This document shows positions 1 through 64,000 of a stretch of DNA of 64,000 nt, in pieces. The position numbers and the translations under genes are program-made. The stretch lies in NCBI GenBank assembly GCA_965226885.1, contig CBDDEL010000017.1, forward strand, positions 480,001 to 544,000, given 5' to 3'. This DNA comes from Opitutales bacterium. Its GTDB lineage: Bacteria > Verrucomicrobiota > Verrucomicrobiia > Opitutales > UBA2987. Within the stretch, counting starts at the first letter, position 1; every line of letters begins with the position of its first letter. The notes beneath the pieces are model-generated. The model did not search any database. It saw nothing but the letters and a program-made list of their open reading frames with translations, and was not told the origin of the DNA.

Positions 1-200
1 GGTACATGGCCAATTATGTGAAAAATATGCAGTGCTGTAGCACTATAATAGCGGGGGATTTGTAATTCAATCTACACGGATTTAGGGCTTTGCACAACAC
101 AAAAAAACTTTTTGAGCCATACCATGAAAACCCGTACGGGACCTCTGTTTTATGTAGACAAACCGCCGTCGGCAATCCGGCATCCTGTCAAAGTTAAGAT

Positions 201-1528
201 TGATGTGCACTGGAAAAAGTGGACACGAGATTCTCCTAAATGGAGAATCGAAGCATGGGAAGAAGACGCTTTAGTATAGAGTTCAAAAATGAGGCAGTTT
301 AACTGATGATACTCGATGGTCTGAGCGCCACCGAGGTATCGACCAAACTTGGGGTCAACACCAACCAATTGTATAGGTGGAAGAGGCTCTATCTGGACGA
401 TCAGCAGGGCGAAGCCACCTCAAAGCGACAGAGCAGTCCGAAGGAGATGGCGGCCGAGATAGATCGTCTTCGCAAAGAGCTGCGCCGCTCGGAGCGGATC
501 AACCAGATACTAAAAAAAACGGTGGGCTACTTTGCCAAGGACGAACAATGAAGTACCAGTTTGTCAAAGACAACGAGGGGCGCTTCAAGATCGAGGAAAT
601 ATGCTCGGCGATGGGGATTTGTCGCAGTGGCTATTACTGCTGGAGGTACCGAGCGCCCTCGGCCCGGCGGATCGAGGACGAGGGAATCAAGGGGGCGATC
701 CTGAAGGTACACAAAGAGGCCAAGGGCCGCTATGGGCATCGGCCAATGCACCGCCATCTGAAGGATGATGAGGGCATCGATTGCGGCCGTGACCGGGCTC
801 TGCGTCTGATGCGTGAAATGGGAATCAAAAGCACCCAGAGTAAACGCTTTAAGCCATTAAAAACCAACAGTAACCATCCCTATGGTTACAGCCCCAATGT
901 GCTTAAAAAGCATGGCCAGCCGACCCATATCGACGAGGTCTGGGTGGCGGACACGACCTACCTACGGACCTTGGCCGGTTGGATGTACTTGGCCACGGTG
1001 ATGGACCTGTTCAGCCGACGCCTGCTGGGCTGGAGCGTTTCCAACCACAACGACGCGAAGCTGGTTGGCAAGGCCCTCAAAGCCGCGGCCATGACCCGCG
1101 GCACACTGCGCACCGGGATTATTCATCACAGCGATCGGGGCAGCCCCTACGCCAGCGACGACTATCAGAGGCTGGTCTCTGAACTAGGCATGAAGCCGAG
1201 CATGAGCGCCCAAGGCAACTGCTACGACAACGCGGCCATGGAATCGTTCTACGGCCGCTTCAAGACCAGCACGATTCGAGGCCGCCACTTTGCCGACGAG
1301 CGCGAACTGCGATCAACTGTCTTCGAATACGTGGAAATCTTCTACAACCGATATCGCAAACATTCCTCTCTGAGTTACCAAAGCCCAGTCCAATTCGAGG
1401 AAAATATTTGCCCCCCATGGGGGGCAACGAGAAAACAAAACCCTTTACCAAAACAAGCCGCCTGACACACTAATCAATAAACAATGAATATAAGAGAATC
1501 CCGTGTCCAACAAATCCAGTACACGTCA
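201..1528 (+). mobile_element. IS3-family element copy 1 (orfA has a nonsense mutation)
   Basis: Ends TGATGTGCACTGGA...TCCAGTACACGTCA (imperfect IR), 1328 bp, TSD AGAT (197-200/1529-1532); CAA>TAA at 300-302 in orfA relative to the other copies. Confidence 0.96.
255..1465 (+). pseudogene. IS3 transposase orfA (255-551, premature TAA) / orfB (548-1465, rve DDE domain)
   Basis: HTH orfA; orfB motifs WVADTTY, HSDRGSPY, DNAAMESF; ATGA overlap; A8 run near the orfA end. Confidence 0.9.
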
Positions 1529-1536
1529 AGATCGCT

Positions 1537-2193
1537 TCAATTGGAAAGGCTGTTCACCAGGCATGAACGAGGATGCACATTTAACAAATGACACCGCTCT
1601 TCATCCCTCAGGTAACGAATGGGGTCGCTGTTTCCGCGTCTGATCTTGATTTTTGACGGCAGACTGAGGGCTACTTTTCGATGGAAGTATATGCGGCTCT
1701 TTTCTGAAATCAAATCATCAAAAAACACGGCATGATAATAGGACAAGAGATAGGATATAATCTCGATATAATCGAGGTTGCCAGCGGCAATATGGCAGTT
1801 CAACCGTTCGACCCAACTGAACCCGTGCAGCATTTGCAATCCTTTGTTTGTCAATGCGTTAAATTCGTGATAGATGCGTGTGATGGGACGCTGATTTTCG
1901 TGTCCAGGCTCTTTTCGCAAGACTGCAATATCAAACTCGGAACCGACCCAGTAAGAAAGAGCCAATTGGCGCAATTCATCCAGATAAGCAGATTCCCAAT
2001 TGACCGCCCGATCGGCAAAGGGTATTCTCTGACCACTGATATCAATGAGACTGTAAGGACCTTTGGGATCTCCAAATGCAACTATTTTCAGCCGATTATA
2101 ATATTTCGGGCGATGGCCAAGGGACCAAATTTCCTTGGTCGTACTATGCTTTCGCGGCGCGAAATACTTGTTTCTGCTCTGGTCGTTTACCAT
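1537..2193 (-). CDS. hypothetical protein (218 aa)
   Basis: Long ORF with AAGGAG SD upstream and an AT-rich upstream region; no recognisable motif. Confidence 0.55.
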   Translation of the reverse strand: MVNDQSRNKYFAPRKHSTTKEIWSLGHRPKYYNRLKIVAFGDPKGPYSLIDISGQRIPFADRAVNWESAYLDELRQLALSYWVGSEFDIAVLRKEPGHENQRPITRIYHEFNALTNKGLQMLHGFSWVERLNCHIAAGNLDYIEIISYLLSYYHAVFFDDLISEKSRIYFHRKVALSLPSKIKIRRGNSDPIRYLRDEERCHLLNVHPRSCLVNSLSN

Positions 2194-2416
2194 TTATCCG
2201 TATTCTCCTTGGCGCTTGATGAGTTCAAGAAGAATGATGAAGTTTAAAATTTAACTAATTTATTTATCGTTTTATATCTTATATATTTTTACAAGTATAA
2301 TATACATCAACTATTTACATATTCAATGAAAAGACGATTATATGTAAACGCCGGGGAAAAACCGGTACGGTAAAGAGGGCGCTTTAAAACCGGTACGCTT
2401 ATCCTAGAAAGGAGGA

Positions 2417-3922
2417 GTGTATCGAGATATGAAGCAATGGACAAGAGTGCGGCACAAAGTGCTGCGGGACAAGCAGAGCAAGCGCTCTGTAATGCGAGAA
2501 GAGGGACTGCACTGGGAGACCCTGGGAAAGATGCTGGCCTATTCCCAGCCGCCGGGATACCGGCGCAAGAAGAGGCGAGAGCGCAAGATCGATCCGTATG
2601 TGGGCTGGATCGAGGAGGTGCTCAAAGCGGACCGGAACGTGCCCAAGAAGCAGCGCCATACGGCCAAACGGATCTACCAGCGTTTGGGTCGGGAGAAGGG
2701 CTACCAAGGGGGCTACACGGCGGTCAAGGAGGTGGTGGCCGAGCTGCGAGCGAGGCGGCGGGAAGTGTTCGTGCCGCTGGAGCACCGCCCCGGGGAGGGA
2801 CAGGTGGACTTCGGTCATGCCCTGGTGAAGGAGGCGGGGCAATTGCGTAGGCGGCCATTTTTTGCCATGAGCCTGCCCTACAGCGATGCCTTTTTCGTGC
2901 AGGTGTTCGAACGGGAGTGCACGGAGAGCTTCTGGGAGGGGCACCTGCGAGCTTTTGAGTTTTTCGGGGCGGTGCCCCGGCGCATCAGCTATGACAACTC
3001 GAAGGTGGCGGTGGGTAAGATTATCGGTTCGCGTGAACGCAAGCTGACCGACGGGTTTCTGCAGCTACAGAGCCATTACCTGTTCGAGGAACACTTCTGT
3101 CTGCCCGCCCGGCCCAACGAGAAGGGCGTGGTCGAGGGGATCGTGCGTTATGCCCGGGCCAACTTCCTGGTACCGGTACCGCAGGTTCGGGACCTGGAGG
3201 AACTCAACGCAAAGCTGTTGGAGGCATGTGAGCGGGACATGGAGCGTAAATTACGCGGGAAAAGGGCGGTGAAAAAGGAACTGCTGGCCGAGGAGCGCGC
3301 CGTCATGCTGGCGTTGCCGCCCATACCCTTTGAAGCGAGCCGCAAACGCTCGACCTGCGTCAGCAGCCTCTCGCTGGTGCGCTTCGAGTGCAACGACTAT
3401 TCGGTGCCGGTGCGCTGCGCCCACCATCCGGTGGTGGTGGAAGGGTCCTGTCGGCAGGTGGTGATCTTCTGTGGGGGCCAAGAGGTGGCCCGGCACCGCC
3501 GCATTTGGGATAAAGAGCAAGTCTCTTTCGAGCCGGTGCACTACCTGGCTTTGCTGGAGAAAAAACCGGGCGCTTTGGACTTCGCCCGCCCACTCTCGGG
3601 CTGGCAGTTGCCGCAGTGCCTGCAGGTCCTCAGACGCCGGCTCGAAAGCCAATGCGGGGGCGAAGGCACCCGGGAGTATATCCGGGTGCTGCGGCTGTTG
3701 GAGAAACACCCCATGGCGGCCTTGCAGCAGGCCGTCGTCTCGGCCCTGCGGGTGGGGGGACTGACTCGTGAGGCCATCGCCCAGTATCTCTATCCTCAGG
3801 AAGACTACGGGAGCAGAACCTTCCGGCTGGACGGCCATCCACACCTGCGTCACGTCCGTGTGGCCGCCCCTGACCTCGGTGCCTACAGCGAACTGCTCAA
3901 GATTCCAGGAGGGGCTTTATGA
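2417..3922 (+). CDS. istA: IS21 transposase IstA
   Basis: QRHTAKRI, GQVDFG, YDNSK, NEKGVVE motifs; SD AAGGAGGA upstream. Confidence 0.93.
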   Translation: MYRDMKQWTRVRHKVLRDKQSKRSVMREEGLHWETLGKMLAYSQPPGYRRKKRRERKIDPYVGWIEEVLKADRNVPKKQRHTAKRIYQRLGREKGYQGGYTAVKEVVAELRARRREVFVPLEHRPGEGQVDFGHALVKEAGQLRRRPFFAMSLPYSDAFFVQVFERECTESFWEGHLRAFEFFGAVPRRISYDNSKVAVGKIIGSRERKLTDGFLQLQSHYLFEEHFCLPARPNEKGVVEGIVRYARANFLVPVPQVRDLEELNAKLLEACERDMERKLRGKRAVKKELLAEERAVMLALPPIPFEASRKRSTCVSSLSLVRFECNDYSVPVRCAHHPVVVEGSCRQVVIFCGGQEVARHRRIWDKEQVSFEPVHYLALLEKKPGALDFARPLSGWQLPQCLQVLRRRLESQCGGEGTREYIRVLRLLEKHPMAALQQAVVSALRVGGLTREAIAQYLYPQEDYGSRTFRLDGHPHLRHVRVAAPDLGAYSELLKIPGGAL

Positions 3923-4694
3923 AGGAAGAAAAAAACCAGCTGCTGTTACACCATCACCTCAAGAAACTGAAGTTGCCCACCATCCTGCGCGAATGGCCGG
4001 CGGTGGCCGCGGCTTGTTCCCGGGACCGGCTCGATTACGCCGCCTTTTTGTTGCATCTGGTCGAACGGGAGCTCATTGAACGCGAACAGCGGGCCGCCCA
4101 GCGGCGGATCAAAAACGCCCGTTTCCCCGTGCTCAAGACCCTCGAGAGCTTCGCCTTTGAAGCGCAGCCCTCGATCAACGAAGCGCTCATCCGAGAGCTC
4201 ATGCGCGGGGAGTATGTCGACCAGCGCGAAAACGTGCTGCTCCTCGGTAACGCCGGTACCGGTAAAACGCACCTGGCCACCGCCCTGGGCTTTGCCGCCT
4301 GTGCCCAGGGCCGGCGGATCCGTTTCTTCGGGGTCACCGCCCTGGTTACCCATATGCTCGAGCGCTCGAGCAACGCGACAACCACGACCTGCAGCGCTTC
4401 ATGAAGCAACTCGAAAGGCTCGACCTACTCATCCTCGACGAACTCGGTTACGTCCCTTTTTCCAAGACCGGTTCCGAACTGCTCTTCGACGTGGTCAGCC
4501 GCGCTTACGAGCGCACCAGTCTCATCGTCACCACCAACCTGCCCTTTGAGAACTGGATCGAAGTGCTCGGTTCCGAACGGCTCACCGGAGCTCTGCTGGA
4601 CCGACTCACCCATCGGGTGCATATCCTCGAAGCCAACGGGCAAAGCTACCGCTTGCGCGATGCTCGACGCCGTCGCCGTGGCACAAAACAATAA
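3919..4694 (+). pseudogene. istB: IS21 helper ATPase IstB, frameshifted
   Basis: Walker A GNAGTGKT and Walker B LILDELGY lie in different frames; 8-bp tandem duplication GCTCGAGC at 4356-4371. Confidence 0.92.
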
Positions 4695-4970
4695 ACGCCT
4701 TGGGCCCGGCTCGTCGGCCTCCGGCCTCCTCACCGACCCCAAGCCAATCCCCAAAACCAACTCCCAAACCCTAAACCTTGACGTACCTGCAATTACTAAC
4801 CTAAACCTTATTCCAAGCGTACCGGTTTTACCCCGACCCCCGTACCGGTTTCATCCCGGCGTTTACAATTATATCAATATTTTGAAATATTTTTTACAAT
4901 AGTTGCCCTCTTTTCTACTTTCTATAAAAGTCGAACAAGGAGTGGATTTATTTACAGAAATCGGATAATA

Positions 4971-4996
4971 TGTAACCTTATGCATCCCGGTTCGTA
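4971..4996 (+). promoter_or_regulatory. putative ECF-sigma-dependent (autoregulatory) promoter
   Basis: TGTAAC-N16-CGTA matches the general ECF AAC...CGT promoter layout, upstream of the ECF operon. Confidence 0.6.
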
Positions 4997-5005
4997 TTCA
5001 GGGGC

Positions 5006-5152
5006 ATGAAAACGAATTATTATCGAGAATTTCTGGTATGGACCTTGACCAGCCTGCTGCTGCTGATCGGTGTAATGGCCGCGGAGGCAGGGGTTATAAG
5101 CCTGGTTGACGCTTTGGCGATTGATATTCCATTACGTAATGAGTTGGTATGA
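5006..5152 (+). CDS. small hydrophobic protein (48 aa), not in the ORF track
   Basis: MKTNYYREFLVWTLTSLLLLIGVMAAEAGVISLVDALAIDIPLRNELV*; ATG 9 nt after the -10 element. Confidence 0.45.
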   Translation: MKTNYYREFLVWTLTSLLLLIGVMAAEAGVISLVDALAIDIPLRNELV

Positions 5153-5268
5153 CCGCCGGGATTCCCTTTGACAAATCCGGGGCCACTGGGAACTAATTTA
5201 GAGGAAATCGCCCAGCTCGCCTGCTGTTAGACAAAAGAAAAATCGCTCAAAAACCCGGTTCAAAAAAA

Positions 5269-5817
5269 GTGATAACTGACGAGACGCTCATGCAATCTGT
5301 GAAAAATGGCACATTGGATTCCCTGGGGCCGCTATTTGAGCGCTACCATGTGAAGCTGTTCAATTTCTTTCTCCGACTAACCTCAAATCGGGAAACGAGC
5401 GAGGATTTAACCCAGAGCGTATTTCACAGGATTCTTCAATTTCGACATACTTATAAAGAAAACTATCCCTTTCGGGCCTGGATGTATCGCATGGCACGAA
5501 ATTTGCATGCGGACCACTATCGAAAGCACAATAGAAGCATGGAAACTTTCGAAGAAAGCCGTCATGCCGTAAATTCGGAGGGACCAGCTGTTGACGAATT
5601 GGAGAAAAAGGAAAGCAAACAGCGTTTGCTGGAAGCACTCAATCGATTGCCGATGAAACAAAAAGAATTGCTCGTGCTGAGCCGTTTCGAAGGATTGAAG
5701 TATGATGAAATTGCCCAAATCAAAGGAATATCGGTGGGGGCGATAAAAGTGAGGGTGCATCGAGCCATTGCACGGTTAAGAGAGGTATATTTGAAACTTC
5801 CGAAAATGGAGGGCTAA
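5269..5817 (+). CDS. ECF RNA polymerase sigma-70 factor
   Basis: Region 2 (EDLTQSVF, FRAWMYRMARN) and region 4 (GLKYDEIA, VKVRVHRA). Confidence 0.95.
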   Translation: MITDETLMQSVKNGTLDSLGPLFERYHVKLFNFFLRLTSNRETSEDLTQSVFHRILQFRHTYKENYPFRAWMYRMARNLHADHYRKHNRSMETFEESRHAVNSEGPAVDELEKKESKQRLLEALNRLPMKQKELLVLSRFEGLKYDEIAQIKGISVGAIKVRVHRAIARLREVYLKLPKMEG

Positions 5818-5904
5818 CCCGGATATTTCGTAAAAAAAGTATCGTTGATATGCTTAACTGCTGATATACAGCAGGATAGATCAATAATTAAAGCAATATC
5901 AGCG

Positions 5905-7215
5905 ATGACAAAAGGTAAACAATTAAAGCTACAGTTGACAAGGGTAAAAGGCCGCCGTGTGCGGGTTGATTTCAAGGGCGGAGAGGTTACTTCGGATGCC
6001 GGACTGCTTTTGATCCGGGAAGTGGATCGGCAGTTGGGCTTGACCGAACGAGCGGCCCGACAGTTAGTGGACAAACGGCAGAAGGGCAAAGTACGCCATG
6101 AGGTCTTGGGGATGCTGCTGCAGCGCGTTTACGGGCTGGTGGCGGGCTATGAGGATTTGAACGACTTTGATACCCTGCGCCACGATCCATTGTTGCAAAC
6201 GGTAACGGGGCGCATTGAAACGTTGGCCAGCGCGCCGACTTTGTGTCGTTTTGAAAACGGGCAGGATCGGCGGGCGGCCTTTGCGGTAAACGAGCTGTTG
6301 GTCGAACAGTTCATGGGCTCCTTTGCCGAGGAACCCGAAGAGATCATCCTGGACTTTGACGGCACCGACAATCCGGTGCACGGGCTCCAGGAGGGACGTT
6401 TTTTCCACGGTTATTATGATCATTACTGTTTTCTGCCGCTATATGTTTTTTGCGGTGATCAGCTGCTGGTGGCCTACCTGCGGCCGAGCAAGATCGATGC
6501 CAGCAAGCATGCCGGGGCCATCCTCAAATTGCTGGTTAAACGGATTCGCCAAAGCTGGCCCCGTACGCGGATTATTTGGCGCGCCGACAGTGGATTTTGT
6601 CGAGACCGGATACTCTCTTGGTGCGACCGCAACGAAGTTAGTTACATCGTGGGGATGGCTCGCAATGCACGCTTGCAGCAAGACGCCCAGCAGTTGCAAA
6701 AGCAGGCCAAAGAATGGTTCGAACTAAGGGGTAAAAAACAACGGTTATTCCAGGACTTCGTCTATGCTGCCGATTCGTGGCGATGGCTGCGGTTGGTCAT
6801 CCATAAAGCCGAACACACCGCACAGGGGTCCAACCCGCGCTTCGTGGTGACGAACCTGCCGGGCGATCCCCAGGAGCTTTACGACAAGGTATACTGTGGC
6901 CGCGGTGAAATGGAGAACCGCATCAAGGAACAGATGCAATTGTTCAGCGAGCGCACCAGCGCCCATCAATGGTGGGCCAATCAGTGGCGATTGCTCTTGT
7001 CGGCGCTGGCCTACACCTTGATGGAAGCCATGCGCCGGTTAGCCTTAAAAGGGACGAAGTGGGCGCGGGCCCAATGCCACACCCTGCGGCTCAAATTAAT
7101 CAAGATCGGAGCGGTCATCGTGCGCAACACCCGAACGATTCACTTTCACCTAAGTGAGAGTTATCCTTGGGCCAGTCTTTTCAACCATGCGGCCCGCCGA
7201 TTGGTGCCAACCTAA
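5905..7215 (+). CDS. IS1380-family transposase
   Basis: TSDAGLLL, GYEDLND, LDFD, RADSGF, RGEMENRIKE motifs. Confidence 0.94.
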   Translation: MTKGKQLKLQLTRVKGRRVRVDFKGGEVTSDAGLLLIREVDRQLGLTERAARQLVDKRQKGKVRHEVLGMLLQRVYGLVAGYEDLNDFDTLRHDPLLQTVTGRIETLASAPTLCRFENGQDRRAAFAVNELLVEQFMGSFAEEPEEIILDFDGTDNPVHGLQEGRFFHGYYDHYCFLPLYVFCGDQLLVAYLRPSKIDASKHAGAILKLLVKRIRQSWPRTRIIWRADSGFCRDRILSWCDRNEVSYIVGMARNARLQQDAQQLQKQAKEWFELRGKKQRLFQDFVYAADSWRWLRLVIHKAEHTAQGSNPRFVVTNLPGDPQELYDKVYCGRGEMENRIKEQMQLFSERTSAHQWWANQWRLLLSALAYTLMEAMRRLALKGTKWARAQCHTLRLKLIKIGAVIVRNTRTIHFHLSESYPWASLFNHAARRLVPT

Positions 7216-7284
7216 AGGGTGCATTGGTGCTGCCCCCGGCACTACCGAACCAATGGGGGAAAGGGGGCAGTGTCTCTACACCCT
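7216..7284 (+). other. predicted pseudoknot-like structure in the IS1380 3' non-coding region (all copies)
   Basis: AGGGTG/CACCCT, CATTGGT/ACCAATG and CTGCCCCC/GGGGGCAG pairings, the last two crossing. Confidence 0.5.
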
Positions 7285-7392
7285 GAAAAACACCTAAAAA
7301 TCAAGACGATCTGCTCAAAATACAAAGAAATCCATCTCCAATAGCAATAACGAGCCAAACTTTACCCTTCATGAAATATCCGGGCTAATACA

Positions 7393-8229
7393 ATGAAATG
7401 CGAAAATGTCAGCGTGCAATTGCCTTCATTGTGGGAAAACAGTCTGGAACCTGCCTTGGCGGAGGATGTTCGCCGGCACCTGGATCATTGCAAAACCTGC
7501 CGTGAAGAATGGAAACATTTAGGCGCCTTGTTGGCTGAAATAGAGGCCGTTGAAAAGGTCCCGCCGAGCCATCACTTGCGGGAAAACTTTTACCTCATGC
7601 TGGAAGAAGCAAAAGCGGATGCCAACCTTGAAAGCGTCGATATACTGGGGAAAACCTTGGTTGAACCTATTTTCTGGAAATACATGCCCTGGGCGGGAAG
7701 CATTGCGGCCGGCCTGGCGCTGCTCCTGGGAGGCTTCTGGATCGGCAGGCAGCAGACTTACCCGCCGGGAATGCCGAGCCCACATACTGAAACGGCCGCC
7801 GCCCGGGAACTGGAATCTTTGCAGGGGCAAATCGAATCCATGAAAGAGATGATGGCCGTTTACATGATGGACCAGCGTTCCGCCAGCAAACGCATCCAGG
7901 CCGTTAGCTACACCGATGAAATTTCGGAACTCTCGCCGGAACTCTTCGAGGCGCTCTTGCAAAGACTCAACCAGGACGAGAATGTAAATGTTCGTTTGGC
8001 CTCCCTCAACGCTCTGACCCGTTTTACCCGGCAGGAAAATGTGCGCGCCGCCCTGGTCGATTCCCTGCCCGGACAGACTCATCCGGTGATGCAGATATTG
8101 CTGATCAACCTGATGGTGGACATGGATGAAAAACGAGCCCGCGGCCCTCTGCAGCTGTTGCTGGACAACGCTGCCACCCCGTTGGAGGTTAAAGACAAAG
8201 CCCTCAAGGGCCTGGGACAGCTCCTTTAA
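7393..8229 (+). CDS. anti-sigma factor (zinc-finger HxxxCxxC, TM helix, HEAT-like repeats)
   Basis: HLDHCKTC motif, TM WAGSIAAGLALLLGGFWIG, DENVNVRLASLNAL HEAT-like segment; follows the ECF sigma. Confidence 0.88.
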   Translation: MKCENVSVQLPSLWENSLEPALAEDVRRHLDHCKTCREEWKHLGALLAEIEAVEKVPPSHHLRENFYLMLEEAKADANLESVDILGKTLVEPIFWKYMPWAGSIAAGLALLLGGFWIGRQQTYPPGMPSPHTETAAARELESLQGQIESMKEMMAVYMMDQRSASKRIQAVSYTDEISELSPELFEALLQRLNQDENVNVRLASLNALTRFTRQENVRAALVDSLPGQTHPVMQILLINLMVDMDEKRARGPLQLLLDNAATPLEVKDKALKGLGQLL

Positions 8230-8275
8230 GAATTGGCCATCATTTCAAAATCAAGATAAAGAATAAGGAATTAAA

Positions 8276-9181
8276 ATGAATCAAATTAAACAATTATTAT
8301 GCCTCGTGCTGCTAGGCCTGTTTCCAACTGTCGGGTTGGCCAGAGAAGGGGCGAAGCATTCATTCATTCCCGCGGAAACCATTCGGGAGGTGCGGCTCAC
8401 CTTTATTGAAAATTACGGCGATATTACAATCGAAGGCACAGAGGAGGAGGAGATCACCATTATTGCATTAGATTACGAACAGCAGAATGAGGAAGATGAG
8501 GAGGGAGACGACTTCATTTCTGTATTTTCAGTTGGCCGGGACAATACGGGAATCGGCCTCACCATTGAGGAAGATAAAGATAGTGTAAAAATCGTCGGTA
8601 TTCCCAATAGCGCTTCATCCGACTACGCAATCAGCATTCCCAATCGGTTTTCCCTAAAAGTAAACAATATTGGGAACGGCGATTCCATCATTCAAAATTT
8701 CAAGGGTGAAATCGAGGTATCCGTAGTAGAGGGCGACGCCATCATCAGAAATATTACCGGCCCGGCCACTTTGCACAATATGAATGGAGATTTGGTGGTC
8801 AGCTTTTCCGAGGTTTCCCAGGAAGCTCCCACTTCCATAACTAACCTCAATGGCGACACGGTGGTGAGCATTCCAGCGGACACTCGGGCCAATCTAAAAA
8901 TGAAATCGCTCAACAGCGATATCCGTACAAACCTGAACATTGAATTCGACACCCAAAGACAGGACCGTCACGCCTATAATTTCGGACCGCGAACCGTCAG
9001 CGGAAAATTGAACGGCGGAGGGGTCCTCATTTCACTGGAATCGATCAATGGCGATATCGTCCTCAAAAAAAATAGCGGAAAAATTTCCGAGCTTTCTCTA
9101 AAACCACCCAAACCTCCAAAAACCAATAGCCGGAAGCGTAATCGCACCGAGGATGTGGAGGAATTTGAAGAATTAAACTAA
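8276..9181 (+). CDS. secreted DUF4097-like beta-strand repeat protein
   Basis: Signal peptide; repeated GD-I motifs; C-terminal GKLNGGG...SINGDI. Confidence 0.82.
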   Translation: MNQIKQLLCLVLLGLFPTVGLAREGAKHSFIPAETIREVRLTFIENYGDITIEGTEEEEITIIALDYEQQNEEDEEGDDFISVFSVGRDNTGIGLTIEEDKDSVKIVGIPNSASSDYAISIPNRFSLKVNNIGNGDSIIQNFKGEIEVSVVEGDAIIRNITGPATLHNMNGDLVVSFSEVSQEAPTSITNLNGDTVVSIPADTRANLKMKSLNSDIRTNLNIEFDTQRQDRHAYNFGPRTVSGKLNGGGVLISLESINGDIVLKKNSGKISELSLKPPKPPKTNSRKRNRTEDVEEFEELN

Positions 9182-9294
9182 AGCAGGGGGTAAAATCCCA
9201 TGAGTACCGGCCATAAAATTTTCCGCATAAGAAAAAAATCATTAGTTTTTTACCGATTCCGACCGAAAAAAGAATAAACCAGATTTTTAAAGTA

Positions 9295-9702
9295 ATGTCG
9301 GAAAACAAAACTCCAGGCCGGTTTCGGGGCGGGGTAAATAGATGGCCAAGGATACTTTTATGGTCGATCCTTGGGTTCCCACTATTGACTGGGGTCTGCG
9401 GGTGCTCAAAATTTGCCCGAAATCAAATCAACGCTAGTTTCAAATCTGGCGGAACCGTCCTACAAATAGAGAATACGGGCAACTGGGATTGGCCGCATCT
9501 GTTCGTAAAACTAAATCGATACGCCCCCGAGGGACCTTTTACTTTGGCTATTAACGAGCCCTTGGCCGCTGGTGAAAGTATAAATGTAGAGCTGGCAAAC
9601 TTCCGCAACGCTGGCGGCAGCCGATTCAATCCGGTTGAAACCAAAGTGGAAATAATCTCGCTGCGTATTGCGGCTGAAGATCGAACTTTCCGCTTCAATT
9701 AG
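9295..9702 (+). CDS. hypothetical, possible lipoprotein
   Basis: Hydrophobic N-region followed by LTGVCGC; same orientation as the operon. Confidence 0.6.
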   Translation: MSENKTPGRFRGGVNRWPRILLWSILGFPLLTGVCGCSKFARNQINASFKSGGTVLQIENTGNWDWPHLFVKLNRYAPEGPFTLAINEPLAAGESINVELANFRNAGGSRFNPVETKVEIISLRIAAEDRTFRFN

Positions 9703-9791
9703 ACCCTTCACGACTTTTCATAATGCTCGGTTCATGAGAAGCGGGCAAATTAAGTAAAAAGTTGACTTGTAGGGAGCGCAGTTTTTTTGAT

Positions 9792-10202
9792 ATGGCAATC
9801 ACCATGGGCAAACAAATCGTTTTTAAACCGGGGCAGGTTCTAATCAAAGAAGGTGTGATTGGCAATGGTTTCTATATCCTCAGAAGCGGCCACCTGGAGG
9901 TTTACAAGGATAATGTGTGCATTGCCGAAATCAAGCATCCCGACACGATTTTTGGCGAAATGAGCGATATCCTGAATAAACCGCGAACCTGCAACATTAT
10001 TGCGAAAACGAAAAGCATAGTGGAACTCATTGTCAACGGCATCGATGATACGGTGAGGAATAATCCGGCTCTAACCAAACATATCCTCCGGGACCTGGCC
10101 GAACGTCTCGAGCAAACCACGAAAAAACTGGCGGACTCGGAAAGAAATCTCCTCTGGACCATCAAGGAGCCGAATAAACAGAATTCAAAGGATAACACTT
10201 AA
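9792..10202 (+). CDS. cyclic-nucleotide-binding domain protein
   Basis: LIKEG...FYILRSG.LEV, FGEM...PRT phosphate-binding cassette; start uncertain (9792 or 9804). Confidence 0.85.
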   Translation: MAITMGKQIVFKPGQVLIKEGVIGNGFYILRSGHLEVYKDNVCIAEIKHPDTIFGEMSDILNKPRTCNIIAKTKSIVELIVNGIDDTVRNNPALTKHILRDLAERLEQTTKKLADSERNLLWTIKEPNKQNSKDNT

Positions 10203-10255
10203 ATTTCAAGCGGCATGCGGTTGCCCGGGTTTGCCGATCCCGAACAGAGATTCAT

Positions 10256-12997
10256 TCATTTCAATTCGGCCAGCAGGCGGGCTAATTTCTCTCTTTTTCC
10301 CATGCTTTCTTCCAATTGTTTGCGGGCTCCATCGACAATATGAGCGGGGGCATTATTGAGAAACTTTTCATTGTGAAGCTTGTTTTCACCGATCGCCACT
10401 ACTTTTTCCAGTTTAGACAATTCCCGCTCCAGCCTGTCCCTTTCGGCGGAAATATCGAGGGCGCTGGAGAGGTCCAGATAAAGAGTCCCTAAAGAAGTGA
10501 CGGCGGCGGGCGATCCCTGCGGCCTTGATTCGGTATAAGCCAACTCCCCGGCTCCGGCCAGAATCTTGAATAGCGTGGAGTGCGATTCCACGAAATCCCG
10601 CTGTGACTGCGAAACCGTGTAAAAAAAGGTGGCATCCTTTGAATTGGCCACCCCGTATTCGGCTTTCAAGGAGCGTGCTTTCATGACGAAAGTTTGCAGG
10701 TCGAGTATTCTGGCGGCTGCTTCGGCATCAATCTTCAAACCGTCGGTCTCAATCCATTTTTTGAGCTCATTTTCATCGCCAACGCACGGATTTTCCGTGT
10801 CCTGCAGCAATACATCAGCGGCGGTCGAGTAGCCCAGGTCTTTCCAAAGCTCCTCTGTGATGTGTGGGCAAATCGGCTCCAGCAACAAAAGTACCTGCCG
10901 TAGAACCAAATCCTGGATGGCCAGGCAATTTCCACGCAATCGCTCATCCAGCAATTTGCTTTTGGAAATTTCCACATACCAATCGCAAAAATCGCCCCAG
11001 AAAAATTCATGGATCACACCGGGCAATCGCTCGATCAGATAACCATTGAAGAACGACTTAACCTGTTGGGTGACGGCCAGGAGACGGCTTATAATCCAGT
11101 GGTCGTACTCGTCGAATTTATCCCCTTTGAGCCGGGCGCAAATGGCTCCGAGGCTCGAATTATCGGCCATCGACCCTGAGATTTGGCGAAATCGGGCGGC
11201 ATTCCACAGCTTGTTGCAAAAATTCCGGCCCATCTGCACGCGTTCTTCACCGAAGAGGATATCCTGCCCAGTGGGCGCTATGTTGACGATCCCGAATCGC
11301 AAACCGTCCGCCCCGAACTTGTTGATCAAATCGAGCGGGTCCGGCGAATTGCCCAGGGTTTTGGACATTTTTCGGCCCTTTTGGTCCCGTATCAACCCGT
11401 GAATATATACGTTTCGGAACGGGATGCGCTGCCGGATCTCCTCTTCGGTCAATGTCTTTTTTTCAGGCCCGTGCAACTCCAGACCGGCCATGATCATCCG
11501 CGCCACCCAGAAAAATATGATGTCGAATCCGGTCACCAGCACCCTCGTCGGGTAAAAGTAATCAAGGTCTTCCTGCTCGCGGGGATCGGGGTCCGGCCAG
11601 CCGAAATTGGCCAAAGGCCAGAGATTGGAGGAGGCCCAGGTATCGAGGACATCTTCATCCTGCTCCCAATTTTCCGGATCGGGCGGGCCGTCCACTGAAA
11701 CATGCCAATTGGCCTCGTCGGCGCGATCCGCCCCTTTTTTGTACCAAACCGGAATGCGGTGCCCCCACCAAAGCTGGCGGCTGATGCACCAATCGTTGAT
11801 ATTGTTGAGCCAGTGCAAATAAACGTTTTCCCATCTTTTGGGATGAAATTTAATAAAACCCTTCAAAACCGCGGTCTTGGCTTCTTCCACCTTCGGGTAG
11901 CGCATGAACCACTGCTCGGAGAGGCGCGGCTCCACCGGCACATTGGCCCTTTGGGAAAATCCGACCCTGTTTTCGTAAGGCTTTTCCTCCAACAGCAAAC
12001 CCATCTCGCGCAGTTTCCTGGCAGCCAGTTTGCGGGCCGCAAAACGCTCGACTCCATCAAAGTCCGCGCCCGCATTGGCATTCAAAGTGCCGTCTGGGTT
12101 GAAGACGTCGATGGCGGGCAGCCCGTGTCGTTGCCCGATTTCAAAATCCGCTTTATCATGGGCGGGAGTCACTTTGAGGACCCCCGTGCCAAATTCGCGG
12201 TCGATATAATCATCCGCCACGATGGGGATTTTCGCCTTCGGGAAAGGCCGCCAGCAATGCAGGCCGACGAGGTCCTTGTAGCGATCATCCTCCGGGTGCA
12301 CGGCTAATGCAGTGTCGCCCATCAAGGTTTCCGGACGGGTGGTGGCGATTTCCAGAAACTCCCCCGGCTTTTCCACGATCTCGTAACGCATTTTATAAAG
12401 GATGCCATTTTGCGGCCTCACCTCCACTTCCTCATCGCTGAGGGCTGTCAGGCTGGCCGGGCACCAGTTGATCATGCGATGGCCCCGGTAAATGTAGCCA
12501 CGCTCATAAAGTTTCACAAAAGCGGTCATAACCGACCGGGCGTAACCGGGATCGAGGGTAAACGAGGTGCGGTCCCAATCGCAAGAAGCGCCTAGTTGCT
12601 TGAGCTGGTTGAGAATAATCCCCCCTTTTTCATGGCGAAACTCCCCCACCCTTTGCACGAAAGCCTCCCGCCCGAGGTCATGCCGGGATTTCCCCTCCTT
12701 CTTCAACTCCTGCTCGACCCTCGTTTGGGTGGCGATGCCCGCGTGATCGGTCCCCGGATACCACAGCGCGCCCTTCCCTTCCAGGCGCGCCCGGCGGATG
12801 AAGATATCCTGCAAGGTATTGTCCAGGATATGGCCCATGTGAAGCATTCCCGTGACATTGGGCGGAGGAATCATGATGCAGTAGGCCTCCTCCTTGTTCC
12901 CGGTGCGCCGCCCGGCAAAAGCCTTCCCCTCGAGCCAGGTTTGATACCACCTCGACTCTACCGTTTTAGGATCATAAACTTTAGAAATTTGCGTCAT
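10256..12997 (-). CDS. valS: valine--tRNA ligase
   Basis: PPPNVTG.LHMGH, DWCISRQLWWGH, KMSKTLGN, C-terminal coiled-coil arm. Confidence 0.99.
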   Translation of the reverse strand: MTQISKVYDPKTVESRWYQTWLEGKAFAGRRTGNKEEAYCIMIPPPNVTGMLHMGHILDNTLQDIFIRRARLEGKGALWYPGTDHAGIATQTRVEQELKKEGKSRHDLGREAFVQRVGEFRHEKGGIILNQLKQLGASCDWDRTSFTLDPGYARSVMTAFVKLYERGYIYRGHRMINWCPASLTALSDEEVEVRPQNGILYKMRYEIVEKPGEFLEIATTRPETLMGDTALAVHPEDDRYKDLVGLHCWRPFPKAKIPIVADDYIDREFGTGVLKVTPAHDKADFEIGQRHGLPAIDVFNPDGTLNANAGADFDGVERFAARKLAARKLREMGLLLEEKPYENRVGFSQRANVPVEPRLSEQWFMRYPKVEEAKTAVLKGFIKFHPKRWENVYLHWLNNINDWCISRQLWWGHRIPVWYKKGADRADEANWHVSVDGPPDPENWEQDEDVLDTWASSNLWPLANFGWPDPDPREQEDLDYFYPTRVLVTGFDIIFFWVARMIMAGLELHGPEKKTLTEEEIRQRIPFRNVYIHGLIRDQKGRKMSKTLGNSPDPLDLINKFGADGLRFGIVNIAPTGQDILFGEERVQMGRNFCNKLWNAARFRQISGSMADNSSLGAICARLKGDKFDEYDHWIISRLLAVTQQVKSFFNGYLIERLPGVIHEFFWGDFCDWYVEISKSKLLDERLRGNCLAIQDLVLRQVLLLLEPICPHITEELWKDLGYSTAADVLLQDTENPCVGDENELKKWIETDGLKIDAEAAARILDLQTFVMKARSLKAEYGVANSKDATFFYTVSQSQRDFVESHSTLFKILAGAGELAYTESRPQGSPAAVTSLGTLYLDLSSALDISAERDRLERELSKLEKVVAIGENKLHNEKFLNNAPAHIVDGARKQLEESMGKREKLARLLAELK

Positions 12998-13403
12998 CTG
13001 CTAATATTAAAAATGATTATATATAAAGCGCCCCAGCCAAAGAGCTTGCCACCCGGAGTCAAAGCAAAAACTCCTCATTCCGAGGCGAGTCCACCCCAAC
13101 TCAGGCAACCAGCGCCACCATACCACAAAAACCAAAAACTGTCAATCGATACGTTGGCTCCGTTTGATGCGTTTGAATAAACTTCCAAAAAATCAGCAAA
13201 AACCACCAAATTGCGCCAAAATGACTCACATTACACAAATCCAGCATTCCCAAAAAATGGGCTATTAATGACTGTAATTTGATAGATACTCTTCACAACC
13301 AAAGAATTACAAACTTTCTTGCAAAAATTCAGATAAAATTTCAAAATATCCAATCATGGGCAGCCTAGACCCTCACTTCATTTTGACTAAGTAAAGAAGA
13401 TAG

Positions 13404-14205
13404 GGTAGTGTATTAAGTAGGAATGGTGGCTAATTCTTGATTATATTGATGAATGAAAAGTCTCAGACAGGTTTCATGCATACTCTTAAGCTTGGAAAAG
13501 GAGAGGGTTTTGCGTGTGAAACGACCCAGTCGTTGGCGCAGGGTATTGTTCCATCGTTCCACATGGGCCGTTTCACCGGTTTCTTTTCCCACGGATCGGT
13601 TATGAGGAAAGACTTCATCATAAGTGCTCCAAAAGTCGCTGTAGGTGGCACATCTTTTGTAGGCCCGTGGCAGACGCTCGTAAAGTTCCCGGCAACGATA
13701 CCAATCCCGAGGCCCAATGGCATAGGAGAGGATTTGACGGGTGCGTCGGCAAAGAGCGATCCAAACCCATTGGGCATCGCTCTTGCGCCCCACAAAAGAC
13801 CACAGTTCGTCCAGTTCAATGACATCATGGCGGCGGGCCGCAAGAATCGTGCTTTTGAGCGGTCGCAGCGATTGTCGTTTTTTTTAACCAACTCAAAACG
13901 GTGTTGGGACTCACCCCGAAGGCGCGCTGTAAACCGCGTAGACTGCTGCGTTCCTGATAGACTCGAAGGATCATTTCTTTTTGCTCTTCGGTGTATTTCA
14001 CTGTGGGGTTTTCGGGGCTTTGTTTACCACAATCATGGCAGCGGTAGCGCTGTTTATGGTTGGGCGTCTTGCCAAATTTAATGATATTTTCACTTCCACA
14101 GTGCCGCCAATTAATAATTTTAGTAACCATGCACTAAGAATAAACTGCCTAACGCTATTTGTACAGCTAAAAATACAAAATAACATTCTTTTTTTATACA
14201 CTACC
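13404..14205 (-). mobile_element. IS1-family element type A, copy 1
   Basis: GGTAGTGTA ends, 802 bp, 8-bp TSD GAAGATAG; insA (Zn ribbon-HTH) 13825-14130, insB to 13413. Confidence 0.95.
13413..14130 (-). CDS. IS1-family transposase InsA/InsB (A8 junction, needs recoding)
   Basis: CxxC...RYRCxxC; ELDELWSFVG, HVERWNNTLRQR. Confidence 0.85.
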
Positions 14206-14497
14206 GAAGATAGTATGAAAAATCTACCGATGAGAAGCCCACGGGAAAAAGTGGGCGGCATCTACCATTTTGGAAGGATGCTGGATAAAATCCGGTTGTT
14301 TGAGAATGGCGAACTACCGGAAGAATACCATCCGAATTTAGGTTTGAGTGTTGGATTAGATGGCTTTTGTTGCGGGTTTCTCGGCGTTAGTTTTAAAGAA
14401 TTGAAAGAAAAAGTATCTGAAGGCGGAGCGGATGAAGAGATACTGGAATGGGTTTATTCAAAATACAAAAGACCGAATAAAATACAGATAAAAATTT

Positions 14498-15298
14498 GGT
14501 AGTGTATAAAAAAAGAATGTTATTTTGTATTTTTAGCTGTACAAATAGCGTTAGGCAGTTTATTCTTAGTGCATGGTTACTAAAATTATTAATTGTCGGC
14601 ACTGTGGAAGTGAAAATATCATTAAATTTGGCAAGACGCCCAACCATAAACAGCGCTACCGCTGCCATGATTGTGGTAAACAAAGCCGCGAAAACCCCAC
14701 AGTGAAATACACCGAAGAGCAAAAAGAAATGATCCTTCGAGTCTATCAGGAACGCAGCAGTCTACGCGGTTTACAGCGCGCCTTCGGGGTGAGTCCCAAC
14801 ACCGTTTTGAGTTGGTTAAAAAAACGACAATCGCTGCGACCGCTCAAAAGCACGATTCTTGCGGCCCGCCGCCATGATGTCATTGAACTGGACGAACTGT
14901 GGTCTTTTGTGGGGCGCAAGAGCGATGCCCAATGGGTTTGGATCGCTCTTTGCCGACGCACCCGTCAAATCCTCTCCTATGCCATTGGGCCTCGGGATTG
15001 GTATCGTTGCCGGGAACTTTACGAGCGTCTGCCACGGGCCTACAAAAGATGTGCCACCTACAGCGACTTTTGGAGCACTTATGATGAAGTCTTTCCTCAT
15101 AACCGATCCGTGGGAAAAGAAACCGGTGAAACGGCCCATGTGGAACGATGGAACAATACCCTGCGCCAACGACTGGGTCGTTTCACACGCAAAACCCTCT
15201 CCTTTTCCAAGCTTAAGAGTATGCATGAAACCTGTCTGAGACTTTTCATTCATCAATATAATCAAGAATTAGCCACCATTCCTACTTAATACACTACC
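14498..15298 (+). mobile_element. IS1-family element type A, copy 2 (in-frame transposase)
   Basis: 801 bp, TSD AAAAATTT; A7 instead of A8 at the insA/insB junction. Confidence 0.95.
14573..15289 (+). CDS. IS1-family transposase, fused InsAB (238 aa)
   Basis: Single ORF holding Zn ribbon, HTH and DDE parts. Confidence 0.92.
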   Translation: MVTKIINCRHCGSENIIKFGKTPNHKQRYRCHDCGKQSRENPTVKYTEEQKEMILRVYQERSSLRGLQRAFGVSPNTVLSWLKKRQSLRPLKSTILAARRHDVIELDELWSFVGRKSDAQWVWIALCRRTRQILSYAIGPRDWYRCRELYERLPRAYKRCATYSDFWSTYDEVFPHNRSVGKETGETAHVERWNNTLRQRLGRFTRKTLSFSKLKSMHETCLRLFIHQYNQELATIPT

Positions 15299-15387
15299 AA
15301 AAATTTGGAATGAATTCTCACGGAAATTCGGTTGGAATGACTTCGTTACCCGCGCTCTTTTCAAAGTAAAAGAAGAGGAAGGATTAG

Positions 15388-16955
15388 CCCGGATATTTCA
15401 TGAAGGGTAAAGTTTGGCTCGTTATTGCTATTGGAGATGGATTTCTTTGTATTTTGAGCAGATCGTCTTGATTTTTAGGTGTTTTTCAGGGTGTAGAGAC
15501 ACTGCCCCCTTTCCCCCATTGGTTCGGTAGTGCCGGGGGCAGCACCAATGCACCCTTTAGGTTGGCACCAATCGGCGGGCCGCATGGTTGAAAAGACTGG
15601 CCCAAGGATAACTCTCACTTAGGTGAAAGTGAATCGTTCGGGTGTTGCGCACGATGACCGCTCCGATCTTGATTAATTTGAGCCGCAGGGTGTGGCATTG
15701 GGCCCGCGCCCACTTCGTCCCTTTTAAGGCTAACCGGCGCATGGCTTCCATCAAGGTGTAGGCCAGCGCCGACAAGAGCAATCGCCACTGATTGGCCCAC
15801 CATTGATGGGCGCTGGTGCGCTCGCTGAACAATTGCATCTGTTCCTTGATTCGGTTCTCCATTTCACCGCGGCCACAGTATACCTTGTCGTAAAGCTCCT
15901 GGGGATCGCCCGGCAGGTTCGTCACCACGAAGCGCGGGTTGGACCCCTGTGCGGTGTGTTCGGCTTTATGGATGACCAACCGCAGCCATCGCCACGAATC
16001 GGCAGCATAGACGAAGTCCTGGAATAACCGTTGTTTTTTACCCCTTAGTTCGAACCATTCTTTGGCCTGCTTTTGCAACTGCTGGGCGTCTTGCTGCAAG
16101 CGTGCATTGCGAGCCATCCCCACGATGTAACTAACTTCGTTGCGGTCGCACCAAGAGAGTATCCGGTCTCGACAAAATCCACTGTCGGCGCGCCAAATAA
16201 TCCGCGTACGGGGCCAGCTTTGGCGAATCCGTTTAACCAGCAATTTGAGGATGGCCCCGGCATGCTTGCTGGCATCGATCTTGCTCGGCCGCAGGTAGGC
16301 CACCAGCAGCTGATCACCGCAAAAAACATATAGCGGCAGAAAACAGTAATGATCATAATAACCGTGGAAAAAACGTCCCTCCTGGAGCCCGTGCACCGGA
16401 TTGTCGGTGGCGTCAAAGTCCAGGATGATCTCTTCGGGTTCCTCGGCAAAGGAGCCCATGAACTGTTCGACCAACAGCTCGTTTACCGCAAAGGCCGCCC
16501 GCCGATCCTGCCCGTTTTCAAAACGACACACAGTCGGCGCGCTGGCCAACGTTTCAATGCGCCCCGTTACCGTTTGCTAACAATGGATCGTGGCGCAGGG
16601 TATCAAAGTCGTTCAAATCCTCATAGCCCGCCACCAGCCCGTAAACGCGCTGCCGCAGCATCCCCAATACCTCATGGCGTACTTTGCCCTTCTGCCGTTT
16701 GTCCACTAACTGTCGGGCCGCTCGTTCGGTCAAGCCCAACTGCCGATCCACTTCCCGGATCAAAAGCAGTCCGGCATCCGAAGTAACCTCTCCGCCCTTG
16801 AAATCAACCCGCACACGGCGGCCTTTTACCCTTGTCAACTGTAGCTTTAATTGTTTACCTTTTGTCATCGCTGATATTGCTTTAATTATTGATCTATCCT
16901 GCTGTATATCAGCAGTTAAGCATATCAACGATACTTTTTTTACGAAATATCCGGG
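15388..16955 (-). mobile_element. IS1380-family element copy 2 (frameshifted)
   Basis: IRs, TSD TTAG, 1568 bp; +A (TTGTTAGCAA vs TTGTTGCAA) splits the transposase (15557-16868). Confidence 0.95.
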
Positions 16956-17702
16956 TTAGAGCAAAATTTGGTAGTGTATAAAAAAAGAATGTTATTTTGT
17001 ATTTTTAGCTGTACAAATAGCGCTAGGCAGTTTATTCTTATTCTTAGTGCATGGTTACTAAAATTATTAATTGTCGGCACTGTGGAAGTGAAAATATCAT
17101 TAAATTTGGCAAGACGCCCAACCATAAACAGCGCTACCGCTGCCATGATTGTGGTAAACAAAGCCGCGAAAACCCCACAGTGAAATACACCGAAGAGCAA
17201 AAAGAAATGATCCTTCGAGTCTATCAGGAACGCAGCAGTCTACGCGGTTTACAGCGCGCCTTCGGGGTGAGTCCCAACACCGTTTTGAGTTGGTTAAAAA
17301 AAACGACAATCGCTGCGACCGCTCAAAAGCACGATTCTTGCGGCCCGCCGCCATGATGTCATTGAACTGGACGAACTGTGGTCTTTTGTGGGGCGCAAGA
17401 GCGATGCCCAATGGGTTTGGATCGCTCTTTGCCGACGCACCCGTCAAATCCTCTCCTATGCCATTGGGCCTCGGGATTGGTATCGTTGCCGGGAACTTTA
17501 CGAGCGTCTGCCACGGGCCTACAAAAGAAGTGCCACCTACAGCGACTTTTGGAGCACTTATGATGAAGTCTTTCCTCATAACCGATCCGTGGGAAAAGAA
17601 ACCGGTGAAACGGCCCATGTGGAACGATGGAACAATACCCTGCGCCAACGACTGGGTCGTTTCACACGCAAAACCCTCTCCTTTTCCAAGCTTAAGAGTA
17701 TG

Positions 17703-17799
17703 GGTAGTGTATTAAGTAGGAATGGTGGCTAATTCTTGATTATATTGATGAATGAAAAGTCTCAGACAGGTTTCATGCATACTCTTAAGCTTGGAAAAG
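17703..17799 (-). mobile_element. IS1-family type A right-end fragment
   Basis: GGTAGTGTATTAAG end plus ~85 bp of element, then cut by IS1B. Confidence 0.88.
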
Positions 17800-18553
17800 G
17801 GTAGTGTTAACATTTTGAATGTTTAAGCTGTACTTTTTAGCGTGATTATGTTGTGAACTGGGCCTGGTCCATATCACAGTAAAATGTCCTCAATGCGGAA
17901 GCGATCACATCATCAAGCACGGCAAGGATCCGAAAGGGGTTCAGAAGTATCGATGCAAGGGGTGTGGTTATCAGTTTCGGCTTCACCCCAAAAGTCGTGA
18001 GCATCCTCCGGCGCTGGTCAAGCAGGTGCTCCGTGCGCACCAAAACCGGATGAGCCTGCGTGCCATTTACCGTACCTTCGGGGTAGCCCCAAAGACGGTC
18101 ATCGAATGGATTAAAAAAAAGTCCTGAGTTTGCCGAAGCTGGAGTCCACTCTGCTTGCCCGCCAGTGTAGTGATGTGCTGGAACTGGACGAGGTGTGGTC
18201 ATTCTGGGGCGATAAGCGTTCGGGGCAGGTATGGCTATGGGTAGCCTTGTGTCGACGTACCCGACAGGTCGTCGGGTTTTCTCTGGGTGATCGTAGCGAT
18301 CAAACGTGCTGGCAGTTGTATCACAACATCGCCCAGCCCTATCGCGACTGTGCCACCGTAAGCGATTACTGGGAAAGCTACGACAAGGTTTTCCCTCACA
18401 ACAGCGCCAGCGGGAAACAATCCGGCCAAACCGCCCATATCGAACGCTGGAACAATACCTTGCGACAGTCCCTGTCACGCTATGTGCGTAAAACGCTGTC
18501 ATTCTCGAAGTCTTTGGTCATGCATTTTCGCGTCCTGTGCTTGTTCATCTGGG
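17800..18553 (+). mobile_element. IS1-family element type B, copy 1 (3' truncated, insA start mutated)
   Basis: GGTAGTGTTAACAT end; insA CPQC..CKGC; A AAA AAG slippery site; insB ELDEVWSF; ATG>CTG relative to copy 2. Confidence 0.88.
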
Positions 18554-19357
18554 GGTAGTGTATTAAGTAGGAATGGTGGCTAATTCTTGATTATATTGAT
18601 GAATGAAAAGTCTCAGACAGGTTTCATGCATACTCTTAAAAGCTTGGAAAAGGAGAGGGTTTTGCGTGTGAAACGACCCAGTCGTTGGCGCAGGGTATTG
18701 TTCCATCGTTCCACATGGGCCGTTTCACCGGTTTCTTTTCCCACGGATCGGTTATGAGGAAAGACTTCATCATAAGTGCTCCAAAAGTCGCTGTAGGTGG
18801 CACATCTTTTGTAGGCCCGTGGCAGACGCTCGTAAAGTTCCCGGCAACGATACCAATCCCGAGGCCCAATGGCATAGGAGAGGATTTGACGGGTGCGTCG
18901 GCAAAGAGCGATCCAAACCCATTGGGCATCGCTCTTGCGCCCCACAAAAGACCACAGTTCGTCCAGTTCAATGACATCATGGCGGCGGGCCGCAAGAATC
19001 GTGCTTTTGAGCGGTCGCAGCGATTGTCGTTTCTTTTAACCAACTCAAAACGGTGTTGGGACTCACCCCGAAGGCGCGCTGTAAACCGCGTAGACTGCTG
19101 CGTTCCTGATAGACTCGAAGGATCATTTCTTTTTGCTCTTCGGTGTATTTCACTGTGGGGTTTTCGCGGCTTTGTTTACCACAATCATGGCAGCGGTAGC
19201 GCTGTTTATGGTTGGGCGTCTTGCCAAATTTAATGATATTTTCACTTCCACAGTGCCGACAATTAATAATTTTAGTAACCATGCACTAAGAATAAACTGC
19301 CTAACGCTATTTGTACAGCTAAAAATACAAAATAACATTCTTTTTTTATACACTACC
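18554..19357 (-). mobile_element. IS1-family type A copy 4 (defective)
   Basis: 804 bp; +2 bp near the insB 3' end; A8 run interrupted (AAAAGAAA). Confidence 0.92.
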
Positions 19358-19477
19358 AGAGTATGCATGAAACCTGTCTGAGACTTTTCATTCATCTGTC
19401 TGAGACTTTTCATTCATCAATATAATCAAGAATTAGCCACCATTCCTACTTAATACACTACCCATCGGGGTTCAATT

Positions 19478-20805
19478 TGATGTGCACTGGAAAAAGTGGA
19501 CACGAGATTCTCCTAAATGGAGAATCGAAGCATGGGAAGAAGACGCTTTAGTATAGAGTTCAAAAATGAGGCAGTTCAACTGATGATACTCGATGGTCTG
19601 AGCGCCACCGAGGTATCGACCAAACTTGGGGTCAACACCAACCAATTGTATAGGTGGAAGAGGCTCTATCTGGACGATCAGCAGGGCGAAGCCACCTCAA
19701 AGCGACAGAGCAGTCCGAAGGAGATGGCGGCCGAGATAGATCGTCTTCGCAAAGAGCTGCGCCGCTCGGAGCGGATCAACCAGATACTAAAAAAAACGGT
19801 GGGCTACTTTGCCAAGGACGAACAATGAAGTACCAGTTTGTCAAAGACAACGAGGGGCGCTTCAAGATCGAGGAAATATGCTCGGCGATGGGGATTTGTC
19901 GCAGTGGCTATTACTGCTGGAGGCACCGAGCGCCCTCGGCCCGGCGGATCGAGGACGAGGGAATCAAGGGGGCGATCCTGAAGGTACACAAAGAGGCCAA
20001 GGGCCGCTATGGGCATCGGCCAATGCACCGCCATCTGAAGGATGATGAGGGCATCGATTGCGGCCGTGACCGGGCTCTGCGTCTGATGCGTGAAATGGGA
20101 ATCAAAAGCACCCAGAGTAAACGCTTTAAGCCATTAAAAACCAACAGTAACCATCCCTATGGTTACAGCCCCAATGTGCTTAAAAAGCATGGCCAGCCGA
20201 CCCATATCGACGAGGTCTGGGTGGCGGACACGACCTACCTACGGACCCTGGCCGGTTGGATGTACTTGGCCACGGTGATGGACCTGTTCAGCCGACGCCT
20301 GCTGGGCTGGAGCGTTTCCAACCACAACGACGCGAAGCTGGTTGGCAAGGCCCTCAAAGCCGCGGCCATGACCCGCGGCACACTGCGCACCGGGATTATT
20401 CATCACAGCGATCGGGGCAGCCCCTACGCCAGCGACGACTATCAGAGGCTGGTCTCTGAACTAGGCATGAAGCCGAGCATGAGCGCCCAAGGCAACTGCT
20501 ACGACAACGCGGCCATGGAATCGTTCTACGGCCGCTTCAAGACCAGCACGATTCGAGGCCGCCACTTTGCCGACGAGCGCGAACTGCGATCAACTGTCTT
20601 CGAATACGTGGAAATCTTCTACAACCGATATCGCAAACATTCCTCTCTGAGTTACCAAAGCCCAGTCCAATTCGAGGAAAATATTTGCCCCCCATGGGGG
20701 GCAACGAGAAAACAAAACCCTTTACCAAAACAAGCCGCCTGACACACTAATCAATAAACAATGAATATAAGAGAATCCCGTGTCCAACAAATCCAGTACA
20801 CGTCA
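19478..20805 (+). mobile_element. IS3-family element copy 2
   Basis: 1328 bp, 3-bp TSD ATT. Confidence 0.96.
19532..20742 (+). CDS. IS3 transposase OrfA (19532-19828) / OrfB (19825-20742)
   Basis: Both ORFs intact; -1 relative phase with an A8 run. Confidence 0.92.
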
Positions 20806-21384
20806 ATTCGGGACTGTAAGATGGTAGATAAAAAATCCCGATCCTATCGCGGTGGGCTTCAATCCAACCGGTTACTTTTTTAGCATGATGCACTCTCAGA
20901 TTGTCCACAATGAGAAAGATTTTCCGTTTGGCTCCTTTGATCAACTGGCGCAGAAATTTGATAAACAGTTCCACATTCAAGGCTCCCTTGTAAACCATGA
21001 AACGCAGCTTTCCACGGTTGGTTATAGTCGAGATCATGCTCGTGCTAAAACGACGCGCACTGCGTTTGGCAACTGGCGTTTTACCGCGCGGAGCATAACC
21101 TCTTCCCCGATGATCTTCGCTACTGATGCCGGTTTCATCTCCCCAGTGGATTTGGGCCTGTTGCGCTTTGGCTCTGGCTTCGATGGCCGGGTAAGTTTGA
21201 TCAAGCCACTTCTTAATCGCCTCAGGCTGCTGCTCATAGGCTTGTCTTCGAGGTTTTTGTGGAGTGAAACCCCAACGGCGAAGATACTCGCCCACCGTGC
21301 GGATCGGCATCTTCAAAGCAAACTGCCTTTCAATCAACTCTTGCACCGCTTGGCGCGTCCACAGGGCAAAGGGCATCTTAAGCT

Positions 21385-22091
21385 GGATATTTCATGAAGG
21401 GTAAAGTTTGGCTCGTGGCTCGTTATTGCTATTGGAGATGGATTTCTTTGTATTTTGAGCAGATCGTCTTGATTTTTAGGTGTTTTTCAGGGTGTAGAGA
21501 CACTGCCCCCTTTCCCCCATTGGTTCGGTAGTGCCGGGGGCAGCACCAATGCACCCTTTAGGTTGGCACCAATCGGCGGGCCGCATGGTTGAAAAGACTG
21601 GCCCAAGGATAACTCTCACTTAGGTGAAAGTGAATCGTTCGGGTGTTGCGCACGATGACCGCTCCGATCTTGATTAATTTGAGCCGCAGGGTGTGGCATT
21701 GGGCCCGCGGCCACTTCGTCCCTTTTAAGGCTAACCCGGATATTTCATGAAGGGTAAAGTTTGGCTCGTGTTTGGCTCGTTATTGCTATTGGAGATGGAT
21801 TTCTTTGTATTTTGAGCAGATCGTCTTGATTTTTAGGTGTTTTTCAGGGTGTAGAGACACTGCCCCCTTTCCCCCATTGGTTCGGTAGTGCCGGGGGCAG
21901 CACCAATGCACCCTTTAGGTTGGCACCAATCGGCGGGCCGCATGGTTGAAAAGACTGGCCCAAGGATAACTCTCACTTAGGTGAAAGTGAATCGTTCGGG
22001 TGTTGCGCACGATGACCGCTCCGATCTTGATTAATTTGAGCCGCAGGGTGTGGCATTGGGCCCGCGGCCACTTCGTCCCTTTTAAGGCTAA
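21385..22091 (-). repeat. two tandem ~350-bp copies of the IS1380 right end
   Basis: 21385-21734 and 21735-22091, each running from the IR to the internal CTAA; both share a private SNP (CGCGGCCAC) with the adjacent full copy. Confidence 0.92.
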
Positions 22092-23670
22092 CCCGGATAT
22101 TTCATGAAGGGTAAAGTTTGGCTCGTGTTTGGCTCGTTATTGCTATTGGAGATGGATTTCTTTGTATTTTGAGCAGATCGTCTTGATTTTTAGGTGTTTT
22201 TCAGGGTGTAGAGACACTGCCCCCTTTCCCCCATTGGTTCGGTAGTGCCGGGGGCAGCACCAATGCACCCTTTAGGTTGGCACCAATCGGCGGGCCGCAT
22301 GGTTGAAAAGACTGGCCCAAGGATAACTCTCACTTAGGTGAAAGTGAATCGTTCGGGTGTTGCGCACGATGACCGCTCCGATCTTGATTAATTTGAGCCG
22401 CAGGGTGTGGCATTGGGCCCGCGGCCACTTCGTCCCTTTTAAGGCTAACCGGCGCATGGCTTCCATCAAGGTGTAGGCCAGCGCCGACAAGAGCAATCGC
22501 CACTGATTGGCCCACCATTGATGGGCGCTGGTGCGCTCGCTGAACAATTGCATCTGTTCCTTGATTCGGTTCTCCATTTCACCGCGGCCACAGTATACCT
22601 TGTCGTAAAGCTCCTGGGGATCGCCCGGCAGGTTCGTCACCACGAAGCGCGGGTTGGACCCCTGTGCGGTGTGTTCGGCTTTATGGATGACCAACCGCAG
22701 CCATCGCCACGAATCGGCAGCATAGACGAAGTCCTGGAATAACCGTTGTTTTTTACCCCTTAGTTCGAACCATTCTTTGGCCTGCTTTTGCAACTGCTGG
22801 GCGTCTTGCTGCAAGCGTGCATTGCGAGCCATCCCCACGATGTAACTAACTTCGTTGCGGTCGCACCAAGAGAGTATCCGGTCTCGACAAAATCCACTGT
22901 CGGCGCGCCAAATAATCCGCGTACGGGGCCAGCTTTGGCGAATCCGTTTAACCAGCAATTTGAGGATGGCCCCGGCATGCTTGCTGGCATCGATCTTGCT
23001 CGGCCGCAGGTAGGCCACCAGCAGCTGATCACCGCAAAAAACATATAGCGGCAGAAAACAGTAATGATCATAATAACCGTGGAAAAAACGTCCCTCCTGG
23101 AGCCCGTGCACCGGATTGTCGGTGGCGTCAAAGTCCAGGATGATCTCTTCGGGTTCCTCGGCAAAGGAGCCCATGAACTGTTCGACCAACAGCTCGTTTA
23201 CCGCAAAGGCCGCCCGCCGATCCTGCCCGTTTTCAAAACGACACAAAGTCGGCGCGCTGGCCAACGTTTCAATGCGCCCCGTTACCGTTTGCTAACAATG
23301 GATCGTGGCGCAGGGTATCAAAGTCGTTCAAATCCTCATAGCCCGCCACCAGCCCGTAAACGCGCTGCCGCAGCATCCCCAATACCTCATGGCGTACTTT
23401 GCCCTTCTGCCGTTTGTCCACTAACTGTCGGGCCGCTCGTTCGGTCAAGCCCAACTGCCGATCCACTTCCCGGATCAAAAGCAGTCCGGCATCCGAAGTA
23501 ACCTCTCCGCCCTTGAAATCAACCCGCACACGGCGGCCTTTTACCCTTGTCAACTGTAGCTTTAATTGTTTACCTTTTGTCATCGCTGATATTGCTTTAA
23601 TTATTGATCTATCCTGCTGTATATCAGCAGTTAAGCATATCAACGATACTTTTTTTACGAAATATCCGGG
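22092..23670 (-). mobile_element. IS1380-family element copy 3 (frameshifted)
   Basis: IRs; flanks CTAA/TTAA; same +A frameshift; transposase 22272-23583. Confidence 0.95.
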
Positions 23671-23874
23671 TTAAGCCATTGAAGTTTTTCATTGAATGTT
23701 TTGGGATTCTCTAAAATTAAATTCTTACCTAAAGCTAATCTATAAGATTGCTGTAAGAGTATTTTATCTGGAATTTAGGTGAAACCGATAAAAATCATAT
23801 AGCCATTTTGCAGGAAATATTAATATATGGCCAATGGTTGTACCGTGATACAAGTGTTTAAAAAACTCTCTCAT
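23671..23874 (-). pseudogene. TupA-like ATP-grasp protein, N-terminal fragment
   Basis: MREFFKHLYH...FHL (+1 frameshift) IPDKILLQQSYRLALGKNLILENPKTFNEKLQWL; AT-rich. Confidence 0.75.
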
Positions 23875-24764
23875 TTATTGCTCTGTGAAAACACCCAATA
23901 TCAGTTTTAAGAATTTGGGTGGTAATTTTTGATAGAATATTATTTTTCAGTAGATATGAGATAACTTGGGTTAAAATAGGAGTAGTTGCTCCTGTTATTA
24001 TAGTTGAATATTTTGTGTAAATTTATCATTAAGAGCCGTGCGTCTGTAAGTCGTTATCTCATTCGATTGGCTATGTATTTCTGGTAGTGTTAACATTTTG
24101 AATGTTTAAGCTGTACTTTTTAGCGTGATTATGTTGTGAACTGGGAATGGTCCATATCACAGTAAAATGTCCTCAATGCGGAAGCGATCACATCATCAAG
24201 CACGGCAAGGATCCGAAAGGGGTTCAGAAGTATCGATGCAAGGGGTGTGGTTATCAGTTTCGGCTTCACCCCAAAAGTCGTGAGCATCCTCCGGCGCTGG
24301 TCAAGCAGGTGCTCCGTGCGCACCAAAACCGGATGAGCCTGCGTGCCATTTACCGTACCTTCGGGGTAGCCCAAAGACGGTCATCGAATGGATTAAAAAA
24401 AAGTCCTGAGTTTGCCGAAGCTGGAGTCCACTCTGCTTGCCCGCCAGTGTAGTGATGTGCTGGAACTGGACGAGGTGTGGTCATTCTGGGGCGATAAGCG
24501 TTCGGGGCAGGTATGGCTATGGGTAGCCTTGTGTCGACGTACCCGACAGGTCGTCGGGTTTCTCTGGGTGATCGTAGCGATCAAACGTGCTGGCAGTTGT
24601 ATCACAACATCGCCCAGCCCTATCGCGACTGTGCCACCGTAAGCGATTACTGGGAAAGCTACGACAAGGTTTTCCCTCACAACAGCGCCAGCGGGAAACA
24701 ATCCGGCCAAACCGCCCATATCGAACGCTGGAACAATACCTTGCGACAGTCCCTGTCACGCTAG

Positions 24765-26332
24765 CCCGGATATTTCGTAAAAAAAGTATCGTTGATATGC
24801 TTAACTACTGATATACAGCAGGATAGATCAATAATTAAAGCAATATCAGCGATGACAAAAGGTAAACAATTAAAGCTACAGTTGACAAGGGTAAAAGGCC
24901 GCCGTGTGCGGGTTGATTTCAAGGGCGGAGAGGTTACTTCGGATGCCGGACTGCTTTTGATCCGGGAAGTGGATCGGCAGTTGGGCTTGACCGAACGAGC
25001 GGCCCGACAGTTAGTGGACAAACGGCAGAAGGGCAAAGTACGCCATGAGGTCTTGGGGATGCTGCGGCAGCGCGTTTACGGGCTGGTGGCGGGCTATGAG
25101 GATTTGAACGACTTTGATACCCTGCGCCACGATCCATTGTTAGCAAACGGTAACGGGGCGCATTGAAACGTTGGCCAGCGCGCCGACTGTGTGTCGTTTT
25201 GAAAACGGGCAGGATCGGCGGGCGGCCTTTGCGGTAAACGAGCTGTTGGTCGAACAGTTCATGGGCTCCTTTGCCGAGGAACCCGAAGAGATCATCCTGG
25301 ACTTTGACGCCACCGACAATCCGGTGCACGGGCTCCAGGAGGGACGTTTTTTCCACGGTTATTATGATCATTACTGTTTTCTGCCGCTATATGTTTTTTG
25401 CGGTGATCAGCTGCTGGTGGCCTACCTGCGGCCGAGCAAGATCGATGCCAGCAAGCATGCCGGGGCCATCCTCAAATTGCTGGTTAAACGGATTCGCCAA
25501 AGCTGGCCCCGTACGCGGATTATTTGGCGCGCCGACAGTGGATTTTGTCGAGACCGGATACTCTCTTGGTGCGACCGCAACGAAGTTAGTTACATCGTGG
25601 GGATGGCTCGCAATGCACGCTTGCAGCAAGACGCCCAGCAGTTGCAAAAGCAGGCCAAAGAATGGTTCGAACTAAGGGGTAAAAAACAACGGTTATTCCA
25701 GGACTTCGTCTATGCTGCCGATTCGTGGCGATGGCTGCGGTTGGTCATCCATAAAGCCGAACACACCGCACAGGGGTCCAACCCGCGCTTCGTGGTGACG
25801 AACCTGCCGGGCGATCCCCAGGAGCTTTACGACAAGGTATACTGTGGCCGCGGTGAAATGGAGAACCGAATCAAGGAACAGATGCAATTGTTCAGCGAGC
25901 GCACCAGCGCCCATCAATGGTGGGCCAATCAGTGGCGATTGCTCTTGTCGGCGCTGGCCTACACCTTGATGGAAGCCATGCGCCGGTTAGCCTTAAAAGG
26001 GACGAAGTGGGCGCGGGCCCAATGCCACACCCTGCGGCTCAAATTAATCAAGATCGGAGCGGTCATCGTGCGCAACACCCGAACGATTCACTTTCACCTA
26101 AGTGAGAGTTATCCTTGGGCCAGTCTTTTCAACCATGCGGCCCGCCGATTGGTGCCAACCTAAAGGGTGCATTGGTGCTGCCCCCGGCACTACCGAACCA
26201 ATGGGGGAAAGGGGGCAGTGTCTCTACACCCTGAAAAACACCTAAAAATCAAGACGATCTGCTCAAAATACAAAGAAATCCATCTCCAATAGCAATAACG
26301 AGCCAAACTTTACCCTTCATGAAATATCCGGG
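24765..26332 (+). mobile_element. IS1380-family element copy 4 (frameshifted)
   Basis: IRs, 1568 bp, flanks CTAG/CTAT; transposase 24852-26163 split by +A. Confidence 0.95.
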
Positions 26333-27353
26333 CTATGTGCGTAAAACGCTGTCATTCTCGAAGTCTTTGTGATGTGCACTGGAAAAAGTGGACACGAGAT
26401 TCTCCTAAATGGAGAATCGAAGCATGGGAAGAAGACGCAGTATAGAGTTCAAAAATGAGGCAGTTCAACTGATGATACTCGATGGTCTGAGCGCCACCGA
26501 GGTATCGACCAAACTTGGGGTCAACACCAACCAATTGTATAGGTGGAAGAGGCTCTATCTGGACGATCAGCAGGGCGAAGCCACCTCAAAGCGACAGAGC
26601 AGTCCGAAGGAGATGGCGGCCGAGATAGATCGTCTTCGCAAAGAGCTGCGCCGCTCGGAGCGGATCAACCAGATACTAAAAAAAACGGTGGGCTACTTTG
26701 CCAAGGACGAACAATGAAGTACCAGTTTGTCAAAGACAACGAGGGGCGCTTCAAGATCGAGGAAATATGCTCGGCGATGGGGATTTGTCGCAGTGGCTAT
26801 TACTGCTGGAGGCACCGAGCGCCCTCGGCCCGGCGGATCGAGGACGAGGGAATCAAGGGGGCGATCCTGAAGGTACACAAAGAGGCCAAGGGCCGCTATG
26901 GGCATCGGCCAATGCACCGCCATCTGAAGGATGATGAGGGCATCGATTGCGGCCGTGACCGGGCTCTGCGTCTGATGCGTGAAATGGGAATCAAAAGCAC
27001 CCAGAGTAAACGCTTTAAGCCATTAAAAACCAACAGTAACCATCCCTATGGTTACAGCCCCAATGTGCTTAAAAAGCATGGCCAGCCGACCCATATCGAC
27101 GAGGTCTGGGTGGCGGACACGACCTACCTACGGACCCTGGCCGGTTGGATGTACTTGGCCACGGTGATGGACCTGTTCAGCCGACGCCTGCTGGGCTGGA
27201 GCGTTTCCAACCACAACGACGCGAAGCTGGTTGGCAAGGCCCTCAAAGCCGCGGCCATGACCCGCGGCACACTGCGCACCGGGATTATTCATCACAGCGA
27301 TCGGGGCAGCCCCTACGCCAGCGACGACTATCAGAGGCTGGTCTCTGAACTAG

Positions 27354-28920
27354 CCCGGATATTTCATGAAGGGTAAAGTTTGGCTCGTTATTGCTATTGG
27401 AGATGGATTTCTTTGTATTTTGAGCAGATCGTCTTGATTTTTAGGTGTTTTTCAGGGTGTAGAGACACTGCCCCCTTTCCCCCATTGGTTCGGTAGTGCC
27501 GGGGGCAGCACCAATGCACCCTTTAGGTTGGCACCAATCGGCGGGCCGCATGGTTGAAAAGACTGGCCCAAGGATAACTCTCACTTAGGTGAAAGTGAAT
27601 CGTTCGGGTGTTGCGCACGATGACCGCTCCGATCTTGATTAATTTGAGCCGCAGGGTGTGGCATTGGGCCCGCGCCCACTTCGTCCCTTTTAAGGCTAAC
27701 CGGCGCATGGCTTCCATCAAGGTGTAGGCCAGCGCCGACAAGAGCAATCGCCACTGATTGGCCCACCATTGATGGGCGCTGGTGCGCTCGCTGAACAATT
27801 GCATCTGTTCCTTGATGCGGTTCTCCATTTCACCGCGGCCACAGTATACCTTGTCGTAAAGCTCCTGGGGATCGCCCGGCAGGTTCGTCACCACGAAGCG
27901 CGGGTTGGACCCCTGTGCGGTGTGTTCGGCTTTATGGATGACCAACCGCAGCCATCGCCACGAATCGGCAGCATAGACGAAGTCCTGGAATAACCGTTGT
28001 TTTTTACCCCTTAGTTCGAACCATTCTTTGGCCTGCTTTTGCAACTGCTGGGCGTCTTGCTGCAAGCGTGCATTGCGAGCCATCCCCACGATGTAACTAA
28101 CTTCGTTGCGGTCGCACCAAGAGAGTATCCGGTCTCGACAAAATCCACTGTCGGCGCGCCAAATAATCCGCGTACGGGGCCAGCTTTGGCGAATCCGTTT
28201 AACCAGCAATTTGAGGATGGCCCCGGCATGCTTGCTGGCATCGATCTTGCTCGGCCGCAGGTAGGCCACCAGCAGCTGATCACCGCAAAAAACATATAGC
28301 GGCAGAAAACAGTAATGATCATAATAACCGTGGAAAAAACGTCCCTCCTGGAGCCCGTGCACCGGATTGTCGGTGGCGTCAAAGTCCAGGATGATCTCTT
28401 CGGGTTCCTCGGCAAAGGAGCCCATGAACTGTTCGACCAACAGCTCGTTTACCGCAAAGGCCGCCCGCCGATCCTGCCCGTTTTCAAAACGACACACAGT
28501 CGGCGCGCTGGCCAACGTTTCAATGCGCCCCGTTACCGTTTGCAACAATGGATCGTGGCGCAGGGTATCAAAGTCGTTCAAATCCTCATAGCCCGCCACC
28601 AGCCCGTAAACGCGCTGCCGCAGCATCCCCAATACCTCATGGCGTACTTTGCCCTTCTGCCGTTTGTCCACTAACTGTCGGGCCGCTCGTTCGGTCAAGC
28701 CCAACTGCCGATCCACTTCCCGGATCAAAAGCAGTCCGGCATCCGAAGTAACCTCTCCGCCCTTGAAATCAACCCGCACACGGCGGCCTTTTACCCTTGT
28801 CAACTGTAGCTTTAATTGTTTACCTTTTGTCATCGCTGATATTGCTTTAATTATTGATCTATCCTGCTGTATATCAGCAGTTAAGCATATCAACGATACT
28901 TTTTTTACGAAATATCCGGG
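27354..28920 (-). mobile_element. IS1380-family element copy 5 (intact)
   Basis: IRs, 1567 bp, TSD CTAG. Confidence 0.96.
27523..28833 (-). CDS. IS1380-family transposase
   Basis: Full-length ORF, near identical to 5905-7215. Confidence 0.93.
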   Translation of the reverse strand: MTKGKQLKLQLTRVKGRRVRVDFKGGEVTSDAGLLLIREVDRQLGLTERAARQLVDKRQKGKVRHEVLGMLRQRVYGLVAGYEDLNDFDTLRHDPLLQTVTGRIETLASAPTVCRFENGQDRRAAFAVNELLVEQFMGSFAEEPEEIILDFDATDNPVHGLQEGRFFHGYYDHYCFLPLYVFCGDQLLVAYLRPSKIDASKHAGAILKLLVKRIRQSWPRTRIIWRADSGFCRDRILSWCDRNEVSYIVGMARNARLQQDAQQLQKQAKEWFELRGKKQRLFQDFVYAADSWRWLRLVIHKAEHTAQGSNPRFVVTNLPGDPQELYDKVYCGRGEMENRIKEQMQLFSERTSAHQWWANQWRLLLSALAYTLMEAMRRLALKGTKWARAQCHTLRLKLIKIGAVIVRNTRTIHFHLSESYPWASLFNHAARRLVPT

Positions 28921-29444
28921 CTAGGCATGAAGCCGAGCATGAGCGCCCAAGGCAACTGCTACGACAACGCGGCCATGGAATCGTTCTACGGCCGCTTCAA
29001 GACCAGCACGATTCGAGGCCGCCACTTTGCCGACGAGCGCGAACTGCGATCAACTGTCTTCGAATACGTGGAAATCTTCTACAACCGATATCGCAAACAT
29101 TCCTCTCTGAGTTACCAAAGCCCAGTCCAATTCGAGGAAAATATTTGCCCCCCATGGGGGGCAACGAGAAAACAAAACCCTTTACCAAAACAAGCCGCCT
29201 GACACACTAATCAATAAACAATGAATATAAGAGAATCCCGTGTCCAACAAATCCAGTACACGTCATTTGGTCATGCATTTTCGCGTCCTGTGCTTGTTCA
29301 TCTGGGAATACAACAGCAATATCAAACATTCGTCATGTTAACACTACCCGAGATTATTAAAGTATAATCATTATATTTGGGGCAAGGAGTGGCAGTATAA
29401 AAATATTAAACCCAGAATTATCGTCGTAAAACATTTAAAAGATG

Positions 29445-30246
29445 GGTAGTGTATAAAAAAAGAATGTTATTTTGTATTTTTAGCTGTACAAATAGCGTTA
29501 GGCAGTTTATTCTTAGTGCATGGTTACTAAAATTATTAATTGTCGGCACTGTGGAAGTGAAAATATCATTAAATTTGGCAAGACGCCCAACCATAAACAG
29601 CGCTACCGCTGCCATGATTGTGGTAAACAAAGCCGCGAAAACCCCACAGTGAAATACACCGAAGAGCAAAAAGAAATGATCCTTCGAGTCTATCAGGAAC
29701 GCAGCAGTCTACGCGGTTTACAGCGCGCCTTCGGGGTGAGTCCCAACACCGTTTTGAGTTGGTTAAAAAAAACGACAATCGCTGCGACCGCTCAAAAGCA
29801 CGATTCTTGCGGCCCGCCGCCATGATGTCATTGAACTGGACGAACTGTGGTCTTTTGTGGGGCGCAAGAGCGATGCCCAATGGGTTTGGATCGCTCTTTG
29901 CCGACGCACCCGTCAAATCCTCTCCTATGCCATTGGGCCTCGGGATTGGTATCGTTGCCGGGAACTTTACGAGCGTCTGCCACGGGCCGACAAAAGATGT
30001 GCCACCTACAGCGACTTTTGGAGCACTTATGATGAAGTCTTTCCTCATAACCGATCCGTGGGAAAAGAAACCGGTGAAACGGCCCATGTGGAACGATGGA
30101 ACAATACCCTGCGCCAACGACTGGGTCGTTTCACACGCAAAACCCTCTCCTTTTCCAAGCTTAAGAGTATGCATGAAACCTGTCTGAGACTTTTCATTCA
30201 TCAATATAATCAAGAATTAGCCACCATTCCTACTTAATACACTACC
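29445..30246 (+). mobile_element. IS1-family type A copy 5
   Basis: 802 bp; insA 29520-29825, insB to 30237; TSD AAAAGATG shared with the downstream tail. Confidence 0.95.
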
Positions 30247-30502
30247 CAAAAGATGTGCCACCTACAGCGACTTTTGGAGCACTTATGATGAAGTCTTTCC
30301 TCATAACCGATCCGTGGGAAAAGAAACCGGTGAAACGGCCCATGTGGAACGATGGAACAATACCCTGCGCCAACGACTGGGTCGTTTCACACGCAGAACC
30401 CTCTCCTTTTCCAAGCTTAAGAGTATGCATGAAACCTGTCTGAGACTTTTCATTCATCAATATAATCAAGAATTAGCCACCATTCCTACTTAATACACTA
30501 CC
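30247..30502 (+). repeat. tandem duplicate of the IS1A right 256 bp
   Basis: Starts at the internal CAAAAGATG, ends in the IR, followed by TSD AAAAGATG. Confidence 0.92.
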
Positions 30503-30663
30503 AAAAGATGAAAGCGGAAATGATTTTTTGACTGATTATAAATTTCACTGCTTTAATGGAAAACCATTATATTTTCATACAATGTATGATAGGCTTACGC
30601 AATTAAAAGAAAATTGGTTTGATATAAATGGGAATCCTTTAGATGTATATTATGATTCACCAA

Positions 30664-31991
30664 TGATGTGCACTGGAAAAAGTGGACACGAGATTCTCCT
30701 AAATGGAGAATCGAAGCATGGGAAGAAGACGCTTTAGTATAGAGTTCAAAAATGAGGCAGTTCAACTGATGATACTCGATGGTCTGAGCGCCACCGAGGT
30801 ATCGACCAAACTTGGGGTCAACACCAACCAATTGTATAGGTGGAAGAGGCTCTATCTGGACGATCAGCAGGGCGAAGCCACCTCAAAGCGACAGAGCAGT
30901 CCGAAGGAGATGGCGGCCGAGATAGATCGTCTTCGCAAAGAGCTGCGCCGCTCGGAGCGGATCAACCAGATACTAAAAAAAACGGTGGGCTACTTTGCCA
31001 AGGACGAACAATGAAGTACCAGTTTGTCAAAGACAACGAGGGGCGCTTCAAGATCGAGGAAATATGCTCGGCGATGGGGATTTGTCGCAGTGGCTATTAC
31101 TGCTGGAGGCACCGAGCGCCCTCGGCCCGGCGGATCGAGGACGAGGGAATCAAGGGGGCGATCCTGAAGGTACACAAAGAGGCCAAGGGCCGCTATGGGC
31201 ATCGGCCAATGCACCGCCATCTGAAGGATGATGAGGGCATCGATTGCGGCCGTGACCGGGCTCTGCGTCTGATGCGTGAAATGGGAATCAAAAGCACCCA
31301 GAGTAAACGCTTTAAGCCATTAAAAACCAACAGTAACCATCCCTATGGTTACAGCCCCAATGTGCTTAAAAAGCATGGCCAGCCGACCCATATCGACGAG
31401 GTCTGGGTGGCGGACACGACCTACCTACGGACCCTGGCCGGTTGGATGTACTTGGCCACGGTGATGGACCTGTTCAGCCGACGCCTGCTGGGCTGGAGCG
31501 TTTCCAACCACAACGACGCGAAGCTGGTTGGCAAGGCCCTCAAAGCCGCGGCCATGACCCGCGGCACACTGCGCACCGGGATTATTCATCACAGCGATCG
31601 GGGCAGCCCCTACGCCAGCGACGACTATCAGAGGCTGGTCTCTGAACTAGGCATGAAGCCGAGCATGAGCGCCCAAGGCAACTGCTACGACAGCGCGGCC
31701 ATGGAATCGTTCTACGGCCGCTTCAAGACCAGCACGATTCGAGGCCGCCACTTTGCCGACGAGCGCGAACTGCGATCAACTGTCTTCGAATACGTGGAAA
31801 TCTTCTACAACCGATATCGCAAACATTCCTCTCTGAGTTACCAAAGCCCAGTCCAATTCGAGGAAAATATTTGCCCCCCATGGGGGGCAACGAGAAAACA
31901 AAACCCTTTACCAAAACAAGTCGCCTGACACACTAATCAATAAACAATGAATATAAGAGAATCCCGTGTCCAACAAATCCAGTACACGTCA
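30664..31991 (+). mobile_element. IS3-family element copy 4
   Basis: 1328 bp, TSD CCAA. Confidence 0.96.
30718..31928 (+). CDS. IS3 transposase OrfA/OrfB
   Basis: orfA 30718-31014, orfB 31011-31928 (DN>DS change near the catalytic E). Confidence 0.9.
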
Positions 31992-32297
31992 CCAATAAAA
32001 AAGAAAAATACCACAAAACCAGATTTATTAAGTGAAATGACAAAATTAGCTGAAACGTTATATGAAAGTTTTTTTTATGTTCGGGTTGATTTATACTTAG
32101 TCGACAATAAGATATATTTTGGTGAATTGACATTTAAACCTCAAAGTGGTTATATCCGATTTGTACCAGAATCATTTGATAAATTTCTTGGAGATAAATT
32201 GAAATTACCAATAAATTCAATGAATGTTTCAAAATGTTAAGATCCAACGGAAATAAAACGGATCATTTCGATCTTTTTGTAATGAAATTGGCAATCC

Positions 32298-33662
32298 TCA
32301 ATCGCTGAGGAGGAGGCGGACGTCTCCTTTGGCTCGGGCCAGGGAGAGGCGGCTGAGTTTGTATTGGTAGCGGATTTCGATCATTTCATCGCTGGCGTCG
32401 GCCAGGGCCGCCAGGGCGTCGATGATTTCCCGGTTGTCGGCCACTCCTTCTGTAAATCGGGTGCGTGCCAGGTCGAGTTCCTCTTCGCTCAGTTCCACCC
32501 TTTTTCGGGTGATGCCGATTTGCTCGTAGCGTGAGCGGGCGTCTTGCAGGGCCAGTTTATAATCGGCCCCCACCTGGTTTTCAATGTTTTGAACGACCAG
32601 TTCCTGGGCGTGTATGATGGCTTCGGCCCGGCGTTTGTTGGAGCGGATGCGATGTCCCTCGAATATGGGCAGACTCATGGATATACCGGTCAGCCAGGTA
32701 TTCCTTGAGCCTCCGTCGAAAGCTTGCTCAGTGGCATATCCCCACTCGCCGAAAAGGTTGATGCTAGGCAGTCTCTCCAGCCCCGCACATTTGCGCGCGG
32801 CCAGATTTCGCTCCAGCTCCTCAATGGCAATAAGGTAGTTGGGGCGAGCCTCCAGCAGAGCCGCCAGGTTGTATTCCTGGCGATGAAACTGGATCGGTTT
32901 TAATTGTTCCGTGGATTGGAGGGCCAGTTTCGCATCCAGATCAAGATCGAGCAGTAGCTGGAACCGGAGGGCGCTTTCCATAACCACGGTATCTTGCTGC
33001 AGGCGCTGCTTTTGATCGGTGGCCAAGGCGCTTTCGGCCCGTGTCACATCGATCCTCGTGGCCACCCCTGCATTGAGCTGGTTGATGGCCAGATCGAGGA
33101 GGGCTTCATCGCGTTCGATATTGGCATCGAGCACCTCGATGCGTTTGAGGTTGCGCAAATGGCTGTAGAAAGCATTGGCGGCATTGTTCAAGCTGTCTTG
33201 CAGCACACTCTCCAGGGTCAGCTCGGAAATTTGATGGTTGAAGCGCGACAATCGCCAGGTAGCGTAATTGACCACATTGATCAAAGGCACGCTACCGACC
33301 ATTTTTCCATCGAACCGGTTGACCGGCGGCGGGTTGGGAAAATCGAATCCAAATCCGACCGGGGCGATCTTGGTGCGTATCTGGGCAGCATCGAAGGAAA
33401 GCCGGGGAATCAGTTCCGAGCGGTCCCTCCTGGCAATTTGAAAAGCCTCCTCGACCGCCTGTCTCTGGATGAGCACTTCGAGGTTTTGTTTTTCAATCCA
33501 GGTAAAAGTCTCCGCCAGGTTAAGGCTGACCACTTCGCCCGAAAGAGGATTGAGCAAAGGCCCGAAAACCATCGCCAAAAGAGAAGCCGATAAAAACTTG
33601 AGCTTGCCTCGAAAGGAAAATTGGGGTCTTAAAGCTCTGGAAATTTTAGTTATTTGTTTCAT
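32298..33662 (-). CDS. TolC-family outer membrane efflux protein
   Basis: Signal peptide; OEP repeats ([28 protein letters not shown]); start placed at MKQITK. Confidence 0.88.
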
Positions 33663-33713
33663 AATTATGTTCGCTATTTTAGCCATAAAAACCTTTCGAT
33701 TCAGGGCAGAGCA

Positions 33714-35354
33714 ATGAAAATCGGCCTGGCCCAGATAAACACCATCGTCGGCGATCTGCCCGGGAACCGGCGCAAGATAATCGATGCCTACCGCCAACTC
33801 TGCGAGAAAGGAGCGGAGCTGGTTGTGTTCCCCGAGCTGGCCGTCTGCGGCTATCCCCCCAGGGACCTGCTGAGCAAGAGCCGTTTCGTCCCCGACAACG
33901 AAGCCTCGTTACAGGAAATTGCGGCCCAGTGCGGGCAGACGCCCCTCCTGGCAGGATTCGTCGAGCAAAATCACTCCGGCAAAGGCAGAGACTACTACAA
34001 CGCCGCCGCCTGGTGCGCCGATGGTGCCGTGGTGAAAACTTTTCAAAAATGCCTTTTGCCCACCTATGATGTTTTTGACGAAGTGCGGCATTTTCACGAG
34101 GCCGCCGATCCGCGTTTCATGGAATTTAAAGGATGCCGCATTGGCATCACCATTTGCGAAGACATCTGGACGGCCCAGTTTGTGGACACGCGCCAAAGGT
34201 ATGATTTCGACCCGGTGGAAGCGCTTTCCAGGATGGGGCTCGACTTGCTGGTGAATTTATCGGCCAGCCCCTGGCAATACGATAAAAATGCTTTCCGTCA
34301 AAATTTGGTCGTCAGCGCAGCCGAACGCTGCCGCTGCCCTGTCGTTTTCTGCAACGCGGTGGGGGGAAACGACGAACTCATTTTCGACGGGCACAGCATG
34401 GCCGTGAACGCCGAGGGTAAAGTGTTTGCCGGGCTGTCCGGCTTCCAGGAAGAAAACCTCGTAGTCGATACCGAATCCGGCCAGGAGTACATTTCCCCCA
34501 CTTTTCAACAGGAACCGATGGCCGATATACACGACGCCCTCGTCCTCGGCTTGAGGGATTACGCTCACAAATGTGGATTTCGAAAAGCCCTCCTCGGTTT
34601 AAGCGGGGGCATCGATTCGGCCGTCACAGCGGCACTGGCGGCGGACGCCCTGGGTCCAGAGAATGTCATCGGTATCAGCCTCCCCTCCTCCATTTCCAGC
34701 CGGCACAGCCGGGATGACGCCGCCGCCCTGGCCGCCAACCTGGGCATCGAATACCAAACGCTCCCCATCGCGGAACTGGTCTCGGCGGCCGATAAAACCC
34801 TCTCGTCGATTTTCGAGGGCCGCTCCGCGGACGTAACGGAGGAGAATGTGCAGGCCCGCAGCCGAGGCCTCCTGCTCATGGCGGTTTCCAACAAATTCGG
34901 GGCCCTCCTCCTATCCACCGGCAACAAAAGTGAATTGGCGGTAGGCTACTGCACGCTCTACGGGGACATGTGCGGCGGGTTGGCCGTGATTTCAGACCTG
35001 CCCAAGATCAAAGTTTACGAACTGGCCCGGTGGATGAATCGCAACGGCGAGATCATCCCCGTGAACACCATCGAAAAAGCGCCTTCGGCAGAACTGCGCC
35101 CCGACCAAAAAGACGAGGACTCACTGCCACCCTACGATATCCTGGACGCCATCCTGGCCCTTTATGTGGAGGAGGGAAAATCCTCACAAGAAATCACCGA
35201 AGCCGGTTTTGACCCTGAAGTTGTCCGGGACATCATCCGCAAGGTCGATCTCAACGAATACAAACGCCAACAGGCCGCCCCTGGATTGAAAATCACACCC
35301 TTGGCCTTCGGGGTAGGAAGGCGCATTCCCATCGTGCAAAAATACATCGGCTAA
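33714..35354 (+). CDS. nadE: glutamine-dependent NAD+ synthetase
   Basis: Nitrilase domain (FPEL, K.LLP.YDVFDE, ICED) plus LGLSGGIDS and TGNKSE. Confidence 0.97.
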
Positions 35355-35390
35355 ATGGGATGTAGCATCCATTCGAGCAATATTGAATTT

Positions 35391-36677
35391 ATGATGAAAT
35401 CCACGATTTCAGAAAATCTGTTTGCTAAGGCGAAGGAACTGATGCCGGGCGGGGTTAATTCCCCGGTGCGCGCATTCCGTTCCGTCAATGGGTCTCCTTT
35501 TTTTACGGAACGGGCGGACGGGGCCACTTTAACTACCGCCGACGGCGAGACATTGATCGATTACGTTTGCACCTGGGGCCCGGCCATTCATGGGCACAAC
35601 CATCCGGCCATTCGCGCCGCCCTGGCCGACGCCCTGGAAAAAGGCACCAGTTTCGGCACCCCCAACCCCTACGAAGTGGAAATGGCGGAACGCATCCACG
35701 AGATGGTCCCCTCGGTGCAAAAAGTGCGCATGGTCAACAGCGGGACCGAGGCCACCATGTCTTGCATACGGCTGGCCCGGGGATACACGGGACGGGATAA
35801 AATCATCAAATTCGCCGGCTGTTACCACGGGCATGTCGATTCCCTTTTGGTCAAAGCCGGTTCGGGGGCACTGACATTCGGGCATCCCGACAGCGCCGGG
35901 ATTCCCACCGGTTTTGCTCGTGAAACCATCGTTTTGCCATTCAACGATGAGGCGGCCCTGGAGGAAACCTTTAAAACTCGAGGCGGTGAAATAGCGAGCC
36001 TCATAGTGGAACCCTATCCGGCCAACAACTGCCTCATCCTGCCCAACGAAGGGTATTTACAAAAACTAAGAGACGTTTGCACAAGGCACGGCAGCGTGCT
36101 CATATTCGATGAGGTGATGACCGGGTTTCGGGTCGCCCCAGGCGGGGTTCAGGAAAAAGAAGGCATCGTGCCCGACTTGACCGCACTGGGCAAAATCATT
36201 GGCGGTGGTCTGCCCGTGGGAGCGTTCGGCGGCAAAGCCGAAATTATGGATTGCCTGGCTCCCGACGGACCCGTTTACCAAGCAGGCACTTTAAGCGGCA
36301 ACCCGTTGGCCATGACCGCCGGAATTACCGCATTAAAGCTGTTGAAAAAAGAAAATCCCTATCAAAAGCTGGACCGGATGGGTAAAAGCCTGGGCCGGGC
36401 TTTGCTCAATGCGGCCGAGGCAAAGGGCATTGCGTTACAGTTTCCACAAACCGGCTCTATGTTCTCGCCCATATTTTCGGAAGAACCGGTGACCAATTTC
36501 GAGCAAGCCCTCAAGGTGGATGCCGCTAAATTCGGGAAACTCTTTCACTACGCGCTGGAACACGGGATCTACCTGCCGCCGTCGGCATACGAAACCTGCT
36601 TCATCAGCACCGCCCATACCGATCTCGACCTCGAAAAAACCGCCGACGTTCTGTCCGCTGGCCTGAAAAGCTTCTGA
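35391..36677 (+). CDS. hemL: glutamate-1-semialdehyde 2,1-aminomutase
   Basis: [47 protein letters not shown]. Confidence 0.98.
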
Positions 36678-36702
36678 CAACCTCTGCCGATCATAGGATG
36701 AC

Positions 36703-37431
36703 GTGAACTGGCTGCCTCCACCGGAGAATATTTGCGCAACCGAAAATACGGTCGATGTTTGGCGCCTGCCACTTCTCCCCGACAGCGAAAATTTGCGCGA
36801 TTGCTATACCTGGCTCTCCCCCGATGAAAAAGTAAGGTCCGGGCGGTTTATCAGAGAAATACACAGCCAGCGGTTTATTCTGGGCCGCGGCGGTTTGCGC
36901 AATATTCTCTCTCGCTACGAGCAGACCCATCCCTCCAGAATCAAGTTCCACTATAACCCTCAGGGCAAGCCAGAGTTGGCCTGCAATGAGAGCTTGCGCT
37001 TCAATCTCTCACACTCCAAGGACCTCGCCCTGGCCGCCGTTACGGCAAACAAGTTGGTCGGGATCGATGTCGAATATATGCGCGGAAATGTGGATTACCT
37101 CGGACTGTCCGATCGTTTTTTTGCCCAAAATGAGGCCGAGGCCCTGAAAAAAATGCCAGCCTCATTGCAAAAAGAATCCTTTTTCCGCATCTGGACACGC
37201 AAGGAGGCTTACATTAAAGCGCATGGCAAGGGTCTATCCCTCCCTCTGGATCAATTCGAGGTTTCAACCGCAAAGGATGATCCGCCGCGACTGCTTTCCA
37301 CCCGGCACGACCCAAAGGATAAGGACCGATGGAGTTTTTTTGAAATCGAGACCTGGGAAAACTACACCGGCACACTGGTTTGGGAGAGCCCCGGAGGTGA
37401 CATCCGATATTGGGAAGACCCCTGGGATTAA
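36703..37431 (+). CDS. Sfp-type 4'-phosphopantetheinyl transferase
   Basis: GKP, FNLSHS, VGIDVE, WTRKEAYIKA.GKGL. Confidence 0.95.
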   Translation: MNWLPPPENICATENTVDVWRLPLLPDSENLRDCYTWLSPDEKVRSGRFIREIHSQRFILGRGGLRNILSRYEQTHPSRIKFHYNPQGKPELACNESLRFNLSHSKDLALAAVTANKLVGIDVEYMRGNVDYLGLSDRFFAQNEAEALKKMPASLQKESFFRIWTRKEAYIKAHGKGLSLPLDQFEVSTAKDDPPRLLSTRHDPKDKDRWSFFEIETWENYTGTLVWESPGGDIRYWEDPWD

Positions 37432-37445
37432 AAGAGTTGGGGAAA

Positions 37446-37862
37446 TTACATTCTGAATTCCCGCATCTGCCTCTGCACATCGGGAGTGAAATAGGTGCCG
37501 CCCTCAATGATGGTTTCCACCGCCTTCTTCAATTGGTCCAGCCCGCATGATTTTTCAACAAACCCATCCGCTTTGCCATGCAGCGCAATGCGGTTGGATT
37601 CTGGATTAACCGTGGCCGTGAATATAAGCACCTTGATGTCGGGGATCTTGTTCTTCAATATATGAAGAATCTCCAATCCGTTGATTTCGGGCAGCCGAAT
37701 GTCGATGATGGCAAGCTCGGGTTTTAATTCGAGGCATTCACGCAAAGCCTCTTTGCCATTGCCGCTATAACCGATAACTTCGATTTCGGGCATGGTGGCC
37801 TTAAAAAACTCCACACATAGATCCCGTAAAACAACCTCGTCCTCGATAAAGTAAACTTTCAT
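37446..37862 (-). CDS. single-domain response regulator (NarL-like REC, no HTH)
   Basis: IEDE, IDIRLPEINGL, FT, GFVEK. Confidence 0.9.
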   Translation of the reverse strand: MKVYFIEDEVVLRDLCVEFFKATMPEIEVIGYSGNGKEALRECLELKPELAIIDIRLPEINGLEILHILKNKIPDIKVLIFTATVNPESNRIALHGKADGFVEKSCGLDQLKKAVETIIEGGTYFTPDVQRQMREFRM

Positions 37863-37953
37863 TAATCAATCCCTGTTCAAAAATAATTTACAACCGTCAG
37901 CAGGCTGTCAACGGAACATATTGCCACGCCCTCTTAATCGCCTGTCGTCTTCA

Positions 37954-38400
37954 TCAGGCTGGAGCCGCGGCAAGCGAATCGGAAGCATTGTAAATCTTCA
38001 CCTGCCTGAGTACGTTGGGACTGAAATACTTTTCTCCCGAAAAAATAGAACACAAGGCTGTCTTCAATTGTTCCAACCCGCCCGCTTTTTCTATAAATCC
38101 GTCAGCACCCCCACGGACGGCTTCGTTGATGGTATCCGGGCAAACGGAACCGGTCAGGAACCCGACTTTGGCAGCCGGGTTCTGCTCTTTGATTATTTTG
38201 AGCAGTTCCAGTCCGCTGATTTCGGGCAGCATGATGTCCAGCAAAACAAGATCGGGCTGCAGGTCTCGGCAATCCCGCAAGACCCGGCAGCCATCTTCAG
38301 CCATTCCCACCAGCTCGAACTCCGGTAGAGCCAGAGCAAAATAATCGCTGTACAAATCGCGCAAGACGGATTCGGCCTCAACAATATAGACCTTATTCAT
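37954..38400 (-). CDS. single-domain response regulator (paralog of its neighbour)
   Basis: VEAE, LDIMLPEISGL, LT, GFIEK. Confidence 0.9.
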   Translation of the reverse strand: MNKVYIVEAESVLRDLYSDYFALALPEFELVGMAEDGCRVLRDCRDLQPDLVLLDIMLPEISGLELLKIIKEQNPAAKVGFLTGSVCPDTINEAVRGGADGFIEKAGGLEQLKTALCSIFSGEKYFSPNVLRQVKIYNASDSLAAAPA

Positions 38401-38514
38401 CACGATAAACCGGAAACAACTCCGTAATGAAAAAGTCGGCCCGTTTTTTCGCTTCTTTACCGGGATTTCATATTTTCCAAGGGATTAAGCGATCCGGGAG
38501 GTCCCTTGGCCCTT

Positions 38515-39839
38515 TGATGTGCACTGGAAAAAGTGGACACGAGATTCTCCTAAATGGAGAATCGAAGCATGGGAAGAAGACGCAGTATAGAGTTCAAAAA
38601 TGAGGCAGTTCAACTGATGATACTCGATGGTCTGAGCGCCACCGAGGTATCGACCAAACTTGGGGTCAACACCAACCAATTGTATAGGTGGAAGAGGCTC
38701 TATCTGGACGATCAGCAGGGCGAAGCCACCTCAAAGCGACAGAGCAGTCCGAAGGAGATGGCGGCCGAGATAGATCGTCTTCGCAAAGAGCTGCGCCGCT
38801 CGGAGCGGATCAACCAGATACTAAAAAAAACGGTGGGCTACTTTGCCAAGGACGAACAATGAAGTACCAGTTTGTCAAAGACAACGAGGGGCGCTTCAAG
38901 ATCGAGGAAATATGCTCGGCGATGGGGATTTGTCGCAGTGGCTATTACTGCTGGAGGCACCGAGCGCCCTCGGCCCGGCGGATCGAGGACGAGGGAATCA
39001 AGGGGGCGATCCTGAAGGTACACAAAGAGGCCAAGGGCCGCTATGGGCATCGGCCAATGCACCGCCATCTGAAGGATGATGAGGGCATCGATTGCGGCCG
39101 TGACCGGGCTCTGCGTCTGATGCGTGAAATGGGAATCAAAAGCACCCAGAGTAAACGCTTTAAGCCATTAAAAACCAACAGTAACCATCCCTATGGTTAC
39201 AGCCCCAATGTGCTTAAAAAGCATGGCCAGCCGACCCATATCGACGAGGTCTGGGTGGCGGACACGACCTACCTACGGACCCTGGCCGGTTGGATGTACT
39301 TGGCCACGGTGATGGACCTGTTCAGCCGACGCCTGCTGGGCTGGAGCGTTTCCAACCACAACGACGCGAAGCTGGTTGGCAAGGCCCTCAAAGCCGCGGC
39401 CATGACCCGCGGCACACTGCGCACCGGGATTATTCATCACAGCGATCGGGGCAGCCCCTACGCCAGCGACGACTATCAGAGGCTGGTCTCTGAACTAGGC
39501 ATGAAGCCGAGCATGAGCGCCCAAGGCAACTGCTACGACAACGCGGCCATGGAATCGTTCTACGGCCGCTTCAAGACCAGCACGATTCGAGGCCGCCACT
39601 TTGCCGACGAGCGCGAACTGCGATCAACTGTCTTCGAATACGTGGAAATCTTCTACAACCGATATCGCAAACATTCCTCTCTGAGTTACCAAAGCCCAGT
39701 CCAATTCGAGGAAAATATTTGCCCCCCATGGGGGGCAACGAGAAAACAAAACCCTTTACCAAAACAAGCCGCCTGACACACTAATCAATAAACAATGAAT
39801 ATAAGAGAATCCCGTGTCCAACAAATCCAGTACACGTCA
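38515..39839 (+). mobile_element. IS3-family element copy 5
   Basis: 1325 bp (3-bp deletion variant), TSD CCTT. Confidence 0.96.
38569..39776 (+). CDS. IS3 transposase OrfA/OrfB
   Basis: orfA 38569-38862, orfB 38859-39776. Confidence 0.9.
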
Positions 39840-39907
39840 CCTTGGCCTTTGACGAACTGGAATCTGCCATCAATCAGGAAACGGGGGGAACAGGCCCTTG
39901 AACCAAA

Positions 39908-40983
39908 CTAGGAGCGGCCGTCCGCTTCCTGCAAGGATTCGAGAGTCGAAAGATAGGTCGTCATAACCCCCTTGCCTTTTACCTCGATAATCCCTCTGGG
40001 CATAAAGCCGTTCTGGCCCGGTAGACGTTTTAAGGTTTCTTCCGCTACCTGGATGTTGCCGGGTAGGCCGAGAGACTCCATGCGGCTTGCCAAATTAACG
40101 GTTTCGCCCCATAAATCGTAAGCAAATCTGGTCTGGCCGATGACCCCCGCCACGACAGGGCCAGAATGCATGCCGATACGTAGTTTCAGGCTCATATTAT
40201 GATCCTCATTGAACTGGTTCATATAGCGGAGGCAGGCATAAGCAAATTCGAGGCAGTTTTTCTCATGATTTTCAACATTTGGCGCAATGCCCACCACCAC
40301 CATGTAGGAGTCGCCGATGGTCTTGATTTTTTCCAATTGAAAATCGACCACCATTTTATCGAAGGCGCTGAATATGTGGTTGAGTAGGTAAAGCAGGGTA
40401 TCGGGGCTGATTTGGGAAGATAATTTCGTAAACCCGACCAGGTCGGCGAAAAGGACGGTGGCGTCTGCTATATCTTCCGCGATGTTGTCCTCTCCTTTTT
40501 TCAATCTTTCGGCAATGCTCCGGGGCAATACGTTATATAGAACCGTTTCCGATTTTCTTTTTTCTCTCTCTACCTGCTGAAAGAGGCGTCTTTCCTGGTC
40601 CCGCAGGTATTTGCGTTCAAGGCTGGCTCCCACACGGGCCCGCAGGAGCGTTTCCTCCACCGGTTTGGTCAGATAATCCTCGGCCCCGCTCTCGATACAA
40701 CGAATGACGCTGTCCAACTGGTCCAAAGCGGTAACCATTATGACCGGTATGATGCGAAGGTTCTCTTTGACCTGCATATATTCGAGGACTTCATAACCGT
40801 TCATAACCGGCATATTGATGTCCAGCAGCACCAAGTCTATATGCCTGTGGTCTTCGATCAATTGGATGGGATGGCTTTTTTCCCATCCATGGCCGTATGC
40901 AGGCTCTCGTAGCCGTGATCTTCGAGCAGAGCCAAGACCAGATCCAGATTATCCTCATGATCGTCCACCACGAGGATATTCAT
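39908..40983 (-). pseudogene. REC + class III adenylate/guanylate cyclase, frameshifted
   Basis: MNILVVDDHEDN start at 40983; 5-bp duplication at 40865-40874; LFADLVGFT, KTIGDSYM, YDLWGETVNLASRMES. Confidence 0.9.
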
Positions 40984-41120
40984 TTTATGGAGATTTTCCT
41001 GTAGCTCTTTTTCCAATCATTTTCCCCCTGTTGACAAAGTTCAATTCATGAACTTGAAATTATCTTTATAGCGTTTGATGTCAAAAATCGTAGTCGAAGG
41101 AAAGAAGAAATGGCGGAACT

Positions 41121-43673
41121 TCAATCGATTACCGGTTCGTTAAACATTTCTTCCCCTTTCACCATGATTTTTTCCGCCCGCGATTCAAGCCATTTGCGCT
41201 CTGCCATGGACAGGCTCTTGGCCGTAATCACAATGACCGGGATTTCGGCAAATTTATCCATACTCCGAAATTCCTGCAGAAAAGTTAATCCATCCATGAC
41301 CGGCATCATGAGGTCCAGAAACACCACATCAGGGGTAAAGGTTTTTAGAACCTCGAGGGCTTCCTTGCCGTTGCCGGCGGTCTGGATTTCATTTAGGTTG
41401 TCATCCAGCCAAAGTCTCATCAGTTCCTGGTACTCGACCAAATCGTCCACGATGAGAATTTTCCGGTTGGCGATTTTATCCGCATTGAGGGTCCGGCGGA
41501 TGCAGGCCAGGAAATCTTTTTGCACAACCGGTTTGGGCAGCGCATCGACCGCCCCGAAGGTGACCGCTTTCTGCCGATCGGCCACCATGCTGACGATGAC
41601 CACCGGCACATCGGCCGTTTCCGGGTCGGCTTTCAATACGCCGAGGACTTCCCAGCCGTTGCTTTCGGGCATCATAATGTCCAATGTGATCAAATCGGGT
41701 TTGTGCTCTTTAACCAAGGCCGGCACTTTGAGGGGCTCGCCGCACTCAATCGCAACAGCGCCAAGGTCTTTTACATACTGCACGATAAACTCTCTGGCGT
41801 CGGGATCGTCGTCCACCACCAGGATGCGCTTTCCTGGGGCAATGGGCAAAATTTTCTTCAAATCATCCCCGGTGCCTGCCTCTTCCACCCGTTTGGCGGT
41901 TACAACCGGAGCCGCCGGGGCAGACGGCTTTTCTTTAACAACCGGTTTTTCCGCTGGTTTCTTTTCCGTTTTTTCGGAGGGGGCGGGCTTGCTTTCGTCC
42001 GCCGGGGCGGAAACTTTAATCAAGGGCAGCTCTACCGTAAAGGTCGCCCCTTTGTTGACTCCTTCGCTCGTCACGGTCAAAGTTCCGCCCAGCAGTTCGA
42101 TAATGGAGCGGGAAATGGTCAGGCCCAAACCGGTGCCCCCAAAATCACGCGAGGTGCTGCTATCCTGCTGGCTGAAGGCACGGAAAATCAGCTCCATGCT
42201 GTCGGCCCTTATACCGACGCCGGTATCGATCACCTGCAACCGGATTTTTTTCTTCCTTCCATCCAAAAGAGCCGCCTTTAATCGCACCGAGCCTTCCTTC
42301 GTGAATTTAATGGCGTTGCCCACCAGATTGATGATCACCTGTTTCAATTTATAACCATCGGTCTGCGTCCGCAGGGAATCCTCCGAACATTCATAAACCA
42401 GATTCACTTGCTTGGCGTCGGCCTGGGGCTGGAGCATTTCCACCACATCGCGCAAAAACGGAATCAGGTCGGTGTCTTCATTGATGATGTCCATGCGACC
42501 CGATTCGATTTTGGATAGATCGAGAATATCATTGATCAAACTGAGCAAATGTTTGCCGTTGCGATTGATTTTCTCCACCCGGCTCAGTTCGCCCTCACCC
42601 AATATCCCTTTGCGGTTTTTCAGCAATATGCCCGAAAACCCGATAATCGAATTGAGCGGTGTGCGCAATTCATGGCTCATATTGGCAACGAATTCGCTCT
42701 TGTGCTTGTGGGCGGCCAACAATTCCTGGTTGGCTTCCTCCAAAAGAATGGACTGTTTTTGCACCGACCGGTAGGTTTCGGCATTGAAGAGGGCGTTGCC
42801 GAGCGCCTCAATTTGGTTGGAAAGTACCTGGCGGGTGTTGGGATCGACCCGGCTGATTCCCGCCAGTATAATAACTCCCAATAATTTCTGCTGAAATTGT
42901 ATCGGAATGCCGTAGAAATTTCTGATCTTCGCTTTGGTGAAACCGAGATTGAGGTCGGGCAAAGCCTCCTCATCAATATCTTCCAGGGTGATCCATTTCT
43001 TGCGGCGCATAATTTCGCCGGGCAGTCCCTCCATGGCATTGGCGTCGGTGCCGGTGAAGTTTCTGAGAAAAGATTGGTCCAGACCCCGCTGGCTGATGGT
43101 ATGAAATTCACCTTTCTGCTTGTTGAAAAGGTAGAAAATGCCCACCTGGCAATTGGAAATTTCGATCGCCGAATCGAGGGTCGCATTGGCAATGACATTG
43201 ATTTCAATCGAGGATATACGGGACAAAAAATCGCCTAATTTTTTCCGTATCCACACACTGGCGGACAGTTCCCTGTTCTGTTCTTCCAGGTCCGCCTGCG
43301 ATTCCTCCAGCTTTCCCCGAGATTCTTCCAGTTCCATGATGATAGCGCCGCTTTTGGCCGCCATCAGGTTGGTGGCGTGCGCAAGCCGGCCGATGTGGTC
43401 GCTGCCCTTGACCATCGATTGAACCGTGTAATCTCCCCGGCCTATGGCATTGGCTACCTTCAAGACCTCCTTCAGCCGCTGGTTGGTGCGGTGGAATTGT
43501 ACCACGATTACAAGCATGGCCGACATAATGAGGGTGCCCACGGCCTGCTGCTGGCTGACAATCTCTGTCGATATGAGGTCAGGACGGATTACAATTATGA
43601 GCAAAAATACCAATATCCCCATGGGTAGAACCCAAAGGGTTAATCGCGGCATCCATTGAACCGGCCCCTTCAA
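41121..43673 (-). CDS. hybrid sensor histidine kinase (TM-HAMP-GAF-HisKA-HATPase-2xREC)
   Basis: [33 protein letters not shown], two receiver domains. Confidence 0.95.
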
Positions 43674-43679
43674 AATCTG

Positions 43680-44044
43680 CTATCCGCCTATTACTCTTGA
43701 TATTTCTCCCCTGAGCACATCTTCATCGACAATCGGCTTGCTCACATAGCCATCAAATCCGGATTGAATGAAACGCCTCTTGTCATCCTTCATGGCGTGC
43801 GCGGTGAGGGCAATCATGGGAACATACTGGAAAGTTTGCTCATCCTTTATTTTATTCATAAGGGTGACCCCGTCCATTCCCGGGTGACCCCGTCCATTCC
43901 CGGCAAACTGATGTCCAGAATAAATATATCCGGTTTTTCAATTTCCGGTTTATAAAGATAAGTGAGCAGCTCAACGGCGCTGGAAAACCGTTTGATATCG
44001 TATAGATCAGAGAGCATGTCCACCACCAGGTATATTTTTTTCAT
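43680..44044 (-). pseudogene. single-domain response regulator, frameshifted
   Basis: LDISLPGMDG and ALTAHAM...YVSKPI lie in different frames; 20-bp tandem duplication 43862-43901; N-terminal acidic motif also missing. Confidence 0.88.
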
Positions 44045-44232
44045 AAATCGTTTATCTATTGGATTGAACCCTATGGCCGGAACCGCGGGCCACGCGGAGT
44101 TTTGACCGAACCCATTTTGGCAGGCTCATAAACTTAACAGATGCGCAGTAAAGCGCAGTAAATGAAAAGACTTTTTATCCATTCCATGGAAATCATGGAA
44201 ATGACCCTCCCGCGCCAGCAAAGACCAGCATT

Positions 44233-45237
44233 TCACTCCCCCTCGGACTGGGCAATATATTCGACAAGCAAGCCGCCTACAACGAGTTGCAGAAAATGAT
44301 AACAGATCAGCGGAAGCAGGAAAATCCCCAAATCGATGGAAACCGTTCCGGTCTCGTTACCGGCCTGGGCGACAAAAATGGAACCGGCTATGGGCACTCC
44401 GGCCGCCAGGGACTTTTGGGAACCGCAAAAAAATGCCGCTATCCGGTTCGCCCGGTTAAGCCGGCATAAGCGGGCTCCGTACCATAATACCCCTTTGACC
44501 AATAACAAAAGCAACAGCGAATAACCCATGACCGTAAGAGCGAAACTCAGTCCCCCCTGCTCCCATACCCCGCTCTTGATGGAATCGCAGGAAACCGCAT
44601 AAAAAATAAAATATACGAGTCCCGCGTTAAGCCGCAAAAACAACATTTTTCGCTTCGACGCAAAATTTTTCAGATGCGGGCGCAAGATTTGACCAACCGC
44701 CAATGGCGCCAGCACAAGCATGGCGATTTTTAAAAATTGGGGGACCAGGGGAATATTTTGCACATCTCCCACGGTTATGAGCAATGCCGTCAGCAAGGGG
44801 ACTAAAATTACCGCCAGGACATTAGAAAGGATTGTATTGAAAAGGGCCCCTCCCATATTGCCCCCCGACAAACCGGTAAATATTATGGCCGTTGCAAAGG
44901 TGGATGGAAGGACGGCCAGGAATATGAACCCGAGGCGAAGTTGCTGGCTCATCATCAGGACCCCTATCATGTCCAGAAAAATTACCATCGCCGGCATGAG
45001 AACGTATCCGAACGTCTGGATAGATAAATGCAGCTTCCAGTTCAGAATCTCGGCCCTCAGATTTTCGGTCGGCAGTTGCAATCCTTGAATCAGGAACATC
45101 AGCATGACGGCAAGTTGGATTGTCACTTCAGGGTGGAGCGTTCCCCCTGCGGCTCCGGCTTCCGGAAAAATCATGGCTACGACCAAAATGACCAGAAAAC
45201 CTGCCGCAAATCCGCGGGTGGATACCTTTTTGCTCAT
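44233..45237 (-). CDS. bile acid:sodium symporter (SBF-like) family transporter
   Basis: LAVLPST, GGN...ALFN, FCGSQKSLAAGVP, YHFLQL; many TM segments. Confidence 0.9.
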   Translation of the reverse strand: MSKKVSTRGFAAGFLVILVVAMIFPEAGAAGGTLHPEVTIQLAVMLMFLIQGLQLPTENLRAEILNWKLHLSIQTFGYVLMPAMVIFLDMIGVLMMSQQLRLGFIFLAVLPSTFATAIIFTGLSGGNMGGALFNTILSNVLAVILVPLLTALLITVGDVQNIPLVPQFLKIAMLVLAPLAVGQILRPHLKNFASKRKMLFLRLNAGLVYFIFYAVSCDSIKSGVWEQGGLSFALTVMGYSLLLLLLVKGVLWYGARLCRLNRANRIAAFFCGSQKSLAAGVPIAGSIFVAQAGNETGTVSIDLGIFLLPLICYHFLQLVVGGLLVEYIAQSEGE

Positions 45238-45274
45238 AGCATTATTACGATATTCCCAATCCAACCTCAGACCT

Positions 45275-46843
45275 TCAATTCCGCCTGCCCAAGCGTCGCA
45301 ACAGAGTATTGAGAAGCTCTCGTCCCCCCGCTATTTCCTCAAAACGCAATAGTCGCAATATAACCACATAGACAACAACCGCCAGCGGAATGATTATGCC
45401 TATAACCAGGAGCCCTTCTATTTTTGACGGCGCCAAGAGCGACCCGGCCCCATTCCAAAGCATCCAGGTAAAACCCCCCATTCCCGCCGTGGCCACGATG
45501 ATTTTCAAAAGAGGCAGGTTGTGGAATCGCTCCTTTTGCCAAATACCTTTGTGCAGGGGAAGAAGATACATCATAAGAATACTGTGTATGACGATGGCCA
45601 GCACGTTGGCCAGGGCCAGGCCGAGCATTCCCAAAAACTGCATCAAAAAAAGGCTGAATCCGATATTCAAAATAAAGTTCAGCAGGGCCAGGCGCATCGG
45701 GGTGCGAGTGTTCTTTTGGGCGTGAAAGCCCCGTGTGCAATAGGTCGCAATACCGTAAAAGGGAAGTCCGCAGGCATATATGCTGAGAATGGCATCGGCG
45801 CTCTCGACATCTTCCCGGCCAAACGCCCCCCAGGCAAAAAATAGCTCCAGGACTGGCTTGCCCACAATGATCAGGCCGACGGCTGCCGGAATCGTAATGG
45901 CCAATATGAGGCGCATGCCTTGGCCAAAGGTATCCGCAAATTCCTCCTCCCGCCCGGCGGCGGCATGTCTGGACAGGCTGGGAAAAGTGACCGTTGTCAC
46001 GGCAATGGCAAATACCCCCAGGGGCAGCTCGATGAGCCGGTTGGCCAAATACAGTAAGGCCACCGCGGTTTCATCCACCCATAGGGCCAACAGGCGGGAA
46101 ACCGCGACATTCACCTGGATGACGGCTGCCCCGGCCAAACCCGGCAATAAAAGGGCCCATAACTCTTTCAGGCGAGACGATCCGTCCAGTGAAAACCTTG
46201 GATTCCATCCTTTTTTTCGTAAGGCAAAGCCGGGGACGGCCATTTGCAGCAATCCTCCCCCCAACACACCCAGGCAGAGGTAGCCGACCAGCGTCACCGG
46301 CGAATGCGCGAACCAGCCGCCAGATAGCAGCAGGGCCGATATGATGGCTAAATTCAACCAAACCTGGGAGAGGGCAACCACGGCAAATCGGTTCAATACA
46401 TTGAGCCCCGCCCCGATAACCGCCGCCAGACAGACAAATATCATATAAGGCAGCAGAAGGATTCCGAATCCGGCCCCCATATGCCAGCGTTCCTCCAATT
46501 CGGGGATATAAAGCAATGCCCAAAGGATCAGCGATCCGGCAATTACAATTCCTAACAAAACAAGGAAAGTTCTCGACAATACCCGGTTGAGCAACTCAAA
46601 GGCTGCCGAGCGCCGATCCTTTTCCATCTCGTCGGCCAGGATGGGAACCAGAGCGGATGTCAATGCCCCTTCCCCCAGCAATCGCCGAAACAGGTTGGGC
46701 AAGGTGAAGGCAAAGATAAAGGCCGAATTAATCGACCCGGCCCCCAAAAAGGCAAAGAGCAGAATATCCCGCAAAAGCCCCAAAATACGCGACAGCACGG
46801 TGGCGATGGCCACGATGGATATGTTTTCCAGAAATTTAGCCAT
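45275..46843 (-). CDS. murJ: lipid II flippase MurJ (MviN)
   Basis: SRILGLLRD, FTLPNLFRRLLGEGAL, ANRLIELPLGVF. Confidence 0.97.
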   Translation of the reverse strand: MAKFLENISIVAIATVLSRILGLLRDILLFAFLGAGSINSAFIFAFTLPNLFRRLLGEGALTSALVPILADEMEKDRRSAAFELLNRVLSRTFLVLLGIVIAGSLILWALLYIPELEERWHMGAGFGILLLPYMIFVCLAAVIGAGLNVLNRFAVVALSQVWLNLAIISALLLSGGWFAHSPVTLVGYLCLGVLGGGLLQMAVPGFALRKKGWNPRFSLDGSSRLKELWALLLPGLAGAAVIQVNVAVSRLLALWVDETAVALLYLANRLIELPLGVFAIAVTTVTFPSLSRHAAAGREEEFADTFGQGMRLILAITIPAAVGLIIVGKPVLELFFAWGAFGREDVESADAILSIYACGLPFYGIATYCTRGFHAQKNTRTPMRLALLNFILNIGFSLFLMQFLGMLGLALANVLAIVIHSILMMYLLPLHKGIWQKERFHNLPLLKIIVATAGMGGFTWMLWNGAGSLLAPSKIEGLLVIGIIIPLAVVVYVVILRLLRFEEIAGGRELLNTLLRRLGRRN

Positions 46844-46855
46844 TACGGGGCCGCA

Positions 46856-47664
46856 TCAGGTCATTCCGGGAGGATCGAAGCGACCGTCCACCGCCGTCCA
46901 GCCACCATCCACATAAAGGACCGTCGCGGTGATATAACTGGCCGCATCGGATGAGAGAAAGACGGCCGGGGCGGCAATCTCCTCGGGCCGGCCCAACGGT
47001 TGAAAACGCATTTGGCCGCATAGGCATCGTGCCAGTCCTTGTTTTCTTTAATCTGTTGAGTCAGTGGCGTGTCCACCACCCCGGGAGCAATGGCATTGAC
47101 GCGGACCCCGCTGGGGCCCAATTCAGCCGCGGCTGTCCGCACCATCTGAACGATTCCCGCCTTGGTGGCCGCATAAACCCCTTGTCCGGGCTCAACCACC
47201 TTCCCCCGGATCGATGAAAACAATAGGATGCTTCCCCCTCTCTGGGCGGTCATAATGGCCCCCGCCGCCTGCAAAACGTGCAACCCCCCCTTCAGGTTCA
47301 AGTCGATGACTTTGTAAAACTCCTCCTCTGCATAGGCGGCCAGCGTTTTGCGGAAATTAACCGCCGGAGTGGAAATCACGATGTCGAGCCGGCCATCGGA
47401 ACCGCGACTCGCCTCCAGGGCCGTTTGGACCGCCTTAAAATCGCGCACATCGAGAGCGGCGGCCTCTGCCCTGCCTCCATCGGACTGGATTTCCTGGACT
47501 GTCATTTGAGCCATCTTCAAGTTAATATCCAGGCAGGTCACCGAGGCGCCCTGAGAAGAACAGGCCTTGGCCACGGCTTTACCAATTCCGGCTCCGGCCC
47601 CGATGATGGCGGCAGTTTTATTTTCCAGACTGAATGGGGAAATTGGGGAAATGGTTTTTTTCAT
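46856..47664 (-). pseudogene. SDR oxidoreductase with a 1-bp frameshift near the C-terminus
   Basis: GAGAGIG, YAATK, RVNAIAPG; conserved [28 protein letters not shown] continues in another frame after ~46990. Confidence 0.85.
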
Positions 47665-47678
47665 AAACAGATTTTCCT

Positions 47679-49091
47679 TCAAGTTTTATTTTCTGGTGCA
47701 ACATCGTTTCGCCAACGCATAAACAAATGAACCACCAGAAAAGCAACTGCGGCCCCGATCAAGCCAACCATGAATGGCCGCAACAGGCCGATTCCGCCGC
47801 CGTCAGTCAAAAGATGGGACCCAAGCAGGAAAAGAATTCCGCCGCCGATAGCGGCCAGGGCCTCCGGCGTTCCCGCCCGTTGCAGGTAAAGTCCCGCGAT
47901 CACCGGAACAAAAAGACTGACACTCAAGAGGGCGTAAAAGATTCCCAAAGATCCGATGACGGAGGGCAGCGCAATGGCCAGGGCCACACCCAGAACGCCT
48001 CCCGCCACCGCTGCCAGACGGGCCGCCTTGAGTATCTCACGGTCGGTTGCCGCCGGGTTGAAAAATCGGCCGTAAAGGTCCTTTGAAAGCGAGGTCGCCA
48101 GCATGAAAAGAATGGCGTCGGCGGAGCTGATTTCGGCCGAAAATATGGCCGCCAAAGCCAGACTGCCCACGTAAACCGGCAGGGAATCCTTCAACAATGT
48201 CGGCAGCGCAAGCTCTTGACCGGCCAGTTCCGGATAAAGAATCTTTGCTGCCATGCCGAAAAAAACCGGCACGAAGGCGAAAAGCAAAAGAACCACTCCC
48301 TGGCCGGTCACGGCTATTTGCACCGTCCGTCGATCCCGTGCCCCATAGATTTTTTGCAGAAGCCCCGGTGAGATGATAAAGGCGGGCCCAAGCAGGAGCA
48401 GGTAAACCCAGCCAGAGCTTCCATGACCCCAGAAATTCAGGGCTCTGGGATCGGCGACCGATGCCATTAAGCCGCCGAAACCTCCCACCTCAGTCAAAAT
48501 CAGGGGAATGGCCAGAGCGAATCCGATGAACAGGACGGCCAGTTGCAGAATGTTAATCCAGGCCGAAGCGAGCAAACCGCCGGCCGTAAAATAAACCGTC
48601 ATGACCACTCCGCCGGCCAGGCATCCGGCATATTTGGGCAAACCGGCCACCACATGGAGCACCCAGGCAAGGGCAATCAACTGGCCCGCCAAAATGGCCA
48701 GCGTGCCGACCCAGAGCAGGGCCGCCACTATTCCCCGCACGGTTTTATTGTAGCGGCGTTCCAGATAATCTCCAACCGTGTATAAATTATTTCGCGCAGC
48801 CGCTTCCCACATTTTCGGCCCCACCCACAATCCGAGCACGATGGACCCGATTCCGGCCGATCCAACCCACCACCATGCGCTCAAACCATCCCCATAACCG
48901 AGACCGGCCGCACCCACCGTGGAACCGGCCCCGATGTTGGCCGCCAGCAAGGTGGAAAAAATCAGGACCGGCCCCAGTTTTCGACCCGCCACAAAAAAGG
49001 TCCCGGAAGATTTGACCATCCGCCCGATGCCCAAACCGAGGAGCGTCAGCAAGGCCGAATAGGCCAACAGGAAAACGAGGTGGATATTCAT
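47679..49091 (-). CDS. sodium:solute symporter family protein
   Basis: FFVAGRKL, NIGAGSTVG, YLERRY, GGLLASAW; many TM segments. Confidence 0.93.
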   Translation of the reverse strand: MNIHLVFLLAYSALLTLLGLGIGRMVKSSGTFFVAGRKLGPVLIFSTLLAANIGAGSTVGAAGLGYGDGLSAWWWVGSAGIGSIVLGLWVGPKMWEAAARNNLYTVGDYLERRYNKTVRGIVAALLWVGTLAILAGQLIALAWVLHVVAGLPKYAGCLAGGVVMTVYFTAGGLLASAWINILQLAVLFIGFALAIPLILTEVGGFGGLMASVADPRALNFWGHGSSGWVYLLLLGPAFIISPGLLQKIYGARDRRTVQIAVTGQGVVLLLFAFVPVFFGMAAKILYPELAGQELALPTLLKDSLPVYVGSLALAAIFSAEISSADAILFMLATSLSKDLYGRFFNPAATDREILKAARLAAVAGGVLGVALAIALPSVIGSLGIFYALLSVSLFVPVIAGLYLQRAGTPEALAAIGGGILFLLGSHLLTDGGGIGLLRPFMVGLIGAAVAFLVVHLFMRWRNDVAPENKT

Positions 49092-50164
49092 TCCTGCCCG
49101 CTTCTCAATTCGTTGGCAGAAGGAATTCCGGGAAGCCCTTCGGCCTGGCGAATGCTTCGCAGAACGGCCTCCGCCATCACATCGGCGGCCAATGCGCCTA
49201 ATACCAGCAGGTTGGTTTTTTTCTCATAGCCGCTGGTGCTCAGGGCAAAAATAGTGTCTCCATCTATTGGCGTGTGGGCCGGGTAAATGGTTCGGGCCAA
49301 TCCGTCATGGGCCATTTGGGCCAGCTTGGTGGCCTCGGCCTGGGTCAGGGCTGCATTGGTGGCGATGACCCCCAGGGTGGTATTTTCGCCGCGGGCTCCG
49401 GTCGCCTGAAATCCCGAGCGAATCAACTTGCGAACATCGGCCAGGGACTTGCCGTCCGGGCTGCGCATACCGGCCAGAACCCGCCCGGTCGCTGGATCAA
49501 TCACGTCTCCCACCGCGTTGACCACCACCAGGGCAGCCACCACCAAGCCATCCGGCATGACCAGAGCAAAACTGCCCACTCCGGATTTCATGGGCAAAAC
49601 CGGGTCACCTAGTTTGCCTACGGTCGCCCCGGCTCCGGCCCCCACGCTGCCTTCTTCCACGCGACCACGAGTGGCGCTTTGGGCCGCCCGGTAGCCGCTG
49701 GCGGCATCGGGACGTGGGGTACCCTCCCCAATCCCCAGGTCGAATAAAATGGCCGCCGGCACGATCGGAACGGGTCCGGCATGAGTGGGGAAACCAATCC
49801 CCTTTTCTTCCAGATAACGGACCACCCCGCCGGCCGCGTCCAGACCGAAAGCACTCCCCCCGGCCAGAACGATGGCATGCACTTTTTGCACCATGTTGAC
49901 AGGATTGAGCAGGTCGGTCTCGCGTGTGCCGGGGGCCCCGCCCCGCACATCGACACCGGCTACGGCGCCCCCCTCGACCAGAATAACCGTACATCCGGTA
50001 GGGCGTTCCGCCAAGGTGTCATGCCCCACTTTAAGTCCTTCCACGGCAGTCAATGTAAGCGGCGCCCGGCTCTCCGCCAGCAATCCCGGTTTCTCCATCG
50101 GGCAAAGGAAGCAGCCAACGGAAAAAAATGTCAGGGCAATGAAGCGGATATATTTCATGGTCAC
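49088..50164 (-). CDS. P1-family (DmpA-like) peptidase
   Basis: DVRGGAPGTRETDLL, GGSAFGL, ENTTLGVIATNA, HTPIDGDTIFALST. Confidence 0.92.
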   Translation of the reverse strand: MTMKYIRFIALTFFSVGCFLCPMEKPGLLAESRAPLTLTAVEGLKVGHDTLAERPTGCTVILVEGGAVAGVDVRGGAPGTRETDLLNPVNMVQKVHAIVLAGGSAFGLDAAGGVVRYLEEKGIGFPTHAGPVPIVPAAILFDLGIGEGTPRPDAASGYRAAQSATRGRVEEGSVGAGAGATVGKLGDPVLPMKSGVGSFALVMPDGLVVAALVVVNAVGDVIDPATGRVLAGMRSPDGKSLADVRKLIRSGFQATGARGENTTLGVIATNAALTQAEATKLAQMAHDGLARTIYPAHTPIDGDTIFALSTSGYEKKTNLLVLGALAADVMAEAVLRSIRQAEGLPGIPSANELRSGQE

Positions 50165-50249
50165 ATTTATCTTTTACTGGCGAGTCGGAAAAGGTACACT
50201 TTTGCGGTCGTTATAAATCCTGTCAACACTGCTCAACCATTGCCCGCTC

Positions 50250-51531
50250 ATGCCTTCTTTAGAAGACAGCCTCTTTCGCCGAATCGAAGATATGACGGAT
50301 GAAATGGCCCGCTTCGCATCCGATCTGATTAAGATTCCGACCATAAATCCGCCCGGAGAAAACTATCGCCAGTGCGCCGAAATTATCGGCTCGCGCCTTC
50401 AGGAGTTCGGGTTTGCGGTGGATTATTTGACAGCCAGTGACAGGCCCGAACACTCCGCCGATTTTCCCCGTATCAATTATCAATGTTGTGGGGACCCGGC
50501 CCGGAAGACGGGAAAGACCGTCCCTGCACCTCAACGGCCATTTCGACGTGGTGCCTCCGGGGGACGGCTGGACCTTCGACCCCTTTTCCGGAAAAATCGA
50601 AAACGGACGCGTTTACGGCCGTGGCAGCGCCGATATGAAGGCAGGCCTGGCCGCCGCCATTTTTACCGCCGAGGCCATCCGGCGCGAGGGCATCGAGCTG
50701 GGCGGGAATCTTCAAATCAGCGGCTCCGTGGACGAGGAAAGCGGTGGATATGCCGGTGTCGGCTGGCTGGCTGAAAACGGCATTATTTGTTCAAAAAACA
50801 CCGATTACGTCATCATACCCGAACCATTCGGGAAGGATCGTGTATGCCTGGGCCACCGGGGAGTTTACTGGTTCAAAGTAACTGCCCTGGGGAAAATCGC
50901 CCACGGCTCGATGCCTTTTCTGGTAGAAAATGCCATTCAAGGCATGGGGCGTCTGCTCGAATCCATGCGCCACGACCTCCTGCCCGCCCTCCACAAAAGA
51001 AAAACGGTTATGCCGGTTGTGCCCCCCGAGGCGCGAAAACCAACCTTGAATATTAATTCCATTACCGGGGGTCAAAACGAGGGGATGGGGCAAACGCCCT
51101 GTGTGGCCGACCGCTGCGAAGCTATTTTCGACCGGCGTTTTCTGTTAGAAGAAAATTTCGATGAAGTGCGCCACGAAATTAAACTCATTCTAGCCGCAAC
51201 GGAAAAAAAGGAGTCATCCCTCAAATTCGATTTGGAAGATTTGATGATGGTTCCGCCCGTCAGCGCTCCGGAGGACTGCCGCCTGGTCCAGGTTTTGGAT
51301 CACGCAGCGGTCAAGGTTTTGGGCCAAAAACTGGATAAAGTGGCCAGTCCCGGGACTTACGACCATAAACATGTTTATCTCCGCGGCGGCATCGACCAAT
51401 GCGTGGCCTTCGGACCGGGCAAGCTTGAGCTGGCTCACCAGCCGGATGAATATTGCTCTATCGACGATATGGTCGCTTACGCCAAAATACTGGCCCTGGC
51501 CCTTTTGGACCTAACGAATTCAACTCCCTGA
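50250..51531 (+). pseudogene. M20 ArgE/DapE-like deacylase, frameshifted
   Basis: LNGHFDVVP, GRGSADMK, DEESGG, AHQPDE; 7-bp duplication TATCAAT at 50471-50484. Confidence 0.9.
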
Positions 51532-51732
51532 ACGCACGTCTGCCGATGTTGTCGCAAATGAAACACCCTGCAAAAGGCAGTTTTCTCACCATTGCGGTTT
51601 GTAAATTAAATCTTTTTCTAAGATTCGCTTAATGGTCATTGAATTTATCGGGATATTCGCTTATATATTAGGCTAAACAGGAGACGCATTTATCTACTTG
51701 CCGATCTTTGGTCTCTCGATTCTAATTCTGCA

Positions 51733-52548
51733 ATGGCACGAAAAATCACTTTCGTAAATTACAAAGGCGGGGTTAGCAAAACCTCGCTCATTGTCAACAC
51801 AGCAGCCTGTTTGGCCCAAAAAGGCTTTCGGGTTCTTCTCTTTGATTTTGACACCCAGTCCAATGCCAGCATTTGGCTCATGCGTTTGGACCGGTGGAAC
51901 AAGATAAACATCTCAGGAGAAGGCTCCGTCTACTCCATTTTCAATCCCGGAAAAGTCCACGTCAAGGACCTCATCATCAAGGATGTGGTAAAAAACAAAA
52001 CGGGGGAAATTCTCCTCCCCGGTCTGGATCTGGTGCCCACCACCTTCAACCTGGTCGATCTGGAAAGCGATTACGAGGGCGACCCAAAAACACCCCCCTA
52101 CCTGCTCTTTCACCAGCAAGTAGCGGAACTCGAATCCGAATACGACTACATCCTGTTCGACTGCCCGCCCAACATCCTACGGGCCTCCCAATGCGCCGTT
52201 TTCACCAGCAATGAAATCCTCGTGCCGTCCAATCCGGATGCCTTGAGCCTGATCGGCTTTACCCTCTTGGTGGAAAAACTGATGCTCTTACACCGCCGTT
52301 CGGCAAGTTTTAGGGTCAGCGGCATGAGTACGGCGGCCCAGATCAAGGGCATCATATTTAATTCAATCAAGGCCAATGTCGATATAGAGGTGCCGAAAAT
52401 GCGGATGCAACTGCGCCTGAATCAGTTTCGAAACCAAAAAAGGGTTTCCCCCAAAGCCAAAATTTACCAGACAACGATTCGAGACGCCACCGTTGTGCGA
52501 AGAGCCGTAACGCTCGGTTTGCCGGTCAACCTGGTCGTAAAAGATTGA
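51733..52548 (+). pseudogene. ParA/Soj-like ATPase, 3' truncated at the IS3 end
   Basis: NYKGGVSKT, DFDTQSNAS, YDYILFDCPP; the stop is the TGA of the IS3 terminus. Confidence 0.8.
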
Positions 52549-53873
52549 TGTGCACTGGAAAAAGTGGACACGAGATTCTCCTAAATGGAGAATCGAAGCA
52601 TGGGAAGAAGACGCTTTAGTATAGAGTTCAAAAATGAGGCAGTTCAACTGATGATACTCGATGGTCTGAGCGCCACCGAGGTATCGACCAAACTTGGGGT
52701 CAACACCAACCAATTGTATAGGTGGAAGAGGCTCTATCTGGACGATCAGCAGGGCGAAGCCACCTCAAAGCGACAGAGCAGTCCGAAGGAGATGGCGGCC
52801 GAGATAGATCGTCTTCGCAAAGAGCTGCGCCGCTCGGAGCGGATCAACCAGATACTAAAAAAAACGGTGGGCTACTTTGCCAAGGACGAACAATGAAGTA
52901 CCAGTTTGTCAAAGACAACGAGGGGCGCTTCAAGATCGAGGAAATATGCTCGGCGATGGGGATTTGTCGCAGTGGCTATTACTGCTGGAGGCCCCGAGCG
53001 CCCTCGGCCCGGCGGATCGAGGACGAGGGAATCAAGGGGGCGATCCTGAAGGTACACAAAGAGGCCAAGGGCCGCTATGGGCATCGGCCAATGCACCGCC
53101 ATCTGAAGGATGATGAGGGCATCGATTGCGGCCGTGACCGGGCTCTGCGTCTGATGCGTGAAATGGGAATCAAAAGCACCCAGAGTAAACGCTTTAAGCC
53201 ATTAAAAACCAACAGTAACCATCCCTATGGTTACAGCCCCAATGTGCTTAAAAAGCATGGCCAGCCGACCCATATCGACGAGGTCTGGGTGGCGGACACG
53301 ACCTACCTACGGACCCTGGCCGGTTGGATGTACTTGGCCACGGTGATGGACCTGTTCAGCCGACGCCTGCTGGGCTGGAGCGTTTCCAACCACAACGACG
53401 CGAAGCTGGTTGGCAAGGCCCTCAAAGCCGCGGCCATGACCCGCGGCACACTGCGCACCGGGATTATTCATCACAGCGATCGGGGCAGCCCCTACGGCAG
53501 CGACGACTATCAGAGGCTGGTCTCTGAACTAGGCATGAAGCCGAGCATGAGCGCCCAAGGCAACTGCTACGACAACGCGGCCATGGAATCGTTCTACGGC
53601 CGCTTCAAGACCAGCACGATTCGAGGCCGCCACTTTGCCGACGAGCGCGAACTGCGATCAACTGTCTTCGAATACGTGGAAATCTTCTACAACCGATATC
53701 GCAAACATTCCTCTCTGAGTTACCAAAGCCCAGTCCAATTCGAGGAAAATATTTGCCCCCCATGGGGGGCAACGAGAAAACAAAACCCTTTACCAAAACA
53801 AGCCGCCTGACACACTAATCAATAAACAATGAATATAAGAGAATCCCGTGTCCAACAAATCCAGTACACGTCA
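52546..53873 (+). mobile_element. IS3-family element copy 6 (no TSD, rearrangement junction)
   Basis: 1328 bp; flanks AGAT / TTAA differ. Confidence 0.96.
52600..53810 (+). CDS. IS3 transposase OrfA/OrfB
   Basis: orfA 52600-52896, orfB 52893-53810. Confidence 0.9.
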
Positions 53874-55217
53874 TTAACAGATCGATTGGGCAAGGCCTTG
53901 CGCAACTTGCGGGGGGTGGGCAAATTGTCCGAGGAGAATATGGCGGAGGCCCTGAAGGAGGTCCGCACGGCTTTGCTGGGGGCGGATGTGCACTTCCGGG
54001 TGGCGCGGGAATTTGTCGATCGGGTGAAAAAGGAGTGCATCGGCCAGGAGGTGACCAAGTCGGTTACGCCGGGGCAGATGGTGGTCAATATCATCAATAA
54101 GGAGCTGATCCGGCTGCTGGGCGAGGGAACCGCCGCATTGGTCGATAAAAAGCCTCTGCGGATTCTGTTGGTGGGCTTGCATGGTTCGGGAAAAACGACC
54201 ACCGCGGTAAAGCTGGCGCGGCGGCTGCGCTCCCAGGGATACCGACCGCTGGTGGCGGCTTGCGATGTTTACCGCCCGGCCGCCATCGACCAGTTGGAAA
54301 CTCTGGCCGCGCAGGAATCGATTCAATTTTACGCCAACCGGGATTCAAAGAATGTCCCGGCGATCGCCAGGGAAGCGGTCGAATACGCCAAAAAGAATGA
54401 TGCCGACGCGGTTATTTTCGACACCGCGGGCCGGTTGCAGATTGATGAGGAGTTGATCGAGGAGATCAAGAAGGTGCGCCAAAAGACGTTGCCCCATGAA
54501 GTTCTGCTGGTGGCCGACAGCGCCTTGGGGCAGGAGGCGGTCAACGTGGCAAAGTCGTTTCATGAGGCGGTCGAGCTGAGCGGGATCATTTTGACCAAAC
54601 TGGACGGGGATGCCCGGGGGGGGGCGGCCCTGTCCATGAAAACCGTCACCGGGGTGCCCATAAAATTTGCCGGTGCTGGTGAGAAAATGGACGATCTGGA
54701 GGTATTTCACCCGGACCGGATGGCTTCGCGGATTCTTGGCATGGGGGATGTTGTCTCGTTGGTGGAGAAGGTCCAGGAGACGGTGGATAAGGAAGAAGCC
54801 GAGGTGCTGGCTAAAAAGCTGCGGAGTGCGGATTTTAACCTGGAGGATTTTCTGAATCAGTTGAAACAGGTTAAAAAAATGGGTTCAATGGGCAGTTTGA
54901 TGAAGATGATCCCGGGAGCGGGCGACATCGAATTTGGCGACAAGGAAGAAAAACAAATGAAGCGGACGGAGTCCATTATTCTGTCCATGACACCCGGGGA
55001 ACGGCAAAATCCGCGTATCCTGAGCGGCAGCCGGCGCAAACGGATCGCCGACGGCTCCGGGGTGCAGGTGCGCGAAGTCAACGCCCTCCTCAAGCAGTTC
55101 ACCCAGATGCGTAAAATGATGAAAAAAATGAAAGGCACGGGTGGGAAAAAAATGATGCGAAAAATGCAGGCCATGACTGGCGGGCGCAACCGTATGCCCG
55201 GTTTGGGCGGGATGTGA
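53829..55217 (+). CDS. ffh: signal recognition particle protein with an IS-derived N-terminus
   Basis: [37 protein letters not shown], Met-rich M domain; first 15 codons lie inside IS3. Confidence 0.95.
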
Positions 55218-55252
55218 TTCGATACAGGATGCTCGATGCTGGAAAACTAGTT

Positions 55253-56005
55253 ATGAAAAATAATTTTCGAAAACGATTGCTGGATGGAGAATTGCTCATC
55301 GGCACGGTGGTATCGATAGCCAGTTCGGAGGTGGTGGAAATTTTGGTCGAGGCCGGCTTTGACTGGCTTTTTATCGATGGCGAACACTCGTCCATGGGCC
55401 CTCCCGAAATACAACGCCTTTTGCAGGCCATCGATCCCGTTTGTCCCGGAATCGTGCGAGTGCCTTCTTTCCGGGAAGCAGACATTAAAAAGGCCCTCGA
55501 TGCGGGAGCCGCAGGCATTCTCGTTCCGCAGATAAATACGGCGGAAGAGGCGGCCAGGGTGGTTCGTTATAGTAAATTCGAGCCTATGGGCAACCGGGGG
55601 GTCGGGCTGACGCGGGCGCATCGTTACGGTTTTGAGTTTCAACGCTACATGGATCATGCCAATGAGGAAACGGCCGTTATCCTGCAAGCCGAAAGCGCGG
55701 AGGCGGTTCGGAATATCGAGGCCATTACTGAGGTCGAAGGTGTCGATGCGATTTTGATAGGGCCGTTCGATCTCTCGGCCAGCCTCGGCAAAATGGGTAA
55801 GCTGGGCGATCCCGAAGTAATTGCCGCCATGGAAAAAATCGAGGAAGCTTGCCGGAAAAAGAAAATCCCGCTCGGCATCTTCGGCATGAACGCCGAGGCG
55901 GTTAAACCATTTATCGAACGCGGATTCAACCTCATCGCAGCCGGAGTGGACGCCCACTTTATTGCCATGGAAGCAAGCAAAACGCTATCCGGTCTGGGCA
56001 GGTAG
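55253..56005 (+). CDS. HpcH/HpaI aldolase family protein
   Basis: GFDWLFIDGEH, ALDAGAAGILVP, G.RG, IGPFDLSASLG. Confidence 0.93.
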   Translation: MKNNFRKRLLDGELLIGTVVSIASSEVVEILVEAGFDWLFIDGEHSSMGPPEIQRLLQAIDPVCPGIVRVPSFREADIKKALDAGAAGILVPQINTAEEAARVVRYSKFEPMGNRGVGLTRAHRYGFEFQRYMDHANEETAVILQAESAEAVRNIEAITEVEGVDAILIGPFDLSASLGKMGKLGDPEVIAAMEKIEEACRKKKIPLGIFGMNAEAVKPFIERGFNLIAAGVDAHFIAMEASKTLSGLGR

Positions 56006-56457
56006 AAATGGCAGGCTCCCGTAACATGTCACAGCCGCATGCCAATTATTGAGCATTCCAACTATTCGCCGCCCTTCGGTTTTAAAAACAAGCACCTGCA
56101 AACCATTTTACCTACCTTGACCCGAAAGGTGCGCGGGATTTGCTATGAGAGAGAGCGTATAACCACTCCGGATGAGGATTTCATCGACCTTGATTGGTCG
56201 AAAATCGGGTCGCGGAAGGTTACGATATTATGCCATGGACTGGAATCCGGCTCCGGGGAGCCCTACATGATGGGAATGGTCAAAGCCTTGAACCGGAGAG
56301 GCTGGGATGCCGCCGCCATGAATTTCCGGGGCTGCAGCGGCGAGCCCAACAAGCGAATGCGCTCCTATCACAGTGGGGCATCGGACGATCTGCAGTCCGT
56401 CCTGAAATATATCCAAAGCCGTAATCGTTATGAAAAGGTTTCTCTGATCGGATTTAG

Positions 56458-58023
56458 CCCGGATATTTCGTAAAAAAGTATCGTTGATATGCTTAACTGC
56501 TGATATACAGCAGGATAGATCAATAATTAAAGCAATATCAGCGATGACAAAAGGTAAACAATTAAAGCTACAGTTGACAAGGGTAAAAGGCCGCCGTGTG
56601 CGGGTTGATTTCAAGGGCGGAGAGGTTACTTCGGATGCCGGACTGCTTTTGATCCGGGAAGTGGATCGGCAGTTGGGCTTGACCGAACGAGCGGCCCGAC
56701 AGTTAGTGGACAAACGGCAGAAGGGCAAAGTACGCCATGAGGTATTGGGGATGCTGCGGCAGCGCGTTTACGGGCTGGTGGCGGGCTATGAGGATTTGAA
56801 CGACTTTGATACCCTGCGCCACGATCCATTGTTGCAAACGGTAACGGGGCGCATTGAAACGTTGGCCAGCGCGCCGACTTTGTGTCGTTTTGAAAACGGG
56901 CAGGATCGGCGGGCGGCCTTTGCGGTAAACGAGCTGTTGGTCGAACAGTTCATGGGCTCCTTTGCCGAGGAACCCGAAGAGATCATCCTGGACTTTGACG
57001 GCACCGACAATCCGGTGCACGGGCTCCAGGAGGGACGTTTTTTCCACGGTTATTATGATCATTACTGTTTTCTGCCGCTATATGTTTTTTGCGGTGATCA
57101 GCTGCTGGTGGCCTACCTGCGGCCGAGCAAGATCGATGCCAGCAAGCATGCCGGGGCCATCCTCAAATTGCTGGTTAGACGGATTCGCCAAAGCTGGCCC
57201 CGTACGCGGATTATTTGGCGCGCCGACAGTGGATTTTGTCGAGACCGGATACTCTCTTGGTGCGACCGCAACGAAGTTAGTTACATCGTGGGGATGGCTC
57301 GCAATGCACGCTTGCAGCAAGACGCCCAGCAGTTGCAAAAGCAGGCCAAAGAATGGTTCGAACTAAGGGGTAAAAAACAACGGTTATTCCAGGACTTCGT
57401 CTATGCTGCCGATTCGTGGCGATGGCTGCGGTTGGTCATCCATAAAGCCGAACACACCGCACAGGGGTCCAACCCGCGCTTCGTGGTGACGAACCTGCCG
57501 GGCGATCCCCAGGAGCTTTACGACAAGGTATACTGTGGCCGCGGTGAAATGGAGAACCGCATCAAGGAACAGATGCAATTGTTCAGCGAGCGCACCAGCG
57601 CCCATCAATGGTGGGCCAATCAGTGGCGATTGCTCTTGTCGGCGCTGGCCTACACCTTGATGGAAGCCATGCGCCGGTTAGCCTTAAAAGGGACGAAGTG
57701 GGCGCGGGCCCAATGCCACACCCTGCGGCTCAAATTAATCAAGATCGGAGCGGTCATCGTGCGCAACACCCGAACGATTCACTTTCACCTAAGTGAGAGT
57801 TATCCTTGGGCCAGTCTTTTCAACCATGCGGCCCGCCGATTGGTGCCAACCTAAAGGGTGCATTGGTGCTGCCCCCGGCACTACCGAACCAATGGGGGAA
57901 AGGGGGCAGTGTCTCTACACCCTGAAAAACACCTAAAAATCAAGACGATCTGCTCAAAATACAAAGAAATCCATCTCCAATAGCAATAACGAGCCAAACT
58001 TTACCCTTCATGAAATATCCGGG
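56458..58023 (+). mobile_element. IS1380-family element copy 6 (intact ORF)
   Basis: IRs, 1566 bp, TSD TTAG. Confidence 0.96.
56544..57854 (+). CDS. IS1380-family transposase
   Basis: Full-length ORF. Confidence 0.93.
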   Translation: MTKGKQLKLQLTRVKGRRVRVDFKGGEVTSDAGLLLIREVDRQLGLTERAARQLVDKRQKGKVRHEVLGMLRQRVYGLVAGYEDLNDFDTLRHDPLLQTVTGRIETLASAPTLCRFENGQDRRAAFAVNELLVEQFMGSFAEEPEEIILDFDGTDNPVHGLQEGRFFHGYYDHYCFLPLYVFCGDQLLVAYLRPSKIDASKHAGAILKLLVRRIRQSWPRTRIIWRADSGFCRDRILSWCDRNEVSYIVGMARNARLQQDAQQLQKQAKEWFELRGKKQRLFQDFVYAADSWRWLRLVIHKAEHTAQGSNPRFVVTNLPGDPQELYDKVYCGRGEMENRIKEQMQLFSERTSAHQWWANQWRLLLSALAYTLMEAMRRLALKGTKWARAQCHTLRLKLIKIGAVIVRNTRTIHFHLSESYPWASLFNHAARRLVPT

Positions 58024-58619
58024 TTAGTCTGGGAGGCAATCTGGTTCTCAAATACATTGGGGAAAGAGGAGCAGAGGGAAAGAGGAGCAGACATATCCCG
58101 ACAGATTGTTGCCGCCGCCGCCATCTCAGTTCCGTGTGATCTTGAATCCTGCTCCCGGCAAATGGCCCAAACCGGAAACAGATTCTATATGCGAAGGTTT
58201 ATCAAAAAACTGATTCGTAAAATGGAACCTAAATGCGCCATGCCGGGCGCGCCGTTCTGCCTGGAGGATTTTCTGCCCATGAAAACATTCGAGGAGTTCG
58301 ACGATCTTTATACGGGCCCCGTTCACGGATTTCGGGACGTGGTGGACTATTGGACTCAATGCAGCTCCCGCCAATTCCTGCCTAACATCCAAATACCGAC
58401 CTTGCTCATCAATGCGCGGGACGACCCATTTCTTTCCCCTAAATGCTACCCGGTTGAGGAAGCGAAAAAGAGCCGATACCTTTACCTGGAAATCCCGCAG
58501 CACGGCGGCCATGTCGGATTCATAACCTTTGGCGGCAAATGCGAATATTGGCATGAGGCCAAAGTATGCGATTTTTTAAGCAGCGGCAAAATGAGTGATT
58601 GAAAAGCTGAAAAACCATT

Positions 58620-59001
58620 TTAAACCCGATTGATAATATCGTGCGCCTTGGCCAGGGCATTTTTCAATTCACCCAGGACGACCGGTTTTGGAATATGGCC
58701 GTTCATGGATGCGGCGATGCATTTATCGCGATCTTCTTTCTGCGCAAATGCCGTGACCGCAATAATGTAGGTGTCTCTGCGGTCGATACCCCCTTCCCCG
58801 GAACGAATCCGCCTGGTAATTTCCCATCCATTCATGGCCGGCATTTGCAAATCCAACAGCAGAACTTCATACCGGCCGGCCCGAATTTTTTCCAAGACAT
58901 CGAGACTGCTTTCAACGAGGTCTGCCCGGTAACCTAATCTGGCCAGAATTTCGAGCATGAGGCGCTGGTTGGTCGGATCGTCCTCTGCGACAAGAATATT
59001 C
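58620..59001 (-). pseudogene. detached C-terminal receiver domain of the hybrid kinase
   Basis: LVAEDDPTNQRL...LLDLQMP...VTAFA...KP continues the 59799-62480 frame across IS1A. Confidence 0.88.
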
Positions 59002-59803
59002 GGTAGTGTATAAAAAAAGAATGTTATTTTGTATTTTTAGCTGTACAAATAGCGTTAGGCAGTTTATTTTTAGTGCATGGTTACTAAAATTATTAATTGT
59101 CGGCACTGTGGAAGTGAAAATATCATTAAATTTGGCAAGACGCCCAACCATAAACAGCGCTACCGCTGCCATGATTGTGGTAAACAAAGCCGCGAAAACC
59201 CCACAGTGAAATACACCGAAGAGCAAAAAGAAATGATCCTGCGAGTCTATCAGGAACGCAGCAGTCTACGCGGTTTACAGCGCGCCTTCGGGGTGAGTCC
59301 CAACACCGTTTTGAGTTGGTTAAAAAAAACGACAATCGCTGCGACCGCTCAAAAGCACGATTCTTGCGGCCCGCCGCCATGATGTCATTGAACTGGACGA
59401 ACTGTGGTCTTTTGTGGGGCGCAAGAGCGATGCCCAATGGGTTTGGATCGCTCTTTGCCGACGCACCCGTCAAATCCTCTCCTATGCCATTGGGCCTCGG
59501 GATTGGTATCGTTGCCGGGAACTTTACGAGCGTCTGCCACGGGCCTACAAAAGATGTGCCACCTACAGCGACTTTTGGAGCACTTATGATGAAGTCTTTC
59601 CTCATAACCGATCCGTGGGAAAAGAAACCGGTGAAACGGCCCATGTGGAACGATGGAACAATACCCTGCGCCAACGACTGGGTCGTTTCACACGCAAAAC
59701 CCTCTCCTTTTCCAAGCTTAAGAGTATGCATGAAACCTGTCTGAGACTTTTCATTCATCAATATAATCAAGAATTAGCCACCATTCCTACTTAATACACT
59801 ACC
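59002..59803 (+). mobile_element. IS1-family type A copy 6
   Basis: 802 bp, TSD GAATATTC; insA 59077-59382, insB to 59794. Confidence 0.96.
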
Positions 59804-62480
59804 GAATATTCAAAGGCTTTTCGACCGAAAAACTTATGTCCGCCTGGTTGTCCGTAGTTGGCATAGGTTTTTTCACCAACGCTTCCTCCACTTCAGAAAC
59901 TACGATCGTAAAATGAAAGGTGGAGCCTTTGCCCATTTGACTTTCGACCCAAATCCGGCCTCCCATTTTTTTGCATAAGCGCTTGCAAATGACCAAGCCC
60001 AATCCGGTGCCGCCATACTGCCGGGTGGTGGAGGAATCAACTTGGGAAAATGGTAAGAACAGTTGCTCTATCTTATCTTCGGGAATCCCGATTCCGGAGT
60101 CTCTGACCGCAAAATGGATATTCCATTGGGAATCCTCCAATTTGCTTGTGGCAACTTCAACCGACACATCTCCCTCTGCAGTGAACTTTACAGCATTGTT
60201 GACAAGGTTTAACAGGATCTGCCGCAAGCGATGGAAATCTCCTATGAAATAACTGCTGGAATCGTCATCCAGGTTGTATTTCAAACCAATATTCTTCTCC
60301 CGCGCTTTGATATTAACCAGTTCCAGCGCTTCCCGGACAGCGTCCTCCAGTTTAAATGGCGCCTCTTCCAGCTCAATGGCGCGGGATTCGATTTTGGAAA
60401 AATCAAGAACGTTATTAATCAACTCGAGCAGAGCCTTGCCGCTGCGGTTGATGATATTCACATATTCTTCCTGATCGGGTTTGATATCCGTTTGCGCCAG
60501 CAAGTCGGCAAACCCCAAAATGGCATTCATGGGGGTGCGGATTTCATGGCTCATCACGGCCAGAAATTCACCCTTGGCCAAACTCGCCGTATCGGCAATA
60601 TTTTTGGCTTTGACCAACTCGATTTCATTACGCTTGCTTTCAATAAATCCGCCGATGCTGGCGGCAACAGCGGTTAAAACAGCGACTTCGCTCTCCTCCC
60701 AAGTGCGTGACTGGGTATAGCCGGCAAATCCGATAATGCCCCAAAATTCCTTTTCCCGGAAAATGGGAACAAAAAGAGCCGAAACGTCTTCCGGCCACAT
60801 AAACAAACGGCGGGTGTCATCAGAAATTTCTCTTCCATGACCCTGAATGGCGCCGCCTACGGACAGCCTTTCGAACCATTCAGGCAATTGCTTGTGGTAG
60901 GAGAGATTCTGCAATTGAGAGTGATCTCGATCTTTGGTCGAAACCCCTTCCGGCCATTGGAATCTGAGACTCAGCTCCGTGATCTTGTTATCCGGGCTTT
61001 GACGATTTTCAAAAACATAAACCTTGTCAACGCCAGATGATTTTCCGAGATCGTCGATAGCATGGCCGATCGCTTGCTCAAAGTCCCGTATGGTTAAGAG
61101 ACTCGTTTTGGCTTTTGCCACTCCGCCCAACAGTTTGTCTCTTGCTTCCAGGGTACTAAGGGTTTCCTTTCTCTGCGTGATGTCATGAGCCAGTAAAATG
61201 ACGCTCAGTTGGCCGGAAATTACATCGGGATCCATGGGTGCCAGGCGTCCCTCGAACCAATAGTTTTTCCCTTCATGGGAAAGCGTGTATTCAATCACCT
61301 GGAGCTGCCCGGTCTCAATGGTTTTGGTGACCGCTTGATGGAGTTTATCGGCCATTTCAGAGGAGTAAAGTTCGAAATGGGTTTTGCCCCGGATTTCCAA
61401 CGCATGTTCGACTAGATGATCGTAATTGCTGCTCTCCGAAGCAAAGACTTCGAGATAACGCCCTTCGGCCGAAATAATAAAAGCGATATCAGGCATAGCA
61501 TTGAGAAAGGCCCTTAAACGCTGTTCGTTTTTGCTGATGGTTTCTTCCCGGATCTTATACTCGGTCAAAATGGAAGCCAGACTCAGGCCGGTCAGGCTGA
61601 GAACCCCTAAAAACACCCAGAGGTAGGCTGGAGGCTGGGAGTGTATCTTGGTAGCTTCAGGTCCTATGACTTCCTTTAATTCCCAGACGGCCATGATAGC
61701 TAAAATTAATATGCCGAGAGTGGCGCCGCGCTGGCCGTAGCGAATGCCCGCCCAGGCTAACAAGGGAAATATGGTCAACTCCAAAGGATAGCGAAGCGTA
61801 TCAGAGGGTGCCCAATTGCTGAATGCCATCCAACCGAAAAAAATGAGTGTGCACAACCAGAGGAATACCTCAATCAGTTGCCGGTTGGTGAAATTTATGC
61901 GGGTTTGGGAATACCAAACCAAAATAAACGGGCCCAGAACGACCATGCCCAAAAACTGCCCCAGCCAGCGAATCGACCAAATGTTATTGAAATCAGGTTT
62001 GAATTCAGGATGCTGCCAGACAAATGCTACGGTCGTGATGGAGGCATGGATCAGTGTGCTGAGCAGCGCGGCAATGAATATGAACCCCAGCACATCCTTC
62101 AACCGCTCAAGCGCGTTGTTGAAATTTACCAGCTTGCGAAGAGCGAATACCGCTCCGGCCATGGTTAATGAAAAAGAGGCCGCCGAAATTAGAGAGTAGG
62201 TCAAACCGCTTCCCTGCCAATAATCGGTAATCGCCGTGCCTAGGGCAAAGGCGCCCAGATACCGATAACCGAACAATAGTAAAACGGCTATGGCAAACCC
62301 GGATGGGGGCCACATAAGCGGGGCCGTTTTCTCCAATAGAGCCATTTCCAGGCCCAGGCCACCCGCAGACCCACAGTATATCAGGACCACCCCAAGATGT
62401 TTTGTAATACTCAGAGCCCATCCTCGGGCATCTCCGGGCAAATACTTGAAAAGGTCTGCTTTTCGGATCATAATAACCAC
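59799..62480 (-). CDS. MASE1-PAS-GAF histidine kinase, truncated before REC by IS1A
   Basis: WPPSG MASE1-like TM region, PAS, GAF, MSHEIRTPMN, NAVKFT, GGTGLGL; stop TAG supplied by the IS end. Confidence 0.9.
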   Translation of the reverse strand: MVIMIRKADLFKYLPGDARGWALSITKHLGVVLIYCGSAGGLGLEMALLEKTAPLMWPPSGFAIAVLLLFGYRYLGAFALGTAITDYWQGSGLTYSLISAASFSLTMAGAVFALRKLVNFNNALERLKDVLGFIFIAALLSTLIHASITTVAFVWQHPEFKPDFNNIWSIRWLGQFLGMVVLGPFILVWYSQTRINFTNRQLIEVFLWLCTLIFFGWMAFSNWAPSDTLRYPLELTIFPLLAWAGIRYGQRGATLGILILAIMAVWELKEVIGPEATKIHSQPPAYLWVFLGVLSLTGLSLASILTEYKIREETISKNEQRLRAFLNAMPDIAFIISAEGRYLEVFASESSNYDHLVEHALEIRGKTHFELYSSEMADKLHQAVTKTIETGQLQVIEYTLSHEGKNYWFEGRLAPMDPDVISGQLSVILLAHDITQRKETLSTLEARDKLLGGVAKAKTSLLTIRDFEQAIGHAIDDLGKSSGVDKVYVFENRQSPDNKITELSLRFQWPEGVSTKDRDHSQLQNLSYHKQLPEWFERLSVGGAIQGHGREISDDTRRLFMWPEDVSALFVPIFREKEFWGIIGFAGYTQSRTWEESEVAVLTAVAASIGGFIESKRNEIELVKAKNIADTASLAKGEFLAVMSHEIRTPMNAILGFADLLAQTDIKPDQEEYVNIINRSGKALLELINNVLDFSKIESRAIELEEAPFKLEDAVREALELVNIKAREKNIGLKYNLDDDSSSYFIGDFHRLRQILLNLVNNAVKFTAEGDVSVEVATSKLEDSQWNIHFAVRDSGIGIPEDKIEQLFLPFSQVDSSTTRQYGGTGLGLVICKRLCKKMGGRIWVESQMGKGSTFHFTIVVSEVEEALVKKPMPTTDNQADISFSVEKPLNIR

Positions 62481-62646
62481 ACGGACTGGTTAGAAAAGTA
62501 AACCGGACCGATTAACACAATTATTCATCACTCGATAAAAATTTACAAGAAAACAGTTGCCCCAAACTGCTTTAGGCGCCCACAAAAGAAAATAATCATT
62601 CGCGATGCGCATCGCATCGGTTTAATAATTGCTTTCCTTTCACTAG

Positions 62647-63971
62647 TGACGTGTACTGGATTTGTTGGACACGGGATTCTCTTATATTCATTGTTTATTG
62701 ATTAGTGTGTCAGGCGGCTTGTTTTGGTAAAGGGTTTTGTTTTCTCGTTGCCCCCCATGGGGGGCAAATATTTTCCTCGAATTGGACTGGGCTTTGGTAA
62801 CTCAGAGAGGAATGTTTGCGATATCGGTTGTAGAAGATTTCCACGTATTCGAAGACAGTTGATCGCAGTTCGCGCTCGTCGGCAAAGTGGCGGCCTCGAA
62901 TCGTGCTGGTCTTGAAGCGGCCGTAGAACGATTCCATGGCCGCGTTGTCGTAGCAGTTGCCTTGGGCGCTCATGCTCGGCTTCATGCCTAGTTCAGAGAC
63001 CAGCCTCTGATAGTCGTCGCTGGCGTAGGGGCTGCCCCGATCGCTGTGATGAATAATCCCGGTGCGCAGTGTGCCGCGGGTCATGGCCGCGGCTTTGAGG
63101 GCCTTGCCAACCAGCTTCGCGTCGTTGTGGTTGGAAACGCTCCAGCCTAGCAGGCGTCGGCTGAACAGGTCCATCACCGTGGCCAAGTACATCCAACCGG
63201 CCAGGGTCCGTAGGTAGGTCGTGTCCGCCACCCAGACCTCGTCGATATGGGTCGGCTGGCCATGCTTTTTAAGCACATTGGGGCTGTAACCATAGGGATG
63301 GTTACTGTTGGTTTTTAATGGCTTAAAGCGTTTACTCTGGGTGCTTTTGATTCCCATTTCACGCATCAGACGCAGAGCCCGGTCACGGCCGCAATCGATG
63401 CCCTCATCATCCTTCAGATGGCGGTGCATTGGCCGATGCCCATAGCGGCCCTTGGCCTCTTTGTGTACCTTCAGGATCGCCCCCTTGATTCCCTCGTCCT
63501 CGATCCGCCGGGCCGAGGGCGCTCGGTGCCTCCAGCAGTAATAGCCACTGCGACAAATCCCCATCGCCGAGCATATTTCCTCGATCTTGAAGCGCCCCTC
63601 GTTGTCTTTGACAAACTGGTACTTCATTGTTCGTCCTTGGCAAAGTAGCCCACCGTTTTTTTTAGTATCTGGTTGATCCGCTCCGAGCGGCGCAGCTCTT
63701 TGCGAAGACGATCTATCTCGGCCGCCATCTCCTTCGGACTGCTCTGTCGCTTTGAGGTGGCTTCGCCCTGCTGATCGTCCAGATAGAGCCTCTTCCACCT
63801 ATACAATTGGTTGGTGTTGACCCCAAGTTTGGTCGATACCTCGGTGGCGCTCAGACCATCGAGTATCATCAGTTGAACTGCCTCATTTTTGAACTCTATA
63901 CTGCGTCTTCTTCCCATGCTTCGATTCTCCATTTAGGAGAATCTCGTGTCCACTTTTTCCAGTGCACATCA
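62647..63971 (-). mobile_element. IS3-family element copy 7
   Basis: 1325 bp (3-bp deletion variant), TSD CTAG. Confidence 0.96.
62710..63917 (-). CDS. IS3 transposase OrfA/OrfB
   Basis: orfA 63624-63917, orfB 62710-63627. Confidence 0.9.
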
Positions 63972-64000
63972 CTAGACAGAAAATTATGATTAATTATTTT

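Follow-up and report, generated by a model that had tools for sequence, protein, structure and literature searches.

Insertion sequences (IS) of the IS3 family produce adjacent deletions and possess an outward promoter, as described in the available part of a study in E. coli (PMC8860574). In its insertion-deletion-excision model, DNA beside an IS3 element with the outward promoter P3R is removed up to a gene whose expression is needed, and the downstream gene is left reliant on transcription from or through the IS. A second precedent concerns the protein-coding contribution of mobile elements: in Acinetobacter, outward-reading TIR nucleotides of the 113-bp MITEAba12 give neighbouring accessory genes their first four codons (MQQS), and, according to the portion of the source at hand, an outward promoter was proposed for the fused gene and its transcripts were seen (PMC6382973). 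Furthermore, IS copies devoid of a target duplication (TSD) come from recombination or adjacent deletion; in the available text these are recorded from laboratory lines of E. coli and Pseudomonas fluorescens, with unrelated flanks and the intervening DNA missing (PMC11708052).

Here we analyse the ffh locus in a window of 64,000 nucleotides (the whole stretch of DNA that was studied) from the IS-laden genome of an uncultured marine Opitutales bacterium. Like the E. coli plasmids, the locus combines an IS3-family element with loss of the adjacent DNA up to a gene needing expression; unlike in that engineered system, the case is a natural one from an uncultured bacterium, the IS yielded no outward promoter of consensus grade, and the break falls within the coding sequence, which means that start codon and promoter would both have to stem from the IS. 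Compared to the MITEAba12 fusions, a 1.3-kb IS contributes 15 codons instead of four residues, and it does so to single-copy ffh, of which three native residues were lost. The flanks of the element are likewise unrelated and lack a target duplication, as in the laboratory lines, for which, however, the accessible part of PMC11708052 describes no rescue of a truncated essential gene. Our literature search on IS-supplied start codons returned no direct precedent. Thus, the kind of event is already known, but here it is caught in a normally indispensable gene. We see about an even chance that an IS3 copy ended up fused to the only ffh at codon 5 and that ffh is now expressed as an IS-started fusion.

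Anatomy of the ffh locus

In comparison with the loci of all 11 relatives, the end of the IS3-family element has displaced the ffh promoter, the leader and codons 1-3 (M-F-E only; Table 1). At the DNA level, homology with G004, the closest relative, begins at window position 53870. As the final IS bases GTCA equal those of the native GA-GTCA, the break can be placed only to within 4 nt, and the terminal IS codon TCA recreates the native Ser4 of Ffh. The original prediction that ffh begins abruptly at 53874, devoid of its own start, RBS and promoter, was borne out by the 300 bp upstream of ffh in G004, which have no counterpart in the genome. As the general N-terminal pattern of Ffh it gave M-F/L-x-x-L-T/S-x-R/K-L; the relatives read M-[F/L]-E-x-L-[T/S/K]-[D/E]-[R/K] at 11 of the 11 loci examined.

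Both the sequence and the ORF list agree with the earlier claim that an ATG at 53829, inside the IS end, runs via the inverted repeat in frame into ffh. This codon (53829-53831), located 18 nt past the transposase stop, is the sole in-frame ATG upstream of ffh, whose frame is shut by a TAA (53823-53825) one codon upstream of it. By itself, the match in reading frame could be due to chance, at one in three for a given orientation, and in the whole genome outward in-frame ORFs of at least 100 aa occur at 14 of 151 IS right ends. Among these 14, ffh alone keeps a complete domain set, the other 13 being domain-truncated fragments, other transposases or ORFs without a Pfam family. The ORF that follows ffh is probably co-transcribed with it, because its GTG start overlaps the ffh stop.

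Table 1. Features of the ffh locus (window coordinates)
Feature	Position	Strand	Basis and remarks
parA-like P-loop ATPase gene, 3'-truncated	51733..52545	+	Pfam AAA_31/CbiA
IS3-family insertion sequence, 1328 bp	52546..53873	+	no TSD; left flank ...AAAGAT, right flank TTAACAG...
Left inverted repeat (IRL), begins TG	52546..52586	+	41 nt, 76% complementary to 53833-53873
Promoter-like TGGACA-17-GAGAAT, inside/just after IRL	52565..52593	+	9/12, consensus match only; faces transposase, then ffh
IS orfA	52585..52896	+	HTH_Tnp_1 (E 1.1e-17)
IS orfB, stop TGA 53808-53810	52896..53810	+	HTH_21, rve (E 1.9e-24), rve_2, rve_3
A/T-rich spacer, 18 nt, orfB stop to ATG 53829	53811..53828	+	sequence
Fusion ORF, 462 aa	53829..55217	+	no stop before 55215
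IS-encoded 15 codons	53829..53873	+	nearly all inside right inverted repeat
Right inverted repeat	53833..53873	+	41 nt; element ends TG...CA
Native ffh, codon 5 (LTDRLGK...) to stop	53874..55217	+	ORF list, Pfam, alignment with relatives
Alternative internal start, GAGGAG + 3 nt + ATG (native Met27)	53931..53942	+	sequence
Downstream ORF, GTG start	55214..56005	+	overlaps ffh stop by 4 nt; collinear with G004

The IS3-family element and the origin of the junction

The element displays the features of the IS3 family: an orfA with a HTH domain, an orfB with a DDE (rve) domain, imperfect TG...CA inverted repeats and TSDs of 3-4 bp among its copies. With respect to orfA, orfB uses the -1 frame (open from 52722), which ribosomes would most likely enter at the slippery heptamer A_AAA_AAA (52857-52863). 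The genome carries 118 full-length copies, including the one at ffh, to which they are 97.8-100% identical (at least 99.4% in 107 of the 118). Canonical ends (start TGATGTG, end AC[G/A]TCA) are present in 115 copies, 35 of which have a TSD of 3 bp, 37 one of 4 bp, and 43 none, the ffh copy belonging to the latter. Four sister genomes contain only fragments of the IS with 77-91% identity. The copies thus mark a recent IS burst that is confined to this lineage.

To its left, the element abuts the parA-like gene, which lacks the final 26 codons present in three same-genus relatives and whose stop codon is provided by the first IS bases, TGA (52546-52548). The 3' end of this gene and its downstream DNA are missing from the genome. 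No reciprocal IS copy was found either, that is, one with the left flank ...TTA/TTAA or the right flank GAT/AGAT... and lacking a TSD of its own. The orphan ffh 5' end followed by TTAA and an IS3 copy, which the original prediction had proposed to look for, was searched across the genome and not found: a 15-nt motif of this end had, at up to two mismatches, three genome matches, none of them beside an IS or ffh. Because the TSD is absent, the left flank truncated and the reciprocal products missing, the junction is no simple insertion, as had been assumed, but the product of an IS-mediated deletion or of recombination or rearrangement.

In the sister genome, the parA-like and ffh loci are placed on separate contigs, the one with ffh extending for at least 282 kb upstream of the gene; in the present assembly the ancestral upstream neighbourhood sits on contig C16. 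A single short adjacent deletion from parA to ffh is therefore unlikely, given the separate contigs in the sister genome; recombination between copies of the IS and subsequent loss fit better.

A junction of this type might also be a product of assembly, either as a misjoin at one of the identical IS copies, which number more than 100, or as a chimera of two co-occurring strains. Indeed, 118 near-identical 1.3-kb repeats coexist with two closely related strains in the same samples, and the TSD-less ffh copy has flanks that correspond to unrelated loci in the sister genome. However, a misjoin within the IS could mis-pair flanks, yet it could neither create a junction between the IS end and ffh codon 5 nor account for an assembly in which the native 5' end is missing throughout. 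In addition, TSD-less junctions are general in this genome, and the junction between parA and the IS is bridged in the read run X1 by an independent k-mer contig (2658 nt) that reaches 25 nt into the IS. Taking both sides into account, we consider an artefact highly improbable.

Copy number, SRP partners and constraint on ffh

The assembly (5.48 Mb, 17 contigs, 96% complete) was searched for a second intact ffh, a finding that would have spoken against the original prediction; it contains none, and ffh is single copy in it. Its SRP partners are in place, as FtsY is an intact 324-aa ORF without internal stop and 4.5S RNA is detected at 72 bits (RF00169, cut-off 40). Among 30 relatives, 29 yielded Ffh-grade matches, including genomes of merely 0.8-0.9 Mb, the exception being an 81%-complete assembly. 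Given this retention of Ffh across the order, and with both partners unimpaired in the present genome, continued expression of ffh is the most likely reason for the survival of the lineage.

The domains of Ffh are complete and in order (SRP54_N profile positions 1-75 of 75, SRP54 3-196 of 196, SRP_SPB 2-91 of 91), and the fusion Ffh is 94% identical to that of the sister species, with 25 synonymous and nine conservative nonsynonymous substitutions on the G000 branch against 22 and 13 on the G004 branch. The observation of the original prediction that ffh is undamaged while its neighbours decay carries little weight: the IS burst is recent, and the intact ORF and low dN/dS thus give no proof of function after the event. 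A dead ffh would have had too little time since the burst to show damage.

This recency is also what lends some substance to another reading, namely that the ffh allele of the assembly is not what sustains the cells: it may be a very recent, unexpressed allele in part of the population, the strain may also possess an intact ffh that remained unassembled or was not chosen by the assembler, or the loss of SRP may be tolerated. The incompleteness of the assembly leaves room for an unassembled gene, and the genome is heavily eroded by IS, the TSD-less copies of the ffh-linked IS alone amounting to 43 of 115. Furthermore, E. coli can bypass the loss of SRP by suppressors that slow translation, as reported in the available part of PMC7844537. 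On the other side stand the lack of both a second ffh and an orphan 5' end within 5.48 Mb, the intact FtsY and 4.5S RNA, and the retention of Ffh by relatives down to genomes of 0.8 Mb.

The read contigs speak to the same question. All four read runs consist of k-mer contigs, whose continuity is interrupted by IS and by strain bubbles, and among the contigs listed no record bridges the IS-ffh junction (53873). A second, G004-like ffh allele is present in the read contigs of both samples, matching G004 at 24 of 25 variant sites. In run X3, the native 5' end (...ATGTTTGA) is joined to ffh at 53870 in two contigs, for which no A>G is listed at 53876, the position where the G004 genome differs. 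An uninterrupted ffh hence exists in the X3 community, in a strain that k-mer contigs do not allow to be assigned; this would suit an intact allele of the same strain, but most simply these 5' ends belong to the co-occurring G004-like species, the parA continuation being likewise seen there. Depths are similarly two-sided: in run X1, in favour of this reading, the window-type ffh contigs reach about 6 versus 3.4 for the parA-side contig, whereas in run X2 flank and ffh are equal (5 vs 5-6), though such low depths are noisy. A pattern of 28 nt shared by the native and the IS-joined form had no locus in metagenome_contigs, and in genome_contigs it matched only the sister genome G004. Overall, we regard it as unlikely that the cells live by another allele or without SRP, and return to expression of the assembled ffh as an IS-started fusion.

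Transcription and translation signals

Promoters of IS3-family transposases are usually weak. Within the IS, the promoter-like sequence at the left end (Table 1) faces towards ffh, and no consensus-grade outward promoter was detected, the right end offering only sub-threshold candidates (up to 8/12). The best permissive one, CTGACA-18-GAATAT (53807-53836), scored 8/12, below the threshold of the tool, and the start predicted from it would fall downstream of ATG 53829. Between 52400 and 54100, four terminator-like sites were predicted, all on the minus strand. Among 22 runs, no RNA data set was listed as containing the locus.

The context of candidate start codons was compared with that of 1453 gene starts (from 2202 ORFs, after dropping repeated ones), which are approximate, as the first ATG of long ORFs was taken. 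Although the 16S rRNA 3' end has a canonical CCUCC anti-SD, SD motifs precede 15.4% of these approximate starts versus 15.5% of internal controls. Local RNA structure, in contrast, differs between the two classes, with a mean fold of -7.8 kcal/mol at gene starts versus -14.1 at internal sites. At -3.4 kcal/mol, ATG 53829 folds more weakly than do 85% of the starts and 99.4% of the internal sites, and for a host genome with unstructured starts and no SD enrichment, it looks like a start codon.

Alternatively, translation could begin inside ffh, at ATG 53940 or at an in-frame TTG or GTG (53886, 53898, 53907, 53916, 53925), yielding an Ffh without helix N1 and reducing the IS-started ORF to an untranslated by-product. 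A restart at ATG 53940 had been named as an alternative in the original prediction, and the GAGGAG located 3 nt ahead of it is present as described, in a genome whose anti-SD is canonical. However, this spacing is short, SD motifs are not enriched at host gene starts, and the local RNA structure disfavours the site: its fold of -17.4 kcal/mol makes it more structured than 96.5% of the approximate gene starts, and the folds at GTG 53916 and TTG 53886 amount to -18.4 and -12.5 kcal/mol, respectively. Since the Met encoded at 53940 (native residue 27, M38) is invariant in all 12 aligned sequences, it is a conserved residue and no dedicated start; together with the preceding EE codons, which happen to spell GAGGAG, it forms coding sequence conserved in relatives and thereby provides no evidence of initiation. 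Helix N1, which such a product would lack, is kept in 11 of 11 relatives. Internal initiation gains from the position of the weak IS-end promoter candidate, which would begin the mRNA past ATG 53829, and from the available part of PMC2572998, which reports that E. coli Ffh and FtsY truncated in helix αN1 still form their complex, even at a higher rate; losing the helix would thus not have to inactivate Ffh. All in all, an internal start seems quite improbable to us, and initiation at ATG 53829 remains the preferred reading.

For the protein started there, structure modelling predicts residues 1-14 of the fusion to be disordered (pLDDT <50), followed by helix N1 at residues 16-23, beginning with L16, and by another short helical segment at residues 25-27. 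Publications on Ffh with N-terminal tags provided nothing usable; the wording "N-terminally His-tagged" in the accessible text of PMC4602035 concerns nascent chains, not Ffh.

A model for IS-started expression of ffh

We propose that an IS-mediated deletion or recombination between copies joined an IS3 copy to ffh codon 5, and that this event took with it the ffh promoter, leader and codons 1-3 plus the 3' end of the unrelated parA-like gene. Transcription would then proceed co-directionally through the IS, from its left-end promoter and/or from upstream host genes, with no plus-strand terminator predicted to halt read-through into ffh. Translation would initiate at ATG 53829 in an A/T-rich, unstructured stretch, and the product would be an Ffh with intact helix N1 in which a floppy, IS-derived tail of 14 residues replaces M-F-E. 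Transcription through the IS, use of this ATG and function of the fusion are what we infer from these features.

A farther-reaching version, which we put forward tentatively and at somewhat less than even chances, is that the only SRP54 of this organism is a chimera owing its promoter, start codon and first 14 residues to IS3, that this IS copy has become indispensable, and that the supply of SRP is tied to transcription of the transposase. Possibly, it is also tied to translation of the transposase, by termination-reinitiation 18 nt after the orfB stop.

Conclusions

Without expression of the fusion, the locus would serve as a warning that, in IS-rich metagenome assemblies comprising several strains, an essential gene with an intact look may in fact be a pseudogene of very recent origin. 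If it is expressed, it would show how deep into an essential gene a survivable IS-driven erosion can cut, and how selection on a neighbour fixes one IS copy. It would likewise represent a natural example of the proposed IS-catalysed formation of operons, with deletions reaching an essential gene, and a natural experiment that reveals how well the N-terminus of Ffh tolerates either a 14-residue tail or the loss of helix N1. Should the chimera reading hold true, the locus would capture, in nature, the initial step by which an IS becomes domesticated at a housekeeping gene that is essential.

Results

Upstream of the junction between the IS3-family element and ffh, the gene for the SRP protein Ffh, a single in-frame ATG is present. 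It lies within the IS right end at 53829, eighteen nucleotides past the orfB stop, and one codon separates it from the in-frame TAA that precedes it (53823-53825). From there an open frame crosses the right inverted repeat to a stop at 55215-55217, giving an ORF of 462 aa in which Pfam finds SRP54_N complete (profile 1-75 of 75, from residue 16), together with complete SRP54 GTPase and SRP_SPB domains. All 11 relatives whose ffh 5' ends were read begin M-[F/L]-E-x-L-[T/S/K]-[D/E]-[R/K], and the native start in the sister species (G004; same genus, Ffh 94% identical) reads ...AGAAGT ATG TTT GAG TCA TTG ACA GAT. DNA homology between G004 and the window's own assembly (G000) begins at window 53870, and the last four IS bases, GTCA, are the same as in native GA-GTCA; the IS terminus thus recreates Ser4 of Ffh. 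Because of this coincidence the breakpoint can be placed only to within 4 nt, and the replaced part comprises only the leader, the promoter and codons M-F-E. The 300 bp that precede ffh in G004 have no counterpart in the 5.48-Mb G000 assembly, and a motif search for an orphan ffh 5' end (up to 2 mismatches) gave three matches there, none adjoining IS or ffh. The original prediction is therefore borne out both in the in-frame reading from an IS-borne ATG, by the sequence and its ORF, and in the loss of the native start, leader and promoter, by the relatives' starts and the absent upstream counterpart.

Features of the IS3-family element, candidate ffh start codons (window coordinates; fold computed from -30 to +30) and host-gene fragments in other outward ORFs
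Feature	Position	Property
IS3-family element	52546-53873	1328 bp; from repeats and domains
Terminal inverted repeats	52546-52586 and 53833-53873	41-nt, imperfect, TG...CA ends, 76% complementary
orfA		HTH_Tnp_1 domain
Slippery A_AAA_AAA run	52857-52863	from sequence reading
orfB, -1 frame	stop TGA 53808-53810	HTH_21 and rve domains
ATG	53829	-3.4 kcal/mol; less structured than 85% of approximate gene starts and 99.4% of internal sites
TTG	53886	-12.5 kcal/mol; more structured than about 84% of approximate gene starts
GTG	53916	-18.4 kcal/mol; more structured than about 97% of approximate gene starts
ATG	53940	-17.4 kcal/mol; more structured than 96.5% of approximate gene starts
TonB-receptor barrel		plug missing
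YdbH-like		positions 680-790 of 893
HAD		from position 23
GT2		from position 22
Metallo-beta-lactamase		103-196 of 196
Receiver domain		from position 9

Full-length copies of the element number 118 in G000, at 97.8-100% identity to the ffh copy (at least 99.4% in 107 of them), besides 75 partial matches. In four sister genomes the element is represented only by fragments at 77-91% identity, besides short exact matches (24-34 nt) to its left end; the burst is thus specific to the G000 lineage. A target duplication of 4 bp flanks 37 of the 115 copies with canonical ends and one of 3 bp flanks 35, and the remaining 43 lack any duplication of 3-5 bp. Several of the latter can be paired by matching flanks (e.g. 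C16:822667 with C16:83061), which points to many IS-IS recombination events and to a gene order scrambled relative to the sister genome. At G000:C16:109154-110512 an IS right end is followed by 8 nt (GTTTTATA) and a left-end fragment of the same IS, a joint that contigs of sequencing runs X1 and X2 also contain. The arrangement is head-to-tail, unlike a circle junction of 3-4 bp.

The ffh copy belongs to the 43 without duplication (left flank ...AAAGAT, right flank TTAACAG), and no partner for it was found among the others in G000. On the left it adjoins a parA-like ATPase gene that lacks its last 26 codons compared with three same-genus relatives and now terminates in a TGA belonging to the IS; neither these codons nor the DNA downstream of them were found in the G000 genome. 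The parA-like gene and ffh occupy separate contigs in G004, the G004 region 12-50 kb upstream of ffh maps to G000 contigs C16 and C11, and the two genomes are collinear downstream of ffh except for additional IS insertions in G000. The missing duplication, the cut parA-like gene, the absent flanks and the separate loci in G004 together argue that the junction is a scar of IS-IS recombination and/or IS-adjacent deletion whose reciprocal products were lost, and a simple insertion at ffh, as first proposed, has to be given up. Both routes are documented as sources of copies without duplication (PMC11708052), and IS3 is described as a rapid maker of adjacent deletions, which can extend to a needed gene (PMC8860574).

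A second repeat of roughly 815 bp occurs in hundreds of near-identical copies throughout G000 (e.g. window 59002-59806, C17:539002-539806), and a copy in the sister genome matches them at about 97-98% identity. One of the G004 copies lies about 300 bp in front of ffh, and in two other relatives (G001, G002) the ffh contigs begin 563 and 309 bp ahead of the conserved ffh part; the region upstream of ffh may serve repeatedly as a landing or breakage site in the genus. Downstream, an alpha/beta-hydrolase-like ORF (56039-56473) is interrupted by a ~1.57-kb insertion (region 56039-58024) that G004 lacks and that contains a 456-aa transposase-like ORF (56484-57854).

In-frame outward ORFs of at least 100 aa occur at 14 of the 151 IS right ends of G000, about the number expected for random insertion into genes, and among them ffh alone keeps its full Pfam domain set. 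The other 13 comprise pieces of other transposases, one repeat array, ORFs without a Pfam family and host-gene fragments that either match their Pfam profiles only from well past the profile start or are missing N-terminal parts. In the ORF with the array (G000:C16:57898-58662), the outward frame runs into a perfect tandem repeat of a ~24 aa unit (SSMEQKLVSLRWNKNWCLFDGTKTGV), present at least seven times, with marginal Pfam matches only.

Translation might instead restart inside ffh, where the candidates are ATG 53940 and in-frame TTG or GTG codons (53886-53925). This ATG encodes native Met27, which all 12 aligned sequences share, and is preceded at 3-nt spacing by GAGGAG, just as originally noted. 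The 16S rRNA 3' end in G000 carries a canonical anti-SD; SD-like tetramers, though, are not enriched at approximate gene starts (first ATG of non-repeated long ORFs, n=1453; 15.4% vs 15.5% at internal control sites), and an SD is also missing from the native ffh leaders of three same-genus relatives. Weak RNA structure rather than SD marks gene starts in this genome (mean fold -7.8 kcal/mol vs -14.1 at internal sites), and by this measure ATG 53829 is the least structured of the four candidates. In an AlphaFold2 model (12-sequence alignment, mean pLDDT 75), residues 1-14 are predicted disordered and helix N1 begins at L16, the first native residue; initiation at Met38 would remove this helix. 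Such a truncated Ffh would not necessarily be dead, since E. coli Ffh and FtsY without alphaN1 are reported to form their complex faster (PMC2572998).

The IS genes and ffh share one orientation with the parA-like gene and the peptidase-like ORF that lie upstream, a simple consensus scan finds a promoter-like site (9 of 12) at the IS left end, and all four terminator-like sites in 52400-54100 lie on the strand opposite to ffh. Promoter candidates at the IS right end are sub-threshold only; the best, CTGACA-18-GAATAT at 53807-53836 (8 of 12), would if used start the mRNA after ATG 53829 and so favour a restart inside ffh, which we nonetheless consider quite unlikely. Within the orfB 3' end, a GC-rich palindrome (TTGCCCCCCATGGGGGGCAA, 53753-53772) is followed on the minus strand by a terminator-like T-rich run, and could stop transcripts that enter the IS from its right side.

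Only one ffh was found in the G000 assembly (96% complete, 17 contigs), the other match being the paralogue FtsY (36% identity; intact 324-aa ORF); the assembly also contains a small SRP RNA (72 bits). Of 30 relatives in the order, 29 have Ffh-grade matches, 0.8-0.9 Mb genomes included, the exception being an 81%-complete assembly. Polarised with two outgroups (34 sites not polarisable), the ffh branch to G000 carries 25 synonymous and 9 conservative nonsynonymous substitutions, that to G004 22 and 13; these show long-term constraint and give no date for the junction. The original argument from an undamaged ffh is weak, since with a lineage-specific burst of nearly identical IS copies too little time has passed for visible damage in a dead gene.

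Read evidence came from k-mer contigs of four runs (X1-X4, two samples), broken at strain bubbles. Beside the window-type ffh, both samples contain a second allele, which agrees with G004 at 24 of 25 listed variant sites. In X1 and X2 it equals the window over 54021-54175 and G004 on both sides (region 53913-54400), which makes it a mosaic or a third strain. The second organism's parA-like gene runs on uninterrupted with exactly G004's sequence in X3 and X4, and two X3 contigs join a native 5' end (...AGAAAC ATG TTT GA) to 53870, so that an uninterrupted ffh exists in that community; most simply it belongs to the sister organism, the strain not being assignable from bubble-broken contigs. That the window's allele is young and dead or non-fixed, or that an intact copy went unassembled, seems fairly unlikely to us. 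A 2658-nt contig of X1 contains the parA-IS junction, and the IS-ffh junction was not seen among the k-mer contigs listed for the four runs; we regard an assembly artefact as highly improbable.

Discussion

From anatomy and context, the reading we hold most likely, at about even odds, is that read-through transcription and the IS-borne ATG now yield Ffh after an IS-mediated cut into the gene. IS-mediated deletion or recombination would have trimmed ffh as far as selection permits, read-through would supply its mRNA, and translation from the IS-borne ATG would give Ffh a 14-residue IS-encoded tail. The observation is confirmed and sharpened. Mobile elements that supply promoters and first codons are known (IS3 P3R, PMC8860574; MITEAba12 5' fusions, PMC6382973). 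Judged by anatomy and context, the ffh of G000 adds to this known kind of event a further case, located in a core housekeeping gene.
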